From the NCBI GenBank assembly GCA_029953675.1, contig JAMWBK010000007.1, positions 372,001 through 436,000 on the forward strand: 64,000 bases of DNA. Direction: 5' to 3'. The notes under the pieces are model-generated. The model worked only from the letters and a program-made list of their open reading frames with translations, was not told where the DNA came from and did not search any database. This document shows positions 1-64,000 of this stretch, in pieces. How positions within the stretch are numbered: the first letter of the stretch is position 1; the number at the start of each line of letters is the position of its first letter. Origin of the DNA: Rhodosorus marinus CCMP1338. Taxonomy: Eukaryota; Plantae; Rhodophyta. Made by a program: the position numbers and the translations under genes.

Positions 1-376
1 TTTAGCGGGATGATGATAGAGCAGCCATACGCAGTGGCGAGCACTTACAATTGTCCATGATTTCTCGAATCTGGACGACATTAACACCACCTTCGATCGC
101 CGCGGCAATCATCTTCAAGGTGGTTGGCATGTCATTTATTGCATACTGAGGCAACACGAACATGAAAGTCGGCATTGGGAGCTTATTCCTTTCCCGTTCG
201 ACAATCGACGTAGACTCATCATCAACTGTAGCTTCAACACACGCCCTGACAGGCCTACTTCGAGAAATCCTCACATTCCCATATCTCCCTCCATGTGATC
301 GCCTACTCCTGACCAGTCCAATCCCCCTCAAGCGACCATCCCTCACCACCAACCCTTGTCCCACAAATCCTACCAT
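1..376 (-). CDS. thiE: Thiamine-phosphate synthase (TMP-TenI) family protein with plastid transit peptide, 5' part (runs off window start)
   Basis: ORF 2..451; likely start MVGFVGQG.. at 376; the segment MFVLPQYA..IAAAIEGGVNVVQIRE matches the ThiE beta1/beta2 pattern (A.l.gGv..vQlRE). Confidence 0.7.
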
Positions 377-784
377 CCTCCCCGCCCCCGGCAAAAAAAC
401 ACCAAAAAAACACCAAACGAAACACACACACAAAACACCCACGCTCCCCAAAAAATCTCAGAGCTCTCACTCCCTCAAGAGCAGACCTACTCCCCCAACA
501 AAACCCCCCCACACACAAAAATTACCACACTCAAATCCTCCTCCCACCCCGCGCACCCAAAATCCCCGACGGAACAATCTCCCCCCGCGCCCCCCCCAAA
601 AAAAATACCTTCAGCTTTTATATACAAAAACAACAACACCCGTCCCTAGTTTTAGTTTAGTTCAAAACTATACACACTCACTCACACACACACACACACA
701 CAAGACCTCCTTCCTTACCGCCTTTAATAACCGTCTCATCCTCCCCCAATCCTTCCCCAATCTTTCCTATAACACCTCCGCCGT

Positions 785-839
785 TCCCTTTTCCATCAAA
801 AAATCCGTTCCAAAAAAAAAAGCTCTCCGTCTCACTGTT

Positions 840-888
<49 letters not shown>

Positions 889-1060
889 CTCACGCTCTCT
901 CTCTGTCTCTGTTTCCACCTCCACCTTTCCCTTTTCCATCAAAATCCGTTCCATAAAAGCTCTCCGTCTCTTACTCTTCTCTTCTCTCTATCTCCCTATC
1001 TCTCTCTCTCTCTCCCTCTCTCTCTCTCTCTCTATCTCTCTCGCTCTCTGTGTTTCCACC
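785..1060. repeat. Imperfect tandem duplication (~140 bp unit) containing (CT)n microsatellites
   Basis: CCTTTTCCATCAAAA..TCCGTTCCA..AAAAGCTCTCCGTCTC followed by a (CT)n tract and GTTTCCACC occurs twice, at about 785-918 and 926-1060. Confidence 0.8.
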
Positions 1061-1299
1061 CAAAAAAAAAAAATTCATTGTCCCAAATGCGACCAAAAAA
1101 AACAAAACAAAAAATCCCCCCGGCCTCTTCCAGAAAAACAAAACCAAAAATTAATCCGAATTGAAAATCCACGACCAGATGACCGAGAGATTTTTTTCTT
1201 CTATTAATTTAAAAAACGGCTTGCCTCGTCGTAAAAAGACTACCCTCATAAATAAAATAAAATAAACCATATTTCGATCATGGAGATCTATTTCTCACC

Positions 1300-1590
1300 T
1301 TTTACACCAATAAAAATCGTTGACTTGTTAATTTCTACTATAAAGAATTTTATTGGTGTAATCTAAAAAATACTCTCCAATAATAGAGTAGAGTTTGTGG
1401 TATTAGGCAATAAGCGCCTATATACCAATAGATCACTTATACGTACGTAATTAACAAAAATAGTCCAATAAATAATCTTAACACTTGTAAATAGTGTTTT
1501 GAAGGTATTATTATGATTATTATCCAATAAAATATGGAAATTTGATCTAAGTTACCAATCAGTGGATTCAACGGAAGGCAATTGGTATTG
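1300..1590. promoter_or_regulatory. AT-rich divergent promoter island with 8 CCAAT/ATTGG boxes
   Basis: CCAAT at 1307, 1377, 1425, 1465, 1524 and 1555; ATTGG at 1352 and 1581. Lies between the divergently oriented thiE-like and phosphatase genes. Confidence 0.6.
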
Positions 1591-2389
1591 TTTTTTAATT
1601 TAGTTCTGGATTAAAAAAATGGTCTTATGAAAAAGGTCAATGGGTTTCGTGAGGGTTTTCGTGAAGTTCGGTGGGAAAAAGAGATCTTTCAGATCAGTAT
1701 ATATAGTTTGGAGAGGGAAGTGGAAGCTGGTGGGGAGGTGTGTGGGAGGTGACGGAGGGGGCTTGCGGGGTTGTAGAGGGAGGAAGGAGGGCATTGGTGA
1801 GGTGGATAAAGTGTTTGAGAGAAAGATGGACCTGTTGTAGGAGCTTTTTGGTGGATTAGTTATTGTTGGTGGGAGGTGGATGGTGGTTGTTGGTGGGGTG
1901 GTGCTCAGCCTTCTTCTCCGGGTGGAGATGTGGATGTGGGTCTTCTAGTGTTTGTTTTTTTTAACTTGTGGGGGGGGTTGCTACTAGGAGGGGTTGAGAA
2001 GGCAAGAGGGCATGCTGTGAGAGCTGGTTGATTTGCGTTTGTGTTTGTATTCCCCCTGTCTGTTGGAGGTTTTTGAAGTGTGGTTTTTTTGTGGGCCCAG
2101 GGTATTTTTGAAGCAAGGTTTGGGGTGTTGAAGTGGGTCAACTAGTCATTTAGTTGGATCCTTAACTTAGGCTTGGTTTAGCAGAGCAAGGCCGTTTGAA
2201 GGAGTGGCTCGGCGTGGGGGAATCTCTGCTCTCAGGGATCGTTGAGTTATTTGCCTCTTCTTCAGCCATCTTGGTCGTGGAAGTGTGGGAAAGTGAGGCT
2301 CGTCGCGATGGCAATTCGAGAGTGGTGAGGCTTTCTGAGGCGGAACGGGGGAAGGATTTGGAGGTGTTGGCTTGAAAGAAGAGAAGAAA

Positions 2390-4186
2390 ATGGCGTTTGT
2401 GAACGGGGCTGACTTGGGAGGTCTGCGAATATCAGGATGCGCCTCCGGGGTCCGCTGTGCCGTATCTGCTCGCTGGACCGTAAGAATGCACGCAACAGTT
2501 GGAAAAAAGCCCGGAGATGAGCTGTGGGAGTACTCTCGCTACGTGGAACGGCTTCGGGAGGATTTTGAGAAGAACGAGGCGTATAAATTGGATGCGACGC
2601 TAAATGCCCCTCTGTCACTTGAGCACGAAGCGGAGAGTTTTCTTCGATCGAAACATGATGCCACTGCAGAGGAGTATCTCCAGAACCTCAAGTTTGAAGC
2701 GCTTCGGTTTCTGGTGGATGAGCTTAACTTCATTATTAACTTGGAATCGCAAACTGCCCACAGCGATGAGAATGTCAACAAGACCCAGGCAGAGTTGGAA
2801 AAGTACAGTCACGACCTTCGCAATAGAAAGGAGGACATCGGAACCATCAAAATGGTACGTAAGGGGACTACTAGAGTTCAGAGCGGTTTGTGGGCACGCC
2901 TCTGAGGGTGAGCGGGCGAACGTGCCTTGAATGCGTCGGACTGAACGTCGTTTTGCCCACTTTTGAAAGGAAATGCGCCGGCTTTTATGGGAGCTACGCC
3001 AAGGGTTGGAACCTCACAATCCGTCTGCGAGCATTCGAAATGCTCTTGAGGATGCCAGAAATGGTCTGCTTGACATGACTTTTGAGGATAACAGCACGGA
3101 GGAGGACAAGGACCAGGTTCAGCGGAGTAGCATGCTGCGGTACGCTCTCAACGAAACCGTACAGAGGTGTGAGCTCCGCAGTATCCGAATTCTGCTGCGC
3201 GAGGTGGACTTCACTGTCAAACTGTTCTGCAAGGCTTTGATCGATTCGAATAAGGAAGTTAGCAGTTCGTTCTTTCGCATTGGGGAAGCGGCAAGCAACT
3301 TGAGAATTCACGGGGGTAGGGTGGATGGAAAGCGGCGAATGCTGGCTGCTGTTGAGGGGTTTTCGAGGTGTATGTACGATCATGCAGAAGATTACCCCCT
3401 CGTGGTTCAGCGACCTATGGAGAACTTGCGCACTGGTACGTGGTCCGGGATTCCTGAGGAGAACTGATTTCCTTTGCTGCCCTTTTTCTGAGTAGCTAGC
3501 TGAAGCCTTTCTTGCGGTTCAAATGCAGCGCTTGTGAATGCCATTGAGGGAGATAACCCGCAGGAAAGACGGCTTCTTGGGGAGAGTATGTCCCTCCACC
3601 CAAGGATTCAGGACATCCCAAACTTTGAAAGGGTGACTGAACACCTCCTGCGCGGAGGCCAACCAACAACGAAGGGAAAGAAGTGGTTGGACGACTATGG
3701 AGTTCGAGCAGCTGTTGACCTTCGTGGATCGGATAAGAGCAACCAGTGGACTGCGGCAGATTCATGGGGGCCAATCAAACTCTACAACATCGAGATTGAG
3801 GACTTTGAGGCACCGACTATGGAGCAAGTGAGCACAAGCATCCCAGTACCACCTGTCGTGTTCTCTGAGCGCGATTGTCGTAGACGGCGAGATGCAGTCG
3901 CAGCTGACATGAAAAGCGTTACTTCTTTTGTGTTTGTGTTTTTTGGTTTCAGGTTCTTCAATTTGTAGAGCTGACAAATGATCCCGACTGCCTACCGCTA
4001 TTCGTTCACTGCAAAGCTGGTGTGGGAAGAACAGGGACAATCATCGCTTGCTGGCGGGTGAGCACTGGGGAAACTGTGGAGGAAGCTCTTCGCAAGGAGA
4101 AGCTCTACAGTGCTGATGGGGGAGGTCTCCATCAGGAACAGTTCGTCAGGAAGTTCGCCCGAACGTGGGAATTGCGCTACATTTGA
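2390..4186 (+). CDS. Plastid-targeted protein tyrosine/dual-specificity phosphatase with long helical N-terminal region (4 exons)
   Basis: Start MAFVNG (transit-peptide-like); introns about 2855-2969, 3439-3528 and 3828-3951. The spliced product contains NFERVTEHLLRGGQP..VDLR and the CX5R catalytic loop HCKAGVGRTG; stop TGA at 4184-4186. Confidence 0.85.
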
Positions 4187-6342
4187 CATGCCCTTCCAAC
4201 TCAACTTATTGTATATGTATAAGTATTTTGAATCCCAGACTACGAGAGCCATCCCCACGGCCTATATATCTGCCTATTGTGTTCGCACACACTTGTATAT
4301 GTCCCCGTGTTTGTAACTGCTTTATATCCTAAAAGCGTCGAACAAGGTCGTTTGACATCATCCCAGCAGGAGGGAAAAGCAAGGCAGTACTTTTTGAACC
4401 GTTCAGCTCGTTTGCTCATGTGGCGGCTTTCTACAGCCTGTGTGCGCACATCCAGGGACTCAAGATTTTACCAGTCTTCCAGGTTTATGTACTTGTGATG
4501 GTACTGTAAAACGAGCTGCGGGCTCCTGGTGGAATGAAACAGATAACACATCTCGATCGCACCGCAAACTCTAGATCCCTTATCTGCAATTTCGGTAGTT
4601 GCTAGGAGTGAAAGGACTTTTGTATTTAGATCCAAGCGTTTTAGATCCCACGAAACAAGCACAACTGTTTCAACGAGTACCGCCATTCTGGAGGACTGAA
4701 ACTGGCATCAGATTGCAAAGGCAAGCCTGCGCTCTCTCCATCCGATACCAGCCTGTTTCTACTCTTGAAACTGTCGAAACCCTGGCGTAACCAGAAGGCA
4801 ACAGTGACGATAGGCTCCAGTTGACAACACTCTGCTATCAGCCCAGCTTGAACGCGTGTACTATGTGTGCGGGGAATGACTTACAGAGACACTCGTGCGT
4901 TTCACGGCGAAGCTGAACTTGCTAGTGGCGTGGATCGAGGACCCGGTGGCGGAACGAGCTTTTCGGTCGCTTGCGGCCATCGATTTCAGCGAGTCAGATT
5001 CCTGCAAAGGACGACTGAGAACAATGCTACGCCGGTGGCGAAAGTTCTGATTCGCTACGCCATCACGCTGACCGTACTGATCCTCGAACAGACAGTTAAG
5101 GATGAGAAGGGGACGAGCTGAAGGCACGCCTAAGATCCTCTCTTAACAGTCTGTCCGCGGAGAAGGCATCGATCTACGTCGTTCCCCGTGAAGACATGTT
5201 TCCAAGCAGCTCATCAACAAAAGCGCAACATCAGAAGCCCGGAGGCAGATACTTTCACGAGAGGCCCAACCATTGGATACTTCCATTAAAAATCTTTTCC
5301 ACCTTCAAACGTTCTCATAAATAATTGGTCAAAAAAGACTGAATATCCTCTATTAAAAATAACTTATAATTTCGGCTCTTCAAAGTTCGATACGAGAAAA
5401 ACAAGGGGGTGGTAAAGTTTTTCAGATAAGCATTTCCAACTGAATTGAAACACAATTCACACCTGTACAAAATAGACTTAAAATACACGAATATATCAAC
5501 TATTTTACATAAATACAATAATTACCGCCCATTGCACTAAAACTATAGAGGGGGATACCCAACTCCTTCATGCGCACCAAGAAAACATCTATACATAAAA
5601 AAAAAACCCCTCCAATCTTTTTCCTAAACCCCAAAATTTAATATTTTATCAATCTACAATCAGTTAACCAATAATGATTGAGCACATCGCCGCGAGATTT
5701 TCTATCGTACGAAATTTCATCTCCATATATGATCAAACTAACCATTCATTCGTCAATATTTATTGTATAAGGATTTAAATATTGCCGAAGTCGTTTTTTA
5801 AATGTATATATTTATTTTTTTGCATTAAGTATTTTAAAAGTAGTTTTTCTGGCCTCAATGGGGAAATAAAATTTTTTTTTTGGGTACTGAAGAAGAAGAA
5901 GTTGTCTTAAGGCGGTTTTTGTTTTGGAGTCGTTAGCGGAACGATCTCTTCTGCTCCATTGCTTTCTCCCTCTTGAAGACGCAATGGATTTATGAGGTGG
6001 GAAGAGGACTTTTTTCTTTTTAGGGGGAGGGGATGGTAGTTGAGGAGTAGATGGATGGAGAGGAGGAGGAAGAAGAGGATTAGAGGAAGAAGAGAAGGCT
6101 ATTTTGATTTCTACTGGTTGGGATTGGAGTGTGTTTTCGGGGGAGGAGAGATTTAGGTGTGTGGGGCCGGGCGGTGAATACTTGGGAGGGGAGAAGCTAC
6201 TTTATAACTTGTTTAGAGGGTTGCAAGGAGGGGTGTTTCGGGTTGTCGTGGAGTCGGATAGGGAAAGAGCTGAGTTTGAACTGGTAGAGAAGATGCTTTT
6301 GAGCTGGGTGGGGGTCTAGGTTGTAGATTTCGCTGGTTGAAG

Positions 6343-7754
6343 ATGGACGGGCTGGCCTTTGTTGGGTCGGGTAGCTCAGCATGGACCGGGGGGTTGAGGT
6401 ATCGGAGGAGCGTTATGAGCTCGAGGCCGAATGGGAGCTTTGTTTCGTCAGGGAGGTCGGTTGCTCCGGTGAGGCGGAGGGAGGAGGTGAAGTGCTCTGT
6501 TGCTGGGACGATGATTAACGCCGGGAGCAGCTTGGCTGGGTTGGCGGTTTTGGCGCTCACTATCTTGGTACACGAGGCTGGGCATTATCTCGCTGCGAGG
6601 TCGACGGGTATCGAGGTTGACAATTTTTCGGTTGGTTTTGGCCCGGCGCTTTGGAACTTTACGCCGAAAGGTTCGCAGACGAAGTTCACGCTGAGAGCGA
6701 TCCCACTGGGCGGATTCGTATCTTTTCCGCCGAAGACATGGGAAGACCCGGAAACTGGAGAGACGGTGGAAAGCGATAACCCGAATTTGCTGCAGAATAG
6801 ACCGGTCTCAGATAGAGTTCTCGTCGTTTCTGCTGGCGTCATTGCGAACATAATGCTGGCGTGGGCCTCACTATTTGTTAGCGTGAGTGCTTTTGGCGTT
6901 CCGACACTGGAGTACAGATCAGGAGTCGTGGTTACACAAGTGCTGGGTCCAGAGAGCTACGGTGCTAAATCAGGTATTTTACCTGGAGACGTTATTTTGT
7001 CCATAGATGGAACGGCCGTCCAAGGCGGTCCTAGCTCTGCCGGGGACGTTGCCAGTACGATAAGGACCAGTGAAGGTCGCACTATCATGATGGAGATGCA
7101 GCGCGGGGATGAAGTTGTAAATTTGGACGTAAGTATAAGCGCAGACTGAGACGGAGAAGAAGAATCAGTAGAAAACAAGCAATAGCGCCTAAGTACATCC
7201 CTTCTATTTCACCCTTTTTCTTATTGGGGGCGAAACAGGTGAAACCAAAATGTTGCTCTCCAACTGGGGAATCGCTGCTGGGCGTTCAGCTCCAGCCGAG
7301 AGCTGACATGTTCCGACTGAAAACTACTGATCTAGATAAGACGTTCAGAGTAACCGCTGGGGAATTCATTAGAGTGACGAATAGGACCACAACGGGCTTG
7401 AAGGAGATCGTTACCAACTTTGGTGAGAACGCGAAGAATGTGTCCGGACCAATTGGAGTCGTGTCCATGGGGGCCGACCTTGCAAGGAACGATCAGGCCT
7501 CTCTTCTGGCCTTTTGCGCTGCAATCTCAATGAACTTGGCAATTGTAAACTCGCTGCCGCTGCCTGCTCTGGATGGAGGCCAAATGGTGTTCCTCATTGC
7601 CGAGGCGGTTAAGGGATCCCCTGTATCCACCAGATGGCAAGAAGCTGTGAATAGGACCGCGCTGTTGATGTTCTTGACGTTCAGTGGTTTTCTGCTGTTC
7701 GGTGACATTGCCAAGCTCAACCTGATGAAGTCGTTGCAACAGCTCTTCGGTTAA
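6343..7754 (+). CDS. rseP: Plastid site-2 protease, RseP/ARASP-like M50 zinc metalloprotease with PDZ domain (2 exons)
   Basis: HEAGH zinc motif, FSVGFGP, RAIPLGGFV, PDZ-like GILPGDVILSIDG, and NSLPLPALDGGQ (LDG motif); intron 7129-7238. Confidence 0.93.
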
Positions 7755-8421
7755 CTTTTTTTTTTTCTGCGGTGGCGGGGCCGGTGAGAGGGGGGGGGAA
7801 GGCATATGCTCATAGAGTTCGTGTGTTTTAGATCACTACGACAGCCAGAAAGAAAATTTTTAGTATATAGAACTGTGTGTGTTTTTTAGACGCGGGAAGG
7901 AAAGAGAACGAAAGAACAAACCAAAATCCATGCTCTTGTCCTTTTGGCCGGTAAGCGGAACAGAGGTTCCTCTTAACCCAAATCCACGGGTTGCGGGAGT
8001 CTCACAGCCTGGACATGCGTTAGTGTTCGCTTGAGTGACGCGACTTATCACAGATTGAAGAGAACATGTTCCGGCTTCTTTATAGTACTTAACAGCATAC
8101 ACCAGAAAGCAAGAGGAAACAGGCAATGAAGGCTTAACTCAAAAGGAAACGATTGTCCGCTAAGGGTGAAAAGAAAAACATTGTTTCTGGTCTCTTGGTC
8201 CCCCTTATCATAGCCGAAACACTTCCCAAAACTTCATACCGGAGTTTGGATGTGGGGTAGCGGAGTCTCTCCATCCCAACCGCCCAACTTTTCACCCCCG
8301 ACGAAGGAGATGAAGTTGGATGTTCGGGATGGTTGGGAACCGCCGAAGGAAGCAATACGAGTCTTTTTTGTGTTGAAGTGGATGACAATGAGTGTCGTTG
8401 TACGTATAATTAGAGACTGAA

Positions 8422-8898
8422 ATGGTGTCAGAGAAATCTGCCAACCTGGAGAGGCATCGGAGAAGGTTGGCGAAGAAGTATGACATTGTTGAGAAGGCAT
8501 TCGACGGCGGTGGGTCGTCCTCATCATCCTCCAGGGTTGCTGCTGTTGCGAGTGAGTATGGAGTAAACCGTACGCTGATCTACAAATGGAGAAACGAGCT
8601 TCAGGAAGATGGAAAACTGAGGAAATCTCGACGTTTTAATAAACCACACCCGAGGAGGCAGAAGTACTCGAAGGAGTACCACCTCCTGAAGGAGTTTTAC
8701 GAGAACAGAAGGAGCTTGAAGATTGGAATCACCCACAAGGAGCTTTGCTCGGCCCTGAAGGAAGGATTTCCAGAGTACCTTGCCCCGGAACGACAGAGTG
8801 CTTATCGATATATCATCAAGGCATTTTGTCAGAAGAACAAGATTGTGCTACGAAGCAAATCGTACGAGTTGCCAGCGCAGAGTCAACTGGGAAGTTAG
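8422..8898 (+). mobile_element. pogo/Tc5 (CENP-B-type) transposase-derived double-HTH ORF; no DDE domain recognised
   Basis: VAAVASEYGVNRTLIYKWR (psq-like HTH) followed by EFYENRR..GITHKEL..FCQKNKIVLR (CENP-B/Tc5 HTH-like). Downstream frames are broken by stops and no TIRs were seen. Confidence 0.55.
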
Positions 8899-9482
8899 CA
8901 AGAACCGAGCAAAAGCGTTCGTGTCAACCATCCTCGCACGCTGCAGATAGTTGCGAAGAGAGCCGCTTGAAACCTCCTGGAAAACCCTGATTGAATGGCT
9001 GCTAGTGCAGACTCTTAGCTTGGCCACAGAACGAGACATCCTCTTCGAAGCCGGAAGAAGAAGAGGAAGTTCTGTCCTCCATAAAAACAGCAAAATTCAT
9101 TGGATTGCGAGCTACGTGATCGTTCAGCTTGGGAACAGGACGCAGAATTCCGGTCCCACTCAAAGAGCTCAAAAGAAAACGTTGCCGGGAACTGAGTCAT
9201 TGACTTTTGGGGTCGAGGGATGTCGCAGATGTGCGAACCACCAGACCGCCAAGTGAATGAACGGACTTGACCGTAGTAGCACAGTCGACTTGCGCAAGGC
9301 TCAAACCGATATGGAAAGAGGATCTGGGATTTGATCCTATTGCATTTGAGTTGGTCAGCATTGTTGCCAAGGGAGTGGTTCTATGGTTTGCTCCTGACGG
9401 TGCTGTTCCACCGGACTGGAGATAAGAATTGTTGTTCGCGGCGCTTGTTGTTGATTTACAATCCTGACGATCGCCCCCTCCC

Positions 9483-11617
9483 CTATCTGCTCGGGTGCTG
9501 CGTCATGAGGGTGGACCGGCTATCATCAAAGAGGTCTACGGTGTCGTCGCCTGCAAAAGGTGATATTGGCACATGGGTAGAATTATAAGGTTCAGGTTCT
9601 GCCCTGGATGAAAAGCCTCCCCCGCCTGCGGAAGAAGATCTCCGAGTGGTTGTCATCAGCGGTGTCGCAAAGAGCTTTCGTCTTGGGGTTTCTGCAATCG
9701 CCTCAGGGGAAGGGGTAGCCAAGCACTGAGAATGTCGACTGAGCAGGTTACGGACTTCGGTTGACACAAGCACTCTGGGTGTGCTGCTCAACAGGTTCCG
9801 CTTCAAGGACGGCGACATTGAGGGCAGCCCCTTGACGTCCTTGAAACTCTTGTACGCTGATAACTTGGACACTACAGAAAAGGTGAAAGAAACAAGAAAC
9901 GGTCGTTGGGTTTGAGAAGCATAAAAAACGGCAGACGTGGTTGGCGTCTTGCCTACCCTGCCGATTTGTGTTCGGAGAAGCCTTTTGCGCCCGACGCGCG
10001 GAAAATTCCGTTTTCTCACGGCCTGTGTCAGTCCGACGCGAGATCGCATCCCTCGCTGATGCTTCCAATGAATCCGGAGCAGTCTGAGGATCCACATGTT
10101 CTTCATGTGCTCGGGGTTCCGCTCCGCAAGACCCGCGCGTTGACGGGTCTGCCAGAGCACCGCGATTCTCCTTATAAGGCATCACTCCCGATTCGCATTC
10201 CGGAGTCGACGAGATCAGGTCCGATTGTTTATCCCCCAGTAGGGGTTCCTCTTGGGGGGATCTAAAGATGTTCGAAATGTCGGCGAGAGTTTCCCCTTTG
10301 TCCTCATAGGAATACAGCTCAGACTCATATGCAGCGGCAGATGCGAGCAAATCTTCAAACTCATCGCCCCGCACGTTCGCGTCCAAAATCCCGTTAAAGT
10401 TCGAATCCACCTCAACCTTACGAGTTGCTTTTGACAGTTCGTGGTCGATGTTCCTCGAAAGAGTACGCATATCTGCTAGAGCACGCTCGAGAGCAGCAAC
10501 AATGTTTCTATGCTTCTCCAGTAGAGCTACGAGATCTCGTGAGATTCCATTGTCCACACTCGCGCCGGTCAAGAGCGCTTCCATGTTCCGAAGCGCCTCG
10601 TGTCGCTTCGTGATGAGTTCCGTGAGGGAATTTGAGCCATCTGTGAAGCGCCCTTCCAGGATACACGAATCGTCCGAGTCACTCAAGAAGGCAGCGACGA
10701 TGTTGCTGCTTTCTTTCATCCTCTCCTTAGCCGAGAACAAGCCTTGGAGTAGTTTGGATGCGCTCTCCTCTACATGCCTCATCTCATTGGCGGTTTCAGG
10801 TTCTACAGGACGAGGCCGCTCGTCATGCTCGAGAGCTTGAATCGAAGCATTTAGATTAGAGATTTTTTCTCCACGCCGAGCTTCAAGTTGCTCTGCCGCC
10901 GTGCGTACGCGTACATACTGTCTGCCCTGGGCAACGATCCTTGCCTTCAGCACTGTTGAGGACATTTCAGAGGTACGAACCGCATCACGAGTAACCGGTA
11001 TGGCAGATATCATCTCCGAAACGAGATCATCTATGTCGTATTCTCGTCCGAGAAAGCAGACAAGCGCGTGCGACGATAGAGGTAGGAGAACATCGACAAA
11101 CCGGGTCCCACCGAAGCTCTCCAGAAGGGACTTTCGCGATCCCCCCATGGGGAGCACTCTGGATCTTTCGAGTTCGACGAACTTTGCGTGAGCGAGCTTC
11201 AAGAAGTCCCTACGGGCAATGAACCATTTCAACCGATTAGAAATGTTCTGTCATAGCCAGTGCGTTTCTGGGAGGAAGGAAACCTTCACCTTTCTCGCGC
11301 TCTGTCCGTAACCGGCCAGCACCATTTGAACGCCTTCTCAGTCTCAACAGGTGAAATTCGGTAGAAAAGAAAGTGTAGAACTGGAAGTGCTGCTTTCTTG
11401 TTCCCAGTCTTATCGAAAATGTTCTGAAAAAATCCAAGGCAACGAGGCTTGAGCAGAACGGCCTCGACAAACCCGGGGAACTTTAGAAATCTGACAATTC
11501 CCTCACCTCTCGGAATGCAGTGCCATAGCGTTTGGACAACTTGACTGTATCAAAGCCCAGCAGCAGCAGGTTCTGGAACAGGAGACTACCGTCCGATAGG
11601 CGTTCTTCCAAGTCCAT
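9483..11617 (-). CDS. HAUS6: Augmin/HAUS complex subunit 6 (multi-exon)
   Basis: Spliced N-terminus MDLEERLSDGSLLFQNLLLLGFD..LHFLFYRISP..AFKWCWPVTDRARERDF..RKSLLESFGGTRFVDVLLPLSSHAL matches the HAUS6_N pattern, followed by coiled coil. The last exon is in the ORF 9483..10160 frame. Confidence 0.8.
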
Positions 11618-12489
11618 TCCTCAACTCATTTGACGCCTTCACAACAAATCCATCAGCACACACGTTCTGGTGCCATGTCACCGTAGGAGCAGCGCAGAAT
11701 TACTTTTTTACAGAGGATCCTCAGACAAGATAAGGCGATACGTTATTCATGTAGGTGCCTGTCCCCCCAATAGCTTCATCCTCACCAACCTGCTTACGCA
11801 ACCCGATCCAGAAGCGAATCCAGGAAATTTGCCAACCCCATTTTCTAACGCCATAAGAAATTCAAAATACAAAAAAGCCACCTAAAGGACACGTGGTATA
11901 ACATCATTAGATTAATTCACTAGACCATTTATGTCATAAATAATGCATTCTTTTCTACATAAAGATCAATCAGGCCCTGATACTTCTATAATTCAAACAA
12001 GAGCAACAAATATTTCCCTAAATAAGAAAACTATTTTACCAAAAGAATCATTTCGCAATAAAAATGATTCATGTATCTAGAAGAAACAAATGTATCAATC
12101 ATTATAGAAAATGGATCATCGCTGCTGAGGCAGATGAAAGCCTTCAGTCATTATAGTAGTCATTTTAGTTTTCGTCGGCGCCGACGGCCGGGTATGAATT
12201 TTTGGACAATTTAGAGACCCCGGAGAAGCTCGCTTGGGAGGTGACGATTTATTAGATCATGAGATCCGATTATATTGTATTTAATTATTAATAAAACAGA
12301 ATTGACTTTCAATGGCTATGTTTAAGTGTCATATGCTTGGGGAGGGTGTTGCTTCATTGAGGAAGTCGTTTTTAGGAAGAGTTAGGCAATTGGGGGAGGT
12401 GGCGAGAGAGACGGGATTGGATTGTCAGTGTTAAGAGTTGTTTGTGAGTATTTTAAGCGATTTTTTTTTTTGGTATAAGTTTAGGAACA

Positions 12490-13163
12490 ATGCCTGCCGC
12501 TTCGGAAGCCGCTTGTGTGTATGCTGCACTGATCCTGCACGACGATGGAGTCGAGATCTCGGTAAGTTCTGGCGCCCCCCTCGCTCTCGCTGACTGAGTT
12601 TGGTCTGGATAGAGAGAATTGCTTTGTGGGTTTGAGTGATTGTTGGGAGCGTTTTAGAGGAATTTTTCTTAGTTCTACTGCGTACTGCGTAGCGGTCTAG
12701 CAGTATGGGTTGAAGAGCTCGGCCTTGAACGAAGTTGCCGTTCCACCTTTTTGTTGGTTGTCCTCAAGCGCTTTTTGTGTGGGGATGTTGGTCTGTGGAG
12801 GTGGTGTGTTGGCTTGTTCGATTTCATGTAGCTTACCATTTCTTATTGTGTGCCTGCCCCTTTTTTTGTTGCTTTTAGAGCGACAACATCAACTCGCTTG
12901 TGAAGGCTGCGGGAGTTGAGGTTGAACCTTACTGGCCGTCGCTCTTCAGCAAGTTGCTGGAGAAGGTCACTGTCGGAGATCTGATCAGCGGAATGACCGC
13001 TGCTCCAGTCGTTGCTGCTGCTCCAGTAGCTGGCGCCCCAGCCGCAGCTGCCGCCGCCGGTGGAGGTGACGCACCTGCCGCTGCGGACGAAGCCGCGAAG
13101 GAGGAGGAGGAAGAAGATGAGGACATGGGAATGGACATGTTCGGTGGAGAAGATGACTATTAG
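12490..13163 (+). CDS. RPLP1: 60S acidic ribosomal protein P1 (2 exons)
   Basis: MPAASEAACVYAALILHDDGVEIS / SDNINSLVKAAGVEVEPYWPSLF.., Ala-rich hinge and acidic tail; intron 12562-12878. Confidence 0.95.
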
Positions 13164-13532
13164 ATTCCTTACATATAAACTCTGACAATATAGCTTCGTT
13201 TTCTTATACGTCTAAGCGTTTCCAACTCTCACGCGATGCGCGTGAGAAGATGTCCTTGTCGAACATGTAGACCTGTTAGTCGTCTCCAGTCCATCAGTTA
13301 TCAACAAACAGCTAGGTAGTGCACGGCAGTTACATTTGACTCCCGTTCAGATAGCGCTACTGAACAAGAAGCCAAGGAAATGAGTACATCGGCAGTCCCC
13401 CGGAGAAGGTCCAAAAAGTCAAGAGGTGAAAGTGTTCTCTAGGCGGACGAGGTCCGAAGGGTTGATCGCTTGGAGAGTACTGTGACTACATTTTGCGAGA
13501 GGAAATTGCGAGGCAATAGAAGATCTGGAGTC

Positions 13533-14404
13533 ATGATGAAGATGAATACGGTCCTTTCACACGGTAAGAAGTTGTCGAGCGTGATGCTGCGGAGGTTTTC
13601 CTCTGCGGCGTCACATTCGGTTGAGCTGTATCAGTACGAGGTCTGCCCGTTTTGTGCGAAGGCCAAGGCGACTATGGATTACTACAAAGTTCCGTACTCC
13701 ACTGTGGAGGTGAATCCGCTGTCGAAGAAGGAGCTCGCCTTCTCAGAGTACAAGAAAGTACCCCTTGCGGTGATAGATGGGAAGCATGTCATAGAGTCCG
13801 ATGCGATCATGGACCTCGTTCGGGGGTGGAAAACTAGTGATACACCGAGTGCTGATGAGTTAAAATGGAGAGATTGGGCTAATCAGAAGCTTGTAGTTTG
13901 TCTTCCACCAAACCTGTACAGGAGTCTCCCTGAATCATGGGATTCGTTTAAGTACATTTCCCGGAACAATAAGTTCGGATTGGCACAGGCTCTGTATGTC
14001 AGATCTGTTGGTTCCGTGTTCATGAGGATGATGAAAGGGCGTATGATGAAAAAACACGGAATTGCAGAAGAGAGACAACATCTTATGAGTCTGCTGAACA
14101 TATGGGCAGCTGACGCTTTAATGGGCAGGAAGTTTCAGGCCGGTGAGGACAAACCAGGCGTTGCCGACCTGGCAGTTTTTGGAATGTAAGTTTTTGACCC
14201 TCAAATTTGACAAGTAATTGTGTTTTTGGGGGAGTCTGGAACGCTGAACGAGCACTCGGCCCTCGCGCTCTTGCTCTTCGCAGGATGCGAAGCATGGAGG
14301 GGGTCCCAACGTTTGACTACTGCATGAAGCAAGACGTTGTGAGAAACTGGTACAAAAACGTGGAGGAAGCAGTTGGAGAGTCATCACGAACGGCCATAAA
14401 TTGA
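13533..14404 (+). CDS. PTGES2: Prostaglandin E synthase 2-like glutaredoxin/GST-fold protein, probably mitochondrial (2 exons)
   Basis: LYQYEVCPFCAKAKA (CPFC), VEVNPLSKKE, YKKVP, ESDAI, KPGVADLAVFG; intron about 14187-14284. Confidence 0.88.
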
Positions 14405-15868
14405 ATCCGAATCCCAAAGCGTGACCCTCGATCTGCCACAGACACGAATCCCACCTTAAATCCGCGGTTCGCCGTTTTGCGACGGTTGTTGAAAACCCAT
14501 GAGTTTCCAGAGACCCAGACCGCTTTCTGATAGATTCCATCTGTTCACAAAACTTGGTTACGCACTGCTCTGAAGCTTTCCAGCGTGAGCTCCACCCAGC
14601 AATGCTCTTCCAAGGACACGCCAGTCAACGTCATCGCAGAAACCTTCTCCACCCGGAGTCCATTTTGTCCCAATCCTGTCGTTTCGGGACAAAAAATCGT
14701 CCCATATGTGAGGAACTCCCCGGGCAGACTGTATTTTCACTCCCTATTTTTAGATTGACGTTTAGCCTCCAGCACTTACTTTTAGGTTAGAGCACGTCAT
14801 AGTTTACAGTAACCACAAGACTATATAAGACCCCGCTTTGCTAGATCTTGAGACCTAGAATTGAGTAAAATGACAAGTTGGTTTGAAGAGTTCTAACACC
14901 ATATTCCAAGGGAAGACACGTTGTCAAATTTTGTGGGAAAAAAATTATCCATTGTACACAAAACCCCTTCAAAATGAAATAAATCAATATTAGTACAGGT
15001 ACTAAGCGCTCTTAAAGGGAGTGCTTACCAAGGGGGTACCGTTTTTTGTTTTTTTTTCGCTTGCAAGGTTGGTAAATATTTAGAAGGGGGTTAAGTTCTT
15101 GTGTTGGCGGATATAGAAAGTATTTTTTAAACATTTGAGAAACAGATTTCAATTTCGACGTTTGTTCAACGGAGGGTAGAAATTGTAACGGGGTTTCGTA
15201 GGCCAGCCAGAGCACCCCTTAGGAGACCGATCTTTTAAGTGAGGATGTTAAGCTTACGGCCTCAGCAACAGATTTCTAAATCACAATGAAGGCACGAGCA
15301 CATGCTCAAACCCTACCAACATGCAATCCGCTCACCTGCGCCACCGGATGACCCCCAGACCCTGCCAGATGGAACCACCGTGTTCACGCCTCGAGGGAAC
15401 ACCCGTCCGCAGGAGGCTAGGTCGACTCCAAGATCATTATTCCATTCGTAAGAGAAGAAAACAGTTTATTGTACATTGAACAGTTACTTTCAGCCTACAA
15501 CGAAAAAAATCAGCTGTCCAAGTCGTACTTTGGGATCCAAACAGGTTTTCCCAGCCTCCTCCTCTTCAAAACGAAAAACCAGAGAGCAGGAGATGTGATC
15601 ATAAGCAATACAGCCAATGCTCAGAGTTGTCAGTGAAGACGACAGGACACCACACAAAATATAGCTTGAGAGTTGAAAATGTGGGTTTTTGATAACGCTT
15701 TCGATGTTTTGGTTGGTATTAATTTGGGGTTTGGGAATTTATGAGTAGAGGAGGCTGGTGTAGTTGAATCTTTGCAGAGAGAGAGAGGGGGGCGCTGGAG
15801 GTGGGTGGAGGGGGAGGGGGAACATGTCTATTTAAGAAAGCCATATCTTGAAGGATTTGGAAGCTACT

Positions 15869-17096
15869 ATGGCTCGGGGAGGAGTATTGATCTGTTCGCT
15901 TGTGGCGTTGGCGTTTTGGTTTGTTCTCGTCGGGTCTGTTCCTGTTGGAGTTGCGGATGAACTGGTGGTTAGACAAGGCGCTGATGATCCGGAAGTTGGG
16001 ACTGTGGAGGATACTCATGTGGCTGGAGATGATTCCCCCATGGTAGTTGACTCTGCGCAGCCGAAGAAGAAGGATGATTCTAAACACGCGGCTTCTAAGA
16101 ATGATGAATCGAACTTAATCGCAACTGCAGAGGACGATCCTGCTGATGTTGGCCCTGCTGATGATGGCAAAGCTGATAAGGGAGTGGAGGATGACTTTGA
16201 AGCTGATGATTTGGCGGACTCTTCCGAGGTCTCGGAGGACGATGCTGTAGATTCTGAACCGCGACAAGACGATGATGAGGCCAGTGCTGGATTAGAGGAT
16301 GATGCTTCTACCCTTACGACTGATGAAGAACTACCGGCTTCTGATGCCGAGGAGGAAGAGCCGACAAAGGAACTCGGCGAGGAGGAACCCGATGAGGCAG
16401 ACGAATATGAACCACTGGATGCGGAAGCCTATGAACACGAGGAAGACGACAAGGATGAGGCTATGGACATGAAGGACGACGACGAGGAGGATGACGAAGA
16501 GGAAGATGAATATGAAGAAGATCGACAAGAAGAGTACGAGGATGACGAGCTCCTGCCAGACCCAGAAGAGCACTACTCACCACCGGACCCAGGCGAAGCT
16601 AAGGAGGAGGAGCTACCGGATGAGGACGGTATTGATCCTGAGGTGGATCAGTACTATGGCGAGATGGAAGAGGACGATACAGATCAGGTCTGCTGGGCAA
16701 AATTCGAATGGAGCTTGATCTTTTCTTCTTTGGTGCGGGTTCCAGCGACTCAAAAAGAATGATTCTTGCCGACCTTTTTGTATCAATAGGTGCCACTGGG
16801 AGCAGAGAGTATCGAAGACGTCCAGGCGCAAGTCGACTCGTTGTATCCCGAAGGTATGGTCAAGGAGCCCCTACTTACTTTCGCGCGTAAAGACTCCAAC
16901 CTCATATTTCTGCCCGCGTGCGTTTGTGTGGCTCATTTGATTATCCATCTCGTTTCCTACAGACTACTTTAAGCTTGGTCCCGCGCTCGTCGGTGCCGCA
17001 GTGGTGCTCCTAGTTTTACCAGGAGCTGTGTACTACGGCGTGAAGAGGACGAGCCCTACCAGCCATCAGTATCAACCGGCCATGCGGATCGGATAG
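15869..17096 (+). CDS. Highly acidic (D/E-rich) type I membrane protein of unknown function (3 exons)
   Basis: Signal peptide MARGGVLICSLVALAFWFVLVGS, ~270 aa D/E-rich ectodomain; spliced C-terminus DYFKLGPALVGAAVVLLVLPGAVYYGVKR (TM helix) with a short tail ending at TAG 17094-17096. Confidence 0.7.
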
Positions 17097-17445
17097 AGAA
17101 ATACGTGGCGTTGGATTTCCATCATACTCCTATTTTTTCTCCTTGTTCAAAGTAAAACGTGTTTTTTTTGTATGCGTCTCTTCAGCTCCTCCTTTCTAGC
17201 TGGGTTTTGGCTTACAGGCACGGCAGTGATAGTAAGGAGGGTCTCCTGAAAAGCAGGTCGGAGCTCCCGTCAGGTCTGGAGGGTTGAGGGAGCATCGCGG
17301 TCCATGAAGGACGCGGCTGGTCAATGCTGATTTTGGAAAAGCGTTTACTGTATCCGTTTCCTTATTGAATCAAAGTTAGAGCGAACCACGGTCTTTCGTG
17401 ATTGCTTTTTGGTATTAAGCGTATGTTAGCGGGAGCCCGTTGATC

Positions 17446-18664
17446 TCATCTTCGGCTTCCGTGGTCAGTGGTTTTATCGTCGAGCCTGGGCCTCAGGCCG
17501 TAGACGTAGGGCCCACGGACGCCTCCGTGGCCGCGTCTATCCCACTCACCAGTTACAAGCAGATTCAACACCTGAAAAAATTTCTTAATGTGGTTCACCG
17601 TCACCCTGACCGACGGCGGCACCAAGGTCGAATTGCGGATATGGTCCTTAATTATGCACAACCGCACCGAGTCGCGACTCGTTCTTCTGTCCGTGTTGTC
17701 AGTTATCTCATAAAGCTGGTGGACATTTCGAGCGATTAGGCGAAAGAGTTTTCGCTTCGCTTGGTTGCTAGTGATTGATGGGAGGTTGTCCTCCTCTGAC
17801 ATCTGAACGACGAGAATGACGGCAGTGATTCTTCCCCCAGTCAGCGTGGTGAGGTGAATTACGAGCAGCTCACATGGGAAGCGAATTCAACCTCAAGCGC
17901 TTTGTACGGGAGTCATTTATTTGCTATGAGTGCGTGGCTTACCAATTCTTGCAACCTCTTCTCTCGTTCATGAAGAGTCTGCGGGAACCATCGCTCACTC
18001 GAGGGCATGAAAAATTCACCCTTCGAAGGCCCAGGATCACGACTTCCAGTATCTGAGGAGTCTGTAGTGTCATCATGGGAAGCTTTGCGACTGACAGTTC
18101 GGACTTCCCCAGGTCGGGGATCAGCTGCCGTTCCGGTCCTGCTTCGCTTGCCCTGTAGATGCGCAGTTGGAAAAGGAAAAGTCGTCCCACAATTTGAATC
18201 AGCAACGAAACAATCAAAAGGAGGCGCAAGAGCAGTATAATCAAGAACCGAAAACATTTGCTCACCGATTTCGGCTTCCGGGGCTTCACAGCCTCCGCCT
18301 TCGCTTTCAATGCGCGTCCACGCTGTTCCGAACTGGTTAGGGTTCGCTTACTTCCTTCGCTTGCAGTATCGAAAGCTTCGCGTCTCTTCGCAGCAGCGAT
18401 TTTGATCTCGCTGACGACAATCAGAAGAGTGCCCCTCCTTAAGCCGGCTATAATCTCCTCGGGTTTCCCAATTATCAAGCGGTGGATCCTTCCAAGTACA
18501 ACCACCATACGGAAAAGGTAAGAGGTGCCGAAGAACCGCGCCCTGGCTCCCCTGACCTTTATCACCCGTCTCGGGTACACCCGAGAACCTGGCAAGCTTC
18601 TATGCTTATTTCCCACGAGCTCGTAGTTCTCCAGCAGCCGACGTTGCCGCTCACATTCGTACAA
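17446..18664 (-). CDS. Multi-exon coding region, either an independent hypothetical protein or the C-terminal extension of the adjacent cryptochrome-like gene
   Basis: ORFs 17939..18664, 17913..18257 and 17446..17802 are separated by GT..AG intron-like segments. There is no ATG or promoter island of its own, and ERQRRLLENYE resembles the final photolyase helix. Confidence 0.45.
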
Positions 18665-18741
18665 CCCTAAAATTGATACCCGTGACCTCGACAGAATCTA
18701 ATAGTGGATATCGAACAAACGTGCCACACCGCCTAGCCGGG

Positions 18742-21108
18742 TTAGGAAGTCGCCCCCTTTTTCTCTAGCACTAGCTGCTCACATACCTTTCTCGGAGCTT
18801 TCCATGGACAGAGGACGTACGTATCCGGCAAGTACGACATCTCGGGCAGATATCTCTTCACGTAGTCAGTGAAACCCTAACAAGAGAGCGCATCCGTAGT
18901 GCTAAGTAGTTCGGAACTTTCCTGGGCTAGATTGTTTTTGATTCACGGTGAATTGGACACCACAATACTAGCTTACCCGATGTCTAAGCCATCGACCCAC
19001 ATTTGGCCCCTGAGTGATCTTTTCCGCGGGGATCAGCATCCGCTCAAAGAGCTGGCATCGAAACTGGACTGTCGCCCGCTTCTTGTCCACGTACAGACTA
19101 TTGAGAAGCGTAGCGATTTCCTGCCACGGCACTCGCAACAGCACGATGGAGAAAACCACTAGAACAAATTCGTTCCTCATGGGCAACCATCCATCCTGAT
19201 TCAGCTGGTTCATTGAGGCGTCAATGACCGGAAAACCCGTCATTCCTTTCTTCAAGGCCTCGAAAGCGTTGTAGTCGGCCATTGTATTCAGTATCCGTCT
19301 TCGAAACAGTTCTTCCGCGTCGAGTGGAGCTCTTCTTCTTGCAGCAGACTTCTTATAGTCGTCCCATTCCCGCAAGCAAATACTCCGCAAAACTGAATCG
19401 CTGCATGCACCAGTCTGCTGCATGAAATGATACACAACTCGCGGAGATATCTCCCCAAAGCTCAGCTTCGGACCCAACATCCCGAGGTCGAAGAAAGGCG
19501 AGTTGTTTCGGTTGACTTCGAAAACGCTTGTCAGAACATCTTGCACCACATCGCATCCCACGTAGTTTCCCCATGCTGCGGCAATCCAAGCGGCACCAGG
19601 TTCATCTTCTCTGACGAGCTCAAACTCGTCAAGAGGAGTGGAATACAGTGTGTGTGAAGCAAAGCATCGGACAGGATCAGAGAGAGGTTTGTGCGGCATG
19701 GGAGGCGGAGTCAAGCTCAGCTGTCTCCTCCATCTGCTCATGAAGGTTTCAAAATCGGTGCAATCCAGTAGAACATCAGAATCTACTAGCAGATCAGAAC
19801 GATAATCATAGCACGCGACTCCAGACTCACGCAGTATGGACGAGAGTTCCACCTCCTTTTCCCTGTCTCTGGCCGACGTGCTCCGATTGAAATATACTGC
19901 ATCCGCGTCAACCTCCCTCACTAGTGCACTAACTTCATCAACTAGGCGGCCTCGACACGGTCGAAGAACCAAATCAGCACCAAGAGCTGCCAGTTCTTCA
20001 GACAGAGATTGAATGGAGTGGTTCATCCACCTGACGAGGATAGGAGGGAAAAGGCGCAGGTAAGCAAGCAAGCAAATTGATCCGTTTTGGACTAAATGTG
20101 CTTCTGACGATCAACCGGGAGGCATTACCAATTGCAGAAGGTGGACTGCCTTGTCCCAGTGCCAAACGGTTTCACTTTCTCCCCAGAAGGTCCCGCAATA
20201 GGCGGCGCTCGCTCTATCGATGCCCGCTGCTGGATGTTCCAGACGTCTACGAGCTTGTCACCGTTCAGGTCCCGGCCGGCTCCTGGAGCCGTGTGACGCG
20301 CTTCGCCTGGTAACAAACGGTCGACTTCCATTTTCTGAACTGACTGAAAGCTGTCTGTAATAGGCGAACCAATGGTCTCAGTATGCTCTGTTTTGGTTGT
20401 CGGTCTGACGAAACGATTGATTCTCCTCTGCATATCCCTGGGAACTATTCTAGGAGCTCTTCCATCCACAATTTCTATGTCCAAAGGTAAGGAATCACTC
20501 ATTCGAAAGTCCGGGGCGTCTCTGTAGCTATCGTCATCTTGAGGTTCATCCGGCTCCATGATGAGCACCAGCAGCAGGGGGGTCATTCGCCTCACAGCCG
20601 CGTGCAGCGCAAGATTATCATCCACCCGCAGATCCGATTTGCGAAAGAGGACAATGCTTGGTCTGCGATACCACGGAGCTCCAGGTGAGGACAGATCCAA
20701 ATAGAGAGCGCCAGGCCAATCGAAATCGGGCTTTAACAAAGCGTCGTGCTCCTCCTGAGTGACATGGTTGCTAGAAGATGCCTGGGGATCACCCTGGATC
20801 CCATAGATTACTTCCCGCAAGGAGCTCGGGACTCTTCTCCTTTTCTTCCTATTTGATCTGCGAGAACCTTTGCTTCCCGTACCGGGTTCAGACATGCCAC
20901 CCAATGGGGAAGCATGACTACCGCCCGAGCTAGTGCCATCGGTTCGGCGTCCAGTAACGGGGACATCAGAAGACTGTGTCCGTCCTGGGCCTAAAGGCTC
21001 CGGTGGGAAGAAGAGCAGCTCTTCTTCGTTGACAAGATTACTTCCAATGTTATGCGAATCCTGTTGAGAGCCGTAGCCCCCTCTAGAGTGTGGTTGCATG
21101 GACGCCAA
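18742..21108 (-). CDS. Divergent cryptochrome/photolyase family protein (plant-CRY-like), multi-exon
   Basis: SIVLFRKSDLRVDDNLALHAA; spliced NWWMNHSIQSL..LGADL; DADAVYFN; LSFGEISPRVVYH; GMTGFPVIDASMNQLNQDGW; a later exon reads DYVKRYLPEMSYLPDTYVLCPWKAP. The 3' end is uncertain. Confidence 0.85.
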
Positions 21109-23303
21109 AGAAACCAGGCTATCTCAACCTTCCTGCGTCCCAGAAACCATTCATTGTCCCAAACTGCGGAATCGGACAAAGGACAACACTGATCATGTCA
21201 TCTGCAGTACGCTTTAGTAAACAGTCCACAGCACCACTCCTCTGACAAGATCAAAAGCTCTGGATACCAGACACCCCTCAACCCGGTCGAATATCATGGC
21301 CGAGCCGAATCGTCTTTAGTACACCCCACCCCCAGGCTCCAAAAAACCCCTGATCCACCGCTGCACTCACCACAAGTGCACAACGCCAGATCTCTAAGCT
21401 GCCACAAACCCAGTGGAGGCCTCCTCACGATGTTCCGCCAGACGACTCCTCCACGGCAAAATGCGCACCCCCCCCCCAAAAAAAACTGAACCTCCCGAAA
21501 TTCTTTCTTTCGTTTTCTTTTTCGCTTGGTATCTTTGCTTGCTCGTTATACTACTTTCGATCCTTCGTTCTGCTCACTTACAAAATCGCGCCTTCACCAA
21601 TCTCGCCTGTGACCACATCAAACCCTATGCTCCTTCCTCCTTTATATGTGTTCCATCTCATCTCTCTCTGCCGTCTACGTTTCAGTTTCCTCCCTTCCCG
21701 TCTCCCTCTTGCCCACCCCCGACGATCCCCCCCTTCCGGTGAATTCTAAATTTTCCATTTCATTCTTAACACAAGAAAAACAGATCAAAAAGGAAAACCC
21801 TAATCGTCTTCACCTGCCCCCCCTCCCCTCTACTAAAAACTATTTCTTTACAAACATCTTTAAAAAACAATAATATTTTCGTGACGCTCCCTTAAAACTT
21901 GAAAGTTTTACATCATCATTAAGTCTCTCATATATCCTGGATCTTGAAAAATATATACACTAGACAATATCGCGCTTGGTCAGCTGACGGGAAACGCGAC
22001 CCACAAGTTGACACCGGATGGTCGAGGTTAGAACAATGAAAAAGGTGGAGGGGTAAAGATATTTTCAGTGTTACTACTGGGTAATTATTATTTTTGAGAT
22101 ATTTCGTATTAGTTTGTTTAAAACTAGTTTTTTGATTCAGATCATATTGGAGAGGGGGGGTTTTAGGAATGGTGGCGGATTCGAATTGGATGTTTATAAA
22201 GGGGGTTCAATTCATGTGCAAGTTAACTGCGCTTAGGGTTGTTGGGTTGAGTGGACCCATTCTCTCCTCCGGCTCCTTTGGGGAGAGATGCCCCCGGTCG
22301 CTGAGGTTAGAAGGAGGTCTGGCGACTGTCCCTTTTTTCTTCTTTTTTTTTCTGATGGATGGCCTCTGAAGATTAACACAGAAACAGGTTTTTAGGAAAG
22401 CGAACAGCGGCGGGCGGGTGTCCCTTGGGCGGAGTCACAGGACTTGCTTATCAGCTAAACCATAGCAGCTAGTAGGCACCGGCACCCTCACAGTTGCCGC
22501 AGGGTGCTGTACTGGTTGGCCGCTTTTGGTAGTTGATGGTCGCATCAAGATGAGACCAGACGATGAATAACGATCCATCCTCATCATGACCGGTTGGTTT
22601 ATACAACCTCACAATCCTAAGTCGGGGTAGAGGGGGATCAAGGCGGCGTTCTCCGGTCCACTGGAAAACTGACAACCGCAGGTGGGTGTCCTACGAGAGG
22701 GAAGGGGGAGTCACAAGTGTGTGAATATTTACCACTGATCATTAAACCCTAGCTACAAAAATTGTCTGGCGTTCTACTGGGGTTGGCAGGTTGCTGCACT
22801 GCGGAATCCACTGTTGTCGCACAAGTTGTGTGTCAATTTTTTGGTCTGTTCGAGTAATGCGGCAGTTTTTCTGGAAGCTCGCGCTTTCGTTCTTGTGTTC
22901 TACTGATGGGCTGCGCGCCTCCCTAGGCTTTGTTTTGGTGTGATTGTACATATCTCCGGTAGTTCATGGTCGATGCACTGGGGTTTCAAACGTCACCAAT
23001 CTTAAGCCGGCCTGGCCCAAAGAAGCTTAGCACCGGATCGTGTAGGATCATGGCAGCGTTCTAGTGGCCATATGTTTGGTATTCGATCTTCAAGATGAAC
23101 TGTTGTTCACCAGCACCGCTTCATGACTGTTCACAAATACTTACCCGCTCTTTCGAGGATTACCTTAGTACAAAATCGTACGATGTAGTACGGTGTCGGG
23201 TTAGGGCGCAACCGTTTCCAGTGCAGCTCACTAATGCAGCGCAACATTAATTTGACCACTATCTAGGGAAACGGTTGGCATTTAACACTGCACTCCGGGG
23301 TCT

Positions 23304-23699
23304 CTAGCTACGACAAAAAGAAAATACGGATTCAGAGGCTGGTCCGACTGATCCACACTCAGAGCTGCTAATTGCAAGGTTCGCTTTCCCTTCCCAAAGG
23401 GCGTCCTGTTTATTTACGCGCACGCTGAGCTCCTCGGTCTTTTTGATGAGCGTGTGACTGTATCCTTCGCGAAGAAATTCCTGAATTATCTGCTCTGTCC
23501 GTCCAAGCGTTTCAATGGCAAGCGGTATGAATTTGTCATCTGGGTGTTTAGTCACCATTACCTCCTTAAAGTGGGCTTTTATCATGAATATGCGAAATAA
23601 ATTTTCAATAATTGGCATGTCCCAATGCCGACTGCCCCAAACGTGCCCCAAACGTGCCCCGAAAGCAAGTGAGATCTGTTGATTTCTAATTTGTATCAA
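23304..23699 (-). mobile_element. Degenerate C-terminal fragment of a CRE-like (restriction-like endonuclease) non-LTR retrotransposon
   Basis: KFIPLAIETLGR followed by EELSVRVNKQDA resembles the F.P.a.Et.G ... rlSvalqrgNA motifs after the RLE domain. No RT domain was recognised; an 11-bp tandem repeat GCCCCAAACGT lies at about 23634-23660. Confidence 0.4.
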
Positions 23700-24544
23700 T
23701 GGTGGGCTTTCAACCTTCGCGGGGCATGCCCCGACGCCTCAACCCTACTTGTTCCCACTTTTGCTGTGGAGGTGTCAACCCTTGCCTAGATCGCATCAGA
23801 CCCGGATGTCCATCGTCCTTCATTCTTGGTCTTCGTTCGTATTGGCTAGCATTTACAAATCTAGTTTACGACAAAGCCGATGTAGAGCTCAGACCGAAGC
23901 CGAAAGAGTCGGCCTGCGCAAGTACTATTAGGGCTAGAGTCACGCGCGAGAAGGCGCTCCATTGTGAGATTGGGGCGAGCAGTGTTTTTTTTTCGCGCGT
24001 CGCTTTCATCAGAGACATTTAAAAGACTCGTGACATCGTCCTGTTCTGTCTCCAAGCCTTACCTCCTTGGAGCAATGTTTCTTTTCTGTCGCGACTATAC
24101 CTAATAGCTTTACCGGCATGCAAACATTTTTTTATGCTACTCGTTCTACCGAATAGCGGTTAGTAGTTAGACGACGTTCGTAGTTGTGCGTTGTTCTCCA
24201 GGCTGCTGACGAGGAATCCATCTCTCGGGTTGGCTGGAAGCTTCTTGATGGATAGCGATTGGAAAGCTGTGCAAACACACCCGGGTGACCCCTTTCCCCC
24301 AATGAGCTTTCATTGAGCCCCAGAACTGAACCACCCCTCGAAATTCTCCCATCGCGGGCCTCCACCGCGGCCCCGCTGGCTCTTTGCGTGGTACTGTCTC
24401 AACAAGGAGTTTCTTTCGAAAACTATGCGAGTCAGCAGTCTCAAATAGGCCAGTCTAACCTCTGGAGGGCTCTCTGTGAACATCAACGTGAAACAGTGAG
24501 AAAGGAGGAGGTCTGAGCACGGATTTCTTGGCAATGGCATCAGC

Positions 24545-25694
24545 TCAGAAGGGTTTGCGCAAACAACTCGTTCCGCGTAGGCCTTCGCTCTTCTTACTGG
24601 GATCGTGAATAACGAGATTGCAAAGAATCAAAACCTGCGCAATGTAAGCTGACAACACAGGGCTGTGCCGAACATCCCTCTTGCCCCTTATTGTCACCGT
24701 CTTAGCCTCAATGCGAGTCAGGGCGAAAAACCCGTAGCTCCCAACGAGTTCTCCACCAATTCGTACCTAGCGGGCACGAGTTTAGTTAGAGGTTCTGAAC
24801 TCTCTTTGATAGGGTGCAGACTGCTTCGGTTGGAAAGTAATTGCCACTCACCGCGTGCTGGAAACTAACAGAGCCCTCCTTGCCGAGGACCTTCGCCAAG
24901 TAGGTTTGAGCCGTACGCTCAGTGTAGCGTCCGTAGAGAATCGGAGGGCACTCCATGTGTTCATCTGCTGGAGGTCGAAGCAGTTGCATCCTGATGTCGA
25001 AACCGCACCAAAACGAAGCGGGAGGGTTTGTCTCAACAAAAAAACACAACTTGAAGAAGCCAGAAGCTTCCCTTCAGCGTGAAGATGCTTACCTGTCGGC
25101 TTTGAGCTTGTTGATGTCGTAGGATCGGCTGTAGTCCATAGAGGGCTCATCAAATTCGTTCTCCATATCGAATATTGGCATCGTCACAGTATCATGGATG
25201 TTAGGCGCTTCTGGAATTTCCTTTGGGTTGAATTGGACGTCCTGTTTGAAACCGAAGTCGACAACTGATATCTTTTCGGCAAAGTTCGGGTTCGAAGTCT
25301 GCCATCTCGGCTTTTGGTATCCAACAACGGCACCTGCAATCCTGTCTCCCTGTGGAGTTGAGACGCTTTGTTTAAGAGTTTGATAGCAAAATCCGTGAAG
25401 CTTCTTTTCGAGTTTTGCGTGCGGTCCTACCTGACGGATTGGGTAAGCACTTCCACTTCGACGATACACCTCCGAGAAGACGTTCTCAGTTGGAACTTCG
25501 TCAATAGCCGGTTGTTGTCTAATCTCGTCGCCTATTTGCTCCAAATCTACAGGCTTTGGCGGTTGCTGAACCATTTTCCGATAGATTTTCGGATTCTTAT
25601 ATTTCTTTCTCAGCTTGTGAGGGAATCTTTTCACCACAACATCATACCCACGATCAAACAGCGACGTCCCTCGAGGATTTCTAAGAACGTTCAT
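24545..25694 (-). CDS. Ribosomal protein S1-like (OB/S1 folds), probably mitochondrial bS1m, multi-exon
   Basis: IAGAVVG..SVVDFGFKQDVQF..DTVTMPIFDMENEFDEPSMD aligns by eye to bacterial S1 domain 1. Proposed further exons ..PILYGRYTERTAQTYLAKVLGKEG.. / VRIGGELVG..; the 3' end is uncertain. Confidence 0.5.
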
Positions 25695-26619
25695 GATTAA
25701 CCCAACAAAACCACAGGAACCCTCCTACCAAAACAGCTTTTTGGGGGTTCTCAAACAGTGCCTCAGACCGCGCTTCCGATTCCAACCTCTCATACCACCA
25801 CACCTTCGTCTATAAGCTTCATTGCGTATCCAATCGTAAATGAAAATCTTACTCTATTCTTCCATCTTCGAATCTACTGGTACAAGTTGACCTCCTCCAC
25901 CAGCAGCTTCAAACGCATAGGTACCTCTGGACTTCAAGATGGGCGTTCGCCGTGATGAGGCTGGCGCTCTCGCAGTATCCAGGGAAGGATCAAGGTTTGG
26001 ATCTTGAAGGGAGGATCATTGATCCTGGAAGAGCGACGGGTTAAACCCCAATTCTAGTGTAGCTTCCACCAACAGCCTCTGATTCATAGCTCACGACCTC
26101 GAAATCCACATTCGTCTTGGGGAAGGAAGGATCAGGGAGGGATTGAGTAAGGGAGAATCGTCACTCCTGGGAGAAGGACGTGTTGAACCCCCACCCAGTT
26201 CCGGTGTAACCTCCACCAGCGGCATAGAAAGTGTAGCTCACGATCTCAAAGATTCACGTTCTCTCGTTGATAAAGCAGCGCTCCAGGAACCGTCCGGGAA
26301 TGATCCGAGAAGGGGTTAAGTATTGGATTCTCTGGGCGGGTTTCCGGGCTGGAGAGGTGGATCAGTCATCTTGTGTTTGGATTCTCTATGCTATGACTGC
26401 TTCGGCTATAATCACGGAGACTGATTGCACAGCTCGTTCAGTGGTCCAGCTTCGGAATCTCTAGAAGACCTCAAGAGCTCTGGATCTGGATCAGTCACAG
26501 GTTTGGATTTACTAGACTGCTCAAGTACGGGCAAGGAGACCACATTTTGATCCTCTGGACGGCTTCCAGTGGTGGAGAGGTAGATTGGACCTCCTGGGTT
26601 TGGATTCTCTAGAGTGTTT

Positions 26620-28150
26620 CAGTGAAGGAGAGCGGACATAGCGGGATTGTCAAATGTCCCACTTTTTCGGACTGCCTACAGTGCTATAGAGCTCGGCAGC
26701 TGGATCATTCCCCCAATCTAACTAGTGTTGGGGAAGGGGACACACATCAGAAAAGAATCATCATGTGTCCTCTGTCGAATTCCGAGAAAAGTAATCATGA
26801 GAATGATATCGTGAGGAACGACTAAAAGGAGCGTGGCGTCCCCTGCGGGAATTGGAATTGACAAGTCTGCGACAGTGAAAGCCTAGATAGATATTGGTGC
26901 AACCAGCATCGGCACCCGAACCCTGCCTATGAAATCACTTCGGCATAGAGGTTGGTTGAAGCACGTGGGGGCCATGCTTAAACTGGTGTTTCTCATGCTT
27001 GGTAGCAGTGCAAGCAATCTGGAACACACTGCGCGTCATGCTGAATTTTCTCGAGATGTTGTTCGAGCATGCTCTGGGTGGAAGCCCGTTGAACCTATGT
27101 CCACGGCCTCACTTCAGCTGCTCCTGAGACCTCACATGGCAAGGGACTTAGCGAGCTTCTTTTGCTGCTGACCAACGCCGCTTCCCCGGGAGAAACGTTC
27201 CGTCAGAGAGTTCCAGCTCCGAAATCGACCTGCTCAGAAAGCAAGTGACCCTGTCTAACTGGGTACGGCAGTAGCTGTACGGGCTAGGGTCGTTTTCCAC
27301 GGCTCTTTGCGGAATGGCTTCCTCAATGCTCAAGATCTGCTTTCACGACATCAGCAGAATGCCGTGCCTGAAGAATGCATCGCTGTTCCTTGTAGCGTGT
27401 AGTTATCGTCCGTCTTGATCGTTTCTGCGAGTGATGAGGAAAATCATCACCTACATGCAAGCCCGAGGGCGCCGCAACGAACTCAGGCAATCTCAAACCA
27501 ATCTATTCCCAAAACGGACATGGCTGTTGGACATGTGCTCTTTTCGCCCCGCGGATCAGTTTGGACGGTGCATCAACTCCGAAGATGGCCCCCCCGCATA
27601 TCTATCTAGGCTTTCACTGTCGCGGACTTGTCAATTCCAATGTTCACAGTCTAAACCCCGTCACCCGAACGAAAAAGGTCTCAGCGATCTGCTAAACGCT
27701 TTGGAGAAAAGCCATCGGAATCTCCACTAACGATTGGCAGATGCGAACTTGCCGTTTCCACAGCCAAGACTCTTCCTTGACTGTCGAGCAGATAAGAAAA
27801 CGAATCGCGTGGCCTCTCCTGCGCAAAAGACAAAAATCGGGTGCTTCTGAGCACATTCAATCCCCCCGTTCGAAACGAAAGGACAGCAAAGCATCTCAAT
27901 CAAAGTGGGGAGGGGATTCCAATCTTCACTTCGAAGACAACAAACGGAATCACGCAAACTATTGGCAGTTGGCACAGACTGTCAACACCGCTATTGCTAG
28001 ACTGCCGAGTAGGAAACCAACGAATTGATACCATCGACTTGCCCAAGGATATTGAGATATCGTTCGTCTTCTTCGAGTGGCTTTTGTCCAATATATATAA
28101 ATTTTTTGGCTTTTGCAACGTCGCAACTGGTCGGTAGGTGATAGATTGAT
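26620..28150 (+). mobile_element. Heavily degenerate Ty3/gypsy LTR retrotransposon gag-pol remnant
   Basis: Collinear decayed motifs on +: zinc-knuckle-like CYRARQLDH (~26682), protease VKA*IDIGATS (26875-26907), RT MP-CLKNAS (~27359) and VLIVSASDEENHHLH (~27412), integrase-like LTVEQIRKRIAWPLLRK (~27780). No LTRs were identified. Confidence 0.6.
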
Positions 28151-28431
28151 GGTGGTCTTTCCTTCTGCTTCGAGGGTTTTCTCTCTCCCTCGTTGATTTC
28201 CATAAGAGTTTCCTTTCCATCCTGTTCGGAAAAAAAACGTTTCCGGATTGGGACTTCTGAGATACTCGTCTTGCTATGGATTGCTGTTTCTTTAGACTTT
28301 TGTTACTAGAGGATTCACCCTGAAGGTTACTTAAGGCAACCTGAGGTCGGACTAACTCGTTGATGAGTGAGTGCCTGTCCAAGCACAGCATTCGAAGGCT
28401 GGTAGGAAAGTTTTAAAGTTGAGGACCAAGC

Positions 28432-29163
28432 ATGAAAGGTATCGACGCGACGACAGGCACGAAGGAGGCGTGGTTGGAATCACGAACGAAGCTGCTTGCA
28501 AAAGAGAAAGAGCTGAATCGCATGAAGGATGAGGTCGCGAAGATGAGACGGGAGCTGCCCCTTGTTGAGGTTGAGGACTACGTATTTGAGACCAAGGACG
28601 GGCCGAAAAAATTATCAGAGCTTTTCGGGGTAAATTCACAGCTGATAGTCCAACATTTCATGTTTGGACCTGAGTGGGAGGAAGGATGCGTTTCATGCAG
28701 CTTCTGGGCCGATAGCTTTGATCCCATGGTCATCCACGTAAATCAACGCGACGCTAGCTTCGTTGCGAGCTCCAGAGCTCCCGTTGAGAAACTTGAGGCC
28801 TTCAAGGAGCGCATGGGTTGGAAGTTTGAGTGGGTATCCGCGCTGAACAACCGTTTCAACTACGATTTCAACGTCTCCTTTCCGAAGGAGGGGAAAGCGG
28901 ATGACACTGCAATATACAACTACAGACCGAAGCAGGGGGATTACGAGGAGCTGCCCGGAATCAGTACCTTCTACCTAGATAAGGACACCGGGAAAGTCTA
29001 CCACCAGTACTCCTCCTATGCACGTGGCCTTGACGTACTCAATTCTGGTTACCAGCTTATTGATCTTCTTCCTAAAGGCCGAGACGAGAAGGACCTCCAG
29101 TGGAGCATGCAATGGCTCAAGAAACACGACCAATACACCGAGAAGCCCGTCGCATCCAATTAA
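28432..29163 (+). CDS. DUF899 family thioredoxin-like protein (bacterial-type), intronless
   Basis: LLAKEKEL..RRELP, QLIVQHFMFGPEWEEGCVSCSFWAD, VASSRAP, RMGWKFEWVS, FNYDFNV, YSSYARG, DLLPKGRDE. Confidence 0.88.
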   Translation: MKGIDATTGTKEAWLESRTKLLAKEKELNRMKDEVAKMRRELPLVEVEDYVFETKDGPKKLSELFGVNSQLIVQHFMFGPEWEEGCVSCSFWADSFDPMVIHVNQRDASFVASSRAPVEKLEAFKERMGWKFEWVSALNNRFNYDFNVSFPKEGKADDTAIYNYRPKQGDYEELPGISTFYLDKDTGKVYHQYSSYARGLDVLNSGYQLIDLLPKGRDEKDLQWSMQWLKKHDQYTEKPVASN

Positions 29164-29625
29164 CTTTCTTAAACCATACCCTGGCCAATCTGCTTTTGAA
29201 ATAAAAATCTTCTACGAATCACAACAACTCGCGCTAATTTTCCCTCGACTTAGTAGTATCTCAGACTTTATTAACCAATGAACATCGATAATCCTGTACA
29301 TAAGCAATACACACAACTAATCTCAATCTACTGGCGAAATACTCGTAATTGTATATTAAAATAGAATATCTGTGACAAATCCTGTTCATTCGCGCGAATT
29401 AGTGCTCCATTTAGCTATATCTTGGAATGTTTTAACCAATAAAACTTGCTCCTAGATGATATAAGTTTACCCAAAACTGGAGTGCATTGGAGAATTTTTG
29501 GGATGGTATGGACCGGTTGGAGTGCGACCGGAAACATTGGTATCGGAAGGGAGCTGTGTGCGGCTTGGGCAGGTTGATGCAGGTTGAAAAGACAAAGTTA
29601 AGCTTGGAGAGAGAATCAAGACGAT

Positions 29626-30690
29626 ATGGATGACACAGAGGGCTATGACGTGGTAAGTAGATAAATCGTTTACGTTCTGTTCCTCTTGCGAGGATGTTGG
29701 GTATACTTGCGATTTGCTTGACTCTTTCGTTTCTGTTTTTGGGGCCGGGAGTTGAGACGAGTTCTTTGGAGTGCTAAGAAGGTTTATTTGTATTTTGGTA
29801 GGAGGATTCATATGCGCCTGGAGGGCCTTCTCAGTTGGGCACAGCGCCAACCGCGGAGAAGGAGAAACTGGCCGGGAAGGTCGTTCGATTTCTTCTGGCT
29901 CGACATTTGCAGAATGTTTTGACATCCCGGACGGACATAAGCAAACTATTCGATGAGGCTATTAGGTCGCGAAGGACTGTGATTGGTGAGGTGTTCAAGC
30001 TCGCACAGACGTACTTACTTGAGCGGTTTGGGATGGAGGTGGTTGAGGTTTACAGAAAAGTAAAGGGCAGGAGCACGACTGGGCTTAGTCAGACGGCTCG
30101 ATCAGTCCTGTCCCAAGCGAGTGCTTCTCAGGTATGGAATTGATCTCTTATGTACGATTGGATCGAGCGTTTCCTCATGACGGATATCTCTGTAGGGAAC
30201 AGGCCAAGCGAAGTACTATATTCTTGTGAGTGCGCTCCCACAAGAAAGGAGGCCTCCTGTGCAGAACAAGGCAGTTCTAGGACTTGTCTCTACCATTGCT
30301 TCTCTGATCCTGTTGAACCCGCATTTCCGAGTGAACGAGAGTAAGTGGTGACCTTTGCTTGGGACTTGATTGACAGAGTTTCGGAAAAGTTTCTGACTTT
30401 TGTTGTGCACAACCTCCGTAGATTCATTGGTGAGGCACTTGGAAGAGTTGGGAGTGGAAAGCGAGGGACGAAACCTGCACCACCCGCAACTTGGAAACGT
30501 GTCCCAGTTATTGGAAGTGGAGCTAATCAAGCAAGGGTACTTTGAGAAAGAAAAGGACGGAGACCAGAGCTTCTACTCGTTTGGGCCACGGCTGAGGGGA
30601 GAAATAGGTACAGAAGCCCTCGTAGAAATGATTGATCAGGTAAACGGCAACAGCCAAGCAGTCCTGGTCGTTGACGAAGGACTGGGATGA
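29626..30690 (+). CDS. NSE3: NSE3/MAGE-domain subunit of the Smc5/6 complex (multi-exon)
   Basis: KLAGKVVRFLLAR..SRTDI..VFKLAQTYLLERFGMEVVEV (MAGE WH-A); ELIKQGYFEKEK..YSFGPRLRGEIG (WH-B). ATG at 29626 is followed by a GTAAGT intron. Confidence 0.8.
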
Positions 30691-30889
30691 ATTTGCCCCG
30701 TGGAGTTGCGGGAACGGAGACTGAATCAAGCAACTTTCCTTGCCTTCTTTTCCAAGATTTTTGACGGAGAGCTGGACGATGTTACTAAGCAAGAACTAAA
30801 ACTTAGGGCCGATGGTGTTCAGGAGCCAGTGGAAGCGTAAGACCGCACGGGATTACTTCCACAAAGTCACCACGACTTTCAATCAATCA

Positions 30890-31280
30890 AACCAATTATA
30901 TTTGATTGAGATATTTTAAAATATACGATATTATTACTTTTTAACGCGAATCATTGTGCGATATCAATGAAATTGATCGATACCAATCGTTATGGATTAC
31001 CTTGACTGAATCCTACTTTCACCAGCACCAATCTCAACCGCCAATTAGATAGGATAAATCTCTTGAATATCACAAAAAGTTTTCTTCACAGATCTTGATT
31101 GGTCCTCATTTACGAACCATACTATTCATTGGTCAATTCGGAATGTTTTAGAGAAATATATGGACATATTCATGATTTTAACCCTTTCATAATAAAATAT
31201 TTAAGAATAATTGGCTAAGTAGTTTGCTAGTAACGAATTAGAGAAGAATAACAATCATTAGTGATGAACTATTGGTCTAA
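30890..31280. promoter_or_regulatory. AT-rich promoter island with 8 CCAAT/ATTGG boxes
   Basis: CCAAT at 30892, 30983, 31028 and 31041; ATTGG at 31096, 31128, 31210 and 31271; upstream of the gene starting at 31536. Confidence 0.6.
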
Positions 31281-31535
31281 GTTTTCGTAAATCTTTTCAA
31301 AATATATGACAAAGTTTGTTTTGGTTTGGCGAAGGTTATTCGAGGTTTCATTAAGGAGTTGGAGAGGATTTGGAAGGAAGGCTCCGGCAATGGTTTAGAA
31401 ACAAGTCGTAGTGAAGACGTAGTGTGGTGAGATACTCCTTTTTCTTCTTTTTTTTGGTTGAGGTAAAAAACGAAGGGAAAAGCGTTTTTGTTTTGGGTTT
31501 CGTGGTCTCGTGTTTGTAAAGAAACATTGAAATAA

Positions 31536-32392
31536 GTGATGATGAGGATGTACCGATGTTGGATGGTCATTGGACTTACGTTTCTCGTGATTGACGAGGT
31601 AGTTTGCGATGACGTGGACTACTCAGCTAAATTGGCGTCGATCCTGAGCTCGAAGGATGCTGGAGAGAGTACGAAGTTGGTGTCGGAGCTGATGAAGCAC
31701 GCGCATTCGGCCGAGAAACATGAGACAGTACCCGATGTAAGCGCCTTTGCGCCTGCTAGCTCAGCGGATACCCAGCTGAAGGATAGGATTTCCTCGAGCA
31801 TCAATAAGCACATAGGAGGAGTGGCTAGCGTTCTGAATAATAAATCTGGGCAAGATCAGAAGTCAAGGGCCCAGCAAGTTAAGCAGGAAACCGACAGGCT
31901 AAAGAAGGGCACACAGGACGCAATCCGGAGGGCCGAGCAGCACATGGTGAAACTTGAGGAGGTTGAAACTGTTTCCAGCGAAATCAAAGCGTCACTTGCC
32001 ACTGCAAGCACGGCTGCGGATGTGATCAAGAGAAGGGTGGCGTCGGTAAGCATTGTCTCGACGAGCATAGGAAGCTTGCATCTGGGCTTGTTGTCTATTG
32101 GTTTCCCTTCTCTTCAGGTCTCTCTGGGGTTACTTACTTCGAGTTCGTGACGTTTTACCCACAGTTCACCAAGCTTACATCGGATATTGACGTCATAGCC
32201 AAGGAACTTCACTCGAACCTCGAAGCGATCCGGGAGGACATTGACTACATACGAAGGCAAGCGGAGAACGTCGGAGACAAGACATGGGACAAGATCATTT
32301 GGTACTACGTTATCCTGGGCCAACTGTTTCTTTTCGTCGCCTACATCTTCTTCCAAAGAAGTCGGATGGGCATAAAGCCAGGCATGTATTGA
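31536..32392 (+). CDS. Secretory-pathway type I membrane protein with coiled-coil lumenal domain (2 exons)
   Basis: Signal-like MVIGLTFLVIDEVVC, heptad-rich lumenal region, C-terminal TM IIWYYVILGQLFLFVAYIFF and a short tail QRSRMGIKPGMY. Confidence 0.7.
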
Positions 32393-32671
32393 GGGTATTC
32401 CACTAACCCCTGTCGCATAGCAGGCCTCGTGCTTCTTGCTAGGTTCAGACATACAACTTGTTTTGGGCTAGGCTACGACAACTTTCGTCACACTCTTCCC
32501 CAAGAATTCTAGAAAATGAGCTGGGGGGAGGGGGGAAGAACATGGTTATGCGTTTGAGGTTTCGTTTTTTTTTATAATTACACTCATAAATAAGAATTTC
32601 AATCGATTCTTTTTCTGTACAAAGGGTATTGTTTCCTACTGCTACGTGATACGAACGCGGCGTATCGAGAA

Positions 32672-34189
32672 CTACTCCACGGGGCTGTCTCCAAATAGGT
32701 TCTGCCTCGCGAGCCGGTCAATTGCAGTTTCTTCCTCGTCAAAGTCGCTCTTGCTTATAACGCACTTGAAGAGGTATCCCCAGTCTGGCCCAAAGTTTGC
32801 GGGACTGTAGAAAGTGTACCAAAACCGCCGCTGAGGGATGACCACCTGAAGTGCCGGCGTTTCTTCAATACGTTGTGATCGCTGCTGTCTCTTCTCAAGA
32901 TGAAGTGAGAACACTTTTCGCTGCTCGTGCTCGTCGAGGAAAAAGCATAGATCAGAGTACTTTCCAAGTGAAGTTTGGGTATCAAAAGTGACTGTGATCT
33001 CTCGGCACCAAGCAGGGAATTCGACGACCCGCTTGGAGAGCTGCATGGTCAGGATGCAAAGTACGCGTCAGTTGCTACATGCGAGGGATTATGGGATAAC
33101 TATTGAGCCAGAACTTACAGAAGCAAGTACACCTGTTGGGTGAGGGTGGTCGGACTCGATCATGGCCACCCTTCGCCGCGTCCTCTTCGCTACCTCCGCT
33201 TTTTTCGAATACAAAGCTTTCAAACCCGCAAAGCCAAGAACAGAGTCGTAGCGGTACCTCTCGATAATCTCCCCGGTGGTAAGTAGGCCGGACGGTTCGA
33301 CCTCACGAGCGAACAGGCAGGGGTCGATGTCGTAAATTCTCAGCAGCCCAGGCCGGACAAATCTTGCGACGCTCTGCAAAATTCTTTCTCTATCTCGTTC
33401 CTGAACCTCTCGCAACGATTGTTGGGGAATAAAAGAGTTGGCCATCCCCCAGCGAATCACCGCATGCCACAGTTGTTCTTCCGTACAGGACAGGTCCTCG
33501 AGCTGGAGCAGAAACTCGAGCACTTCCGGCCGCAAGCGACTGAACTGCTTCGTACCAACTACTTTATGAGAATTAGTTCGAAAGCAGTCCGTGATAACCC
33601 TCATCAAACCAAGACGCGGATTCTGGTGCGCTTGGTCCAGGAAGAAAATGCAGTTGCGCTCTGAGAGCTGCGTAGTAACATGCTTCCGACAAATTTCAGC
33701 CAAGGAATCCGCTCCAAGCCGCACCGCAAAGTCCCACAGCGAGAAGACGCGCTTGTCGCTGACCCTGATTTTGCCGGTGTAGAAGAACTCGACAACGGCT
33801 GAGGCAATAGTTGGACAAACATCAGTCCAAGCCCACTTCAATTGTCCTCTATTCCCTTGTTTCGCGTCGAGATCTATCTGCTTCCTTAAACCCGTGCACC
33901 GTGCAGCAATGAGGACCTTGTGCGTTTGGATCTCCACCTGCTCTTCCCCGTGGGTGACTGAAATCGACAAGTCCGTATCGATTCCTAATAAATACAGCTC
34001 ATGAACCCTTTTCAACAAGGCTCTTTTTGAGCTCAAAACACGGACTTCATCCCGAGGTCTGGAAAACGCTTCGCTTTTTCCCCAGTCACCTCGGCCCAAC
34101 CTCAAAGTCTTTCGTTCTCCAGACCACTCCGTCAGGAGCACCGTGTCGCTCACAGTGCTCCGGAGAACCTCCATCCCCAACGCTCCCAT
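32672..34189 (-). CDS. BTB/POZ-BACK domain protein with C-terminal CUB-like (ESxHP) domain (2 exons)
   Basis: THKVLIAARC, AVVEFFYTGKI, LAEICRKHVTTQLSERNC, CTEEQLWHAVIRWG; C-terminus IESDHPH..ITVTFD..DWGYLF. Confidence 0.85.
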
Positions 34190-34452
34190 CCTTTTCTACA
34201 TTCTACTCCCTTTTTATGCTTTAACACCCCCTCCAGTCTCCCTCATCGTCCATGATGCCCATGGAATGCGGTTCTCCAACGTACCCTTGAAGCGCTTCCG
34301 CGGTTTTGCCACCAGGCGAGTTACCAGCACTGAAATTATAGAATATTCAATATAATTTCAGCACTTCCAATGAGCAGCATTCGTCCAAAAAAAATATGAA
34401 TAGCTGCTTCAGGGTGATTCTAAGTTGACGGTAACTGGCTTCAGGGTGAGTG

Positions 34453-36213
34453 TCAGGTTGTCCATTTCTGTTCGCCAGTTAGCAGTATGTCGAGGATGGT
34501 GTCGCTAGTGGCAATCGTTCGCGAGGGAAGAATTCGCAGGAGTTTCTTCGAGGCGTAGTTTTTCTCGTCGAGGATGAGGATGGTGTCAGATTCCTCACTC
34601 GGCTTTGGCGGTGTTAGCTTGCCTCCTGCGAACTCGATCAGCATTTCCAGATGGAGCCGTTCGGGCTCCGGGTTGGGGAAGTCGCCAACCAGCGCAAAGG
34701 AGGTGCTGTTGAACACCGGCGGCAGCGATCGTCGCCTTTTAATGTCAAATCCTACAGGTGTAAACTTTTCTTCGTCCAACCAGCGCCCCTCTTTGACGCT
34801 GTCTGCGAGCCACTCCTCGCGAACGATAAACTTACTTCCAGCGAGAGCAAGCATTATTCTTATGGATCGGTATCTTGCAGCGCCCCGCTTATTGACTCCG
34901 CTTATCACGTGCGTTACTTGCTTCATAGATTCTACACTTTCGACGACTTCGGCTCCCATGTAGTGACACATGCGCTTCATTAATTCCATCTCTTTGTGAT
35001 CTCGGATATTTGTGAATGCGATCGCCACTCCCGGACAAGCAGCTAGCTCGGACGACCGGCAACTAGGCTTTTCCGTCGGCCTCAACCAGGATATTGGAAC
35101 CGAAATGAGTCTGATCGAGTTTTTCGAGTCAATCTCATCGCTCGAATGGCTTGATGCAATGGCTGGTTGCTTCCGCGGCAGCATGTCTTTTCTCTCTGTG
35201 GTACCATCAACTCCCAGGATTACAGACAGAGAGGGAAAATCGGAAACGCTGTCTGCGTCTGAACAGCCATCAGCAATATCCTCGTCGCTGCTCACGATTC
35301 TCCGCTTGGCCGGCCGTCGAAAGACCTGTTCGTCCTCGTCGACTACTGAGCTCATTTCAACAATCTCGTCTTCCTCACCTGTTTTTTCTGGTTTCGTTAC
35401 CAACAGCCTCCCATCCAGCTCTATATTGGACACAGCGTTCCCCTTGTCTCCTGATAGCTCTTTCCTTCCGCAAGCTACCTCCTGCTCCCTCAAACATGCA
35501 TCCTTACCGGCGTCCAGCAGTTCGGATGCTAGGTTTGCAGGTCTAGGTGACCTCTTGCATTCATTTACAATTCCCTCAGTATCAGAAGTATCAAAACTTT
35601 CGGGTCCATGTGATAGCTTCCGGTCACCATTCGTGGCGGGTTCAGATGGCCTACTCCTTGCAGATGACCTCTTGCATTCATTTCCACCGTCTTTTGCAAT
35701 TCCCTCAGTAGCATCAAAATTTTCTGGTTCCTGCGAAAGCTTCCTGCCACCACTCTTGGCTTGTTCAGATGGCTTACTCTTCGCAGATGACCTCTTGCAT
35801 TCATTTCCACCGTCTTTTTCGATGCCCTTCGTAGTATCAGAACCTTCGGGTCCTTCTAGCTTCTGGTCACCACTCTTGGCGGGTTCAGATGGCCTGCTCC
35901 TCGCCCTGCCCACGACCACTCTTACCTCACTCTCCAGCCGCAAGAATCCCACGAGAAGATTTCGCAGGTGCTTATTCTGAATAAGATCCCTCGGATACGC
36001 AGGCAACTGACACGCTGGACACTTATCGCTTTCCTCAACGGCGGGCTTCACACACTCAAAACAAAAACTGTGATTGCACGAATCGATTCGGTACGGGTTC
36101 GCCAGAATCTCCCCACACAGGTAGCACCGCAATGTACTCCTGACCGTTTTCAACTGTTCTTCAACATTCGATAAAATCGTCTCCATTTCTTCTCCCCCTA
36201 CCCCCCTCTCCAA
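34453..36213 (-). CDS. BRCA1/BARD1-like RING and tandem BRCT protein, single long ORF
   Basis: RING CYLCGE..CNHSFCFECV..CPAC; BRCT VTHVISG..IMLALAGSKFIVREEWLADS; second BRCT FALVGDFPNP..LIEFAGGKL. Confidence 0.88.
   Translation of the reverse strand: MERGVGGEEMETILSNVEEQLKTVRSTLRCYLCGEILANPYRIDSCNHSFCFECVKPAVEESDKCPACQLPAYPRDLIQNKHLRNLLVGFLRLESEVRVVVGRARSRPSEPAKSGDQKLEGPEGSDTTKGIEKDGGNECKRSSAKSKPSEQAKSGGRKLSQEPENFDATEGIAKDGGNECKRSSARSRPSEPATNGDRKLSHGPESFDTSDTEGIVNECKRSPRPANLASELLDAGKDACLREQEVACGRKELSGDKGNAVSNIELDGRLLVTKPEKTGEEDEIVEMSSVVDEDEQVFRRPAKRRIVSSDEDIADGCSDADSVSDFPSLSVILGVDGTTERKDMLPRKQPAIASSHSSDEIDSKNSIRLISVPISWLRPTEKPSCRSSELAACPGVAIAFTNIRDHKEMELMKRMCHYMGAEVVESVESMKQVTHVISGVNKRGAARYRSIRIMLALAGSKFIVREEWLADSVKEGRWLDEEKFTPVGFDIKRRRSLPPVFNSTSFALVGDFPNPEPERLHLEMLIEFAGGKLTPPKPSEESDTILILDEKNYASKKLLRILPSRTIATSDTILDILLTGEQKWTT
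35548..35905. repeat. Three in-frame coding repeats (period 117-123 bp) in the BRCA1/BARD1-like linker
   Basis: TGACCTCTTGCATTCATTT recurs at 35548, 35665 and 35788; the peptide unit is (R/K)S(R/K)PSE.A..G..KL....E..D...GI...NECKRS. Confidence 0.9.
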
Positions 36214-36451
36214 ACCAAAAAATTACCCTTCAGCTAAACAGCTGATCCTCCAACCCTCACCGCCGCCTTCCTCCTCCCCCAAACTTCATAATCTCTCTTT
36301 CCAACTCACCATCCCCAACCCCTCCAATTCACTAGTTTCCCGATGGCCAAAAAAGCAACAGAGGGGCCGATGTTCTCTCATGTCCATAGTAGGGCATTGG
36401 CTGCACTTTTATATCGGACAAGCTGTCCTTATTTTGGCGCGAAAAGTGTCC

Positions 36452-36494
36452 CATATATATATTTATATATATATATATATATTTATATGTATAC
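36452..36494. repeat. (AT)n microsatellite
   Basis: ATATATATATTTATATATATATATATATATTTATATGTATA. Confidence 0.9.
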
Positions 36495-37017
36495 AGTTTG
36501 TTATGGGACAAACTATGGGGAAGTTGTTTCAACGCTGGCTGCTATGTGCGAGAAGTGGTGGAATTTTGCTTTTGATCTAACGTTTCGCAAAATGATGTCA
36601 TAGTAGATCAGAGCAGTTCTGATGGAGTATAGAAGGATCCCCATCAGATGATACCCGCCCCGAGGGCATGTGAAGCAAAAAAAGGGAAGAAAAAAGGGGG
36701 ATGTGGATGTGGGCATGAGTGGGATGGACGTTGGATGTGCTCTGAATAAACGGTCATGATGGTGTTGGTGCAAGTTACTGCTCTTAGCTTGGTGATGGTT
36801 CTGGTAACAGTCGCGGAAGACCCGTATAAATCGTTCTGAAAGCAGTAAAGCGCATTCGAGAAAAATAAGCTCGACACCCGCAGAAGTACTCATCGAGGAG
36901 GGCGCTGCCTGCCAGGTTTAGGTTTTGAGGTTTGGTGGGGATCAAGTTGAGCATCTTCGAGCACTATCGAGGAGGAGGACGTGAAAAGAAAGAGAACGAA
37001 ATGCTAGTGTCGAAGCT

Positions 37018-39076
37018 ATGGAGCAAGGAATCAGAGAACGAGGGAGGAAGGGCAGAAGACGTTGGACCGGCAATGGGTATCGGCTTGAGAAGCTTGATTA
37101 TGCGGTGGTGTTGTTGATCGCCTTGGGGATACTAGGAGTGATCGTATTGCTTCGGTCCTCAACAGATGAACTGCAGACAGGAAGTTCGAGTGAGTGCAAT
37201 AATCTCTTGATAGCGATTGGACTTCAGGATGGGAACTTTCTGCTTCGGCTGGTTGAGGGAAGTGACGAGATCACGTCGTGGATGAACGACAACGAACTGA
37301 TTTCGAGCTCGTTGTGCGTCGAGGGATTTGATTTCCACGATCACTATCGCGAGCGATTATCTACGGTCAAGGCTGCCGTGTTGGAGTCTCTGGCCTCGCT
37401 TCGGATAAACTTGAAGACGGTCGCCTTGAGCTACAACGGAAAACTTGCAGTTGAGGTCAACAACAAGCCCGTGGACAAGTTCACATCAGTCGTAGATGAC
37501 AAGTATGTCGCTATTAACTTTGAGAAGAGCTTTCGGGGAAGACTAACAGAGACGAAGACGTTGCCAGTAGTTGACATGCTGGACCTTGCTGAGCGTCGGG
37601 GGGTTGAACCGGACGGGATTGTCATTGTGAGGTTCTCGGGGAGCCCTGAGGATGCCACCTCGTATCTGCGGATGTTCCTTGCGGAGCCGAGACTGGGCCG
37701 TAGAGTAAAGCTCTTGAAGCTGGAACTGCACAGCGCACCGACTTACCTGGGCGGTGCTAGGTCTACAGGTCAACAGCCAGGGGGGAAGAACGAAGTGGAA
37801 AAGCTGAGGCGCATGCTGCTGAGTATGGACGACTGTATAACTGAAGTCATTATCGTTGAGGAAGAGAACTACAGGGAGCCTCCAAAGGAGGACAACGGCT
37901 TGTTTTATGCAGTTCTGGCGGGACACGCCACGTGGACTGCCAGGGTTGACCCGGCGCTGAACAGTTGGTTGAAGGGCGTCAACTACGGCAGAGCTGCGAT
38001 CTTCACCAATTTTGGGATAAAGCCCGGCTCCATAGAAGCTAAGGCCCTGAAAAACCATATCGCAGTGGTTGCAGCACCTGCGCATCCAGACAGCGAGGGG
38101 ACTCTGAGCCTCATGCAGTCCTGGAGCCACCTCGTGCGATTAAGAGCTTCCTGGGATCTGTTCATGAAGCAAGATACCTCGCTGAAGTACCTCATTCTGC
38201 TGGACGACGACACTTTCCCCTTCACGGATACGTTTGAGGCTGTGTTGCGGGAGTGTATGGATCCTAATGCTCTCGAGTGGGGCGGTTCTCCAGAATCAAT
38301 CCGCGTGGATAACGGTGATGGTCCGATTCACGGGGAAGCGCTGAGACAGGCCAACTTGAAAGGTGAGATGTACCGCTTGAGCGCATTCCGACCATTGAAT
38401 GAATTGCATTCTGCTGCGTTTGTCCTTGTGACTGCTCGAGAGAGCTCACGATGAGACTTTCATAATCATTTCTGTGTTTACAGCGGGGGGTAAGCGTTGC
38501 CGTTTTCCTAATGAACCGAAAGAGCGGGGTGTCCCGAACTGCAGGACTGTGCTTTGTCCGAGTTGTCCGAGTGTTCCCCAAGGAGGCATGATAGTTGTGA
38601 GTCGAGCGCTTGTGCAGCGACTTCGACCGCACATTGAGAAGTGTGAGCGCGATACGCAGGACCTGTGTGACCATTGCGGCTCTCAGCGGCTGTATTTTTG
38701 CGTTCACGAGCATGCGAAGGAGGCCAAGACCTCGAATCTGCGAGGCGTTTATCGCACCCCGTGGATTGGAGAAAAGCATACAACCTCAACAGAATGGCAC
38801 GGATATCCGCTCTCGCTGCACGGAATGAAGTCCACAAACCCAAAGTTGCACCACGCGACTGTATCTTTGGACTTCAACGAGCTCTACGACCTTGCTCTGC
38901 GGGCTCGGCGACGCAGTGCTGCCGATGCCGGCGAACCTTATGTATTGATTGAGGATCTACATTTCGAGATTACCTGCAAAGGGATGGGCTACTTTCGTCA
39001 TGGAAAATGCTATTCCAGGCTAGAACCGCACAACTTTTGGTGTCAAACATCCTCGTATACGTGGAAACCGAAATAG
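37018..39076 (+). CDS. Type II membrane Fringe/GT31-like glycosyltransferase with N-terminal FkbM-like domain, paralogue 1 (2 exons)
   Basis: TM AVVLLIALGILGVIVLL; LFYAVLAG, YLILLDDDTF (DxD), WGGSPE; exon 2 QGGMIVVSRALV..DLCDHCGSQRLYFC; intron about 38365-38500. Confidence 0.82.
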
Positions 39077-40350
39077 GTCGGTTCTCGCTGTACATGGCGA
39101 AGGGACCATAGCCTTTCGATCTCAGCAGCAGGGGGCGAAGGTGGACGCGCAGCTCTCCTCGTTCATCCCGAATTCAACTGCAGAAAGTTACATTGGACCC
39201 TGCAGGATGATCTGCTTCATCTGCTTGACAAAGGCGTGACTGACGAGGATAAGGCCAATCGTAGACGGAGCACGGATGCTTTGCTAAAGACTCGCACTTG
39301 GGGTCGAGGTCACACTGGTATCGACCGAACATCCCAACACATGTACTCTGGACGACGGCGTGGTGCAGGGCATTTTAACTCCCAAACAGCTAATTGTTTC
39401 AACCGATAAGAATCTTGTATAGATCAGCACGGAAGAAGAAACCGCCACTTTTACTTCATTGTCGGACCTGTAAAAAACTTCTTCTCAACCCATCTGACAT
39501 CTTCCGGTCAACCCACCAGCTCGGCGCTAGCTGGGATCTCATCTTGAAGCCGCGGAGGACATAATCCTCCTGCTTCTTTCCAGAGTCTGTCCTTGTACAG
39601 TAACCGTGCTCAGTGTTTTCGGCCACCAACTTCATGTTTGTCTTCGTCTGTAGCTCTGGGGCCTTGCTCAAACCTCGACAGAGCTCAGGCGGTCGTTTTG
39701 CTTGCTCGTTCCTTTTGTGAACCAACCCTAAGAGCTAGTTTCCAAACAGTAAGATCGGTTCGGCTGCCGATCCGTCTGGAGCAATTAGATAGTACGGTTC
39801 AGAGTACTAATTGAAACGATCTGAATGCCATTCATGGCTTCATCTTCCTCCTCGAATGTGAAGGTCATCGTCTTCAACGGAGCTTTTTGATCCGAGGAGA
39901 GAGAGAGGCTTTGCTTGGGGAGTTTCGGAGGTCAAGATAAAAGCGACTTCGGCAGAAGAAGCTCCTGGTTGAAGTGACGTAACCCCTGAACGGCGAGTTT
40001 CGTCAGCTTTCTAGATAACTCTTGGATTAGAGCTGATCTTCAACAGGAGAGTAGCCTTGCAGAGAGTGGATCGTAGGGGATTCATAGGTCTTTCAGAGGT
40101 TGTCCTCTTCGAAGTGGAGTGAAAAACTGATTTCAGTGCTCCTTTATTTGATGATGACGACCCAGCTGTTGAAGTGGATCAATTTGTTTGGGTTTGGGAC
40201 GATGACCTGAACGGCTTTTTGTTTTGGAGGACTCTTTGTGAGGGGCAGCCCAACTGTTTGGGTTTGAGAATCTGTTGAAAGAGATTTAGAAAGAGTTTGG
40301 AAAGGCACTGAAGGCGAACGAGGGTTTTGAAAGCCGTTAAGACTGTTAAG

Positions 40351-42464
40351 ATGGCTGGTGATCAGCAGACCAGAACGGCTGGGAACAAGGGATCTAGGAT
40401 GGCGGTAAGTAGACGAGTTGAGGATTTCTGGAAGGCGCTGAGGACGTTTCAGAAGAAAACGTCCTCCGGAAAATTCAGCTTTCTTGGTATGAGAGGTGGT
40501 ATCTTCTCGGTGTGGGTGTTAATCTGCGCACTGTTAGTGTTCTTCGGGCTGCGGTTGGGAAGGAGTCCCAAGGTGATCGCTACTGTTGTCGGGGCCCGGT
40601 GCCCATATCTACTGGTTGATGTTGGAGTCCGGGGAGGCGATGATTTGCTGGACTTGGTTAGTTCTGGGGGTATTCTGAAGGGATTCAGCGATGCCACTGG
40701 AATCAGCCCGGGGGAATTCTGTGTAGAGGCATTCGAGGCCGACGAGGGTTACTCTGACCGACTCAGGGAGGTGGAGAAGATTTTGTCTCCAAGCTTACGG
40801 AGCATCAAAGTACACCTCCAGTCCACGGTGGCCAACTTCAATGGCGAGGCTCCTGTAATGTTGGAAAACGTAGCAGCGGCGTTCCGCAGATCGGAATCTG
40901 TGAATGGGGTTGCGACGTATAACTGGGAGGCTACCGCGAGTTCTGATCGAGAGCATCGACTATCGAACATCGCTTTCCAAGATTTGTGGGACGTTCTCAA
41001 GCGCAACGGAGTCACAAGATACAAGAGTTGGAGTGCGGCTCGAGTGAAGAGCACATTCAGTGACGCCGGGATGTACCTCCGAATGATTCTAGGAGATCCC
41101 AGGCTATGCAATGCTCTAGATGAGATCTTCATGGAGATCGTCCATGGCGACGACTTGGTGTCGCAGAAGAGGAGCGATTTCATCCCGGAGGACGTTGAAT
41201 CGGAGTTGGAGCTTCTCGCGGATCTGTTGAAAACCGCCAGCTTGTGCACAACAAAGGTTTCGATCAGATACAACCGAATCGCAGATGCCGCCGGAAAGGA
41301 GGACAAGATCTTTTATGCGGTTTTAGCGGGAGCCAAGACGCTCAGTACGAGAGTGTGTGCTTCGACGAGGACGTGGATGAGATCCGTTCCCCACAGCAGC
41401 ATCGCCATCTTCACCAACACCGAGTTTGATGTGAACGACCACAGTTTCAGGTGCCTAGGAGGCCACATGGGTGTTGTCGCGTCGCCCGCTCAACCCGATG
41501 GCGAGAAAGTCCTTTCTGCAATGCAATCATGGAGCCATCTTGTCCGTCTGAGACTTGCGTGGGATCTTCATATGAAGGACGATGCATTTAAGCAATATCT
41601 GGTGCTCATGGACGATGACTCCTTTGTATTTACCGATACGCTTGAGGCGAATCTAGTGGCGTGCATGAGTCCCAAGGCGCTGCACTGGGGTGGGGCTCTG
41701 GAATTTATTCGTATTGACAACGGTGACGGTGGTAGGGACGGGTTTGGCAAGGATCTGAGAGAAAAACAAATCAAAGGTGAGCTTGTAAACAATGGCGATA
41801 TACTCTGCAAGCTGGTGTAGCCTGCTCAGGATTGTTCCTTTCGTTTCTCATTTCCGTTGCCACAGAGAAAGGAGAGAACTGCTACTTCCCTGGAGAACAA
41901 GCTAAGCAAGGCGAGAAGCCCTGCGACCAAGTCTTTTGCAAAAGCTGCAAGGCAATACCGCAAGGTGGGTTTGTCGTTTTGACCAGGGCCCTGGTGGAGG
42001 CATTGCGTCCGCATATTGAAGACTGTGAAAGGGAATCGCTCGATCTCTGCGAGCGATGTGGTTCGCAGAGGCTCTACTTTTGCGTGAATCGGAAATTGGG
42101 GGATAAAGGCGTGGAGCTTTCAGGCCTGCGCGGTGTGTATCGGCAGCCGTGGAAAACCGAGTTTAGCAGCCTGGTGGGAACCGCGTGGCATGGATACCCG
42201 GTATCAATTCATGGCATGGTTGAGGGATCATCAAAATTACACAAGGGCCTGCTGGAAGATGACTTTGCTGAGCTCTACGCGCTTGTAAGAAGAGCTCGGA
42301 GGCGATCGGCAGCCAACGCAGGGGACGCCTATGTCACCGTTGAGGACATGAACTTTCAAATCGTTTGCGACGGGCTGGGTTACTTTCGCAATGGGAAATG
42401 TTATAGAGCACTGACTGGCGCGAAGAACTGGTGCAATACCGCGGCTTATACTTGGACGCCTTAG
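40351..42464 (+). CDS. Type II membrane Fringe/GT31-like glycosyltransferase with N-terminal FkbM-like domain, paralogue 2 (2 exons)
   Basis: TM VWVLICALLVFFGL; LLVDVGVRGGD..FCVEAFEAD..LDEIFMEIVH; IFYAVLAG, YLVLMDDDSF, QGGFVVLTRALV; the intron sits at the same position (after LKG/IKG) as in paralogue 1. Confidence 0.85.
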
Positions 42465-43324
42465 AAGTTTTAGGGGTTGTGTAGGCTCAAGTCACTCCAA
42501 AGTCAACAGCACAGTTCTTTCCCAGCAGGGATACGACGAATCTCGTCTCTTGTCACGGCAATCAAAGAATGGACTTGAGGGACGTTCATTGGGTTGTTTA
42601 GTCTCAAATCTCATCCACGGACCGAGTTAACCGCTGTGCTGTGGACAAAGAGTAGAAAGTTGTTCCGCAGCAAGAGCTTTTCGAAGAAACTGAGGGCTGG
42701 AGATTCGGGCTTTCAACCCAGAAACGTGCCTGAGGTATCGGGTTGCTGTGCATAGTCCAGACCGGGCTAGTACACGCCTTCTGAAGAGGTGCCCGACTAT
42801 TCGACCAGCTCAAGCTGTTGCCGAAGGCTCCTTTTGGTCTTGGGCACCATCTACCAAGTTGATAAGCTTCTCTGTAGAAGTTTGTACCTATCGATCATCC
42901 TGTGAAGCTCGTACGTTACCTACGTGACAGGCCAAACCGTTTGCAACTAAATATAAAAGCACGCTCGAGAGGTCACAACGAAGGGTATTGAACTAGTTGG
43001 AAGTACTTTTGGGCTTTTTTGCCTTGCTCGCGCGTTCACGACTACCTTCCGATCCTTTCCATCTCAAGGAGACCGCCGACTCCTTTCCGCACTTCCAACC
43101 AGTAATCTTCTGGCCCACTTGTCGCCTAGATATGGGCGAGTAGCAAGTCACGGTCTGGTGTTCGAGGTAAACTATAGGAAGCGCGAGTCAGTTGAACTTT
43201 TTGCTACTACCATAAGGAGTAGATGCTTAGAGAGGCAACATCCCATTAGATGTTCCGGTTCCGGATGATAAATTTCCTTCAAACGAAAAGACGTGATAAA
43301 AACAACAAAATACAAACACTATTT

Positions 43325-43530
43325 ATCCAATAGATTACGGAGTACGAAGGACAATTCACCAATAATAACCAATAATAACCTCGAGAAGTCAGTACCATGT
43401 ATAGAGTTTATAAAATAAGAAATAAGTTTAGCCAATGATAACTAGTAAAATATCGAACGGTATAGGTGATAGGGAGAAATTACCGTTAAGATGAGAATTT
43501 ATTAGTACGGGTTTTTCAATCGATTGGAGG
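43325..43530. promoter_or_regulatory. AT-rich promoter island with 5 CCAAT/ATTGG boxes
   Basis: CCAAT at 43327, 43359, 43369 and 43432; ATTGG at 43523; upstream of the SDR gene. Confidence 0.55.
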
Positions 43531-43877
43531 ACATGTAATAAATTTATAAAATACAGATATATGTTTGGAGACTTTGAGTTTTCGTATTAATTAGATAGAA
43601 AATGGAAAGCGCGGGGGATGAAGTCTTTTGGAGGCCAAGAAGACTAGGCTTTTAGAGATGGCACTTTGATGAAGATGATCGTCTACCTCTGCTTGGGAAG
43701 GAATCTGATCGGTTGGATTGGAAGAGGTTTCGTACTGATGAAGCCTATTGATTTCTTACTATCGATACAAAAAAAACCAGATCTTTGCTGATATCTTGGA
43801 AAGTTTGTTCCGCGGTTTGTTGTTGACGTGAGAGCCTGTGCGGTAGAGCGGAAGTGCCCGGGAGCTGTTGTTCTGGG

Positions 43878-44654
43878 ATGGCCGGTCGATGGAGTTTAAA
43901 AGGGAAGAAGGCGTTGGTAACTGGCGGCACAAAAGGAATTGGCAAGGCGGTTGTTAATGAATACGTTCAGCTTGGTGCTCAGGTATTCTTGACCGCGAGA
44001 ACTGAGCGGGACGTTCTGGATGTCGTGGAGAGCTATGGGTCTGGGAATGTGTACGGGGTTGCCTCAGATGTGAGCACCAAGGAAGGCTGCGAGAAGCTGA
44101 TTGCAGAGGTGAACAGGGTATTTGATGGAGAGCTGCATGTTCTCGTGAACAACGTCGGAACGAGTATACGGAAACCGAGCGTGGAGTACATGGAGGAGGA
44201 ATACGACATCCTTATGGATACGAACGTGAAGAGTATGTTCAGATTGTGTCAAATGGCTCATCCCATGTTGAAAAAGGCAGGAAGTAGCTGTGTGCTCATG
44301 AATTCGTCCGTTGCTGGAATGGTTGCTTTGAACTCTGGGGCGATCTACGGGATGACGAAAGCTGCATTAAACCAGCTCACCCGAGCGCTGTGTTGTGAGT
44401 GGTGTGGCGATGGGATCAGAGTCAATTCGGTGTGTCCATGGTACACCCGAACACCTCTCGCGGCTCCCGTCATTGAGGACAAAAAGCGTCTGGGAATCAT
44501 CCTCGCCAGAACACCAGCGGGCAAGGTCGCTGAACCCGAAGATGTCGCCGCACTCTTTGCCTTCTTGGCTATGGACTGTGCCAAACACATAAGCGGCCAG
44601 AGCGTTAGCGTGGACGGTGGCTTCACTGCCAATGGAAATTTTACTTTCTCATGA
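43878..44654 (+). CDS. Tropinone reductase-like short-chain dehydrogenase/reductase, intronless
   Basis: RWSLKGKKALVTGGTKGIG, LVNNVG, YGMTKAALNQL (YxxxK), IRVNSVCPWYTRTPL, ISGQSVSVDGGFT. Confidence 0.93.
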   Translation: MAGRWSLKGKKALVTGGTKGIGKAVVNEYVQLGAQVFLTARTERDVLDVVESYGSGNVYGVASDVSTKEGCEKLIAEVNRVFDGELHVLVNNVGTSIRKPSVEYMEEEYDILMDTNVKSMFRLCQMAHPMLKKAGSSCVLMNSSVAGMVALNSGAIYGMTKAALNQLTRALCCEWCGDGIRVNSVCPWYTRTPLAAPVIEDKKRLGIILARTPAGKVAEPEDVAALFAFLAMDCAKHISGQSVSVDGGFTANGNFTFS

Positions 44655-44878
44655 TAGGGTGCATATGAGAAAGAGTCAACTTTTTGTTTGCTAGAGTTGA
44701 AGGAAACCTTCCGAAAAGCGCCTTCCAAAAAGGAGCCAGGCAAAACGAGTTCGGAAGCTTATGTGTTAACCGTTTCTTGGATTTAATACTTAACTTTCCA
44801 TAATCATTCTTTAGTATAATGCCTATGTCTCCCTCGCTGTTTAAACAAAAAAAAAGCAACTTAAAACTTCCGAAACTA

Positions 44879-46012
44879 TTACTCGGATTTCCTATTCCCC
44901 CTTCGTTTTACGGTCCTTATGATCATCGCGTCAGTTTTTGACAACGTTTGTGACCTCCAGGTTCGGGGAATAAGCCATCCATCGCTCGCTATATACAAAC
45001 TTCTCTCAATGCGACGGAACACCTGTTCTCTATCCAGGACATGGTTCCAGAAGTTTCCCACACAATAATTATCCGTTTGTACATCGGCTCTCGAATCGTA
45101 CCTTGAGAGCGATCCGAGTAGCCCAAACTGTCGAATCAATCCGATCAGAAAAGGAGGGCTGTCTATAGTAGCCCATCGATTCAATTGCGGCAGAATGGCC
45201 ATCAAGGAGACGAACATGACGCAGAAAGCCTCGAGAGCAAGATTGTTCGGTTGCCATCCAGCAAGGATGGTCAGGATTGGAATGGAAACCAGGCAATGAT
45301 TTCCTACGTTGATGAAAAAGTCATCCTTCGTCTGCTCCGCCGATGTCCTGTACCGGATGGATCCAAAATGAGCCTGTGCACTCTTTTCGGTGAGCTGGTG
45401 GGCATTGGTTCGCGACCTACCTGGAATTCGATGATCCCTCCACTGCCTGTTTTCTCTGGGGTTTCCTGTACTGTGAATGCAGTGTCCTCGCCTTTTGGAT
45501 CTCCGAACCAACGAACGGGGTTGCCCTAGATCCGTAGTTATGTGCAAACCAGTAATACAATCCGCTGGACAGGTCCGCGAACACGAAGGCCGCGCTGGAT
45601 CCGAGCAGTACCTGTTTTTACAGCAGAGAACCTTCAGTAAGTTCGTAGCAAGTAAGATGCATCCAAGGCTGAAGTTGCTTCTTACTAGGAAGAGATCTAA
45701 ACTACATTCCACGCGCTCGAAGATGTCCAGGACGATCAAATCGGATAGGTAATCCGCGAAGATAACGATTCCTCTAAAGACGACACCTTCCCTTCCTGAG
45801 ACGCCCACGACTTCGGGATGGTCCGAAGCCACCTCGTCCTTCTTATGCTCCTCCTTCACGGCTACATCCGAAACAAACTTCGAACGGTCAGTCTGCACCC
45901 TCGGCCGCCTCACTCGAGTCTGCGGACCCACAACAACACAAGTCGTCGTAGTCCTGACCTGTACTCTCTCGCCTCTGCGACCCGCCGCAATCGACCCCAC
46001 AAACCCCATCAT
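44879..46012 (-). CDS. Plastid FAD4/TMEM189(Kua)-like protein with degenerate histidine boxes (3 exons)
   Basis: Transit peptide MMGFVGSIAAG..; spliced exon 2 ADLSSGLYYWFAHNYGSRATPFVGSEI; exon 3 NYCVGNFWNHVLDREQVFRRIE..IPRTW parallels FAD4 NYCIVSG.WN.vLD...F..lE..PRsW. Confidence 0.75.
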   Translation of the reverse strand: MMGFVGSIAAGRRGERVQVRTTTTCVVVGPQTRVRRPRVQTDRSKFVSDVAVKEEHKKDEVASDHPEVVGVSGREGVVFRGIVIFADYLSDLIVLDIFERVECSLDLFLVRSNFSLGCILLATNLLKVLCCKNRYCSDPARPSCSRTCPADCITGLHITTDLGQPRSLVRRSKRRGHCIHSTGNPRENRQWRDHRIPGRSRTNAHQLTEKSAQAHFGSIRYRTSAEQTKDDFFINVGNHCLVSIPILTILAGWQPNNLALEAFCVMFVSLMAILPQLNRWATIDSPPFLIGLIRQFGLLGSLSRYDSRADVQTDNYCVGNFWNHVLDREQVFRRIERSLYIASDGWLIPRTWRSQTLSKTDAMIIRTVKRRGNRKSE

Positions 46013-47722
46013 ATCTAACCCCACAGCTTCTCCCAACCTAGTTAACCTCCCTCATCCATCCTCAGACCTCCCCCTCGTCCTCACAGCGACATCAACCTCT
46101 CCCCAACACTCCACAAAAGTTCCAACCCGAAAAAAAACAAAACACACGCACACCAAACAACAAACCCAACAGTCCCCCAACGCTCCTCCAAATCCCTCCA
46201 CCCTCACACTACACCCTCCACCCCTCCCACCACGCCCTCCACTCACCCCCCACCCCCTCCACTCACCCCCCCATCCCGCCCAAAACCCCCCACCCCCCCA
46301 ACCCCTTCCCTTCCCTCCCCCGAAAACCAGTTCCTTCCTACCTACCAACATCCCCTTCCCACCTCTCTCCCCATCCAAACGAGACAATACCCACACCTCA
46401 CCCTCACCCTCACCCTCACCCGCACCCTCACCAAACACAAACAAAAAAAGTTTCCTTCTCCATCCTCTCCCCCCACCACCTCCGCACCCCCTTATAAAAT
46501 ACCCATTACCATATCAAAAACAAAACTTCCAGAAGAAAAAATCCATAAACACAAATTTTTTTATCCTCACCTTTCTCCCCCCTCCCCCTCTTCCTTCTCT
46601 CCTCTCCTTCTCTCCTCCTCTCCTCCTTTCAAAATGTGAAAATCCACACCACATCGTCGATCCCCCCAAAAAGGGGATATTTTTATTAATTTTAAGTTCC
46701 TCACGACCACATCTTTTAACAGTCTCAACACAAGTGAAATCGTCTTTTTCTCTCCGCTTTTTAATTTTTTCTTTCTTTGTTCATCAAAGTTCCCCTCCCC
46801 CCCCCCCCCCGCTCTCTTTTTTTTTTTTTCGGAGGGAGTCAGTGGGAATGAGAGGACCTCACCTTCATTTCAATGCAAATTAGAGGGTGGTGATAATCTA
46901 AATTTTTTTTGGAGGAGTCTGGATAAAACTTCAGATAATAAAGTAGTAAAATAGATAGATATTAAGTAATTTAATTAAGTTTTCTGTTTTTAATCTATTG
47001 CGATCTGATAAATAATATTTTGTATTTAATGTATAAGTGATTGTGGAAATTGGGTTGGCCTGGAAGGGGTTAATAGATTTACGATTGTGGTCGCGTTGGG
47101 TTTCTAGTGGGTGGAACAGGGGGTGGAGGTGGAAATAATATGTACATGTTTTCGGATACGTTTTGAAGGATTAGACATATTTTAGGTGGTGGAATGAGGG
47201 GTGATGATTGCGGAGAGTGCACGGGATTTTGAAGGAACTGGAAGGGGGGGCGATTTGTTGGGTGGAAAGAGGTAGGATCGGGAATTTATGTGTTTTTCTT
47301 GAAGATTATTTTATTTTGTAGTTCTGGGAAGCGTATTTATATTTATATGTTGATAGAGTCGGGTTTTTATTAACAAATTGTTTAAGGACTAGTGTCCTTC
47401 GGAGGTCAAGTTGGATGGGTTTCTGGTTGGACTGGAGATCAAAAGGATTTCCACCTATCGATTCTCTGGTGCAATTGATAGCGTAGCGTTAGGGTCGGAA
47501 ACCGGGGGGGGCGGGTTTGTTGGGTTGAGGGTTTTCTTGCCTGGACGGGGACCCATAGTTGGTGTTGTTTTCATCCAATGCGGGTTTGTAGTTGTCCTGA
47601 TATCCATACCCAATACTCGTGAACACTATCCTGTCTCGTTTCCACTGCGCTGAAGCAGACCATTTTCTCCCTCAACTTAACTTGCTTCCTCCTTTTAGCT
47701 ATCCACTCTCCTCACTCCAAAC

Positions 47723-47836
47723 CATCCTCTGCGAAAACTTGGCTACACCAGCTGAATCTTAAAATGTCGCTCAATTGGCCGCATCCTCTGCTTACTTGGC
47801 TAGGCAGCTGATTCTTTAGATATCGCTCACTTGGCC
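47723..47836. repeat. Imperfect 59-bp tandem duplication in intergenic DNA
   Basis: CATCCTCTGC..ACTTGGCTA..CAGCTGA.TCTT..A.(A/G)TCGCTCA.TTGGCC starts at 47723 and again at 47782. Confidence 0.8.
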
Positions 47837-49145
47837 CCCAGTCATCTCTGTCCATTTACCGCCAGCTGCAGTCTCGTCCCTCCTTCACACTGCCACTCTA
47901 GTAGCCACCCACTCCCTACCCCTTCCAAAAATGCTCCAAATAGGATTGTTTTGTTGTTAGTTTTTTTGGTAATCGAATATGGTTTCTCAATTAATTGGGT
48001 GTGGATTAGAGTGAATTGATCAAGTAATCAAGTGCGGCTTAATGGATCCATTAAGCTGGTTTTTGATATGGTAGAATTCCGCCTCTGTCGACCACTAGAT
48101 TTTTTATTTATTTTTGGTAGATTCGTGCTTGTTGCCTATGGTGGGATTTTACGGATTGCCAGTGGACTTTTTCTATTGCTGTGGAAGGAAAGGATAGGTG
48201 TTAGTGGTAGCTGTTACTTCCGGGTATATTGGGAAGTGGGTTGCGAACGACGTCCCTTTATGGCTCAGATATTTGGGGGGCAGGTGTAATTTTGGAGTTA
48301 TGTGTTTTTAGTAAACTTGGGCTGCATCCCAAGCCAGTCTCTCCAGGTTCATAAGTCCGCTTGGTCTAACATACGAGCGTCTCTTATGCCTATTTGTTCA
48401 TAAGTTTCCGCCGGAGCGCTAAGATCAGGTCATAGACGTGTTTATAGCAAAGCTGCGTCCGCCTCTGGGAAATACACCGACGTCCCAGTTCTTATCACTT
48501 CTTTTTGCATTGGTGCGCTTGCGCAGCTCACAGCTATTCTGATAATTCAGTGTAAATCACCAGGCCAGAGCTAGTCACGATTGACAGCCGAGGTTTACTG
48601 TGGGTCCGGCTTCTCGTCGTTGAACCGCTGGATTTCCGGGACGACAGGCACCCTCGATAAGGCGATGCTAAGCAGGAAGAAGCACCGTGCGGATAAGAGG
48701 CACAATGCACCCACGCTGGACTGTCGCACAGCCCTCCATTCCATCACCGGTTTAGACACTGGAAGCCGTGCTGGCCAGCACTGAATCAAAAGACCATCTG
48801 CGCAACTGAACGCTTCGTTCATTTTCGATTAGCGGTCCCCATGGCCTCCTTTTCTGGACACTCAAACGCTCAGGACCTCTTAAAGAATGATGCTACGCAA
48901 CTGCTGCCGAAAACCTTGGTAAAAAAAGCGCGCTGTTGCTGTCCATCAATCTAACCACGTCTGCCGTGGAGCAGGCACCCCGTCAGCAAAGGAGCTGACA
49001 AGGAAGCAGAAGCACATCCACGAGGCTTTGGTAAAGGCTTGACCACGTTGAGTCACCAAAAACAAATTCTTTACCTCGCTTTTAAAAAATATTCCGAAAG
49101 GCAACTACGCCATCAAGAAGCGTGTTGCCGTAGAGCGCCGAGTCC

Positions 49146-50663
49146 CTATGCTGACAAGCCTGCTCGTCGCCTAAGCTCTTCAGCTGCACTTTCCATGGCC
49201 TTCCTATGCTCCGTTCGAAACTGTGCACACAGAACCTGCTTCGGGGTATGGCTTTCACTATTTGCGAGGATCTTTTCGTCTTCCTCAGGCGAAGCCTTCA
49301 ACGAGCTAAGGCGAGCCTCTACCGCACTCAGCAGAACCGCCTCCTTTCCAGGTTTCAACTTTGAGAGAGCGCCACCAAGAACTCCGCGCTTGTCGTTCGC
49401 GTTGTCAGTCTCCACAAATCTGTAGTCGAGCAGCAGCTGAGAGTTTGTCAAATTGCCATCTCCGTACCTAATGAACACCTCCTCACCCGCCTCGATCTGA
49501 AACCCAAAATCCGACGAGAAAACCTTCTCTCAGTCCTCAGCAGCGCACAGCGCAGCGCGGAAACAGTTGCTGGGGTGTTCCTCTACAAACCTTTGCACCG
49601 GCAATCACGTTGTAACTATCCTTCTTGAACTTCAGTTCGTTCAGCGCCTTGTTGCTGTGGTTGATCATATCGATGAACGGAATCAACAGCTTCACAAGCT
49701 CCCGGTCCTGATTCTGTACCCCAAGCGCTCTGCTGACTATGATAAACACACCCCAACGAAGCGCGTCCTTTGAATACTGGATGCCTTCTCCCATTGGATT
49801 CTCCATGTCTCCGCTGTACAAAGCGTCCTAAAAACGATGTTTCGGGTAGTTGCAGACCAAAGAGATATGTTCAGATGCTTTTCCACATGATGGACGTTCC
49901 ATCCTCCTATGGAGCTACACGCTATGTGATGATAGCTTTCTCACAAAGTTAAACTTTTCGTAGCTGCGATCGATCTGGGCTTCTCTACGGTGGAATTCTG
50001 CTTTTACTTCGGGCTGCTCGAGGGAATTCAGCTCCGCTTCCGAGAAAACGAGTGAATTTTTGTTGTCGGGCTCCTTTGGGAGAACGTCAAGCATCGGTTT
50101 GAAGAATTGCGGTGGCTGGCTATCCCCTTGCATCATCTGCGAAGAGCGGACAAGATCTGAATCAGATTTTGACTTGGTTTACTCCACGCGTGGGCCGGGC
50201 TCGTCTCGAGTCTGCTTACCGTCAATAGAAGATTCGCGGGCTTTGTTGGGTCGATATCCTGCTCTCCCAGGGCAATCGCCAGCGTCTTGGGAATAGAACA
50301 AATCACATCCCCTTCGTTAATAGTCTCCAAGGCGAATACTCCTCTCCTTCCTCCCTTTTCCCCTACAGCAACCCTCCCAAAGCTCGCTCCGCCCAATTTC
50401 AGCCAGCGGTACAGCGCATCAATATCCTGATCCCTGCTCAGAGCCAAGTCACCCAACCCCGCACCCTTCTTCGGGGCTGGCTTTCCAAACCCTTTGACAG
50501 ATAATCTAACTTTCTTTCCCTCGCCGCCTCCGCCGCCCTTCTTCTTCGCTCCCATCACCCATTGACCACCCCTAAAACACACACCAGACCTAGCCAGGCC
50601 CCTGCCTAACACACCCGTCTCCAATCCACCCCCAACGGCGAAACAAACCTTCCTCTCCTCCAT
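49146..50663 (-). CDS. Plastid SET-domain protein lysine methyltransferase, Rubisco LSMT-like (multi-exon)
   Basis: RRGVFALETINEGDVICSIP, KLLIPFIDMINHS (NHS motif), FIRYGDGNLTNSQLLLDYRFVE, followed by a C-terminal substrate-binding helix region. Confidence 0.85.
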
Positions 50664-52386
50664 CTCTCCTTCCCCTCCCAAACCAAGATGTTTCCTTGCA
50701 AACCACGACACTACATCCACGAGCCGCCTCCTACACCTCTCTACACTCCACACAACAATCGCTCTTGAGAAAAACCTATCCTGACCTCACCCCTCTAAGG
50801 CTCATTCACTTCAGCCCAAGACTATCCCTGTTGATGTCCACTGCCCTCTCTCTCCCTCTTCAACTCCGCGTGCTCGTTCCAAGGCTCAATCTTAACACAC
50901 CTCCAACCTCACCACGACAAGGGTTAAAACAAAGTCTCTCAACAGATAACCCAGTCTTCACTCAATCTCTCTGTCTCTCTTGTCCTTCCGTCAACAGCAA
51001 CGAAAGCAAAAGAAACCAACAAGCGCCCGTTTCCTCACTACTTCCTACCCGTCCCCAAAGTCCTCAAAACTTCTTAACTACGTCCTGTTCCAGTAGATAA
51101 ATCAGACCTCACCAATTTTTCTCTGCCTTTCGTTGCTGCCTAAACCTCTTACGAAGAAAGAAGTAATCTCCTTTCCCCTGTCTCATCCACCCGCCCGAAC
51201 CCTCGAGACGATTAACGAAATCTCGCTCTATATCGACTTCGCTCTTCCTTACCAATGCCTCTCGCAAGGTTTCCACCCTGGAGAGGCTTGGCCACGGCCG
51301 GTGTCCGAAGTGGACGGGGATGTACCAACCTGTATCCCAAAGTACCATGGCCAGCTTTTCCTCATCCTTGCCCAGTTGGTTTCCGAGGTGTGTGTCCGTG
51401 CCGCTTCTGAACGTAGAGATGAGGATGTGTATCTCAGTGGTACGAGCTAGCTAGACTCGCGTTGCGTCGATAACACGCCTTGACCAGGATCGCTCTCGCG
51501 GTTGAGGTAGCCCGCCACCAGTAGGAAAGTATCTTGATAAGCACCGGTGATCTCTCCGTTGACAGTGGCGATCTATAAACAAAAAGCCTTCCAGAGAGCG
51601 TTCCAGGCAACGGACCTCGACCATACGATGCTGAAAACCGGGGATCAGGATTTCAACACTGATTTCCTAGTCTATCTGTTACCCAACCCGAGTCGCACAA
51701 ACTCAGTGAACCTCTCCAGTGAATTCCCAATATGCAGAGTTTCGTATGCTTCTTGTGCGTTCCAGTGCGCAAAAGAAGGCCGCTGTGTAACTTGAAGACT
51801 GTGGGAGAGTCGGTTCTGACGCCGTGACAACGTTCGACCTCCGGTAGCAGGTACAGAACTGTTTCTCCCTTATAGACAAACAGCATATTTGCTGGAACTA
51901 TTTCAGCAAGCTGCCCAATTCCTGCTTTGGGAGTTCCTGGTCCGGAGTGGACTTCCGGTACAGTCGGTGAACCTGCGCGACAGATGCCGGGCTTCACGGC
52001 CAGAGTCCACCGATGAGCCCAAACATTCCCCGGCTCAACGACCATACCGGATGTCCATTGGACACCCGCGCTGTGTCAAGGACTAATACAGACGCAGTCT
52101 CTGATAGATGTACTTGTCCTTGTCTTGTTCCTGTTAGCAACGAGCCGCTAGTGGAAGCAGCGGGATTACTTTCAGAATGGACTTACTCCGGAGTACATCT
52201 GAAGAGCAACTCAGTTCGGAAACACGGCGGAGATAAAAAGAGAGTGGCGGTGGAGTACGGGAGCGAGCAGTGTGTGGCGGTGTTAATATATTTCAGAACC
52301 GGCAGTGCCGATCATGAGTCAAGATAATCAAACAAATGAACCAAGGATGTCTCAAATTCCGTCCTCTCAATGGAGTTGCATCTGCC

Positions 52387-54554
52387 CTACTTGTCGCTCA
52401 ACAAGTTGTCCAGTTCCACCCTGCTCTCAATGTCACGGACGTGGTAGCCAACCTATGGGGTACTCGATGATCTTAGTAGAGCAAGCTTTTCTTTTTTGCT
52501 GTTAGGAAGAGGGCCATTCCCCGCACCGAAACGTACCATTAAACACCATGTGATAACCTGAGAAATGTAATCTCGACCGGTTGTGAACGATTGCTGTACT
52601 TCGGCACTCGGTCTCCCTAGAAGGGTGTTAACGACTCTCTGAATTCCGGTCAAAATGAAGATGGGAACATGATCAAGTTAGTCATTTCTACGGTTTCGAG
52701 AGAAAGGGCCCGTTCTAGTCTACTACCCAAGCACGAACCTGCATTGCATCAGCGGAGTCCTCCGTAAGATCCTTCAGGTCGGCGGAGAAGGAAGAGTCTG
52801 GAGCAAAGGAAGCATATTCCAGGATCCTGCACGGGATAAGCGCAAGTTGGGAAAGTCGGCATCAGTATCCATGTCGATTCATGCAACAGTCAAGCGCAGA
52901 ACATGCGCTTGTCTAGTAGCAACGAATTTAGACACAAGTTCGGCATACCGCGCAGAAGTTTCTCCAGCTCCATTGGCAGCAGCAGCGTCGTGTTGCTGCT
53001 TGAGAGCTTCAATTTCGGACTCTAGTCGGTGTATGTAAGTCTGTGGGTTGAGATACGTCCTCTCATTCCTCGACGGATCCCACCAGCTCAGCCGTCCACT
53101 GACGTTCTTCTTCACCCTCGCCCCGGCTTCCGGAAGAGCATCTTCAGGGGAAGCCTCCTCTTCTGCTTCATCCACGAGTTGTGAGCTCCTCCGCGACAGT
53201 TTGATCTCACCGTCCCTCATGAAGTAACCTAAGCAAGCCCAATCCAATTAAGCCAGGGATCACACCATCACGGGTTTGCTGGATGAGTTCCGATCATACC
53301 GGTCACTTCCGACGTGTACAAAAGCTGGCCTAGGCCCATTCGATCTGTTTGGATGGTCATCTCAAATAGAGACTCAGGTAGGCTACCAATTATTGAAGCA
53401 AGCGCCCGATTCATGGCCTTTTTCGCGTCCGCGGATACCAAGCTTTCCAACATCTCAGTATCCTCCTGCGAAGGGTGGGAAGAGGGACTTAAGCTTTCCA
53501 TGGTTGACTTTCGATCGTCTTGCGACTTTGCAACGAGTTCAAACAGTTCCTTTTCTAGAAATACGCACTGGGTTGAGGCTGCTAACTCTGTCATATATTT
53601 GGTTCTTCTTATCCATCGACGGAAACTCTCTTGAACCTTGAGAACGATCGCTACTCGTTTCGAAAACACACAAACGAAAAGCGCCCGTCAGTTTTCACTT
53701 GCGCTGCTTCCGAACGAGGCACCCAAAACTCACCCGCTGTGCAAAGAAGGACTCCCATCGCTTGAGGAAATCTTATTCTTCTTCGCTATTCGATCGTAGA
53801 CCTTGCCAACTAGAGCTTGAACGTCACCAATACCTTCGATGGACTCCAACGACTGCTCCAGCTCATCTCGCAACTCTGATGCCCGGATGCCTTTAATGAC
53901 GTTGCCAAGCTCAGCATCTCCAAGGGAAGAGTTTTCTCCATCCATATCGGAATCTTCCTCAGCAAGGACATAGTACTCGCTTCCGTCGACCCCGTCAATT
54001 TCCCCGTCTTGATCAGACTCCACTTCCGGGGTATCAGCCAACTGTCTCAATTTGTCCTCCAAAGCCCGTTCCCACTCGTCATAGCTCTTGTCGGCGAGGT
54101 CATGCCCTTGCTGTTCCTCCTCTAAAGCTTGAATGTCGATACCTTCCCGCGCCAAATCCTCCAGATGTTTTTCAGATAAAGCTTCCTCCACGACTTCAGC
54201 AACGTCTTTCGGCGGGGAACCATTCGCATTGGCTTCTGGTTGCATAGCACCGTTAGAGCTACTAGAATCGTTGCTTTCCTCCGTTTTAAAGACCTTATCC
54301 ATTTCAAGTTTCATTTTCTTAACAATGCGCTCCTTCATGCCCTCAAACAATCGCTTCCAAGTATCCGGGTCATCCTCAAACCACCCGTCCTCCTCACGAT
54401 ATTCATTCCCGCCTTTCTTCGCTTGACATTGTACTAGGGACCTTTCAGGTCGCTCCTTTCTCAGCGGACGTCTACCATTCTTTGCTACATACGAAGCCTC
54501 TCTGTGCGTTCTGGGTGCACCCGCGGGAACCACGAACGCACTCTCGCCCATCAT
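52387..54554 (-). CDS. Plastid DUF760-domain protein (two DUF760 repeats) with long acidic N-terminal region (multi-exon)
   Basis: ASIIGSLPESLFEMTIQTDRMGLGQLLYTSEVTG/YFMRDGE; YIHRLESEIEALK; second repeat RVVNTLLG..TGRDYISQVITWCLM/VGYHVRDIESR; stop at 52387. Confidence 0.8.
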
Positions 54555-55787
54555 CCTTAACCAATTGGCTTCGCTCCCTCAATGAGATCTCAATCCATCA
54601 AGTTCCACGTTCTAGTACATCTACAAAAACCGTTCCAAACGACAGGGAACTCCGTGACAAGAAGCAGACCCAATTCCGAATCAACCTGTGCTCGCACTTC
54701 TTCCCCCCTCTTCGAGCTCGAGATATCTCCACTAGACTCGTTGACGGACTGGAAAGACAGAACGGGACCGTTTCTGTCGGGTCTGTCTTATCTTTCTCTT
54801 TCGCTGAACTGATGTTTCTTTTAGAAAAACAAGATAATTCTAAATATGAAGAATCAGAAGCAAATATCAAGTTGCCCGTCCAACCGTAAGAAAAAGCTGC
54901 TTCGCCGAAGCTGTGCTTCCTGCCGGTCCAAATGCCGACAATTCCATCCTTGCAGAGAGCAAACGAAAACAAGCTAGGATACGGGACGGGGACGCGCTGG
55001 ACGTCTTTGTAGCGTTTACACAGAAGTAAAAAGATCCCAAATAGTAGTACAAAGCAGGAAACAATCGCACGCTGCCATCCGCTCTACCAAAACCTAAGCC
55101 CCCAAAAGAAGCAGAAAACCCCAGAAACCCCAAAAACCCTAAAAAGAAGTATTCAATCATTATTCAAAATAATGACTAAATAGTTTCTAATAGATTGACT
55201 CAAATCCACCTTCGTGCGGCCGACCACGAAATCTATTTTCATTTGATTTTGGAAAGGCCAGGCTGTCTATATTTCTTAGTACACTACTAACAGCTACTAA
55301 CCTCATAAGTTTGCATGGACGAATAATTGGATTTTTCTTATCTGATTCGATTAGGACATTTTGGGGTCTGTTTATCGGATTTTTTTTCGATGGATGGTAT
55401 GGCCGTGGTTGTCTCTTAGGGGTTTTGGTTTGGATTTCGGTTCATGTAAAGTTGGATGGCGGACTTGCGAGGATACTTGATCTTTCCCTGTTTGATGATG
55501 TCCTGGTTCGGTTTATTTTTTAATCTGCAAGGCTACTAGAAAACGCTTCCAGCGAGTCCCTGCGTCCCTCCCTTTATATTGTTCGCTTCCTTTGGGAATT
55601 GGAGCTCTGGAGTTGAGGAGGGATCAGGTCCGGGTGGAGAGACTTGAGCAGGGTTGGCGCTGGTGGCGGTTGAGCGCGGCTGAATAGTTTATTGTATTGG
55701 AAGTGGTCGATTGACGTACCTTTCGCGGTCGTCTGGGTTGATACGGTTGTAAGATCTGTGTTTTTTTTTTCCCAGCGGTGGGCAAGC

Positions 55788-57377
55788 ATGGAGGAGAACT
55801 ACGTATCGCCGTTGTCGACTCGGTACGCGTCGAAGGAGATGAGGGCGAATTTTGCGGATATCACGCGGTATCGTATTTGGAGGAAGCTGTGGCTTGCGCT
55901 GGCAGAGGCTGAGATGGAGCTTGGACTTGAGGTGACCCAGCAGCAAGTTGATGCGTTGAGGAATGCGCCAGACGTGGATTTGAAGCGCGCGGATGAGTTC
56001 GAGAGATCTCTTCGACATGACGTTATGGCGCATGTGCATGCTTTCGGTGAGCAAGTAATGGTGGCAAAGCCGATTATCCATCTCGGTGCGACCTCTTGCT
56101 TCGTGACAGACAACAGTGAGGTAGTCCAGATGCGACAAGGTCTGGACATTGTGATCAAACAGCTTTGGGGGTGTATATCAAACCTTGCCTCGTTCGCGAT
56201 GCAATGGAAAGACCTCCCAACTCTTGGATACACCCATTTTCAGACCGCACAGCCGACTACAGTAGGGAAGCGGGCGTGCCTGTGGCTACAGGACTTCCTG
56301 TACGACGTGCAGAACCTCGAACACGTTCGGGACAATCTCAGAATGCGCGGTGTCAAAGGAACGACGGGAACTCAAGCCAGTTTCCTGGCTCTCTTCGACA
56401 ATGACCACGAGAAATGTCGGCAACTGGACAAGAAAGTTTCTGAGAAGATGAATTTTCACAAAACTTGGACGGTCACCGGTCAGACCTATACCCGGAAGCA
56501 GGACTACGTCGTGCTCACAGCTCTTGCTGGGGTCGGTCAAAGCTCGGCAAAAATGGCGAATGATATTCGCTTGCTGGCTCATTTGAAGGAGGTTGAGGAA
56601 CCGTTTGAGAAGAAGCAGATCGGATCGAGTGCGATGCCATACAAGAGAAACCCTATGAGGTGCGAGCGACTATGCGGAATCGCGAGATTCTTGCAGAACT
56701 TGGTTTTGAATCCAGCAGAGACTGCAAGCGTCCAGTGGCTTGAACGCAGTCTGGACGACAGTGCAAATCGTCGACTTGCAAACTCAGAAGCATTCCTGGC
56801 CACTGACGCATGCCTCCAGTTGGTGGCAAACGTGACCTCAGGCTTGGTCGTCCATCCAAAGGTAGTTCCATTGACTTCAGAAACGGATTCTCCGCCGCGG
56901 GACGTACCAGGCATTTACTAACACAACGTGCTGACTCCAATCCAGGTCGTAGAGAAGCATATGAATGAGGAGCTTCCCTTTTTGGCAACGGAGAACATCA
57001 TGATGGCTGCGGTGAGGAAGGGAGGAGATCGACAAGTACGTAACACTTGCACTGTCATCAGCAAATGAGTAATTCTCAGCTTTTTTTGGCTTCTTGGCAA
57101 TTCTTCACTATAGGAGCTCCACGAAGTTATCCGTGGCCACTCAGTCGCCGCAGGGGCGAGAATCAAGGAGGAAGGCCTAAGCAACGATCTCTTGGAACGA
57201 ATTCGTGCCGACCCAGCTTTCAGCTCCGTGGAAGGTGAACTAGACGACATTCTAGACACGAAGAACTTCATCGGAAGGGCATCGGAGCAGGTTGTGGACT
57301 TCCTTGAAGGCGATGTGTATCCGGAGCTAAACGCGCATAACATCGATAAATCTTTCACAGGGGAAGTCAATGTGTGA
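55788..57377 (+). CDS. ADSL: Adenylosuccinate lyase, animal/fungal (ADE13/ADSL) type (3 exons)
   Basis: [52 protein letters not shown] and the signature [10 protein letters not shown]. Confidence 0.95.
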
Positions 57378-57486
57378 CTCGCGTTTAGTATACCAGTTTA
57401 AGTATAATACATTTACTAACAATTCTAGTGCACACATCTCTGAGTCCAGTTCAGGTTGGGATGTTAGCTTGTTCCTGGAACCTCGT

Positions 57487-58279
57487 TCAAGTCTTTCCTT
57501 GGAGTAGAAATCTGACAGCCTCAGATCTCCCAGAGGGCGCTGAGGATGACACAGTATCGTCCGTGGAAGCGGAAAGTTCTTCAGCGGCCTCTACCTCCGC
57601 TTCAAACGAAAAGAAAATCATCTGGCATCGACGCGCGTGAACGTTAGGTTGGGTCAACCACATGCTGGTCATGATTGACAGGCTTTTTCTGTCTTGGAAG
57701 TCTTCGCGAAGGAACGAGTTGATAATATTTATCTTTGTGTTGTAGTCTCGCAAGTGCATCAGCAGAACCTCTCCCGCCATTTCCTCCCAGGACATTGCAG
57801 GCAGTGTAGCAAACACCGGTAGCTGAGCGGCCCCCGACATCATAGCAGAGTCTGCTACTCTCCTCATGGATTCAAGTACGAGTTTCATCCCACCCAATAG
57901 CCTTTCCATCGTTCGTTTGCTTGCTTCCAGCTCATCCAGTGCTTCTGATCCCATGCGTTCTGCGTTGATTGCAGTTGACCCACCCGGTCCTTCCTCATTC
58001 CTGAAGCCATCGGCCAATTCCCTGTGAAAAAACGCCAAAAAAAGCAAAAAACGAGCCCCCGCCAGCCCATTTTCAGAACTTCCATCTATCAGCTCGCCTA
58101 CCGCAGCATCCCGCTCAAGCTCACCTCAGCACTAGGACGGCGTTCGACGCTTCTACACAACCCCGCCTCCCAGACGTCGAAACGTTCTCCCACGCCTTAG
58201 CATACCTCTTCAACAGATGGAACCCCTTCGAAACCTCATCTCGAAACTTTTCTCTCCGAGAATATCTCTCTTCCTCCAT
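57487..58279 (-). CDS. Small helical protein, possibly C1orf109/CK2S-like (2 exons)
   Basis: Spliced MEEERYSRREKF..AKAWENV..SNAVLVLR/ELADG..; the motif SMWLTQPNV resembles the W..QP signature of that family. Confidence 0.45.
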
Positions 58280-58792
58280 CAGTCTTTTTCATCCAACGCC
58301 CCTCCCCGAAACCACTCCCAGCCTCCAATCCATCTCACTCACCAATCCTGCGCTAAATGCATTCGTCAAGCCTCATCCACTTCGAACAAATGCAACTGTT
58401 TATGTGTCATCAATTTTACCACCGGGAGGTCTGCCTAAATATACTATTATTCAATATTACAGCAAACATTTTGAGCTTTGAGAGATGACGGTTAAACATA
58501 TCATTGAAACGATCGGAATGGGATCCGATGGGAATAGGGTTTTGGCAATGAGGACGGGTTTTTCGATCGGGCTGATCTTTTTTATTTTGGGCTGCTGGAA
58601 AACATGATGTTCTAATTCGTATTCTAAGCAAGGAATTGTCCGGTGCTGATATCGTCACTCCTGTCTACGTGGCGATTGGTTTTGCTCCTTTTTGGTGGGG
58701 TTGGGGTGAGGTTGGGGTGAGGTTGGGGTTGTGAAAAGTCTGTCCTGGAAATCCCGGCTTTTGGCGGACGTTGTTGAAGGAAACAGCACGGG

Positions 58793-59874
58793 ATGGGGGA
58801 TTCTTTGGACTCAGTGAACCCTTCTGTGGTCGGAACAATGAAAGGTTAGTTTATTCTTTCTTCGCTGGAGTTGCCGCGCCTGCCCTCTTCGCTCAGGTTT
58901 TTCCCCGTCGCAGCGATCGCTCCGGCGATCGCTGGCTCCGCCATTTTCACTGATCGATTCACTATTTTGTCTGCTATTGATTTGAAACTAGTTGGTTTGG
59001 CGAGTGGTGCGGTCGCTGGATGTGTTGTAGATGTAGCGCTGTTCCCTTTGGATACTGTAAAAACTCGACTGCAATCGGGGGTCACCCACTCAGGCCCGAT
59101 TTTCAAAGGCATGTATAGGGGTCTTTGGCCTGCCCTCCTCGCCTCCGCACCTGCAGCAGCCACTTTCTTTGGAGCCTATGATGTGACGAAGAGAATAGCT
59201 GGTCAGAACCTGGAGTTGCCAGAACCAGTTACGCATCTGATCGCCGCGGCAGCCGGAGACATCTGCGGGAGCGCAGTCAGGACACCTTTCGAAAAGCTGA
59301 AGCAGAGGTTACAAGCTGGGATGGAGAGAACTACACTAGGAGCACTTCGATCGCTCATTGCGAGAGAAGGAGTGAGAGGACTCTTTCGAGGGTATGGGAA
59401 ATCCAGAAAATCCCTTTTGCTTGGGTCGCGTGGTTCGACGGAATCCGAGCTGAACAATCCAATTTTCGATAATCTCGCAGGTATTCCTCCTTGGTCGTCA
59501 GAGAGCTGCCCTTTGATCTGATTGAGTTTCCCCTCTACGAGTACCTGAAGAAGCGGTGGGCGAAAGAACAGGGTGCAGCGCTTTCCGCTAACCAGAGCGC
59601 ACTCTGCGGATCAATCGCTGGCGGTATCGCCGCAGCCGTAACAACCCCTCTAGACGTGGTGAAGACCCGAATGCTCATCGACACCAGCGACCAAAGCGTG
59701 AACAGGAACGTCCTCTACTACCTGCGATCCGTCGCAGAAAAAGAGGGCGCCAGGGGCGTATTCGCTGGAGTGCTTCCCAGAACCATCTGGATCAGCCTCG
59801 GTGGATTCATATTCTTCGGAGGATACGAATACACCAAAGCCTACCTCCTCCATTCTCAGTTACTAACCAAATAA
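58793..59874 (+). CDS. SAMC: Mitochondrial carrier family protein, S-adenosylmethionine carrier-like (3 exons)
   Basis: GAVAGCVVDVALFPLDTVKTRLQ, RTPFEKLKQRLQ, RELPFDLIEFPLYE, TTPLDVVKTR (three PxD/ExxK signatures). Confidence 0.9.
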
Positions 59875-60339
59875 CCAACGAAGCCAACGAAAACACAATA
59901 CTGACTGAATCAATCAATATTTATTAGGACAAGCTGTCCATCGTGGCATGGCGCTGTCCTCATTGCTCAATATAGGATCGATTATATCTTAGATTTAGAT
60001 GTATATATATCTAATAAACCCAGAAAAGTCTATTGATGAACTAAAAATCTCTTTTAGAGGCGTTTTAGATCATTTAGTGTCTTTTTCTGGTCTGAGATGG
60101 AATAGATTTTGTCATCGATGCAGGAGCTAGTAGGTTTTGGGGAAGATGAATGGGATTAGGTTTACGCTTTTTTGCCTTTCCTTCTGCTAAGTTTTTGGGA
60201 GGAGATGTATTGAAAGGGGAGGGGGGAGAGGGGGGGGACAGGTTTATGGATTGTGGAGTTGGAAGGAATAGAATGGTATAGATTGTCGAATGCTTCTTTG
60301 TTTTTGGTTTTTTTCGTTTCAGATCTTTGTGGTGAGAGG

Positions 60340-61616
60340 ATGTTTGGTGGTCAAGACTCTAAGCAGCATACGGTTCAACCGTATGTGACGGGGACCTCTG
60401 TGATCGGTTTGAAGTGCGCGGATGGAGTTGTTCTGGGTGCAGATACTCTTGGTGAGTATTTTTTTGTGGTCCGAGCTTCCTCGATATTCGTTTTGCTTCG
60501 AGGTTTGATTGACTGGACGGTTTGGTAGCTCGTTTGGCTGGATTGGAATTATGGCATCGATACTCCGATGGCTTGGATGGGCTTTGATAGATAATCGGAC
60601 TCGAGTCGCCGATCATGATATTTGAGTTTCGATTCTTTGATGCCTCGGCTGCAAAATTTTTCAACTCACGCAGCTCCTTCTTTGGGGTTTGAAATTGCTT
60701 AGTGTCGTACGGATCGTTGGCGAAGAACAGGAAAACTTCTAGGCTGATGACAGTATCAAATCACTGCTCCCTTGGATTTTCTGGAGAGTATTCTGATTTC
60801 CAAGAGATCAAGAGCACCCTTGAGGAGTTAATGATTTCTGAATATTGTATGGCAGATAACATTCCGATGCAGCCAAGGTACGGTTACTTGCCTCCCCCCT
60901 TCCCCCCTCCCTGCGAACTAGATTATTTTGTTCTCTACTATTCTCTAAGAAGCATTTTGTGTTCCCCTCGGAATGCGCAGAGCAATTCATCAGTACTTGG
61001 CCCGTGTAATGTATGAGGCGCGAAACAAGCAAGACCCGCTTTACAATCAGCTCGTCATCGGCGGAGTTTTACCAGCTACAGGAGAAGGGTAGGGAATCTA
61101 CTTCTTTACGACGCAACAAGCACCAGCTGGACTCCTAGCTGCTAGGTATCTGAAAGGGTTTATCCAATATCACGACACTTTGTACAGGTATCTTGGTTTG
61201 GTTGATCTGTTAGGCACCAACTATGAAAGTGAGATGATTGCTACGGGCTACGGTACATACATTGCTTTGCCCCTACTTCGTAAGGCCTATCGCCCAGATA
61301 TTACTGTTGCTGAGGGTAGGAAGGTCATCGAGGATTGCTTGAGAGTTTTGTATTATCGCGATGCAAGAAGTATAGACACGGTAATGCAAACTCGGCCAAA
61401 AAAAAGAGGCCTTCATATGTTCCCACGTAACTCAAACGACGGGAGTTACATTTCCTATGCTAAGCTGTTGCCGATTCCAATGTTTACCAACAGGTCCAAA
61501 TTTCAACCGTCACAAAGGAGGGCGCGGAGACGACTGAGCCATTCAAGCTTGAAACATCTTGGGATTTCAAAAAGTTCAAGGCCGGCTCTCGTCTGATTGA
61601 CGAGTCTACCTGGTAG
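60340..61616 (+). CDS. PSMB4: 20S proteasome subunit beta-7 (PSMB4/PRE4 type), multi-exon
   Basis: HTVQPYVTGTSVIGLKCADGVVLGADTL/SYGSLA, FSGEYSDFQ, LARVMYEARNKQDPFYNQLVIGG, ATGYGTYIALPLLRK, LRVLYYRDARS. Confidence 0.95.
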
Positions 61617-61721
61617 TGAAGGATCTTAGTAAAACAATCTTAGCTAGTGTGTAGCCAAAACACCCAACCTCCTCGCGCTTGGCCTATATTCGGGTTTGGA
61701 TTTGATTCTTCAGGCTGCTTG

Positions 61722-63139
61722 TCACTCCTCGTCCGTTCTTTGATAATCATCGCGGAGTTGGCCGATGATAAACTGTGGGAAGGGAAGGCTCTCAAGAAAA
61801 TCTTCCATGTCCTCTCCGTATTCAACCTCACTTGTACCCTTTTCAGAATCATGAAAATCGTGCGAGAGAATTAGAGTCTTCCAGCGGGACGAAGAGAACG
61901 GGACGTGCTTCTTCCTATGCCCTACCTCTGGATGCAGAACGAGCGGCTCAAGCTCTTCTCGCTCGAGGTTTGCTTGTGGCCTTCGTGCTTCAAAGAGTAC
62001 CCTCAACGGCTGTTTATGTGCTCTGTGGAAGACCGTCTGAGTCGAGACAATCTCCAAACCTGATGGTTGGTCCCAAATCTATCAGCGGACGCAGTCTACG
62101 GGCAGGTGCCATCTCCAAACTCATCAAGGCCATGATTACTCGACCTCATCGCTCGCATGTTCTTACCTCCTTTGATCAATCCCTCATATAGTCGTTCCGA
62201 ATGAATGGCATCGTAGATAAAAAACGCCGATGCAACTTGGCTTCCTTCTACAAGAGCGTCATGCGCGGCCCTCGCAAACCCCACGATATCAACTGAACTC
62301 TCAAAATGGGCCAGGAGCTTCTCTTTGCGGGTGGGAGGGGACCTTGAATTGATGTCCCGGTAGAACGGAGGATTACATAGAACAACATCCATTTTGCCCT
62401 GTACAATTTGTGAGATATCGCCCGCTATCAGGACTTAGCCGAAAATCGATTTCTTCGCTACGACACGGACGCCTACCTCTATACTTGATGGAAGGCCGTG
62501 AGCTAGGTCATGGCAGACCACCGTGCTTCTGGGTACGAGACCATTCAAGGCGAGATTTCGGTCAGCTCGAGCAGCCAGGTCCGCTTGCAGTTCTACAAGT
62601 TCCATATTCGCTCCTTGGTTATGGTTTCCGTATAATACTGATACGAGTGCATTTCCAGCGCCGAGGTCGAGAGCTCGGTGCTCCGAATCCCCTGAAAGTC
62701 CTACAAACACGAGCCAGAGTACGGCGTCAGACGCTCTACCAAGCAGCTGGCATGATCTACATGCTAGCCTCCAGAAGGCCTGTCTCCAAATTCGGAAGGT
62801 ACCTCGAGCTTCCCTTCTCCTAGTTGCGAAATAGGCTAGACTTTGGGAGTCAGTGTTTGCTCGGTAACCTCTTCTTGACTGTAGCAGGAGTACTTTCTTT
62901 CGAAGAAAAAGGTCCAAGGTTTCTCCTTCGTCGGGTCTTAATTCAGTAGGCAACCTTTCTAAATCGCCTTCTGACCACCGGTCCCTTTTTCTTCTTGTAT
63001 ACCACTGTTTACTCCGTGCGTCGACGGTCATCGCGATGGGGTTCCCTCTTGGACCTCGTGGTTCACATACCGCTGGTTTCAACCATTGCGCATTCTCGCG
63101 AGAAGCCCTAGACACGCAGTCCACAAAAAAAACGCTCAT
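61722..63139 (-). CDS. tRNA1(Val) A37 N6-methyltransferase (TrmN6/YfiC)-like SAM-dependent methyltransferase with putative organelle targeting peptide (multi-exon)
   Basis: DETLD.FL..V.LLQSRRGYRANTDS..L, ALDLGAGNAL, VELQADLAARADRNLALNG, DVVLCNPPFY (NPPF), KQPLRVLFEARR. Confidence 0.8.
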
Positions 63140-64000
63140 GTAGACCCTGTCTCAAAACGAAAATCCGCTGACGGCTTTCGCCTCCAACTCCAGACACTCT
63201 TGCCCACGCCGCCGGAACCGCGGGCGACAAAACTCGTTAAGAATTCAACCGGAACCCAACCCTTCGCAAGTGTCTCAGGTATAACCCAAGGAACTTCATA
63301 AAGCGGAGAGAACGCTCTATATCCCCAGATCTTAGCAGCTGGAGAGGGTGAGGGCCGGCTTCATCCAAAGCACCGACAAGCACCGAGGTGCACAACCTCG
63401 TCAAAGGGCATGGGCTAGGATTCGGCCAGCACGGCCTTTGTCAAGCCGCCTAACTTACAGGTACGGAGTGTTGATTCGTGAAATAACAGTGAAAGACGAC
63501 ACTTGAATCTTTCAGAATGTGTAGGTAGGCCTGAGATGTCACTGCATGACAGCCGTCAAAAGCAAGACCTAGCCCACCCTAAAGCATCGACTGGCGAGTT
63601 GCAACTGTTCGCAAACGAACCGGCGTGTTGTGCATAAATATCTTTTTCAATATCCCAACTTAATCCAATGGAAAGTTCTATTATAATGTAAGTTGAAAAT
63701 TATCAGTTATTATTGGACTATTGTTAGGATATTTGAAAGGATATTTAAAATAGGTCGTTTTATTATGGAAAACAGTTCCTCTCAAAATAAAAAGTCACCA
63801 GTAAACGGCCCTTCGCAAAGTGCTGCTTGGACGTGAGTGGCAGCGATGTGGAGCGTTTCGGTCAACACGGGCTGAAGGTTTGAATGAGGATCTGGTAGGT
63901 TTTCCTTTCGCCAAGAATTTCCGGAAATTTTCAACCAGTCTGAATCGTTTCAGGAGTGATTTGAATAGAATGGAGAACGGTGTCCTTCGGATCGCGCATT

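Follow-up and report, generated by a model that had tools for sequence, protein, structure and literature searches.

A red-algal cryptochrome relative with an eroded flavin pocket and a conserved C-terminal domain in Rhodosorus marinus

Red algae are not known to have phytochromes or phototropins, so that the greater share of their light signalling is generally ascribed to cryptochromes. A locus on the minus strand of Rhodosorus marinus CCMP1338, contained in a window of 64,000 nucleotides (contig JAMWBK010000007.1, positions 372,001 to 436,000; all coordinates below are those of the window), raises the question of what becomes of a cryptochrome when the residues that hold and use its flavin are replaced. 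A sequence-only reading had outlined here a cryptochrome-like protein with an eroded FAD pocket, and had suggested a nuclear, possibly light-independent pseudo-photoreceptor or scaffold. The best reading of the gene, NDN08_004324, appears to be a nuclear, light-blind cryptochrome derivative working through its C-terminal domain (CTD), an account that we hold to be somewhat likelier right than wrong.

Gene model and family membership

NDN08_004324 consists of six exons on the minus strand, from 21099 to 17446, and its uninterrupted open reading frame of 3114 nt encodes 1037 aa. The spliced six-exon product, joined across GT-AG introns, is an exact match to KAJ8903214.1, an NCBI "hypothetical protein"; the NCBI call is a 1037-residue product with PF00875 and PF03441, and its gene end coordinate agrees with 21099. 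The boundaries first drawn, 18742 to 21108, have to be moved at both ends: 21108 is an in-frame TTG, with the ATG at 21099, and the true stop lies at 17446-17448. The earlier model lacked the last third of the gene because the stop codon at 18742-18744 lies inside intron 3, and some 330 aa were missed, comprising the PHR end (YPxxV region), a basic disordered linker and the conserved CTD. A gene end at 18742 is rejected on these grounds, with the YPxPIV region and the conserved domain lying downstream, as is a separate gene at 17446-17802, which is exon 6. The peptides read from the DNA (ALKKGMTGFPVIDASMNQLNQDGWLPMRNEF, VPWQEI, LLNSLYVDKK and RRSNRKKRRR) all lie on the minus strand where they had been placed, and the junction ..FCNW/WMNHSIQSL is real, being made by the GT-AG intron 20031-20128. 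An ortholog, L001, is 43% identical overall; its exons are laid out alike, and its introns cannot be aligned.

20129 to 21099, minus strand: exon 1, aa 1-324 with its final codon divided by intron 1, donor TG/GTAATG; N-terminal extension (aa 1-146), beta1-alpha1-beta2 (aa 147-186) and insertion (aa 187-320)
20031 to 20128, minus strand: intron 1, 98 nt, GTAATG...CAG, with an L001 intron at the equivalent place
18977 to 20030, minus strand: exon 2, aa 324-675, with the PF00875 and PF03441 matches and the alignment to AtCRY1; what is left of the alpha/beta domain, then the interdomain stretch and the larger part of the helical FAD_binding_7 domain, in which the eroded pocket lies
18877 to 18976, minus strand: intron 2, 100 nt, GTAAGC...TAG, with an equivalent intron in L001
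18787 to 18876, minus strand: exon 3, aa 676-705, GFTDYVKRYLPEMSYLPDTYVLCPWKAPRK, 30 aa also found in L001 at 59% identity
18698 to 18786, minus strand: intron 3, 89 nt, GTATGT...TAG, holding the stop codon 18742-18744
18266 to 18697, minus strand: exon 4, aa 706-849, with the PHR end ..VYPRRVIKVRGARARF, corresponding to YPxPIVxxxxARxRA, a block conserved with L001, then post-PHR helices (753-792 in the AlphaFold model) and, last, the beginning of the basic linker
18153 to 18265, minus strand: intron 4, 113 nt, GTGAGC...CAG, with the L001 acceptor at the equivalent position
17943 to 18152, minus strand: exon 5, aa 850-919, disordered linker, basic and Ser-rich, followed by the first helix of the CTD
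17803 to 17942, minus strand: intron 5, 140 nt, GTAAGC...CAG
17446 to 17802, minus strand: exon 6, aa 920-1037 and stop, with the CTD core ..DRRTSRDSVRLCIIKD..RVTVNHIKKFF..VTGEWDRRGHGGVRGPYVYGLR

Five parts thus follow one another in the protein: a disordered N-terminal extension, a loop-interrupted PHR, the helices after it, a disordered linker of basic character and the CTD. Elsewhere in the window, an ADSL gene is 100% identical to R. marinus NDN08_004338 and has human and fungal proteins as its best PDB matches. The opisthokont source that these PDB matches might suggest is rejected in view of the full identity to R. marinus.

The plant-CRY-like PHR scaffold is supported by sequence as well as by predicted fold. 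In phmmer searches the best match among PDB sequences is AtCRY1 (E 3.9e-30), with CRY2 at 6.7e-28; PF00875 is matched in two stretches around the insertion (E 3e-22, 79.7 bits against a cut-off of 26.6), and the helical domain PF03441 (FAD_binding_7) lies above its cut-off at E 3.3e-21. AlphaFold models the PHR with pLDDT mostly above 90, and Foldseek with the PHR of the full-length model gives TM scores, normalised to the target, of 0.76-0.79 for class III photolyase and plant CRY1/2 structures (4U63, 1U3C and 6K8I). With both domains and the PHR fold in place, the protein is a member of the cryptochrome/photolyase family (CPF).

Some 35 proteins, 1000-1750 aa in length, match both PHR and CTD in an exhaustive HMMER search and share an architecture of PHR, disordered linker and conserved CTD. 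Those with a named source all come from Rhodophyta (Porphyridium, Galdieria, Cyanidium, Cyanidiococcus, Agarophyton, Hildenbrandia and Rhodosorus). In 33 canonical members, which include two R. marinus paralogs, the FAD pocket and Trp triad are near-invariant (31-33/33). Eroded members are limited to NDN08_004324 and a few relatives, namely a second Rhodosorus strain, L001 and P0229; the R. marinus paralogs P0201 and P0374 are canonical. The genome of R. marinus holds three members, two canonical (NDN08_007876 and NDN08_005570) and one eroded, all with the CTD. In a neighbour-joining tree of 404 PHR columns with 100 bootstraps, a distance method only, the red-algal family is monophyletic in 88/100 replicates and sister to the plant CRY clade, and the eroded clade is recovered in 100/100; the PHR of NDN08_004324 falls within this family and not among plant CRYs or bacterial class III photolyases. 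The eroded clade sits on a long branch, its PHR being about 70% divergent from both the A and the B type of the family, and carries a private motif, P[VIM]RCFA. Its placement is with the A type in 49% of replicates and with the B type in 4%, and its features are mixed, combining an A-type CTD and insertion with a B-type N-terminal KRRR and WFRxPS; the PHR tree gives no firm assignment to A or B. The distinct CPF subfamily proposed from the sequence survives as a fully supported clade with private motifs, but not as a new CPF class: by its sequence it is best described as a branch that arose within the plant-like CRYs of red algae.

Ahead of the PHR and within it lie four further features.

20833 to 20862, minus strand: RRSNRKKRRR, an NLS-like basic cluster at aa 80-89; L001 has RRSGRKKRRRK here, the MMETSP strain RRSNRKKRRK
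20656 to 20721, minus strand: DWPGALYLDLSSPGAPWYRRPS, the motif leading into beta1, among the most conserved stretches of the clade and nearly identical in L001
20140 to 20541, minus strand: insertion after beta2 and before alpha2, aa 187-320; it is coding, evolves fast and is predicted to be disordered
20236 to 20253, minus strand: LVDVWN, a short motif in the insertion, [LIV][LIV]DVWN at the same position in R. marinus, L001 and the canonical A-type P0228

The N-terminal extension, put at about 150 aa before, measures 146 aa before beta1. The DNA of R. marinus and L001 can be aligned over 65 nt only, at 80% identity, and this is the stretch of the beta1 motif. The insertion has about the size that had been given (about 135 aa; aa 187-320, some 125-134 aa more than AtCRY1), and the basic motif is present and conserved in L001; neither is peculiar to this protein, since insertions of some 30-100 aa occur at this site in A-type relatives and KRRR clusters stand upstream of beta1 in most B-type members. 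Both are better regarded, on this sequence comparison, as features of the wider family. Residues 190-306 of the insertion have AlphaFold pLDDT below 50, and a short helix is modelled at aa 285-292, in the LVDVWN region. That the insertion might be a retained intron was considered and rejected, as it is in frame and ungapped in the other strain's transcript-derived ORFs (P0347 and P0197). L001 has one additional intron within its insertion. The family member Gc-pCRY2 was nuclear in a heterologous system (PMC10853006).

The flavin pocket and the tryptophan triad

The ungapped HMMER alignment to AtCRY1 gives W324T, H358P, D359M, R362E, W385N, D392K, D396V and W400C, with W377 and D390 kept, and reproduces the pairing with LLNSLYVDKK made in the sequence-only reading. 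The replaced flavin-contact and electron-transfer positions are near-invariant in the 33 related red-algal proteins, the two paralogs of the same genome among them.

19469 to 19486, minus strand: LGMLGP for the flavin-phosphate motif TSxLSP; T247L, S248G, S251G, with canonical T/S/S in 31/33, 33/33 and 33/33
19283 to 19291, minus strand: LNT for FPW; distal W324 replaced by Thr, W in 31/33 family members, Ser in L001
19166 to 19192, minus strand: GWLPMRNEF for GW[ILV]HNx[ML]RF; H358P, N/D359M, R362E, with H/N/R in 32/33, 32/33 and 33/33
19124 to 19132, minus strand: VPW; medial Trp W377 kept
19049 to 19093, minus strand: YVDKKRATVQFRCQL for L[VIL]DGDxxxNxLGWQW; D390 kept, G391K, D392K, N/D396V, G399R, W400C, W402L

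The FAD-contact set (TSxLSP, HxR.R, D390/D392) is thus not conserved, only D390, R360, W356 and R297 being kept, and the Trp triad W400-W377-W324 reads C, W, T in NDN08_004324 and W, W, S in L001. Position 396, where the proton-donating Asp of plant CRYs faces flavin N5, is Val in both R. marinus strains and in L001, and Asn in the canonical red-algal members. L001 retains T247, H358, W334 and W400, and shares N396V and G399R with NDN08_004324. No DAS motif (DQxVP, acidic run, STAES) was found in a regular-expression search of the NDN08_004324 protein.

The distribution of the losses differs between the two orthologs. Among 105 columns that are at least 90% conserved in the 33 canonical members, AtCRY1 keeps 80, L001 74 and NDN08_004324 53. 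With FAD contacts assigned after the E. coli photolyase structure, by a residue list not taken from coordinates, the losses of L001 are enriched at contacts (7/11 vs 24/94, p = 0.014), whereas those of NDN08_004324, with the same list, are not concentrated there (7/11 vs 45/94, p = 0.25). Erosion in NDN08_004324 therefore looks like domain-wide relaxation rather than targeted change.

NDN08_004324 has lost the greater part of the residues by which a flavin is held and put to use, and keeps the CTD, so that it probably acts without light sensing. Weak or non-canonical flavin binding is nevertheless possible, because W356, R360, R297, D390 and W377 survive, and more survive in L001. The protein might then still be a photoreceptor, with FAD bound weakly or by a novel mode, or with another chromophore, and signalling without the canonical triad. 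Such a role would fit the constraint still seen on the helical domain, which is 86.7% identical between strains against 76% for the insertion, the new pocket residues common to R. marinus and L001 (V396, Q397, R399; motif VQ[FL]R), and the retention of W356, R360, D390 and W377. Vertebrate CRYs, moreover, bind FAD weakly and are still regulated through the pocket, and plant CRYs with a mutated Trp triad can stay active in vivo. Yet all three phosphate-binding hydroxyls are gone; Val stands where Asn/Asp faced N5, and Glu where an Arg paired with D390. Positions 391-392 read Lys-Lys for Gly-Asp, and Gly399, adjacent to a proximal Trp that is itself now Cys, has become Arg. The replaced pocket positions are invariant in 31-33/33 of the photoactive relatives, and we consider a persisting photoreceptor unlikely.

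Maintenance of the gene and its C-terminal domain

The sequence-only reading had left room for a pseudogene. Erosion would then be plain loss of function in a young pseudogene or dispensable relic, in keeping with a helical region that has diverged across the whole domain (39/84 conserved columns left), with the long branch of the eroded clade, and with an identity between R. marinus and L001 that is no higher in the helical domain (32%) than in the linker (33%). The reading frame, however, is intact over its 3114 nt, and another R. marinus strain has a transcript-derived ORF of 1037 aa that is collinear and 86.6% identical with zero indels; this transcript evidence comes from that other strain, at dS of about 0.2, and not from CCMP1338. 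L001 keeps the exon structure although its DNA is unalignable and, between R. marinus and L001, synonymous sites are saturated. Between the strains, dN/dS, which covers exon 1 DNA, is 0.32 over exon 1, 0.63 in the insertion and 0.03 over beta1-alpha1-beta2 (aa 129-186); conservation of the helical domain and CTD is given as amino-acid identity, which falls from 94.5% in the CTD through 86.7% in the helical domain and 82.7% in the linker to 76.1% in the insertion. The CTD is moreover about 65-66% identical to that of L001. A decaying gene is largely refuted by these data, and we give it hardly any credence. NDN08_004324 is expressed, on the evidence of its ortholog's transcript, and evolutionarily maintained; it is not a pseudogene.

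The CTD measures about 110 aa, and about 35 long PHR proteins end in it. Its signature, ..DRxTS..[YF]VRLC.[LI]KD .. VTGEWDR..HGGVRGPYVYG, lies at aa 909-1030 of NDN08_004324, and an alignment of 23 members has 15 invariant columns. The CTD of NDN08_004324 is of A type (RVTVNH, WDRRGHGG), whereas those of the R. marinus paralogs are of B type (KIYK.K, WDRH.HGG). AlphaFold predicts it with a pLDDT of 82 when modelled by itself and of about 93 within the whole protein, in the order helix-strand-strand-helix-helix-long loop-hairpin, a topology compatible with a winged helix. In Foldseek searches its top matches are almost all winged-helix, yet the best E is 0.16 and the query-normalised TM is at most 0.49. 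An RFX lead came from the wing RRLGTRG..YHYYG, presumably that of RFX proteins, but hhalign of the CTD against RFX1 (1DP7) and RFX5 gives a probability of 0.2% and no profile similarity; the CTD has no Pfam match and no PDB sequence match, and PF02257 is absent from all 23 members. An RFX domain is accordingly rejected, a weak resemblance in fold being all that remains. The net charge is uninformative as to DNA binding, the family median being about +1. The predicted fold may thus be called weakly winged-helix-like, and DNA binding would be a guess, because the fold matches are non-significant, there is no profile match and the charge is only about +1. No mention of the CTD was found in the reviews consulted or in the G. 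chorda study (PMC10853006).

The coexistence of two canonical and one eroded CTD-bearing members in R. marinus raises another possibility, that NDN08_004324 is mainly a decoy or modulator of its canonical paralogs, tuning light signalling through PHR hetero-oligomers or by competing for CTD targets. In its favour, the alpha/beta domain of the PHR and the CTD are the best-conserved parts of the protein, and plant CRYs signal through PHR homo-oligomers, a process blocked by BIC proteins. Against it, the PHR is so divergent from both family types that interfaces with the paralogs may not be shared, and the CTDs within the one genome are of different types, A against B. We regard a role mainly as decoy as rather improbable.

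We prefer to think of NDN08_004324 as a nuclear, light-blind derivative that works through its CTD, for which we infer flavin loss, nuclear localisation and a winged-helix-like CTD as output module. It would descend from the red-algal plant-like CRY family, whose other members have an intact FAD pocket and Trp triad. Photochemical positions would have begun to change in an ancestor shared with L001, with loss of W324, S248, S251, N359 and R362 together with N396V and G399R, and the whole helical domain would have drifted further in the Rhodosorus line. A PHR that could neither bind FAD canonically nor carry out light-driven electron transfer would leave the protein light-blind, and may be retained as a folded scaffold. 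The protein would be imported into the nucleus and would act through the CTD, the module under the strongest constraint, either constitutively or by joining or competing with the photoactive paralogs NDN08_007876 and NDN08_005570, which carry the same CTD.

The CTD is common to essentially all red-algal plant-like CRYs and is an obvious candidate for their output module. By analogy with aureochrome logic, one might tentatively imagine these proteins as one-component light-regulated chromatin- or DNA-binding factors, with a PHR sensor and a winged-helix-type output, and NDN08_004324 as a light-blind constitutive or dominant-negative arm that retains both output domain and nuclear targeting; we think this doubtful as it stands. 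The gene would represent a natural separation-of-function allele, its sensor pocket dismantled but the gene itself maintained by purifying selection beside two intact paralogs, and a comparison of the three R. marinus proteins would reveal what PHR scaffold and CTD do without photochemistry. It also bears on whether flavin dependence, whose loss is known from vertebrate clock cryptochromes, was lost independently in the plant-type branch.

Comparison with known systems

The closest architectures are those of Gc-pCRY1/2 (PMC10853006), Porphyridium purpureum 'Cryptochrome-2' (KAA8499513.1), NDN08_007876 and NDN08_005570. These red-algal plant-like CRYs and NDN08_004324 have in common an N-terminal extension (often with KRRR), the PHR, an extended disordered linker and a CTD that closes with VTGEWDR..HGGVRGPYVYG; NDN08_004324 differs in its replaced FAD pocket, in the replacement of two triad Trp out of three and in its very long branch. 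The PHR of AtCRY1 (PDB 1U3C) is the best sequence match and has a target-normalised fold TM of 0.77. Unlike CRY1/CRY2, NDN08_004324 has no DAS motif, carries D396V, W324T, W400C and replaced FAD contacts, and possesses a big loop insertion, an N-terminal extension and a CTD predicted to be folded in place of a disordered CCT.

The top Foldseek match is the class III CPD photolyase PhrA of Agrobacterium (4U63; E 4.7e-22, sequence E 4e-24). Its class has Asn at position 396, as do the canonical red-algal relatives, where NDN08_004324 has Val; unlike a class III photolyase, NDN08_004324 carries eukaryotic extensions and the CTD. Repair is very unlikely because the catalytic cofactor site is not conserved, with N396V and the FAD contacts and two triad Trp lost. 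For the CTD, the best Foldseek TM is to RFX5 (8zjr_M; target-normalised TM 0.66, prob 0.82, E non-significant), and the other top fold matches are Fur, PadR/LmrR, the ORC/Cdc6 WH, the cullin WHB, Rok and FOX, with E of at least 0.16.

Vertebrate type II cryptochromes (mCRY1/2) are nuclear, light-independent PHR proteins that bind flavin weakly and whose PHR serves as a scaffold for protein interactions. Foldseek lists them too among the matches to the NDN08_004324 PHR, but the analogy is functional only and implies no relationship: mCRY1/2 belong to the 6-4/animal CPF clade, keep most pocket residues and have no such CTD.

Gene model of NDN08_004324 and its neighbours

The window is eukaryotic DNA of about 50% G+C from the unicellular red alga Rhodosorus marinus, and the genome assembly from which it is taken, GCA_029953675.1 (contig JAMWBK010000007.1), is described in PMC10250338. 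Two long minus-strand ORFs, 20125-21108 and 18968-20071, hold the peptides on which the sequence-only reading had based a plant-cryptochrome-like photolyase-homology region (PHR), and together they match PF00875 and PF03441. That similarity is far above chance, with ORF 18968-20071 alone reaching E 2e-21 to 1e-19 against plant CRY2/CRY1 PHR structures in phmmer searches, and the full NDN08_004324 protein 3.9e-30. A syntenic ortholog is borne by a Logan contig (L001, sample SRR22824290; gene model inferred), where conservation with the window is confined to coding blocks of 36-66% amino acid identity and the DNA can be aligned over 65 nt only. Positions 1-23 of L001 are Illumina adapter sequence (CCTACACGACGCTCTTCCGATCT), so its first codons are not genomic. 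Conserved blocks are found downstream of the stop at which the gene had been ended, one of them being the canonical photolyase C-terminal motif, with VYPRRVIKV..ARARF as its window version and FYPNRIVSV..RRKF as that of L001. The gene comprises six exons.

Exons of NDN08_004324, all with GT-AG splicing
21099-20129, minus strand, exon 1
20030-18977, minus strand, exon 2
18876-18787, minus strand, exon 3
18697-18266, minus strand, exon 4
18152-17943, minus strand, exon 5
17802-17446, minus strand, exon 6

The introns span 89-140 nt, and the spliced product of 1037 aa is identical to KAJ8903214.1 (UniRef A0AAV8UKX9, "hypothetical protein NDN08_004324"); the NCBI gene at this locus likewise encodes 1037 residues. 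The protein is one third longer than had been assumed, the supposed stop at 18742-18744 falling within intron 3 and the supposed start at 21108 being an in-frame TTG three codons 5' of the ATG, while the deduced splice junction FCNW/WMNHSIQSL is correct.

Neighbouring genes in the window
6337-7149, plus strand, M50/PDZ site-2 protease
9748-11232, minus strand, HAUS6 N-terminal-like protein, slightly under the Pfam cut-off
28432-29163, plus strand, DUF899 gene (PF05988, E 5.5e-81), single exon, NCBI 243-aa product
33089-34189, minus strand, BTB-BACK protein
34453-36213, minus strand, BARD1-like RING+BRCT protein
55692-56921, plus strand, adenylosuccinate lyase (ADSL), 100% identical to NDN08_004338

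The neighbours other than the DUF899 gene look ordinary, and nothing among them suggests a cluster of photoreceptor or DNA-repair genes. The description of PF05988 is that of a bacterial protein with no known function; here it occurs on a red-algal chromosome, and the DUF899 gene may be an old horizontal transfer.

Domain architecture and flavin pocket

The architecture was read from an AlphaFold model built with a 97-sequence alignment.

Predicted regions of the NDN08_004324 protein (AlphaFold)
aa 1-139, disordered, with RRSNRKKRRR at 80-89
aa 148-186, PHR beta1-alpha1-beta2, pLDDT about 96
aa 190-306, disordered insertion with a single short helix at LVDVWN (285-292)
aa 320-790, remaining PHR, pLDDT mostly above 90
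aa 794-903, disordered linker, basic and Ser-rich
aa 909-1030, compact C-terminal domain (CTD), pLDDT about 93

At a target-normalised TM of 0.76-0.79, the modelled PHR matches both plant CRY1/2 and the class III photolyase 4U63. Within the otherwise unconserved beta2/alpha2 insertion sits the motif [LIV][LIV]DVWN (20236-20253, minus strand; L001 aa 323; aa 87 of the canonical A-type protein P0228), which may be a linear interaction motif, given the short helix that AlphaFold places on it.

For the pocket, every sequence was aligned to a single PHR profile, with AtCRY1 residues 14-494, reassembled from HMMER alignments, as reference; its W324, W377, W400, D390, D392, D396 and R362 agree with the literature numbering. 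The motifs TS[RK]LSP, FPW, GW[ILV]HNx[ML]RF, LPW and [LVI]DGDxxxNxLGWQW are near-invariant in the canonical family, whose FAD pocket and Trp triad are intact, and read LGMLGP, LNT, GWLPMRNEF, VPW and VDKKRATVQFRCQL in the Rhodosorus protein. The changes, in AtCRY1 numbering, are T247L, S248G, S251G, W324T, W334L, H358P, N/D359M, R362E, W385N, G/A391K, D392K, N/D396V, G399R, W400C and W/Y402L, which bears out the suggestion that flavin-contact and electron-transfer residues had been replaced. Over the 105 columns at least 90% conserved among 33 canonical members, 80 are kept in AtCRY1, 74 in L001 and 53 in the Rhodosorus protein. We consider this to support a cryptochrome-derived protein apparently no longer fit to hold and photoreduce FAD. 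Residues R297, W356, R360, W377 and D390 are kept. Residual chromophore binding, or binding of a novel chromophore, is an unlikely alternative.

L001 represents an intermediate state, retaining T247, H358, W334 and W400. S248, S251, W324, N359, R362 and D392 are lost in L001 and Rhodosorus alike, and both have the same substitutions N396V and G399R, so erosion began before the two lineages split. Its losses are enriched at flavin-contact columns, which we take to be those of the E. coli photolyase structure (7/11 vs 24/94, Fisher p = 0.014). No significant enrichment at these columns was found for the losses in Rhodosorus, where the helical domain has drifted throughout (39/84 columns kept). 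A third relative, P0229 (contig L007 460-2220, JGI sample 3300016711), has a still more degenerate PHR fused to the CTD; its best match is L001, and P[VIM]RCFA, a motif private to the clade, is present in it too. In P0229, EGQLPLFLQG replaces GWxHNxxR and the DGD..GWQW region is unrecognisable. The adjoining gene on L007 matches PF26188 (RESC6).

Selection and the C-terminal domain

Transcript evidence comes from another R. marinus strain, whose MMETSP transcriptome contains a 1037-aa ORF (UniRef A0A7S3E6R5) that is 86.6% identical to and collinear with the Rhodosorus protein, with zero gaps, the insertion included. A JGI contig of this second strain (L008, sample 3300017118) spans exon 1 at 90.75% nucleotide identity. 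At 1343-1437 it keeps intron 1, which shares about 70% identity with the window intron as against 90.75% for exon 1; L008 represents genomic DNA or else a transcript that was not spliced.

Amino acid identity to the Rhodosorus protein by region (second strain; L001)
Beta1 region, 98%; 74%
CTD, 94.5%; 65%
N-terminal extension, second strain 89%
Rest of alpha/beta domain, L001 56%
Helical domain, 86.7%; 32%
Linker, 82.7%; 33%
Insertion, 76%; 23%

Between the strains, Nei-Gojobori estimates give a dS of about 0.2, with dN/dS at 0.32 across exon 1, 0.25 in the N-terminal extension, 0.03 over aa 129-186 and 0.63 in the insertion; for the helical domain we estimate roughly 0.3, extrapolated from strain identity calibrated on exon 1. 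The gene is under purifying selection, strongest at the PHR start and the CTD and relaxed at the flavin domain, and simple decay of the gene is very improbable.

The CTD (17470-17975, minus strand, about 110 aa), which also closes about 35 proteins (P0198-P0236 and others), is the best-conserved module of the protein; it is family-wide and ends essentially all red-algal plant-like cryptochromes. Its signature, ..DRxTS[KR]x[YF]VRLCx[LI]KD..., a variable loop and ...K.FF..L.L.VTGEWDR..HGGVRGPYVYG, has 15 invariant columns among 23 sequences. Modelled in isolation (pLDDT 82, pTM 0.73), it is predicted to form a helix, two short strands, two helices, a long Gly-rich loop and a hairpin. None of the Foldseek hits among PDB structures is significant (best E 0.16), yet those ranked highest are almost wholly winged-helix domains: RFX5 (TMt 0.66, the best TM), Fur, PadR/LmrR, ORC/Cdc6, cullin WHB, Rok and FOX. 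A Pfam scan of all 23 members and a PDB profile search returned no sequence relatives, and hhalign no match to RFX1/RFX5, so we call the CTD an uncharacterised domain with a predicted, weakly winged-helix-like fold; DNA binding is a hypothesis. The conserved domain goes unmentioned in PMC10853006 and in two recent algal photoreceptor reviews.

The red-algal family and its two types

When the full protein was used as query in an exhaustive HMMER search, PHR and an extreme C-terminal CTD were matched in about 35 proteins of 1000-1750 aa, the named members being red algae without exception: Agarophyton chilense (CAN8063794.1), Porphyridium purpureum (KAA8499513.1, "Cryptochrome-2"), Galdieria yellowstonensis (KAK4526164.1), Cyanidium caldarium (KAK4536209.1), Cyanidiococcus yangmingshanensis (KAF6003995.1, "Cryptochrome-1"), Hildenbrandia rubra, and R. 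marinus itself (NDN08_007876, P0201, 1021 aa; NDN08_005570, P0374, 805 aa). Exon 6 alone recovered the CTD on three further contigs, among them L003. L003 1-3340 (JGI sample 3300079842, 74% G+C) codes for a PHR with canonical pocket, followed by a Q/P/A-rich linker and the CTD; the last is out of frame with the 1013-aa ORF, as would be expected of an intron or of an indel in the assembly.

Types within the family
Type A, CTD motifs RVTVNH and WDRRGHGG, lead-in ARRMAAMDY..EQWQAIALHLL, beta2 followed by an insertion of about 30-100 aa
Type B, CTD motifs KIYKIK.FF and WDRHNHGG, without the insertion, N-terminal extension usually with a KRRR cluster

In a distance-based (NJ) tree of 404 PHR columns with 100 bootstraps, the red-algal family (88/100) has the plant CRY clade as its neighbour, and the bacterial class III-like photolyases fall outside. 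Type A is recovered at 100/100, as is the eroded clade of the Rhodosorus protein, its second-strain ortholog, L001 and P0229, supporting the proposal that NDN08_004324 belongs to a distinct clade; this joins type A at 49/100 and type B at 4/100. It has A-like traits (the CTD, the insertion and [LIV][LIV]DVWN, the last common to the clade and P0228) and B-like ones (N-terminal KRRR, W[FY]R[KR]PS ahead of beta1, and WW[LM]). The insertion and basic N-terminal signal singled out by the sequence-only reading are inherited family traits.

Both NDN08_007876 and NDN08_005570, outside the window, are B-type with FAD pocket, Trp triad and CTD all intact, which makes the eroded gene one of three paralogs. 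The conserved basic cluster supports a nuclear-type signal, and the protein would most likely act in the nucleus, independently of light, through its CTD, either by itself or in some interplay with the intact pair of paralogs; we think it improbable that it serves as a decoy. Gracilariopsis chorda has two plant-like CRYs, one of them nuclear in a heterologous assay (PMC10853006), a pair that agrees with the A and B types seen in the family.

Follow-up and report, generated by a model that had tools for sequence, protein, structure and literature searches.

A tandem gene pair in Rhodosorus marinus: probable Golgi glycosyltransferases of a red-algal family with an unusual active site and a pseudo-methyltransferase accessory domain

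Two neighbouring genes in a 64,000-nucleotide stretch of the genome of the red alga Rhodosorus marinus CCMP1338 (the window) encode proteins in which an FkbM-like domain is followed by a GT31/Fringe-like domain. The question raised by this locus is whether such a protein builds glycans, methylates them, does both, or does neither. A preliminary description had proposed a two-domain enzyme for both building and methylating glycans. The reading we prefer, with a probability of roughly 0.6, is a family of red-algal Golgi glycosyltransferases that carry a pseudo-methyltransferase accessory domain and have an unusual active site.

From the listing of open reading frames and from reading the sequence, the pair consists of two two-exon genes on the forward strand, at positions 37018-39076 and 40351-42464 of the window (Table 1). 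Their spliced products, p1 (645 aa) and p2 (674 aa), align end to end with 40% identity over 624 aa (E 7e-149), and the two introns interrupt the same codon of the alignment, which comes directly after '..ANLK' (gene 1) and '..KQIK' (gene 2), as expected from the tandem paralogues with a common intron position of the preliminary description. Splicing of gene 1 restores a frame that can be aligned with p2 and with the Bangiopsis protein P0010. p2 is 100% identical to the NCBI entry 'hypothetical protein NDN08_004333 [Rhodosorus marinus]' (P0001), and the transcript-derived P0002 (86% identical), which MMETSP holds for a second Rhodosorus strain, reads across the gene 2 splice junction. An alternative start of gene 2, Met17 at 40399, corresponds to the start of the MMETSP orthologue. 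The pair would represent an old tandem duplication within the Stylonematophyceae.

Table 1. Features of the tandem gene pair (positions in the window)
Feature	Position	Strand	Basis or remark
Gene 1 exon 1	37018..38362	+	Codons 1-448 and first base of codon 449; ORF 37018..38454
Gene 1 intron	38363..38483	+	121 nt, GT..AG, phase 1; GT donor at 38363
Gene 1 exon 2, to stop codon	38484..39076	+	ORF 38474..39076; spliced translation
p1 signal-anchor/transmembrane segment, residues 28-45	37099..37152	+	Kyte-Doolittle 19-residue maximum 2.69
p1 degenerate FkbM-like (pseudo-methyltransferase) domain, residues 59-283	37192..37866	+	Profile envelope, hhalign, motif table
p1 motif-I remnant LLIAIGLQDGNF	37204..37239	+	Acidic residue and Asn lost, last Gly kept
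p1 motif-II remnant LCVEGFDFH	37312..37338	+	Acidic residue kept as Asp; N-P lost
p1 strand-4 region VIVRFSGSPEDA	37621..37656	+	D, E, G all lost; aligned to VVVKMDIEGSE
p1 GT31/Fringe-like GT-A domain, residues 290-645, across intron	37885..39073	+	Profile envelope, alignment, hhalign
p1 DxD motif (DDD, residues 396-398)	38203..38211	+	GT31 motif II, YLILLDDD; alignments A1, A5
p1 family-specific VDNGD	38305..38319	+	Insertion between GT31 motifs III and IV; alignment A1
p1 Gly-rich loop and strand VPQGGMIVVSRAL	38573..38611	+	GT31 motif IV; aligns with HGGAGYxLS of Fringe-like proteins
p1 CGSQRLYFC	38675..38701	+	GT31 motif V position; Ser515 at catalytic-Asp position; three aligners agree
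p1 LSLHG, candidate C-terminal metal-binding His561	38810..38824	+	Aligns with SFHH of Fringe-like proteins
p1 Cys-rich C-terminal tail	38969..39073	+	Alignments A1, A5
Gene 2 (NDN08_004333) exon 1, first ATG onward	40351..41776	+	ORF, spliced translation
Gene 2 intron	41777..41865	+	89 nt, GT..AG, phase 1; same aligned codon as gene 1
Gene 2 exon 2, to stop codon	41866..42464	+	ORF, spliced translation
p2 signal-anchor/transmembrane segment, residues 51-67	40501..40551	+	Kyte-Doolittle maximum 2.46
p2 degenerate FkbM-like domain, residues 83-308	40597..41274	+	Profile envelope, hhalign, motif table, AF2 model
p2 motif-I remnant LLVDVGVRGGDD	40609..40644	+	D, G, G kept; Asn replaced by Arg
p2 motif-II remnant FCVEAFEAD	40717..40743	+	Glu kept; N-P lost
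p2 strand-4 region SAARVKSTFSDA	41032..41067	+	D-x-E-G lost as in p1
p2 GT31/Fringe-like GT-A domain, residues 315-674, across intron	41293..42461	+	AF2, Foldseek, profile matches
p2 DxD motif (DDD, residues 421-423)	41611..41619	+	Alignments A1, A5
p2 family-specific IDNGD	41713..41727	+	Alignment A1
p2 Gly-rich loop and strand IPQGGFVVLTRAL	41955..41993	+	N-terminal end of model strand 195-204
p2 CGSQRLYFC	42057..42083	+	Ser542 at catalytic-Asp position, start of model helix 230-245
p2 VSIHG, candidate C-terminal metal-binding His591	42201..42215	+	Alignment
p2 Cys-rich C-terminal tail	42360..42461	+	Alignments A1, A5; model

Each protein has one hydrophobic segment, near its N-terminus. The tail before this anchor is rich in K/R (9 residues in p1 and 11 in p2, against 3 D/E), and 15 (p1) and 18 (p2) cysteines follow it. 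Taken together, the anchor, the basic tail and the downstream cysteines fit the type II topology that had been proposed for the pair, and it is from topology only that we infer a Golgi location.

A family profile searched against 1.84 billion representatives retrieved both FkbM-domain and Fringe-domain proteins, and the sequence likeness of the family to each is far beyond chance. About 40 stand-alone proteins of 250-320 aa match the profile in its N-domain part only. Of the 10 scanned, 7 pass the gathering score of Pfam PF05050 (Methyltransf_21), and their sources name them as FkbM-domain proteins of Galdieria and Compsopogon. In an hhalign comparison the fusion N-domains align with these proteins over 213 columns (99.7% probability, E 9e-26). 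Membrane-anchored examples such as Galdieria yellowstonensis GAYE_SCF54G6212 and Compsopogon caeruleus A0A7S1TIS3 are homologous over the whole N-domain, and share with the fusion family an N-terminal hydrophobic anchor, the predicted order of strands and helices, and conserved cysteines (three invariant and a fourth near-invariant in alignment A4). The fold comparison recommended in the preliminary description, carried out on p2, agrees with the FkbM assignment: the AF2 model of the N-domain (pLDDT 80, pTM 0.79) finds its best Foldseek matches in BFVD with G4YCM0 (E 8e-9, TM 0.63) and with named FkbM methyltransferases of Tetraselmis virus, Homavirus and Solivirus; in the PDB, Foldseek found nothing significant for it. 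In p1 and p2 themselves neither domain is picked up by Pfam, even at E values up to 10, and PDB profile searches with 7-sequence family alignments gave nothing significant.

The stand-alone relatives, which have no glycosyltransferase domain, keep D-x-G-x-N-x-G, F-E-x-N-P, G-S-S, K-x-D-x-E-G-x-E and E-x-H in 21-24 of the 24 proteins compared, whereas the fusion family has lost most of these motifs. The tally covers 57 fusion proteins: the first 13, and 44 further members of the florideophyte-containing P0008 clade, to which Chondrus, Gracilaria and Agarophyton belong. The motif-I Asn occurs in none of the 13 and none of the 44. With VVVKMDIEGSE, the strand-4 signature of intact FkbM-like proteins, as the reference for p1 and p2, the strand-4 D, E and G score 0/13 each in the first set and the Asp 0/44 in the second; D-x-E-G is absent from 57/57, a trailing acidic residue alone often being left. 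The strand-5 Glu persists in 5 of the first 13, with the His after it essentially lost (0/44 among the further proteins), and the GSS loop is missing or deleted in the 13. What these 13 keep is the second Gly of motif I and the strand-2 acidic residue (13/13 each), and nothing else; the latter is also kept in 42 of the 44, and many proteins of the same clade retain F-E-P-(D/N)-P. The N-domain changes at about double the rate of the glycosyltransferase domain: the paralogues are 25% identical in the former and 52% in the latter, the strains 81% and 90%. In Porphyridium and Timspurckia the N-terminal half of the N-domain is no longer detectable.

Because the signature residues of strands 4 and 5 and the motif-I Asn are lost, the N-domain would no longer transfer methyl groups. 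The motif strings quoted in the preliminary description are all present (LLVDVGVRGGD, CVEAFEAD, VHLQSTVANFNG, LDEIFMEIVH, AIGLQDG, DDD, PQGGxxVxxRAL and the Cys-rich tail), and sequence reading and motif table agree with it that both copies lack K-x-D-x-E-G and that p1 lacks the acidic residue of motif I (AIGLQDG). Its proposal of glycan methylation is not supported. We prefer the caveat it added, by which the methyltransferase domain of one or both copies may be non-catalytic, and extend this to the whole family rather than to p1 only.

The C-terminal domain was correctly recognised as Fringe/GT31-like. In hhalign the core family matches Fringe-like proteins at 99.4% (E 1.5e-21); the proteins so aligned themselves hit the Pfam Fringe model (E 1e-12 to 1e-23), as well as the PDB entries for CHSY3, B3GLCT, C1GalT1 and Manic Fringe. 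Profile matches of the p2 domain are CHSY3, B3GLCT, GfsA and Manic Fringe, and for its AF2 model (pLDDT 87, pTM 0.88) the fold check returned GT31 enzymes for all of the top 38 Foldseek matches in the PDB. Compared with the CAZy GT31/Pfam Fringe (PF02434) set, namely Manic Fringe (2J0A), B3GNT2, B3GalT5/6, C1GalT1, B3GLCT and the N-terminal GT31 domains of CHSY3 and CHPF, the family shares the GT-A fold, the type II layout, a motif I ending in (T/S)W, the DxD of motif II, the Gly-rich loop, the C-terminal His and the Cys of motif V. It differs in an invariant, family-specific SWSHLVRLR segment, in a Cys-rich insertion of 50-90 residues between motifs III and IV, in its entire extra N-terminal domain, and in that p1 and p2 themselves lie below Pfam detection.

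A further difference lies in motif V: where GT31 enzymes have the Asp that acts as general base, every core family member has Ser. This Ser aligns with D335 of GfsA and D333 of B3GNT2, both catalytic bases; its presence was overlooked in the preliminary description. GfsA, the GT31 beta-1,5-galactofuranosyltransferase of Aspergillus fumigatus (PDB 8YRL; fold match ranked sixth), is likewise a two-domain protein, and no motif V comes closer in sequence to CGSQRLYFC than its PGDQKLGQC, with Gly replacing the usual first acidic residue in both; however, GfsA keeps its catalytic Asp335, and its extra domain is a beta-sandwich rather than a methyltransferase fold. Since the canonical general base is replaced, the glycosyltransferase domain may itself be inactive. 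That four classes conserve an active-site-like surface is an argument for a functional domain: in DDD the second and third Asp are invariant and the first nearly so, conservation of the His column reaches at least 90%, D-N-G-D is invariant in alignment A1, SWSHLVR, PQGG and GSQRL are further invariant segments, and in the P0008 clade DDD is found in 45/45 proteins and DNGD and CGSQRL in 44/45. The more basal relatives P0031 and P0032 have Glu at the Ser position (TEQRL). The Cys-rich C-terminal tail occurs, among the members examined, only in Rhodosorus and Bangiopsis, and has low pLDDT (51-64) in the p2 model.

Fusion members can be named in four red-algal classes; the two-domain layout is shared by every one of the 45 P0008-clade proteins and occurs in Pyropia and Bangiopsis as well. 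All sources label them 'hypothetical', 'unnamed' or only 'Fringe-like'; the florideophyte orthologues, which exceed the Pfam Fringe threshold at 28-33 bits, are auto-annotated as Fringe-like or beta-1,3-galactosyltransferase, a point that had gone unnoticed. Literature searches returned no description of an FkbM-like plus GT31 architecture, in agreement with the earlier impression that no such protein had been described.

The protein could in principle be bifunctional, with the C-domain adding a sugar and the N-domain O-methylating the product or the acceptor with SAM through non-canonical catalytic residues. Red-algal wall polysaccharides carry O-methyl sugars. O-methyl sugars also occur on red-algal N-glycans (Porphyridium), according to a review that never names a methyltransferase. 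A precedent is A064R of chlorovirus PBCV-1, in which two glycosyltransferase domains and a methyltransferase domain are joined and all three activities have been shown biochemically; like the family, it combines glycan-building domains and a sugar O-methyltransferase domain on one polypeptide, but it is soluble and viral, belongs to other glycosyltransferase families, has the methyltransferase at the C-terminus, and keeps that domain active. An intact Nucleotid_trans + FkbM fusion was found in this analysis (P0038), and the fold of the N-domain, its homology to FkbM methyltransferases, the invariant motif-I Gly and the near-constant strand-2 acidic residue all speak for methylation. Against it stand the absence from every fusion protein of the strand-4 residues that the stand-alone relatives keep, the loss of the E-x-H His and the motif-I Asn, GSS deletions in several clades, the doubled rate of change, and the half-domain that has faded in Porphyridium and Timspurckia, and we regard a bifunctional enzyme as quite improbable.

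Alternatively, both domains may be catalytically dead, the protein acting as a lumenal scaffold, chaperone or lectin-like partner of an active glycosyltransferase or methyltransferase. GT31 enzymes have such pseudoenzyme partners, Cosmc with C1GalT1 and CHPF with CHSY, in which a degenerate catalytic fold is kept for stabilising or partnering. The family may resemble them in keeping a degenerate domain for a non-catalytic role; in Cosmc and CHPF, however, it is a GT31 paralogue on its own chain that has decayed, whereas the family carries a degenerate methyltransferase fold within the same polypeptide. The Ser of every core member and the eroded methyltransferase motifs favour this possibility, as does the presence of CHPF, partner subunit of the chondroitin synthase heterodimer, among the top PDB fold matches. 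Pseudo-glycosyltransferases such as Cosmc lose the DxD motif; the family, by contrast, retains DDD (its last two Asp invariant in alignment A5), the Gly-rich loop, the candidate metal-binding His and the four invariant segments, and the Glu of P0031 and P0032 suggests a site remodelled rather than abandoned. A wholly inactive protein seems unlikely. That there is no real fusion, the domains coming from separate genes or one copy being a pseudogene, is scarcely credible: the protein collection holds only unspliced 478-aa and 460-aa ORFs and not the spliced 645-aa p1, but a single uninterrupted exon-1 ORF spans both domains in each gene, the transcript-derived P0002 extends over the two domains and across the splice junction, the layout recurs across the P0008 clade, Pyropia and Bangiopsis, and neither spliced translation has a frameshift or internal stop.

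Under the preferred reading, that of a glycosyltransferase family, the working part would be the C-terminal GT31-fold (Fringe-like) GT-A domain of a Golgi-type type II membrane protein; it would use DDD and the C-terminal His to bind a divalent metal and a UDP-sugar, and would pass the sugar to a lumenal glycan acceptor. Catalysis would be non-canonical, with Ser at the position of the general base, and the invariant Cys-rich insertion with D-N-G-D, specific to the family, would sit where GT-A enzymes build the acceptor site. The lumenal N-domain would descend from a membrane-anchored FkbM-type sugar O-methyltransferase and be retained as a disulfide-stabilised accessory module, serving as a stem, as a surface for oligomerisation or partner docking, or perhaps as a ligand-binding site; given the kept strand-2 acidic residue and, in many P0008-clade proteins, F-E-P-(D/N)-P, it may still bind SAM or SAH. 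We suggest that this red-algal family probably builds sugars rather than methylating them.

The two genes each consist of two exons, in a window of about 50% G+C whose eukaryotic genes are poor in introns, and the two introns, as read from the sequence, interrupt an identical aligned codon in phase 1. The spliced products, p1 (645 aa, from gene 1) and p2 (674 aa, from gene 2), align over 624 residues with 40% identity (E 7e-149). An entry identical to p2 exists at NCBI, 'hypothetical protein NDN08_004333' of Rhodosorus marinus (Stylonematophyceae), and a transcriptome protein from a second Rhodosorus strain (P0002, 86% identical to p2) is continuous across the predicted splice site. The spliced product of gene 1 is not in the protein collection, in which only its unspliced 478-aa ORF (P0003) and a 460-aa p1-like protein that also looks unspliced (P0012) were found; in contrast to gene 2, gene 1 may lack an annotation in public records or have a wrong gene model there. 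Both proteins have a K/R-rich N-terminus with a single hydrophobic segment close to it, and are rich in Cys over the rest of their length, the predicted signature of a type II membrane protein of the Golgi or secretory pathway. The preliminary description had seen a tandem pair of type II membrane paralogues with the same intron position, and it holds in every particular. Only genes 1 and 2 were returned by tblastn, with no further copies in the window.

Features of the two fusion genes and their neighbourhood (positions in the window)
Feature	Position	Strand	Remarks
DUF899 ORF	28432..29163	+	Pfam match over full length, E 5.5e-81
BTB/BACK protein gene	33089..34189	-	
BARD1-type RING + BRCT protein gene	34453..36213	-	upstream neighbour of gene 1
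Coding repeat in RING-BRCT gene	35582..35904		123-bp unit x 2.6, 80% match; encodes 'SRPSEPAKSGD.KL' peptide blocks
(AT)n microsatellite	36453..36493		about 20 copies; intergenic, upstream of gene 1
Gene 1, ORFs of the two exons	37018..38454 and 38474..39076	+	from ORF listing
Gene 1 intron	38363..38483	+	121 nt, canonical GT..AG
p1 C-terminal tail, residues 611-645	38969..39073	+	Cys-rich, C-x-G-x-G-Y-F-R-x-G-x-C-Y...W-C...Y-T-W-x-P
Gene 2, ORFs of the two exons	40327..41820 and 41832..42464	+	from ORF listing
Gene 2 intron	41777..41865	+	89 nt, canonical GT..AG
p2 C-terminal tail, residues 641-674	42360..42461	+	same form as p1 tail
Short-chain dehydrogenase gene (adh_short_C2)	43854..44654	+	Pfam E 1.7e-54
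Lipid-desaturase-domain protein gene	44879..46036	-	

A functional link to the neighbouring genes was rejected. The RING-BRCT, BTB/BACK, dehydrogenase and desaturase-domain genes are unrelated eukaryotic genes, and the last three have no obvious tie to glycan synthesis. The DUF899 ORF, whose Pfam family carries the description 'Bacterial protein of unknown function', stands out, since so strong a match of bacterial type is unexpected in a red-algal nuclear window; possible explanations are an old gene transfer or simply a widespread family.

Standard domain models miss the fusion family or see only half of it. Scanning p1 and p2 against Pfam at E values up to 10 gave no families, and neither protein has a direct match to Fringe (PF02434, gathering score 21 bits) or a match above the gathering score of 22.7 bits to Methyltransf_21 (PF05050). 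Sequence searches of the PDB with phmmer and with 7-sequence profiles, for the full protein and for each domain, found no significant match. A first homologue search retrieved only seven proteins, all of them red-algal or from metagenome or read-assembly contigs, and a word-indexed search with the alignment of the N-terminal domain (N-domain) returned zero matches, a result probably swamped by low-complexity Pyropia rows. An exhaustive HMMER search of 1.84 billion representatives with a full-length family profile gave 70 matches of three kinds: (i) relatives with both domains; (ii) about 40 stand-alone proteins of 250-320 aa that cover only profile positions ~42-297, the N-domain; and (iii) a few proteins that cover only positions ~308-448, the start of the C-terminal domain (C-domain). 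Proteins of the florideophyte-containing clade around P0008, from Gracilaria, Chondrus and Agarophyton, do pass the Pfam Fringe threshold (28.2-33.3 bits), and these orthologues have already been named 'Fringe-like protein' or beta-1,3-galactosyltransferase by annotation pipelines.

Named members of the fusion family belong to Rhodosorus (three paralogues, the third being NDN08_004686), Bangiopsis and Purpureofilum in the Stylonematophyceae, Porphyridium (two paralogues) and Timspurckia in the Porphyridiophyceae, Pyropia in the Bangiophyceae, and Chondrus, Gracilaria and Agarophyton in the Florideophyceae. No member could be named outside the red algae, many matches being metagenome or read-assembly contigs, and a metagenome scan found distant loci only (36-40% identity). 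Both domains are present in all 45 proteins of the P0008 clade. In a neighbour-joining tree of the C-domain, p1, p2, the third Rhodosorus paralogue and Bangiopsis group together, which suggests that the tandem duplication is old, yet occurred within the Stylonematophyceae. The Cys-rich C-terminal tail is common only to the Rhodosorus and Bangiopsis members, and confidence in its model is low (pLDDT 51-64).

The ancestry of the N-domain becomes visible through its stand-alone relatives, which are encoded by red algae (Galdieria, Compsopogon and Madagascaria among them) and on further contigs, and which their sources name 'Methyltransferase FkbM domain-containing protein'. Seven of the ten that were scanned pass the PF05050 gathering score (P0037, P0039, P0041, P0043, P0044, P0045 and P0047, at 24.7-36.1 bits). 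In a profile comparison with hhalign, the N-domains of 13 fusion proteins matched 24 stand-alone proteins with 99.7% probability (E 9e-26, 213 columns). An alignment of both kinds of protein contains three invariant cysteines and a fourth, the 'LC' cysteine, that is near-invariant; these plausibly form two lumenal disulfides. An AlphaFold2 model of the p2 N-domain, built on a 29-sequence alignment, is an alternating strand-helix domain (pLDDT 80, pTM 0.79). A Foldseek search of the PDB with this model gave nothing at E <= 1e-3, the best matches being nucleoside hydrolases (TM ~0.4), and a phmmer search of the PDB with the stand-alone FkbM-like protein P0043 also gave nothing. Because the PDB provided no significant match to the N-domain, a library of predicted viral structures (BFVD) was used; here the best match was G4YCM0 (E 8e-9, TM 0.63), followed by named FkbM methyltransferases of Homavirus, Tetraselmis virus 1 and Solivirus and by other viral methyltransferases. 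Among the best 14 BFVD matches (E 8e-9 to 1e-2, TM 0.31-0.63), 12 are methyltransferases or the unnamed top match. On the strength of the profile homology and these model matches, the N-domain is an FkbM-type methyltransferase fold by descent, which agrees with the FkbM-like assignment and, as far as the viral models go, with the class I Rossmann fold that had been proposed for it.

Descent is a separate matter from activity. Class I methyltransferases hold SAM by the motif I loop and an acidic residue of strand 2, and their strand 4 lines the site of methyl transfer; the roles given here to the FkbM motifs draw on this general knowledge and on conservation within the family. The stand-alone proteins keep the signature residues almost without exception, while the fusion proteins have lost most of them (see the table of residue counts). 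In motif I, which reads AIGLQDG in p1 and DVGVRGG in p2, only the last Gly is invariant among fusion proteins, and the acidic residue of motif II lies at the end of strand 2. Over all fusion proteins counted, the Asp and the Gly of strand 4 are each present in 0 of 57. In Porphyridium and Timspurckia, the N-domain is recognisable in its C-terminal part only. Judged by protein identities, the N-domain has evolved about twice as fast as the glycosyltransferase domain: p1 and p2 are 25% identical in the former and 52% in the latter, and the p2 orthologues of the two Rhodosorus strains are 81% and 90% identical, respectively.

FkbM signature residues in stand-alone and fusion N-domains (number of proteins with the residue)
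Motif	24 stand-alone proteins	13 fusion proteins	44 further P0008-clade proteins
I, D-x-G-x-N-x-G	D 23, G 24, N 22, G 21	acidic 8, first G 6, N 0, last G 13	N 0/39, last G 39/39 (39 aligned of 44)
II, F-E-x-N-P	E 24, N 23, P 21	acidic 13, N 0, P 3	acidic 42, N 13, P 29
G-S-S loop	last S 23	missing or deleted	
Strand 4, K-x-D-x-E-G-x-E	D 24, E 24, G 21, E 23	D 0, middle E 0, G 0, trailing acidic residue 9	D 0 (N 32, S 11), middle E 4, G 0, trailing E 39
Strand 5, E-x-H	E 24, H 23	E 5, H essentially lost (in p2 at most shifted)	E 1, H 0

The N-domain is thus a decayed copy of the FkbM family that fails most of the tests of signature residues. The total, family-wide loss of the strand-4 and strand-5 signatures argues against methyl transfer by the fusion proteins, and the surviving half-site of motifs I and II would leave room for the binding of SAM or SAH.

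The C-domain is connected to known glycosyltransferases by both sequence and structure. Its distant matches hit Pfam Fringe (PF02434) with E values of 1e-12 to 1e-23, and one of them hits chondroitin synthase CHSY3, B3GLCT, C1GalT1 and Manic Fringe in the PDB. The core family profile aligns to Fringe-like proteins with a probability of 99.4% (hhalign, E 1.5e-21), and a 26-sequence C-domain profile that includes such proteins directly matches CHSY3 (E 2.5e-13), B3GLCT, GfsA and Manic Fringe. With an AlphaFold2 model of the p2 C-domain (pLDDT 87, pTM 0.88), the first 38 matches in the PDB are all GT31 enzymes (E 9e-10 to 1e-5; target-normalised TM up to 0.64), among them CHSY3/CHPF, B3GalT5, B3GNT2, GfsA, Manic Fringe, B3GalT6 and C1GalT1.

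Of the published GT31 motifs I-V, motif II is (F/Y)(V/L/M)xxxDxD and motif V is (E/D)DVxxGx(W/C). Motif II reads YLILLDDD in p1 and YLVLMDDD in p2; in the 26-sequence profile the second and third Asp of DDD never vary, and the first is conserved in at least 90%. Motif I has the form RVxxxxx(T/S)W, with an invariant Arg and a near-invariant Trp. The Gly-rich motif IV, GxxYxxS, has become GGxxVxx(S/T), its Tyr being replaced by Ile or Val, and its loop (PQGG) lies at the N-terminal end of a strand. A C-terminal His (H561 in p1, H591 in p2), in a column conserved in at least 90% and aligned to the (S/T)FH of Fringe-like proteins, is a candidate for metal coordination. Between motifs III and IV the family has a Cys-rich insertion with an invariant DNGD, situated in the region used by GT-A enzymes for acceptor binding.

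While homology and structure thus place the family with GT31/Fringe-type Golgi glycosyltransferases, it differs from them at motif V, which in these enzymes carries the general base (D333 in B3GNT2, D335 in GfsA). In the fusion family this motif is replaced by an invariant CGSQRLxxC, of which the terminal Cys alone is kept from the canonical form. Three independent alignments, made with MAFFT, with HMMER against CHSY3 and GfsA, and with hhalign, put the Ser at the position of the base Asp, and in the p2 model it stands at the start of helix 230-245, after the Gly-rich strand and its helix, where xED is expected. The sequence CGSQRL is found in 44 of 45 P0008-clade proteins, and more basal relatives have Glu instead of Ser (TEQRL). 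A domain altered in this way could be a pseudo-glycosyltransferase, an explanation that keeps a real share of the probability. Set against it is the donor-binding half of the domain, which is intact and strongly conserved; we infer from it that the protein is active as a glycosyltransferase and that its catalytic centre has been remodelled.

A more specific reading joins both domains. The family would be a mechanistically new GT31 subclass in which the general base no longer sits in motif V, where Ser has taken its place, but in the DNGD/Cys-rich insertion, and the decayed FkbM domain would still bind SAM/SAH or a methylated glycan through its motif I/II half, so that the methylation state of red-algal wall or mucilage glycans would gate sugar addition or be coupled to it. 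Given its presence in four red-algal classes, including producers of agar and carrageenan, the family could in this scheme belong to the machinery of beta-1,3-galactan or heteropolysaccharide synthesis. We give the joint reading as a whole a probability of roughly 0.12. The preliminary description had interpreted the pair as glycan-building and glycan-methylating (or SAM/glycan-sensing) enzymes: the domain identities, FkbM-like and Fringe/GT31-like, are confirmed, but the methylating function finds no support in an N-domain that has lost its strand-4 and strand-5 signatures throughout the family.

To our knowledge, the enzymes of red-algal wall and mucilage polysaccharides mostly lack assignment, as do those of the methylated, xylosylated N-glycans of red microalgae. 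A review of microalgal N-glycans nowhere mentions a methyltransferase, and in a 2013 comparative survey the genomes of red and green algae yielded no GT31 orthologues of plant type and no AGP-related ones. A fusion of glycosyltransferase and sugar methyltransferase is known from chlorovirus PBCV-1, whose A064R protein has three domains, all active; searches of the accessible literature yielded no account of a GT31 domain joined to an FkbM domain that has decayed. Other combinations occur outside the window: P0038 (591 aa) joins Nucleotid_trans (PF03407) to an intact FkbM-like domain, and P0021 (739 aa) joins the fusion family's glycosyltransferase domain to a Glyco_transf_25 domain. Also outside the window are the stand-alone FkbM proteins P0036 and P0037 (Galdieria), P0039/P0101 (Compsopogon) and P0045 (Madagascaria), of about 300 aa, which have an N-terminal hydrophobic anchor, keep every signature motif of FkbM and share the conserved cysteines of the fusion family.

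The value of these results lies in the correction of annotation rather than in a new biological principle. They define a conserved GT31-fold family for the Stylonematophyceae, Porphyridiophyceae, Bangiophyceae and Florideophyceae, and they advise caution, as a methyltransferase-like fold is by itself no evidence for methylation. Three leads follow for red-algal biology: a candidate family for glycan synthesis; a natural example of a GT31 active site that lacks the canonical Asp as base; and, apart from the fusion family, a set of FkbM proteins that are intact and membrane-anchored and that, as candidates for the missing O-methyltransferases of algal Golgi glycans, are to be preferred to the fusion family.
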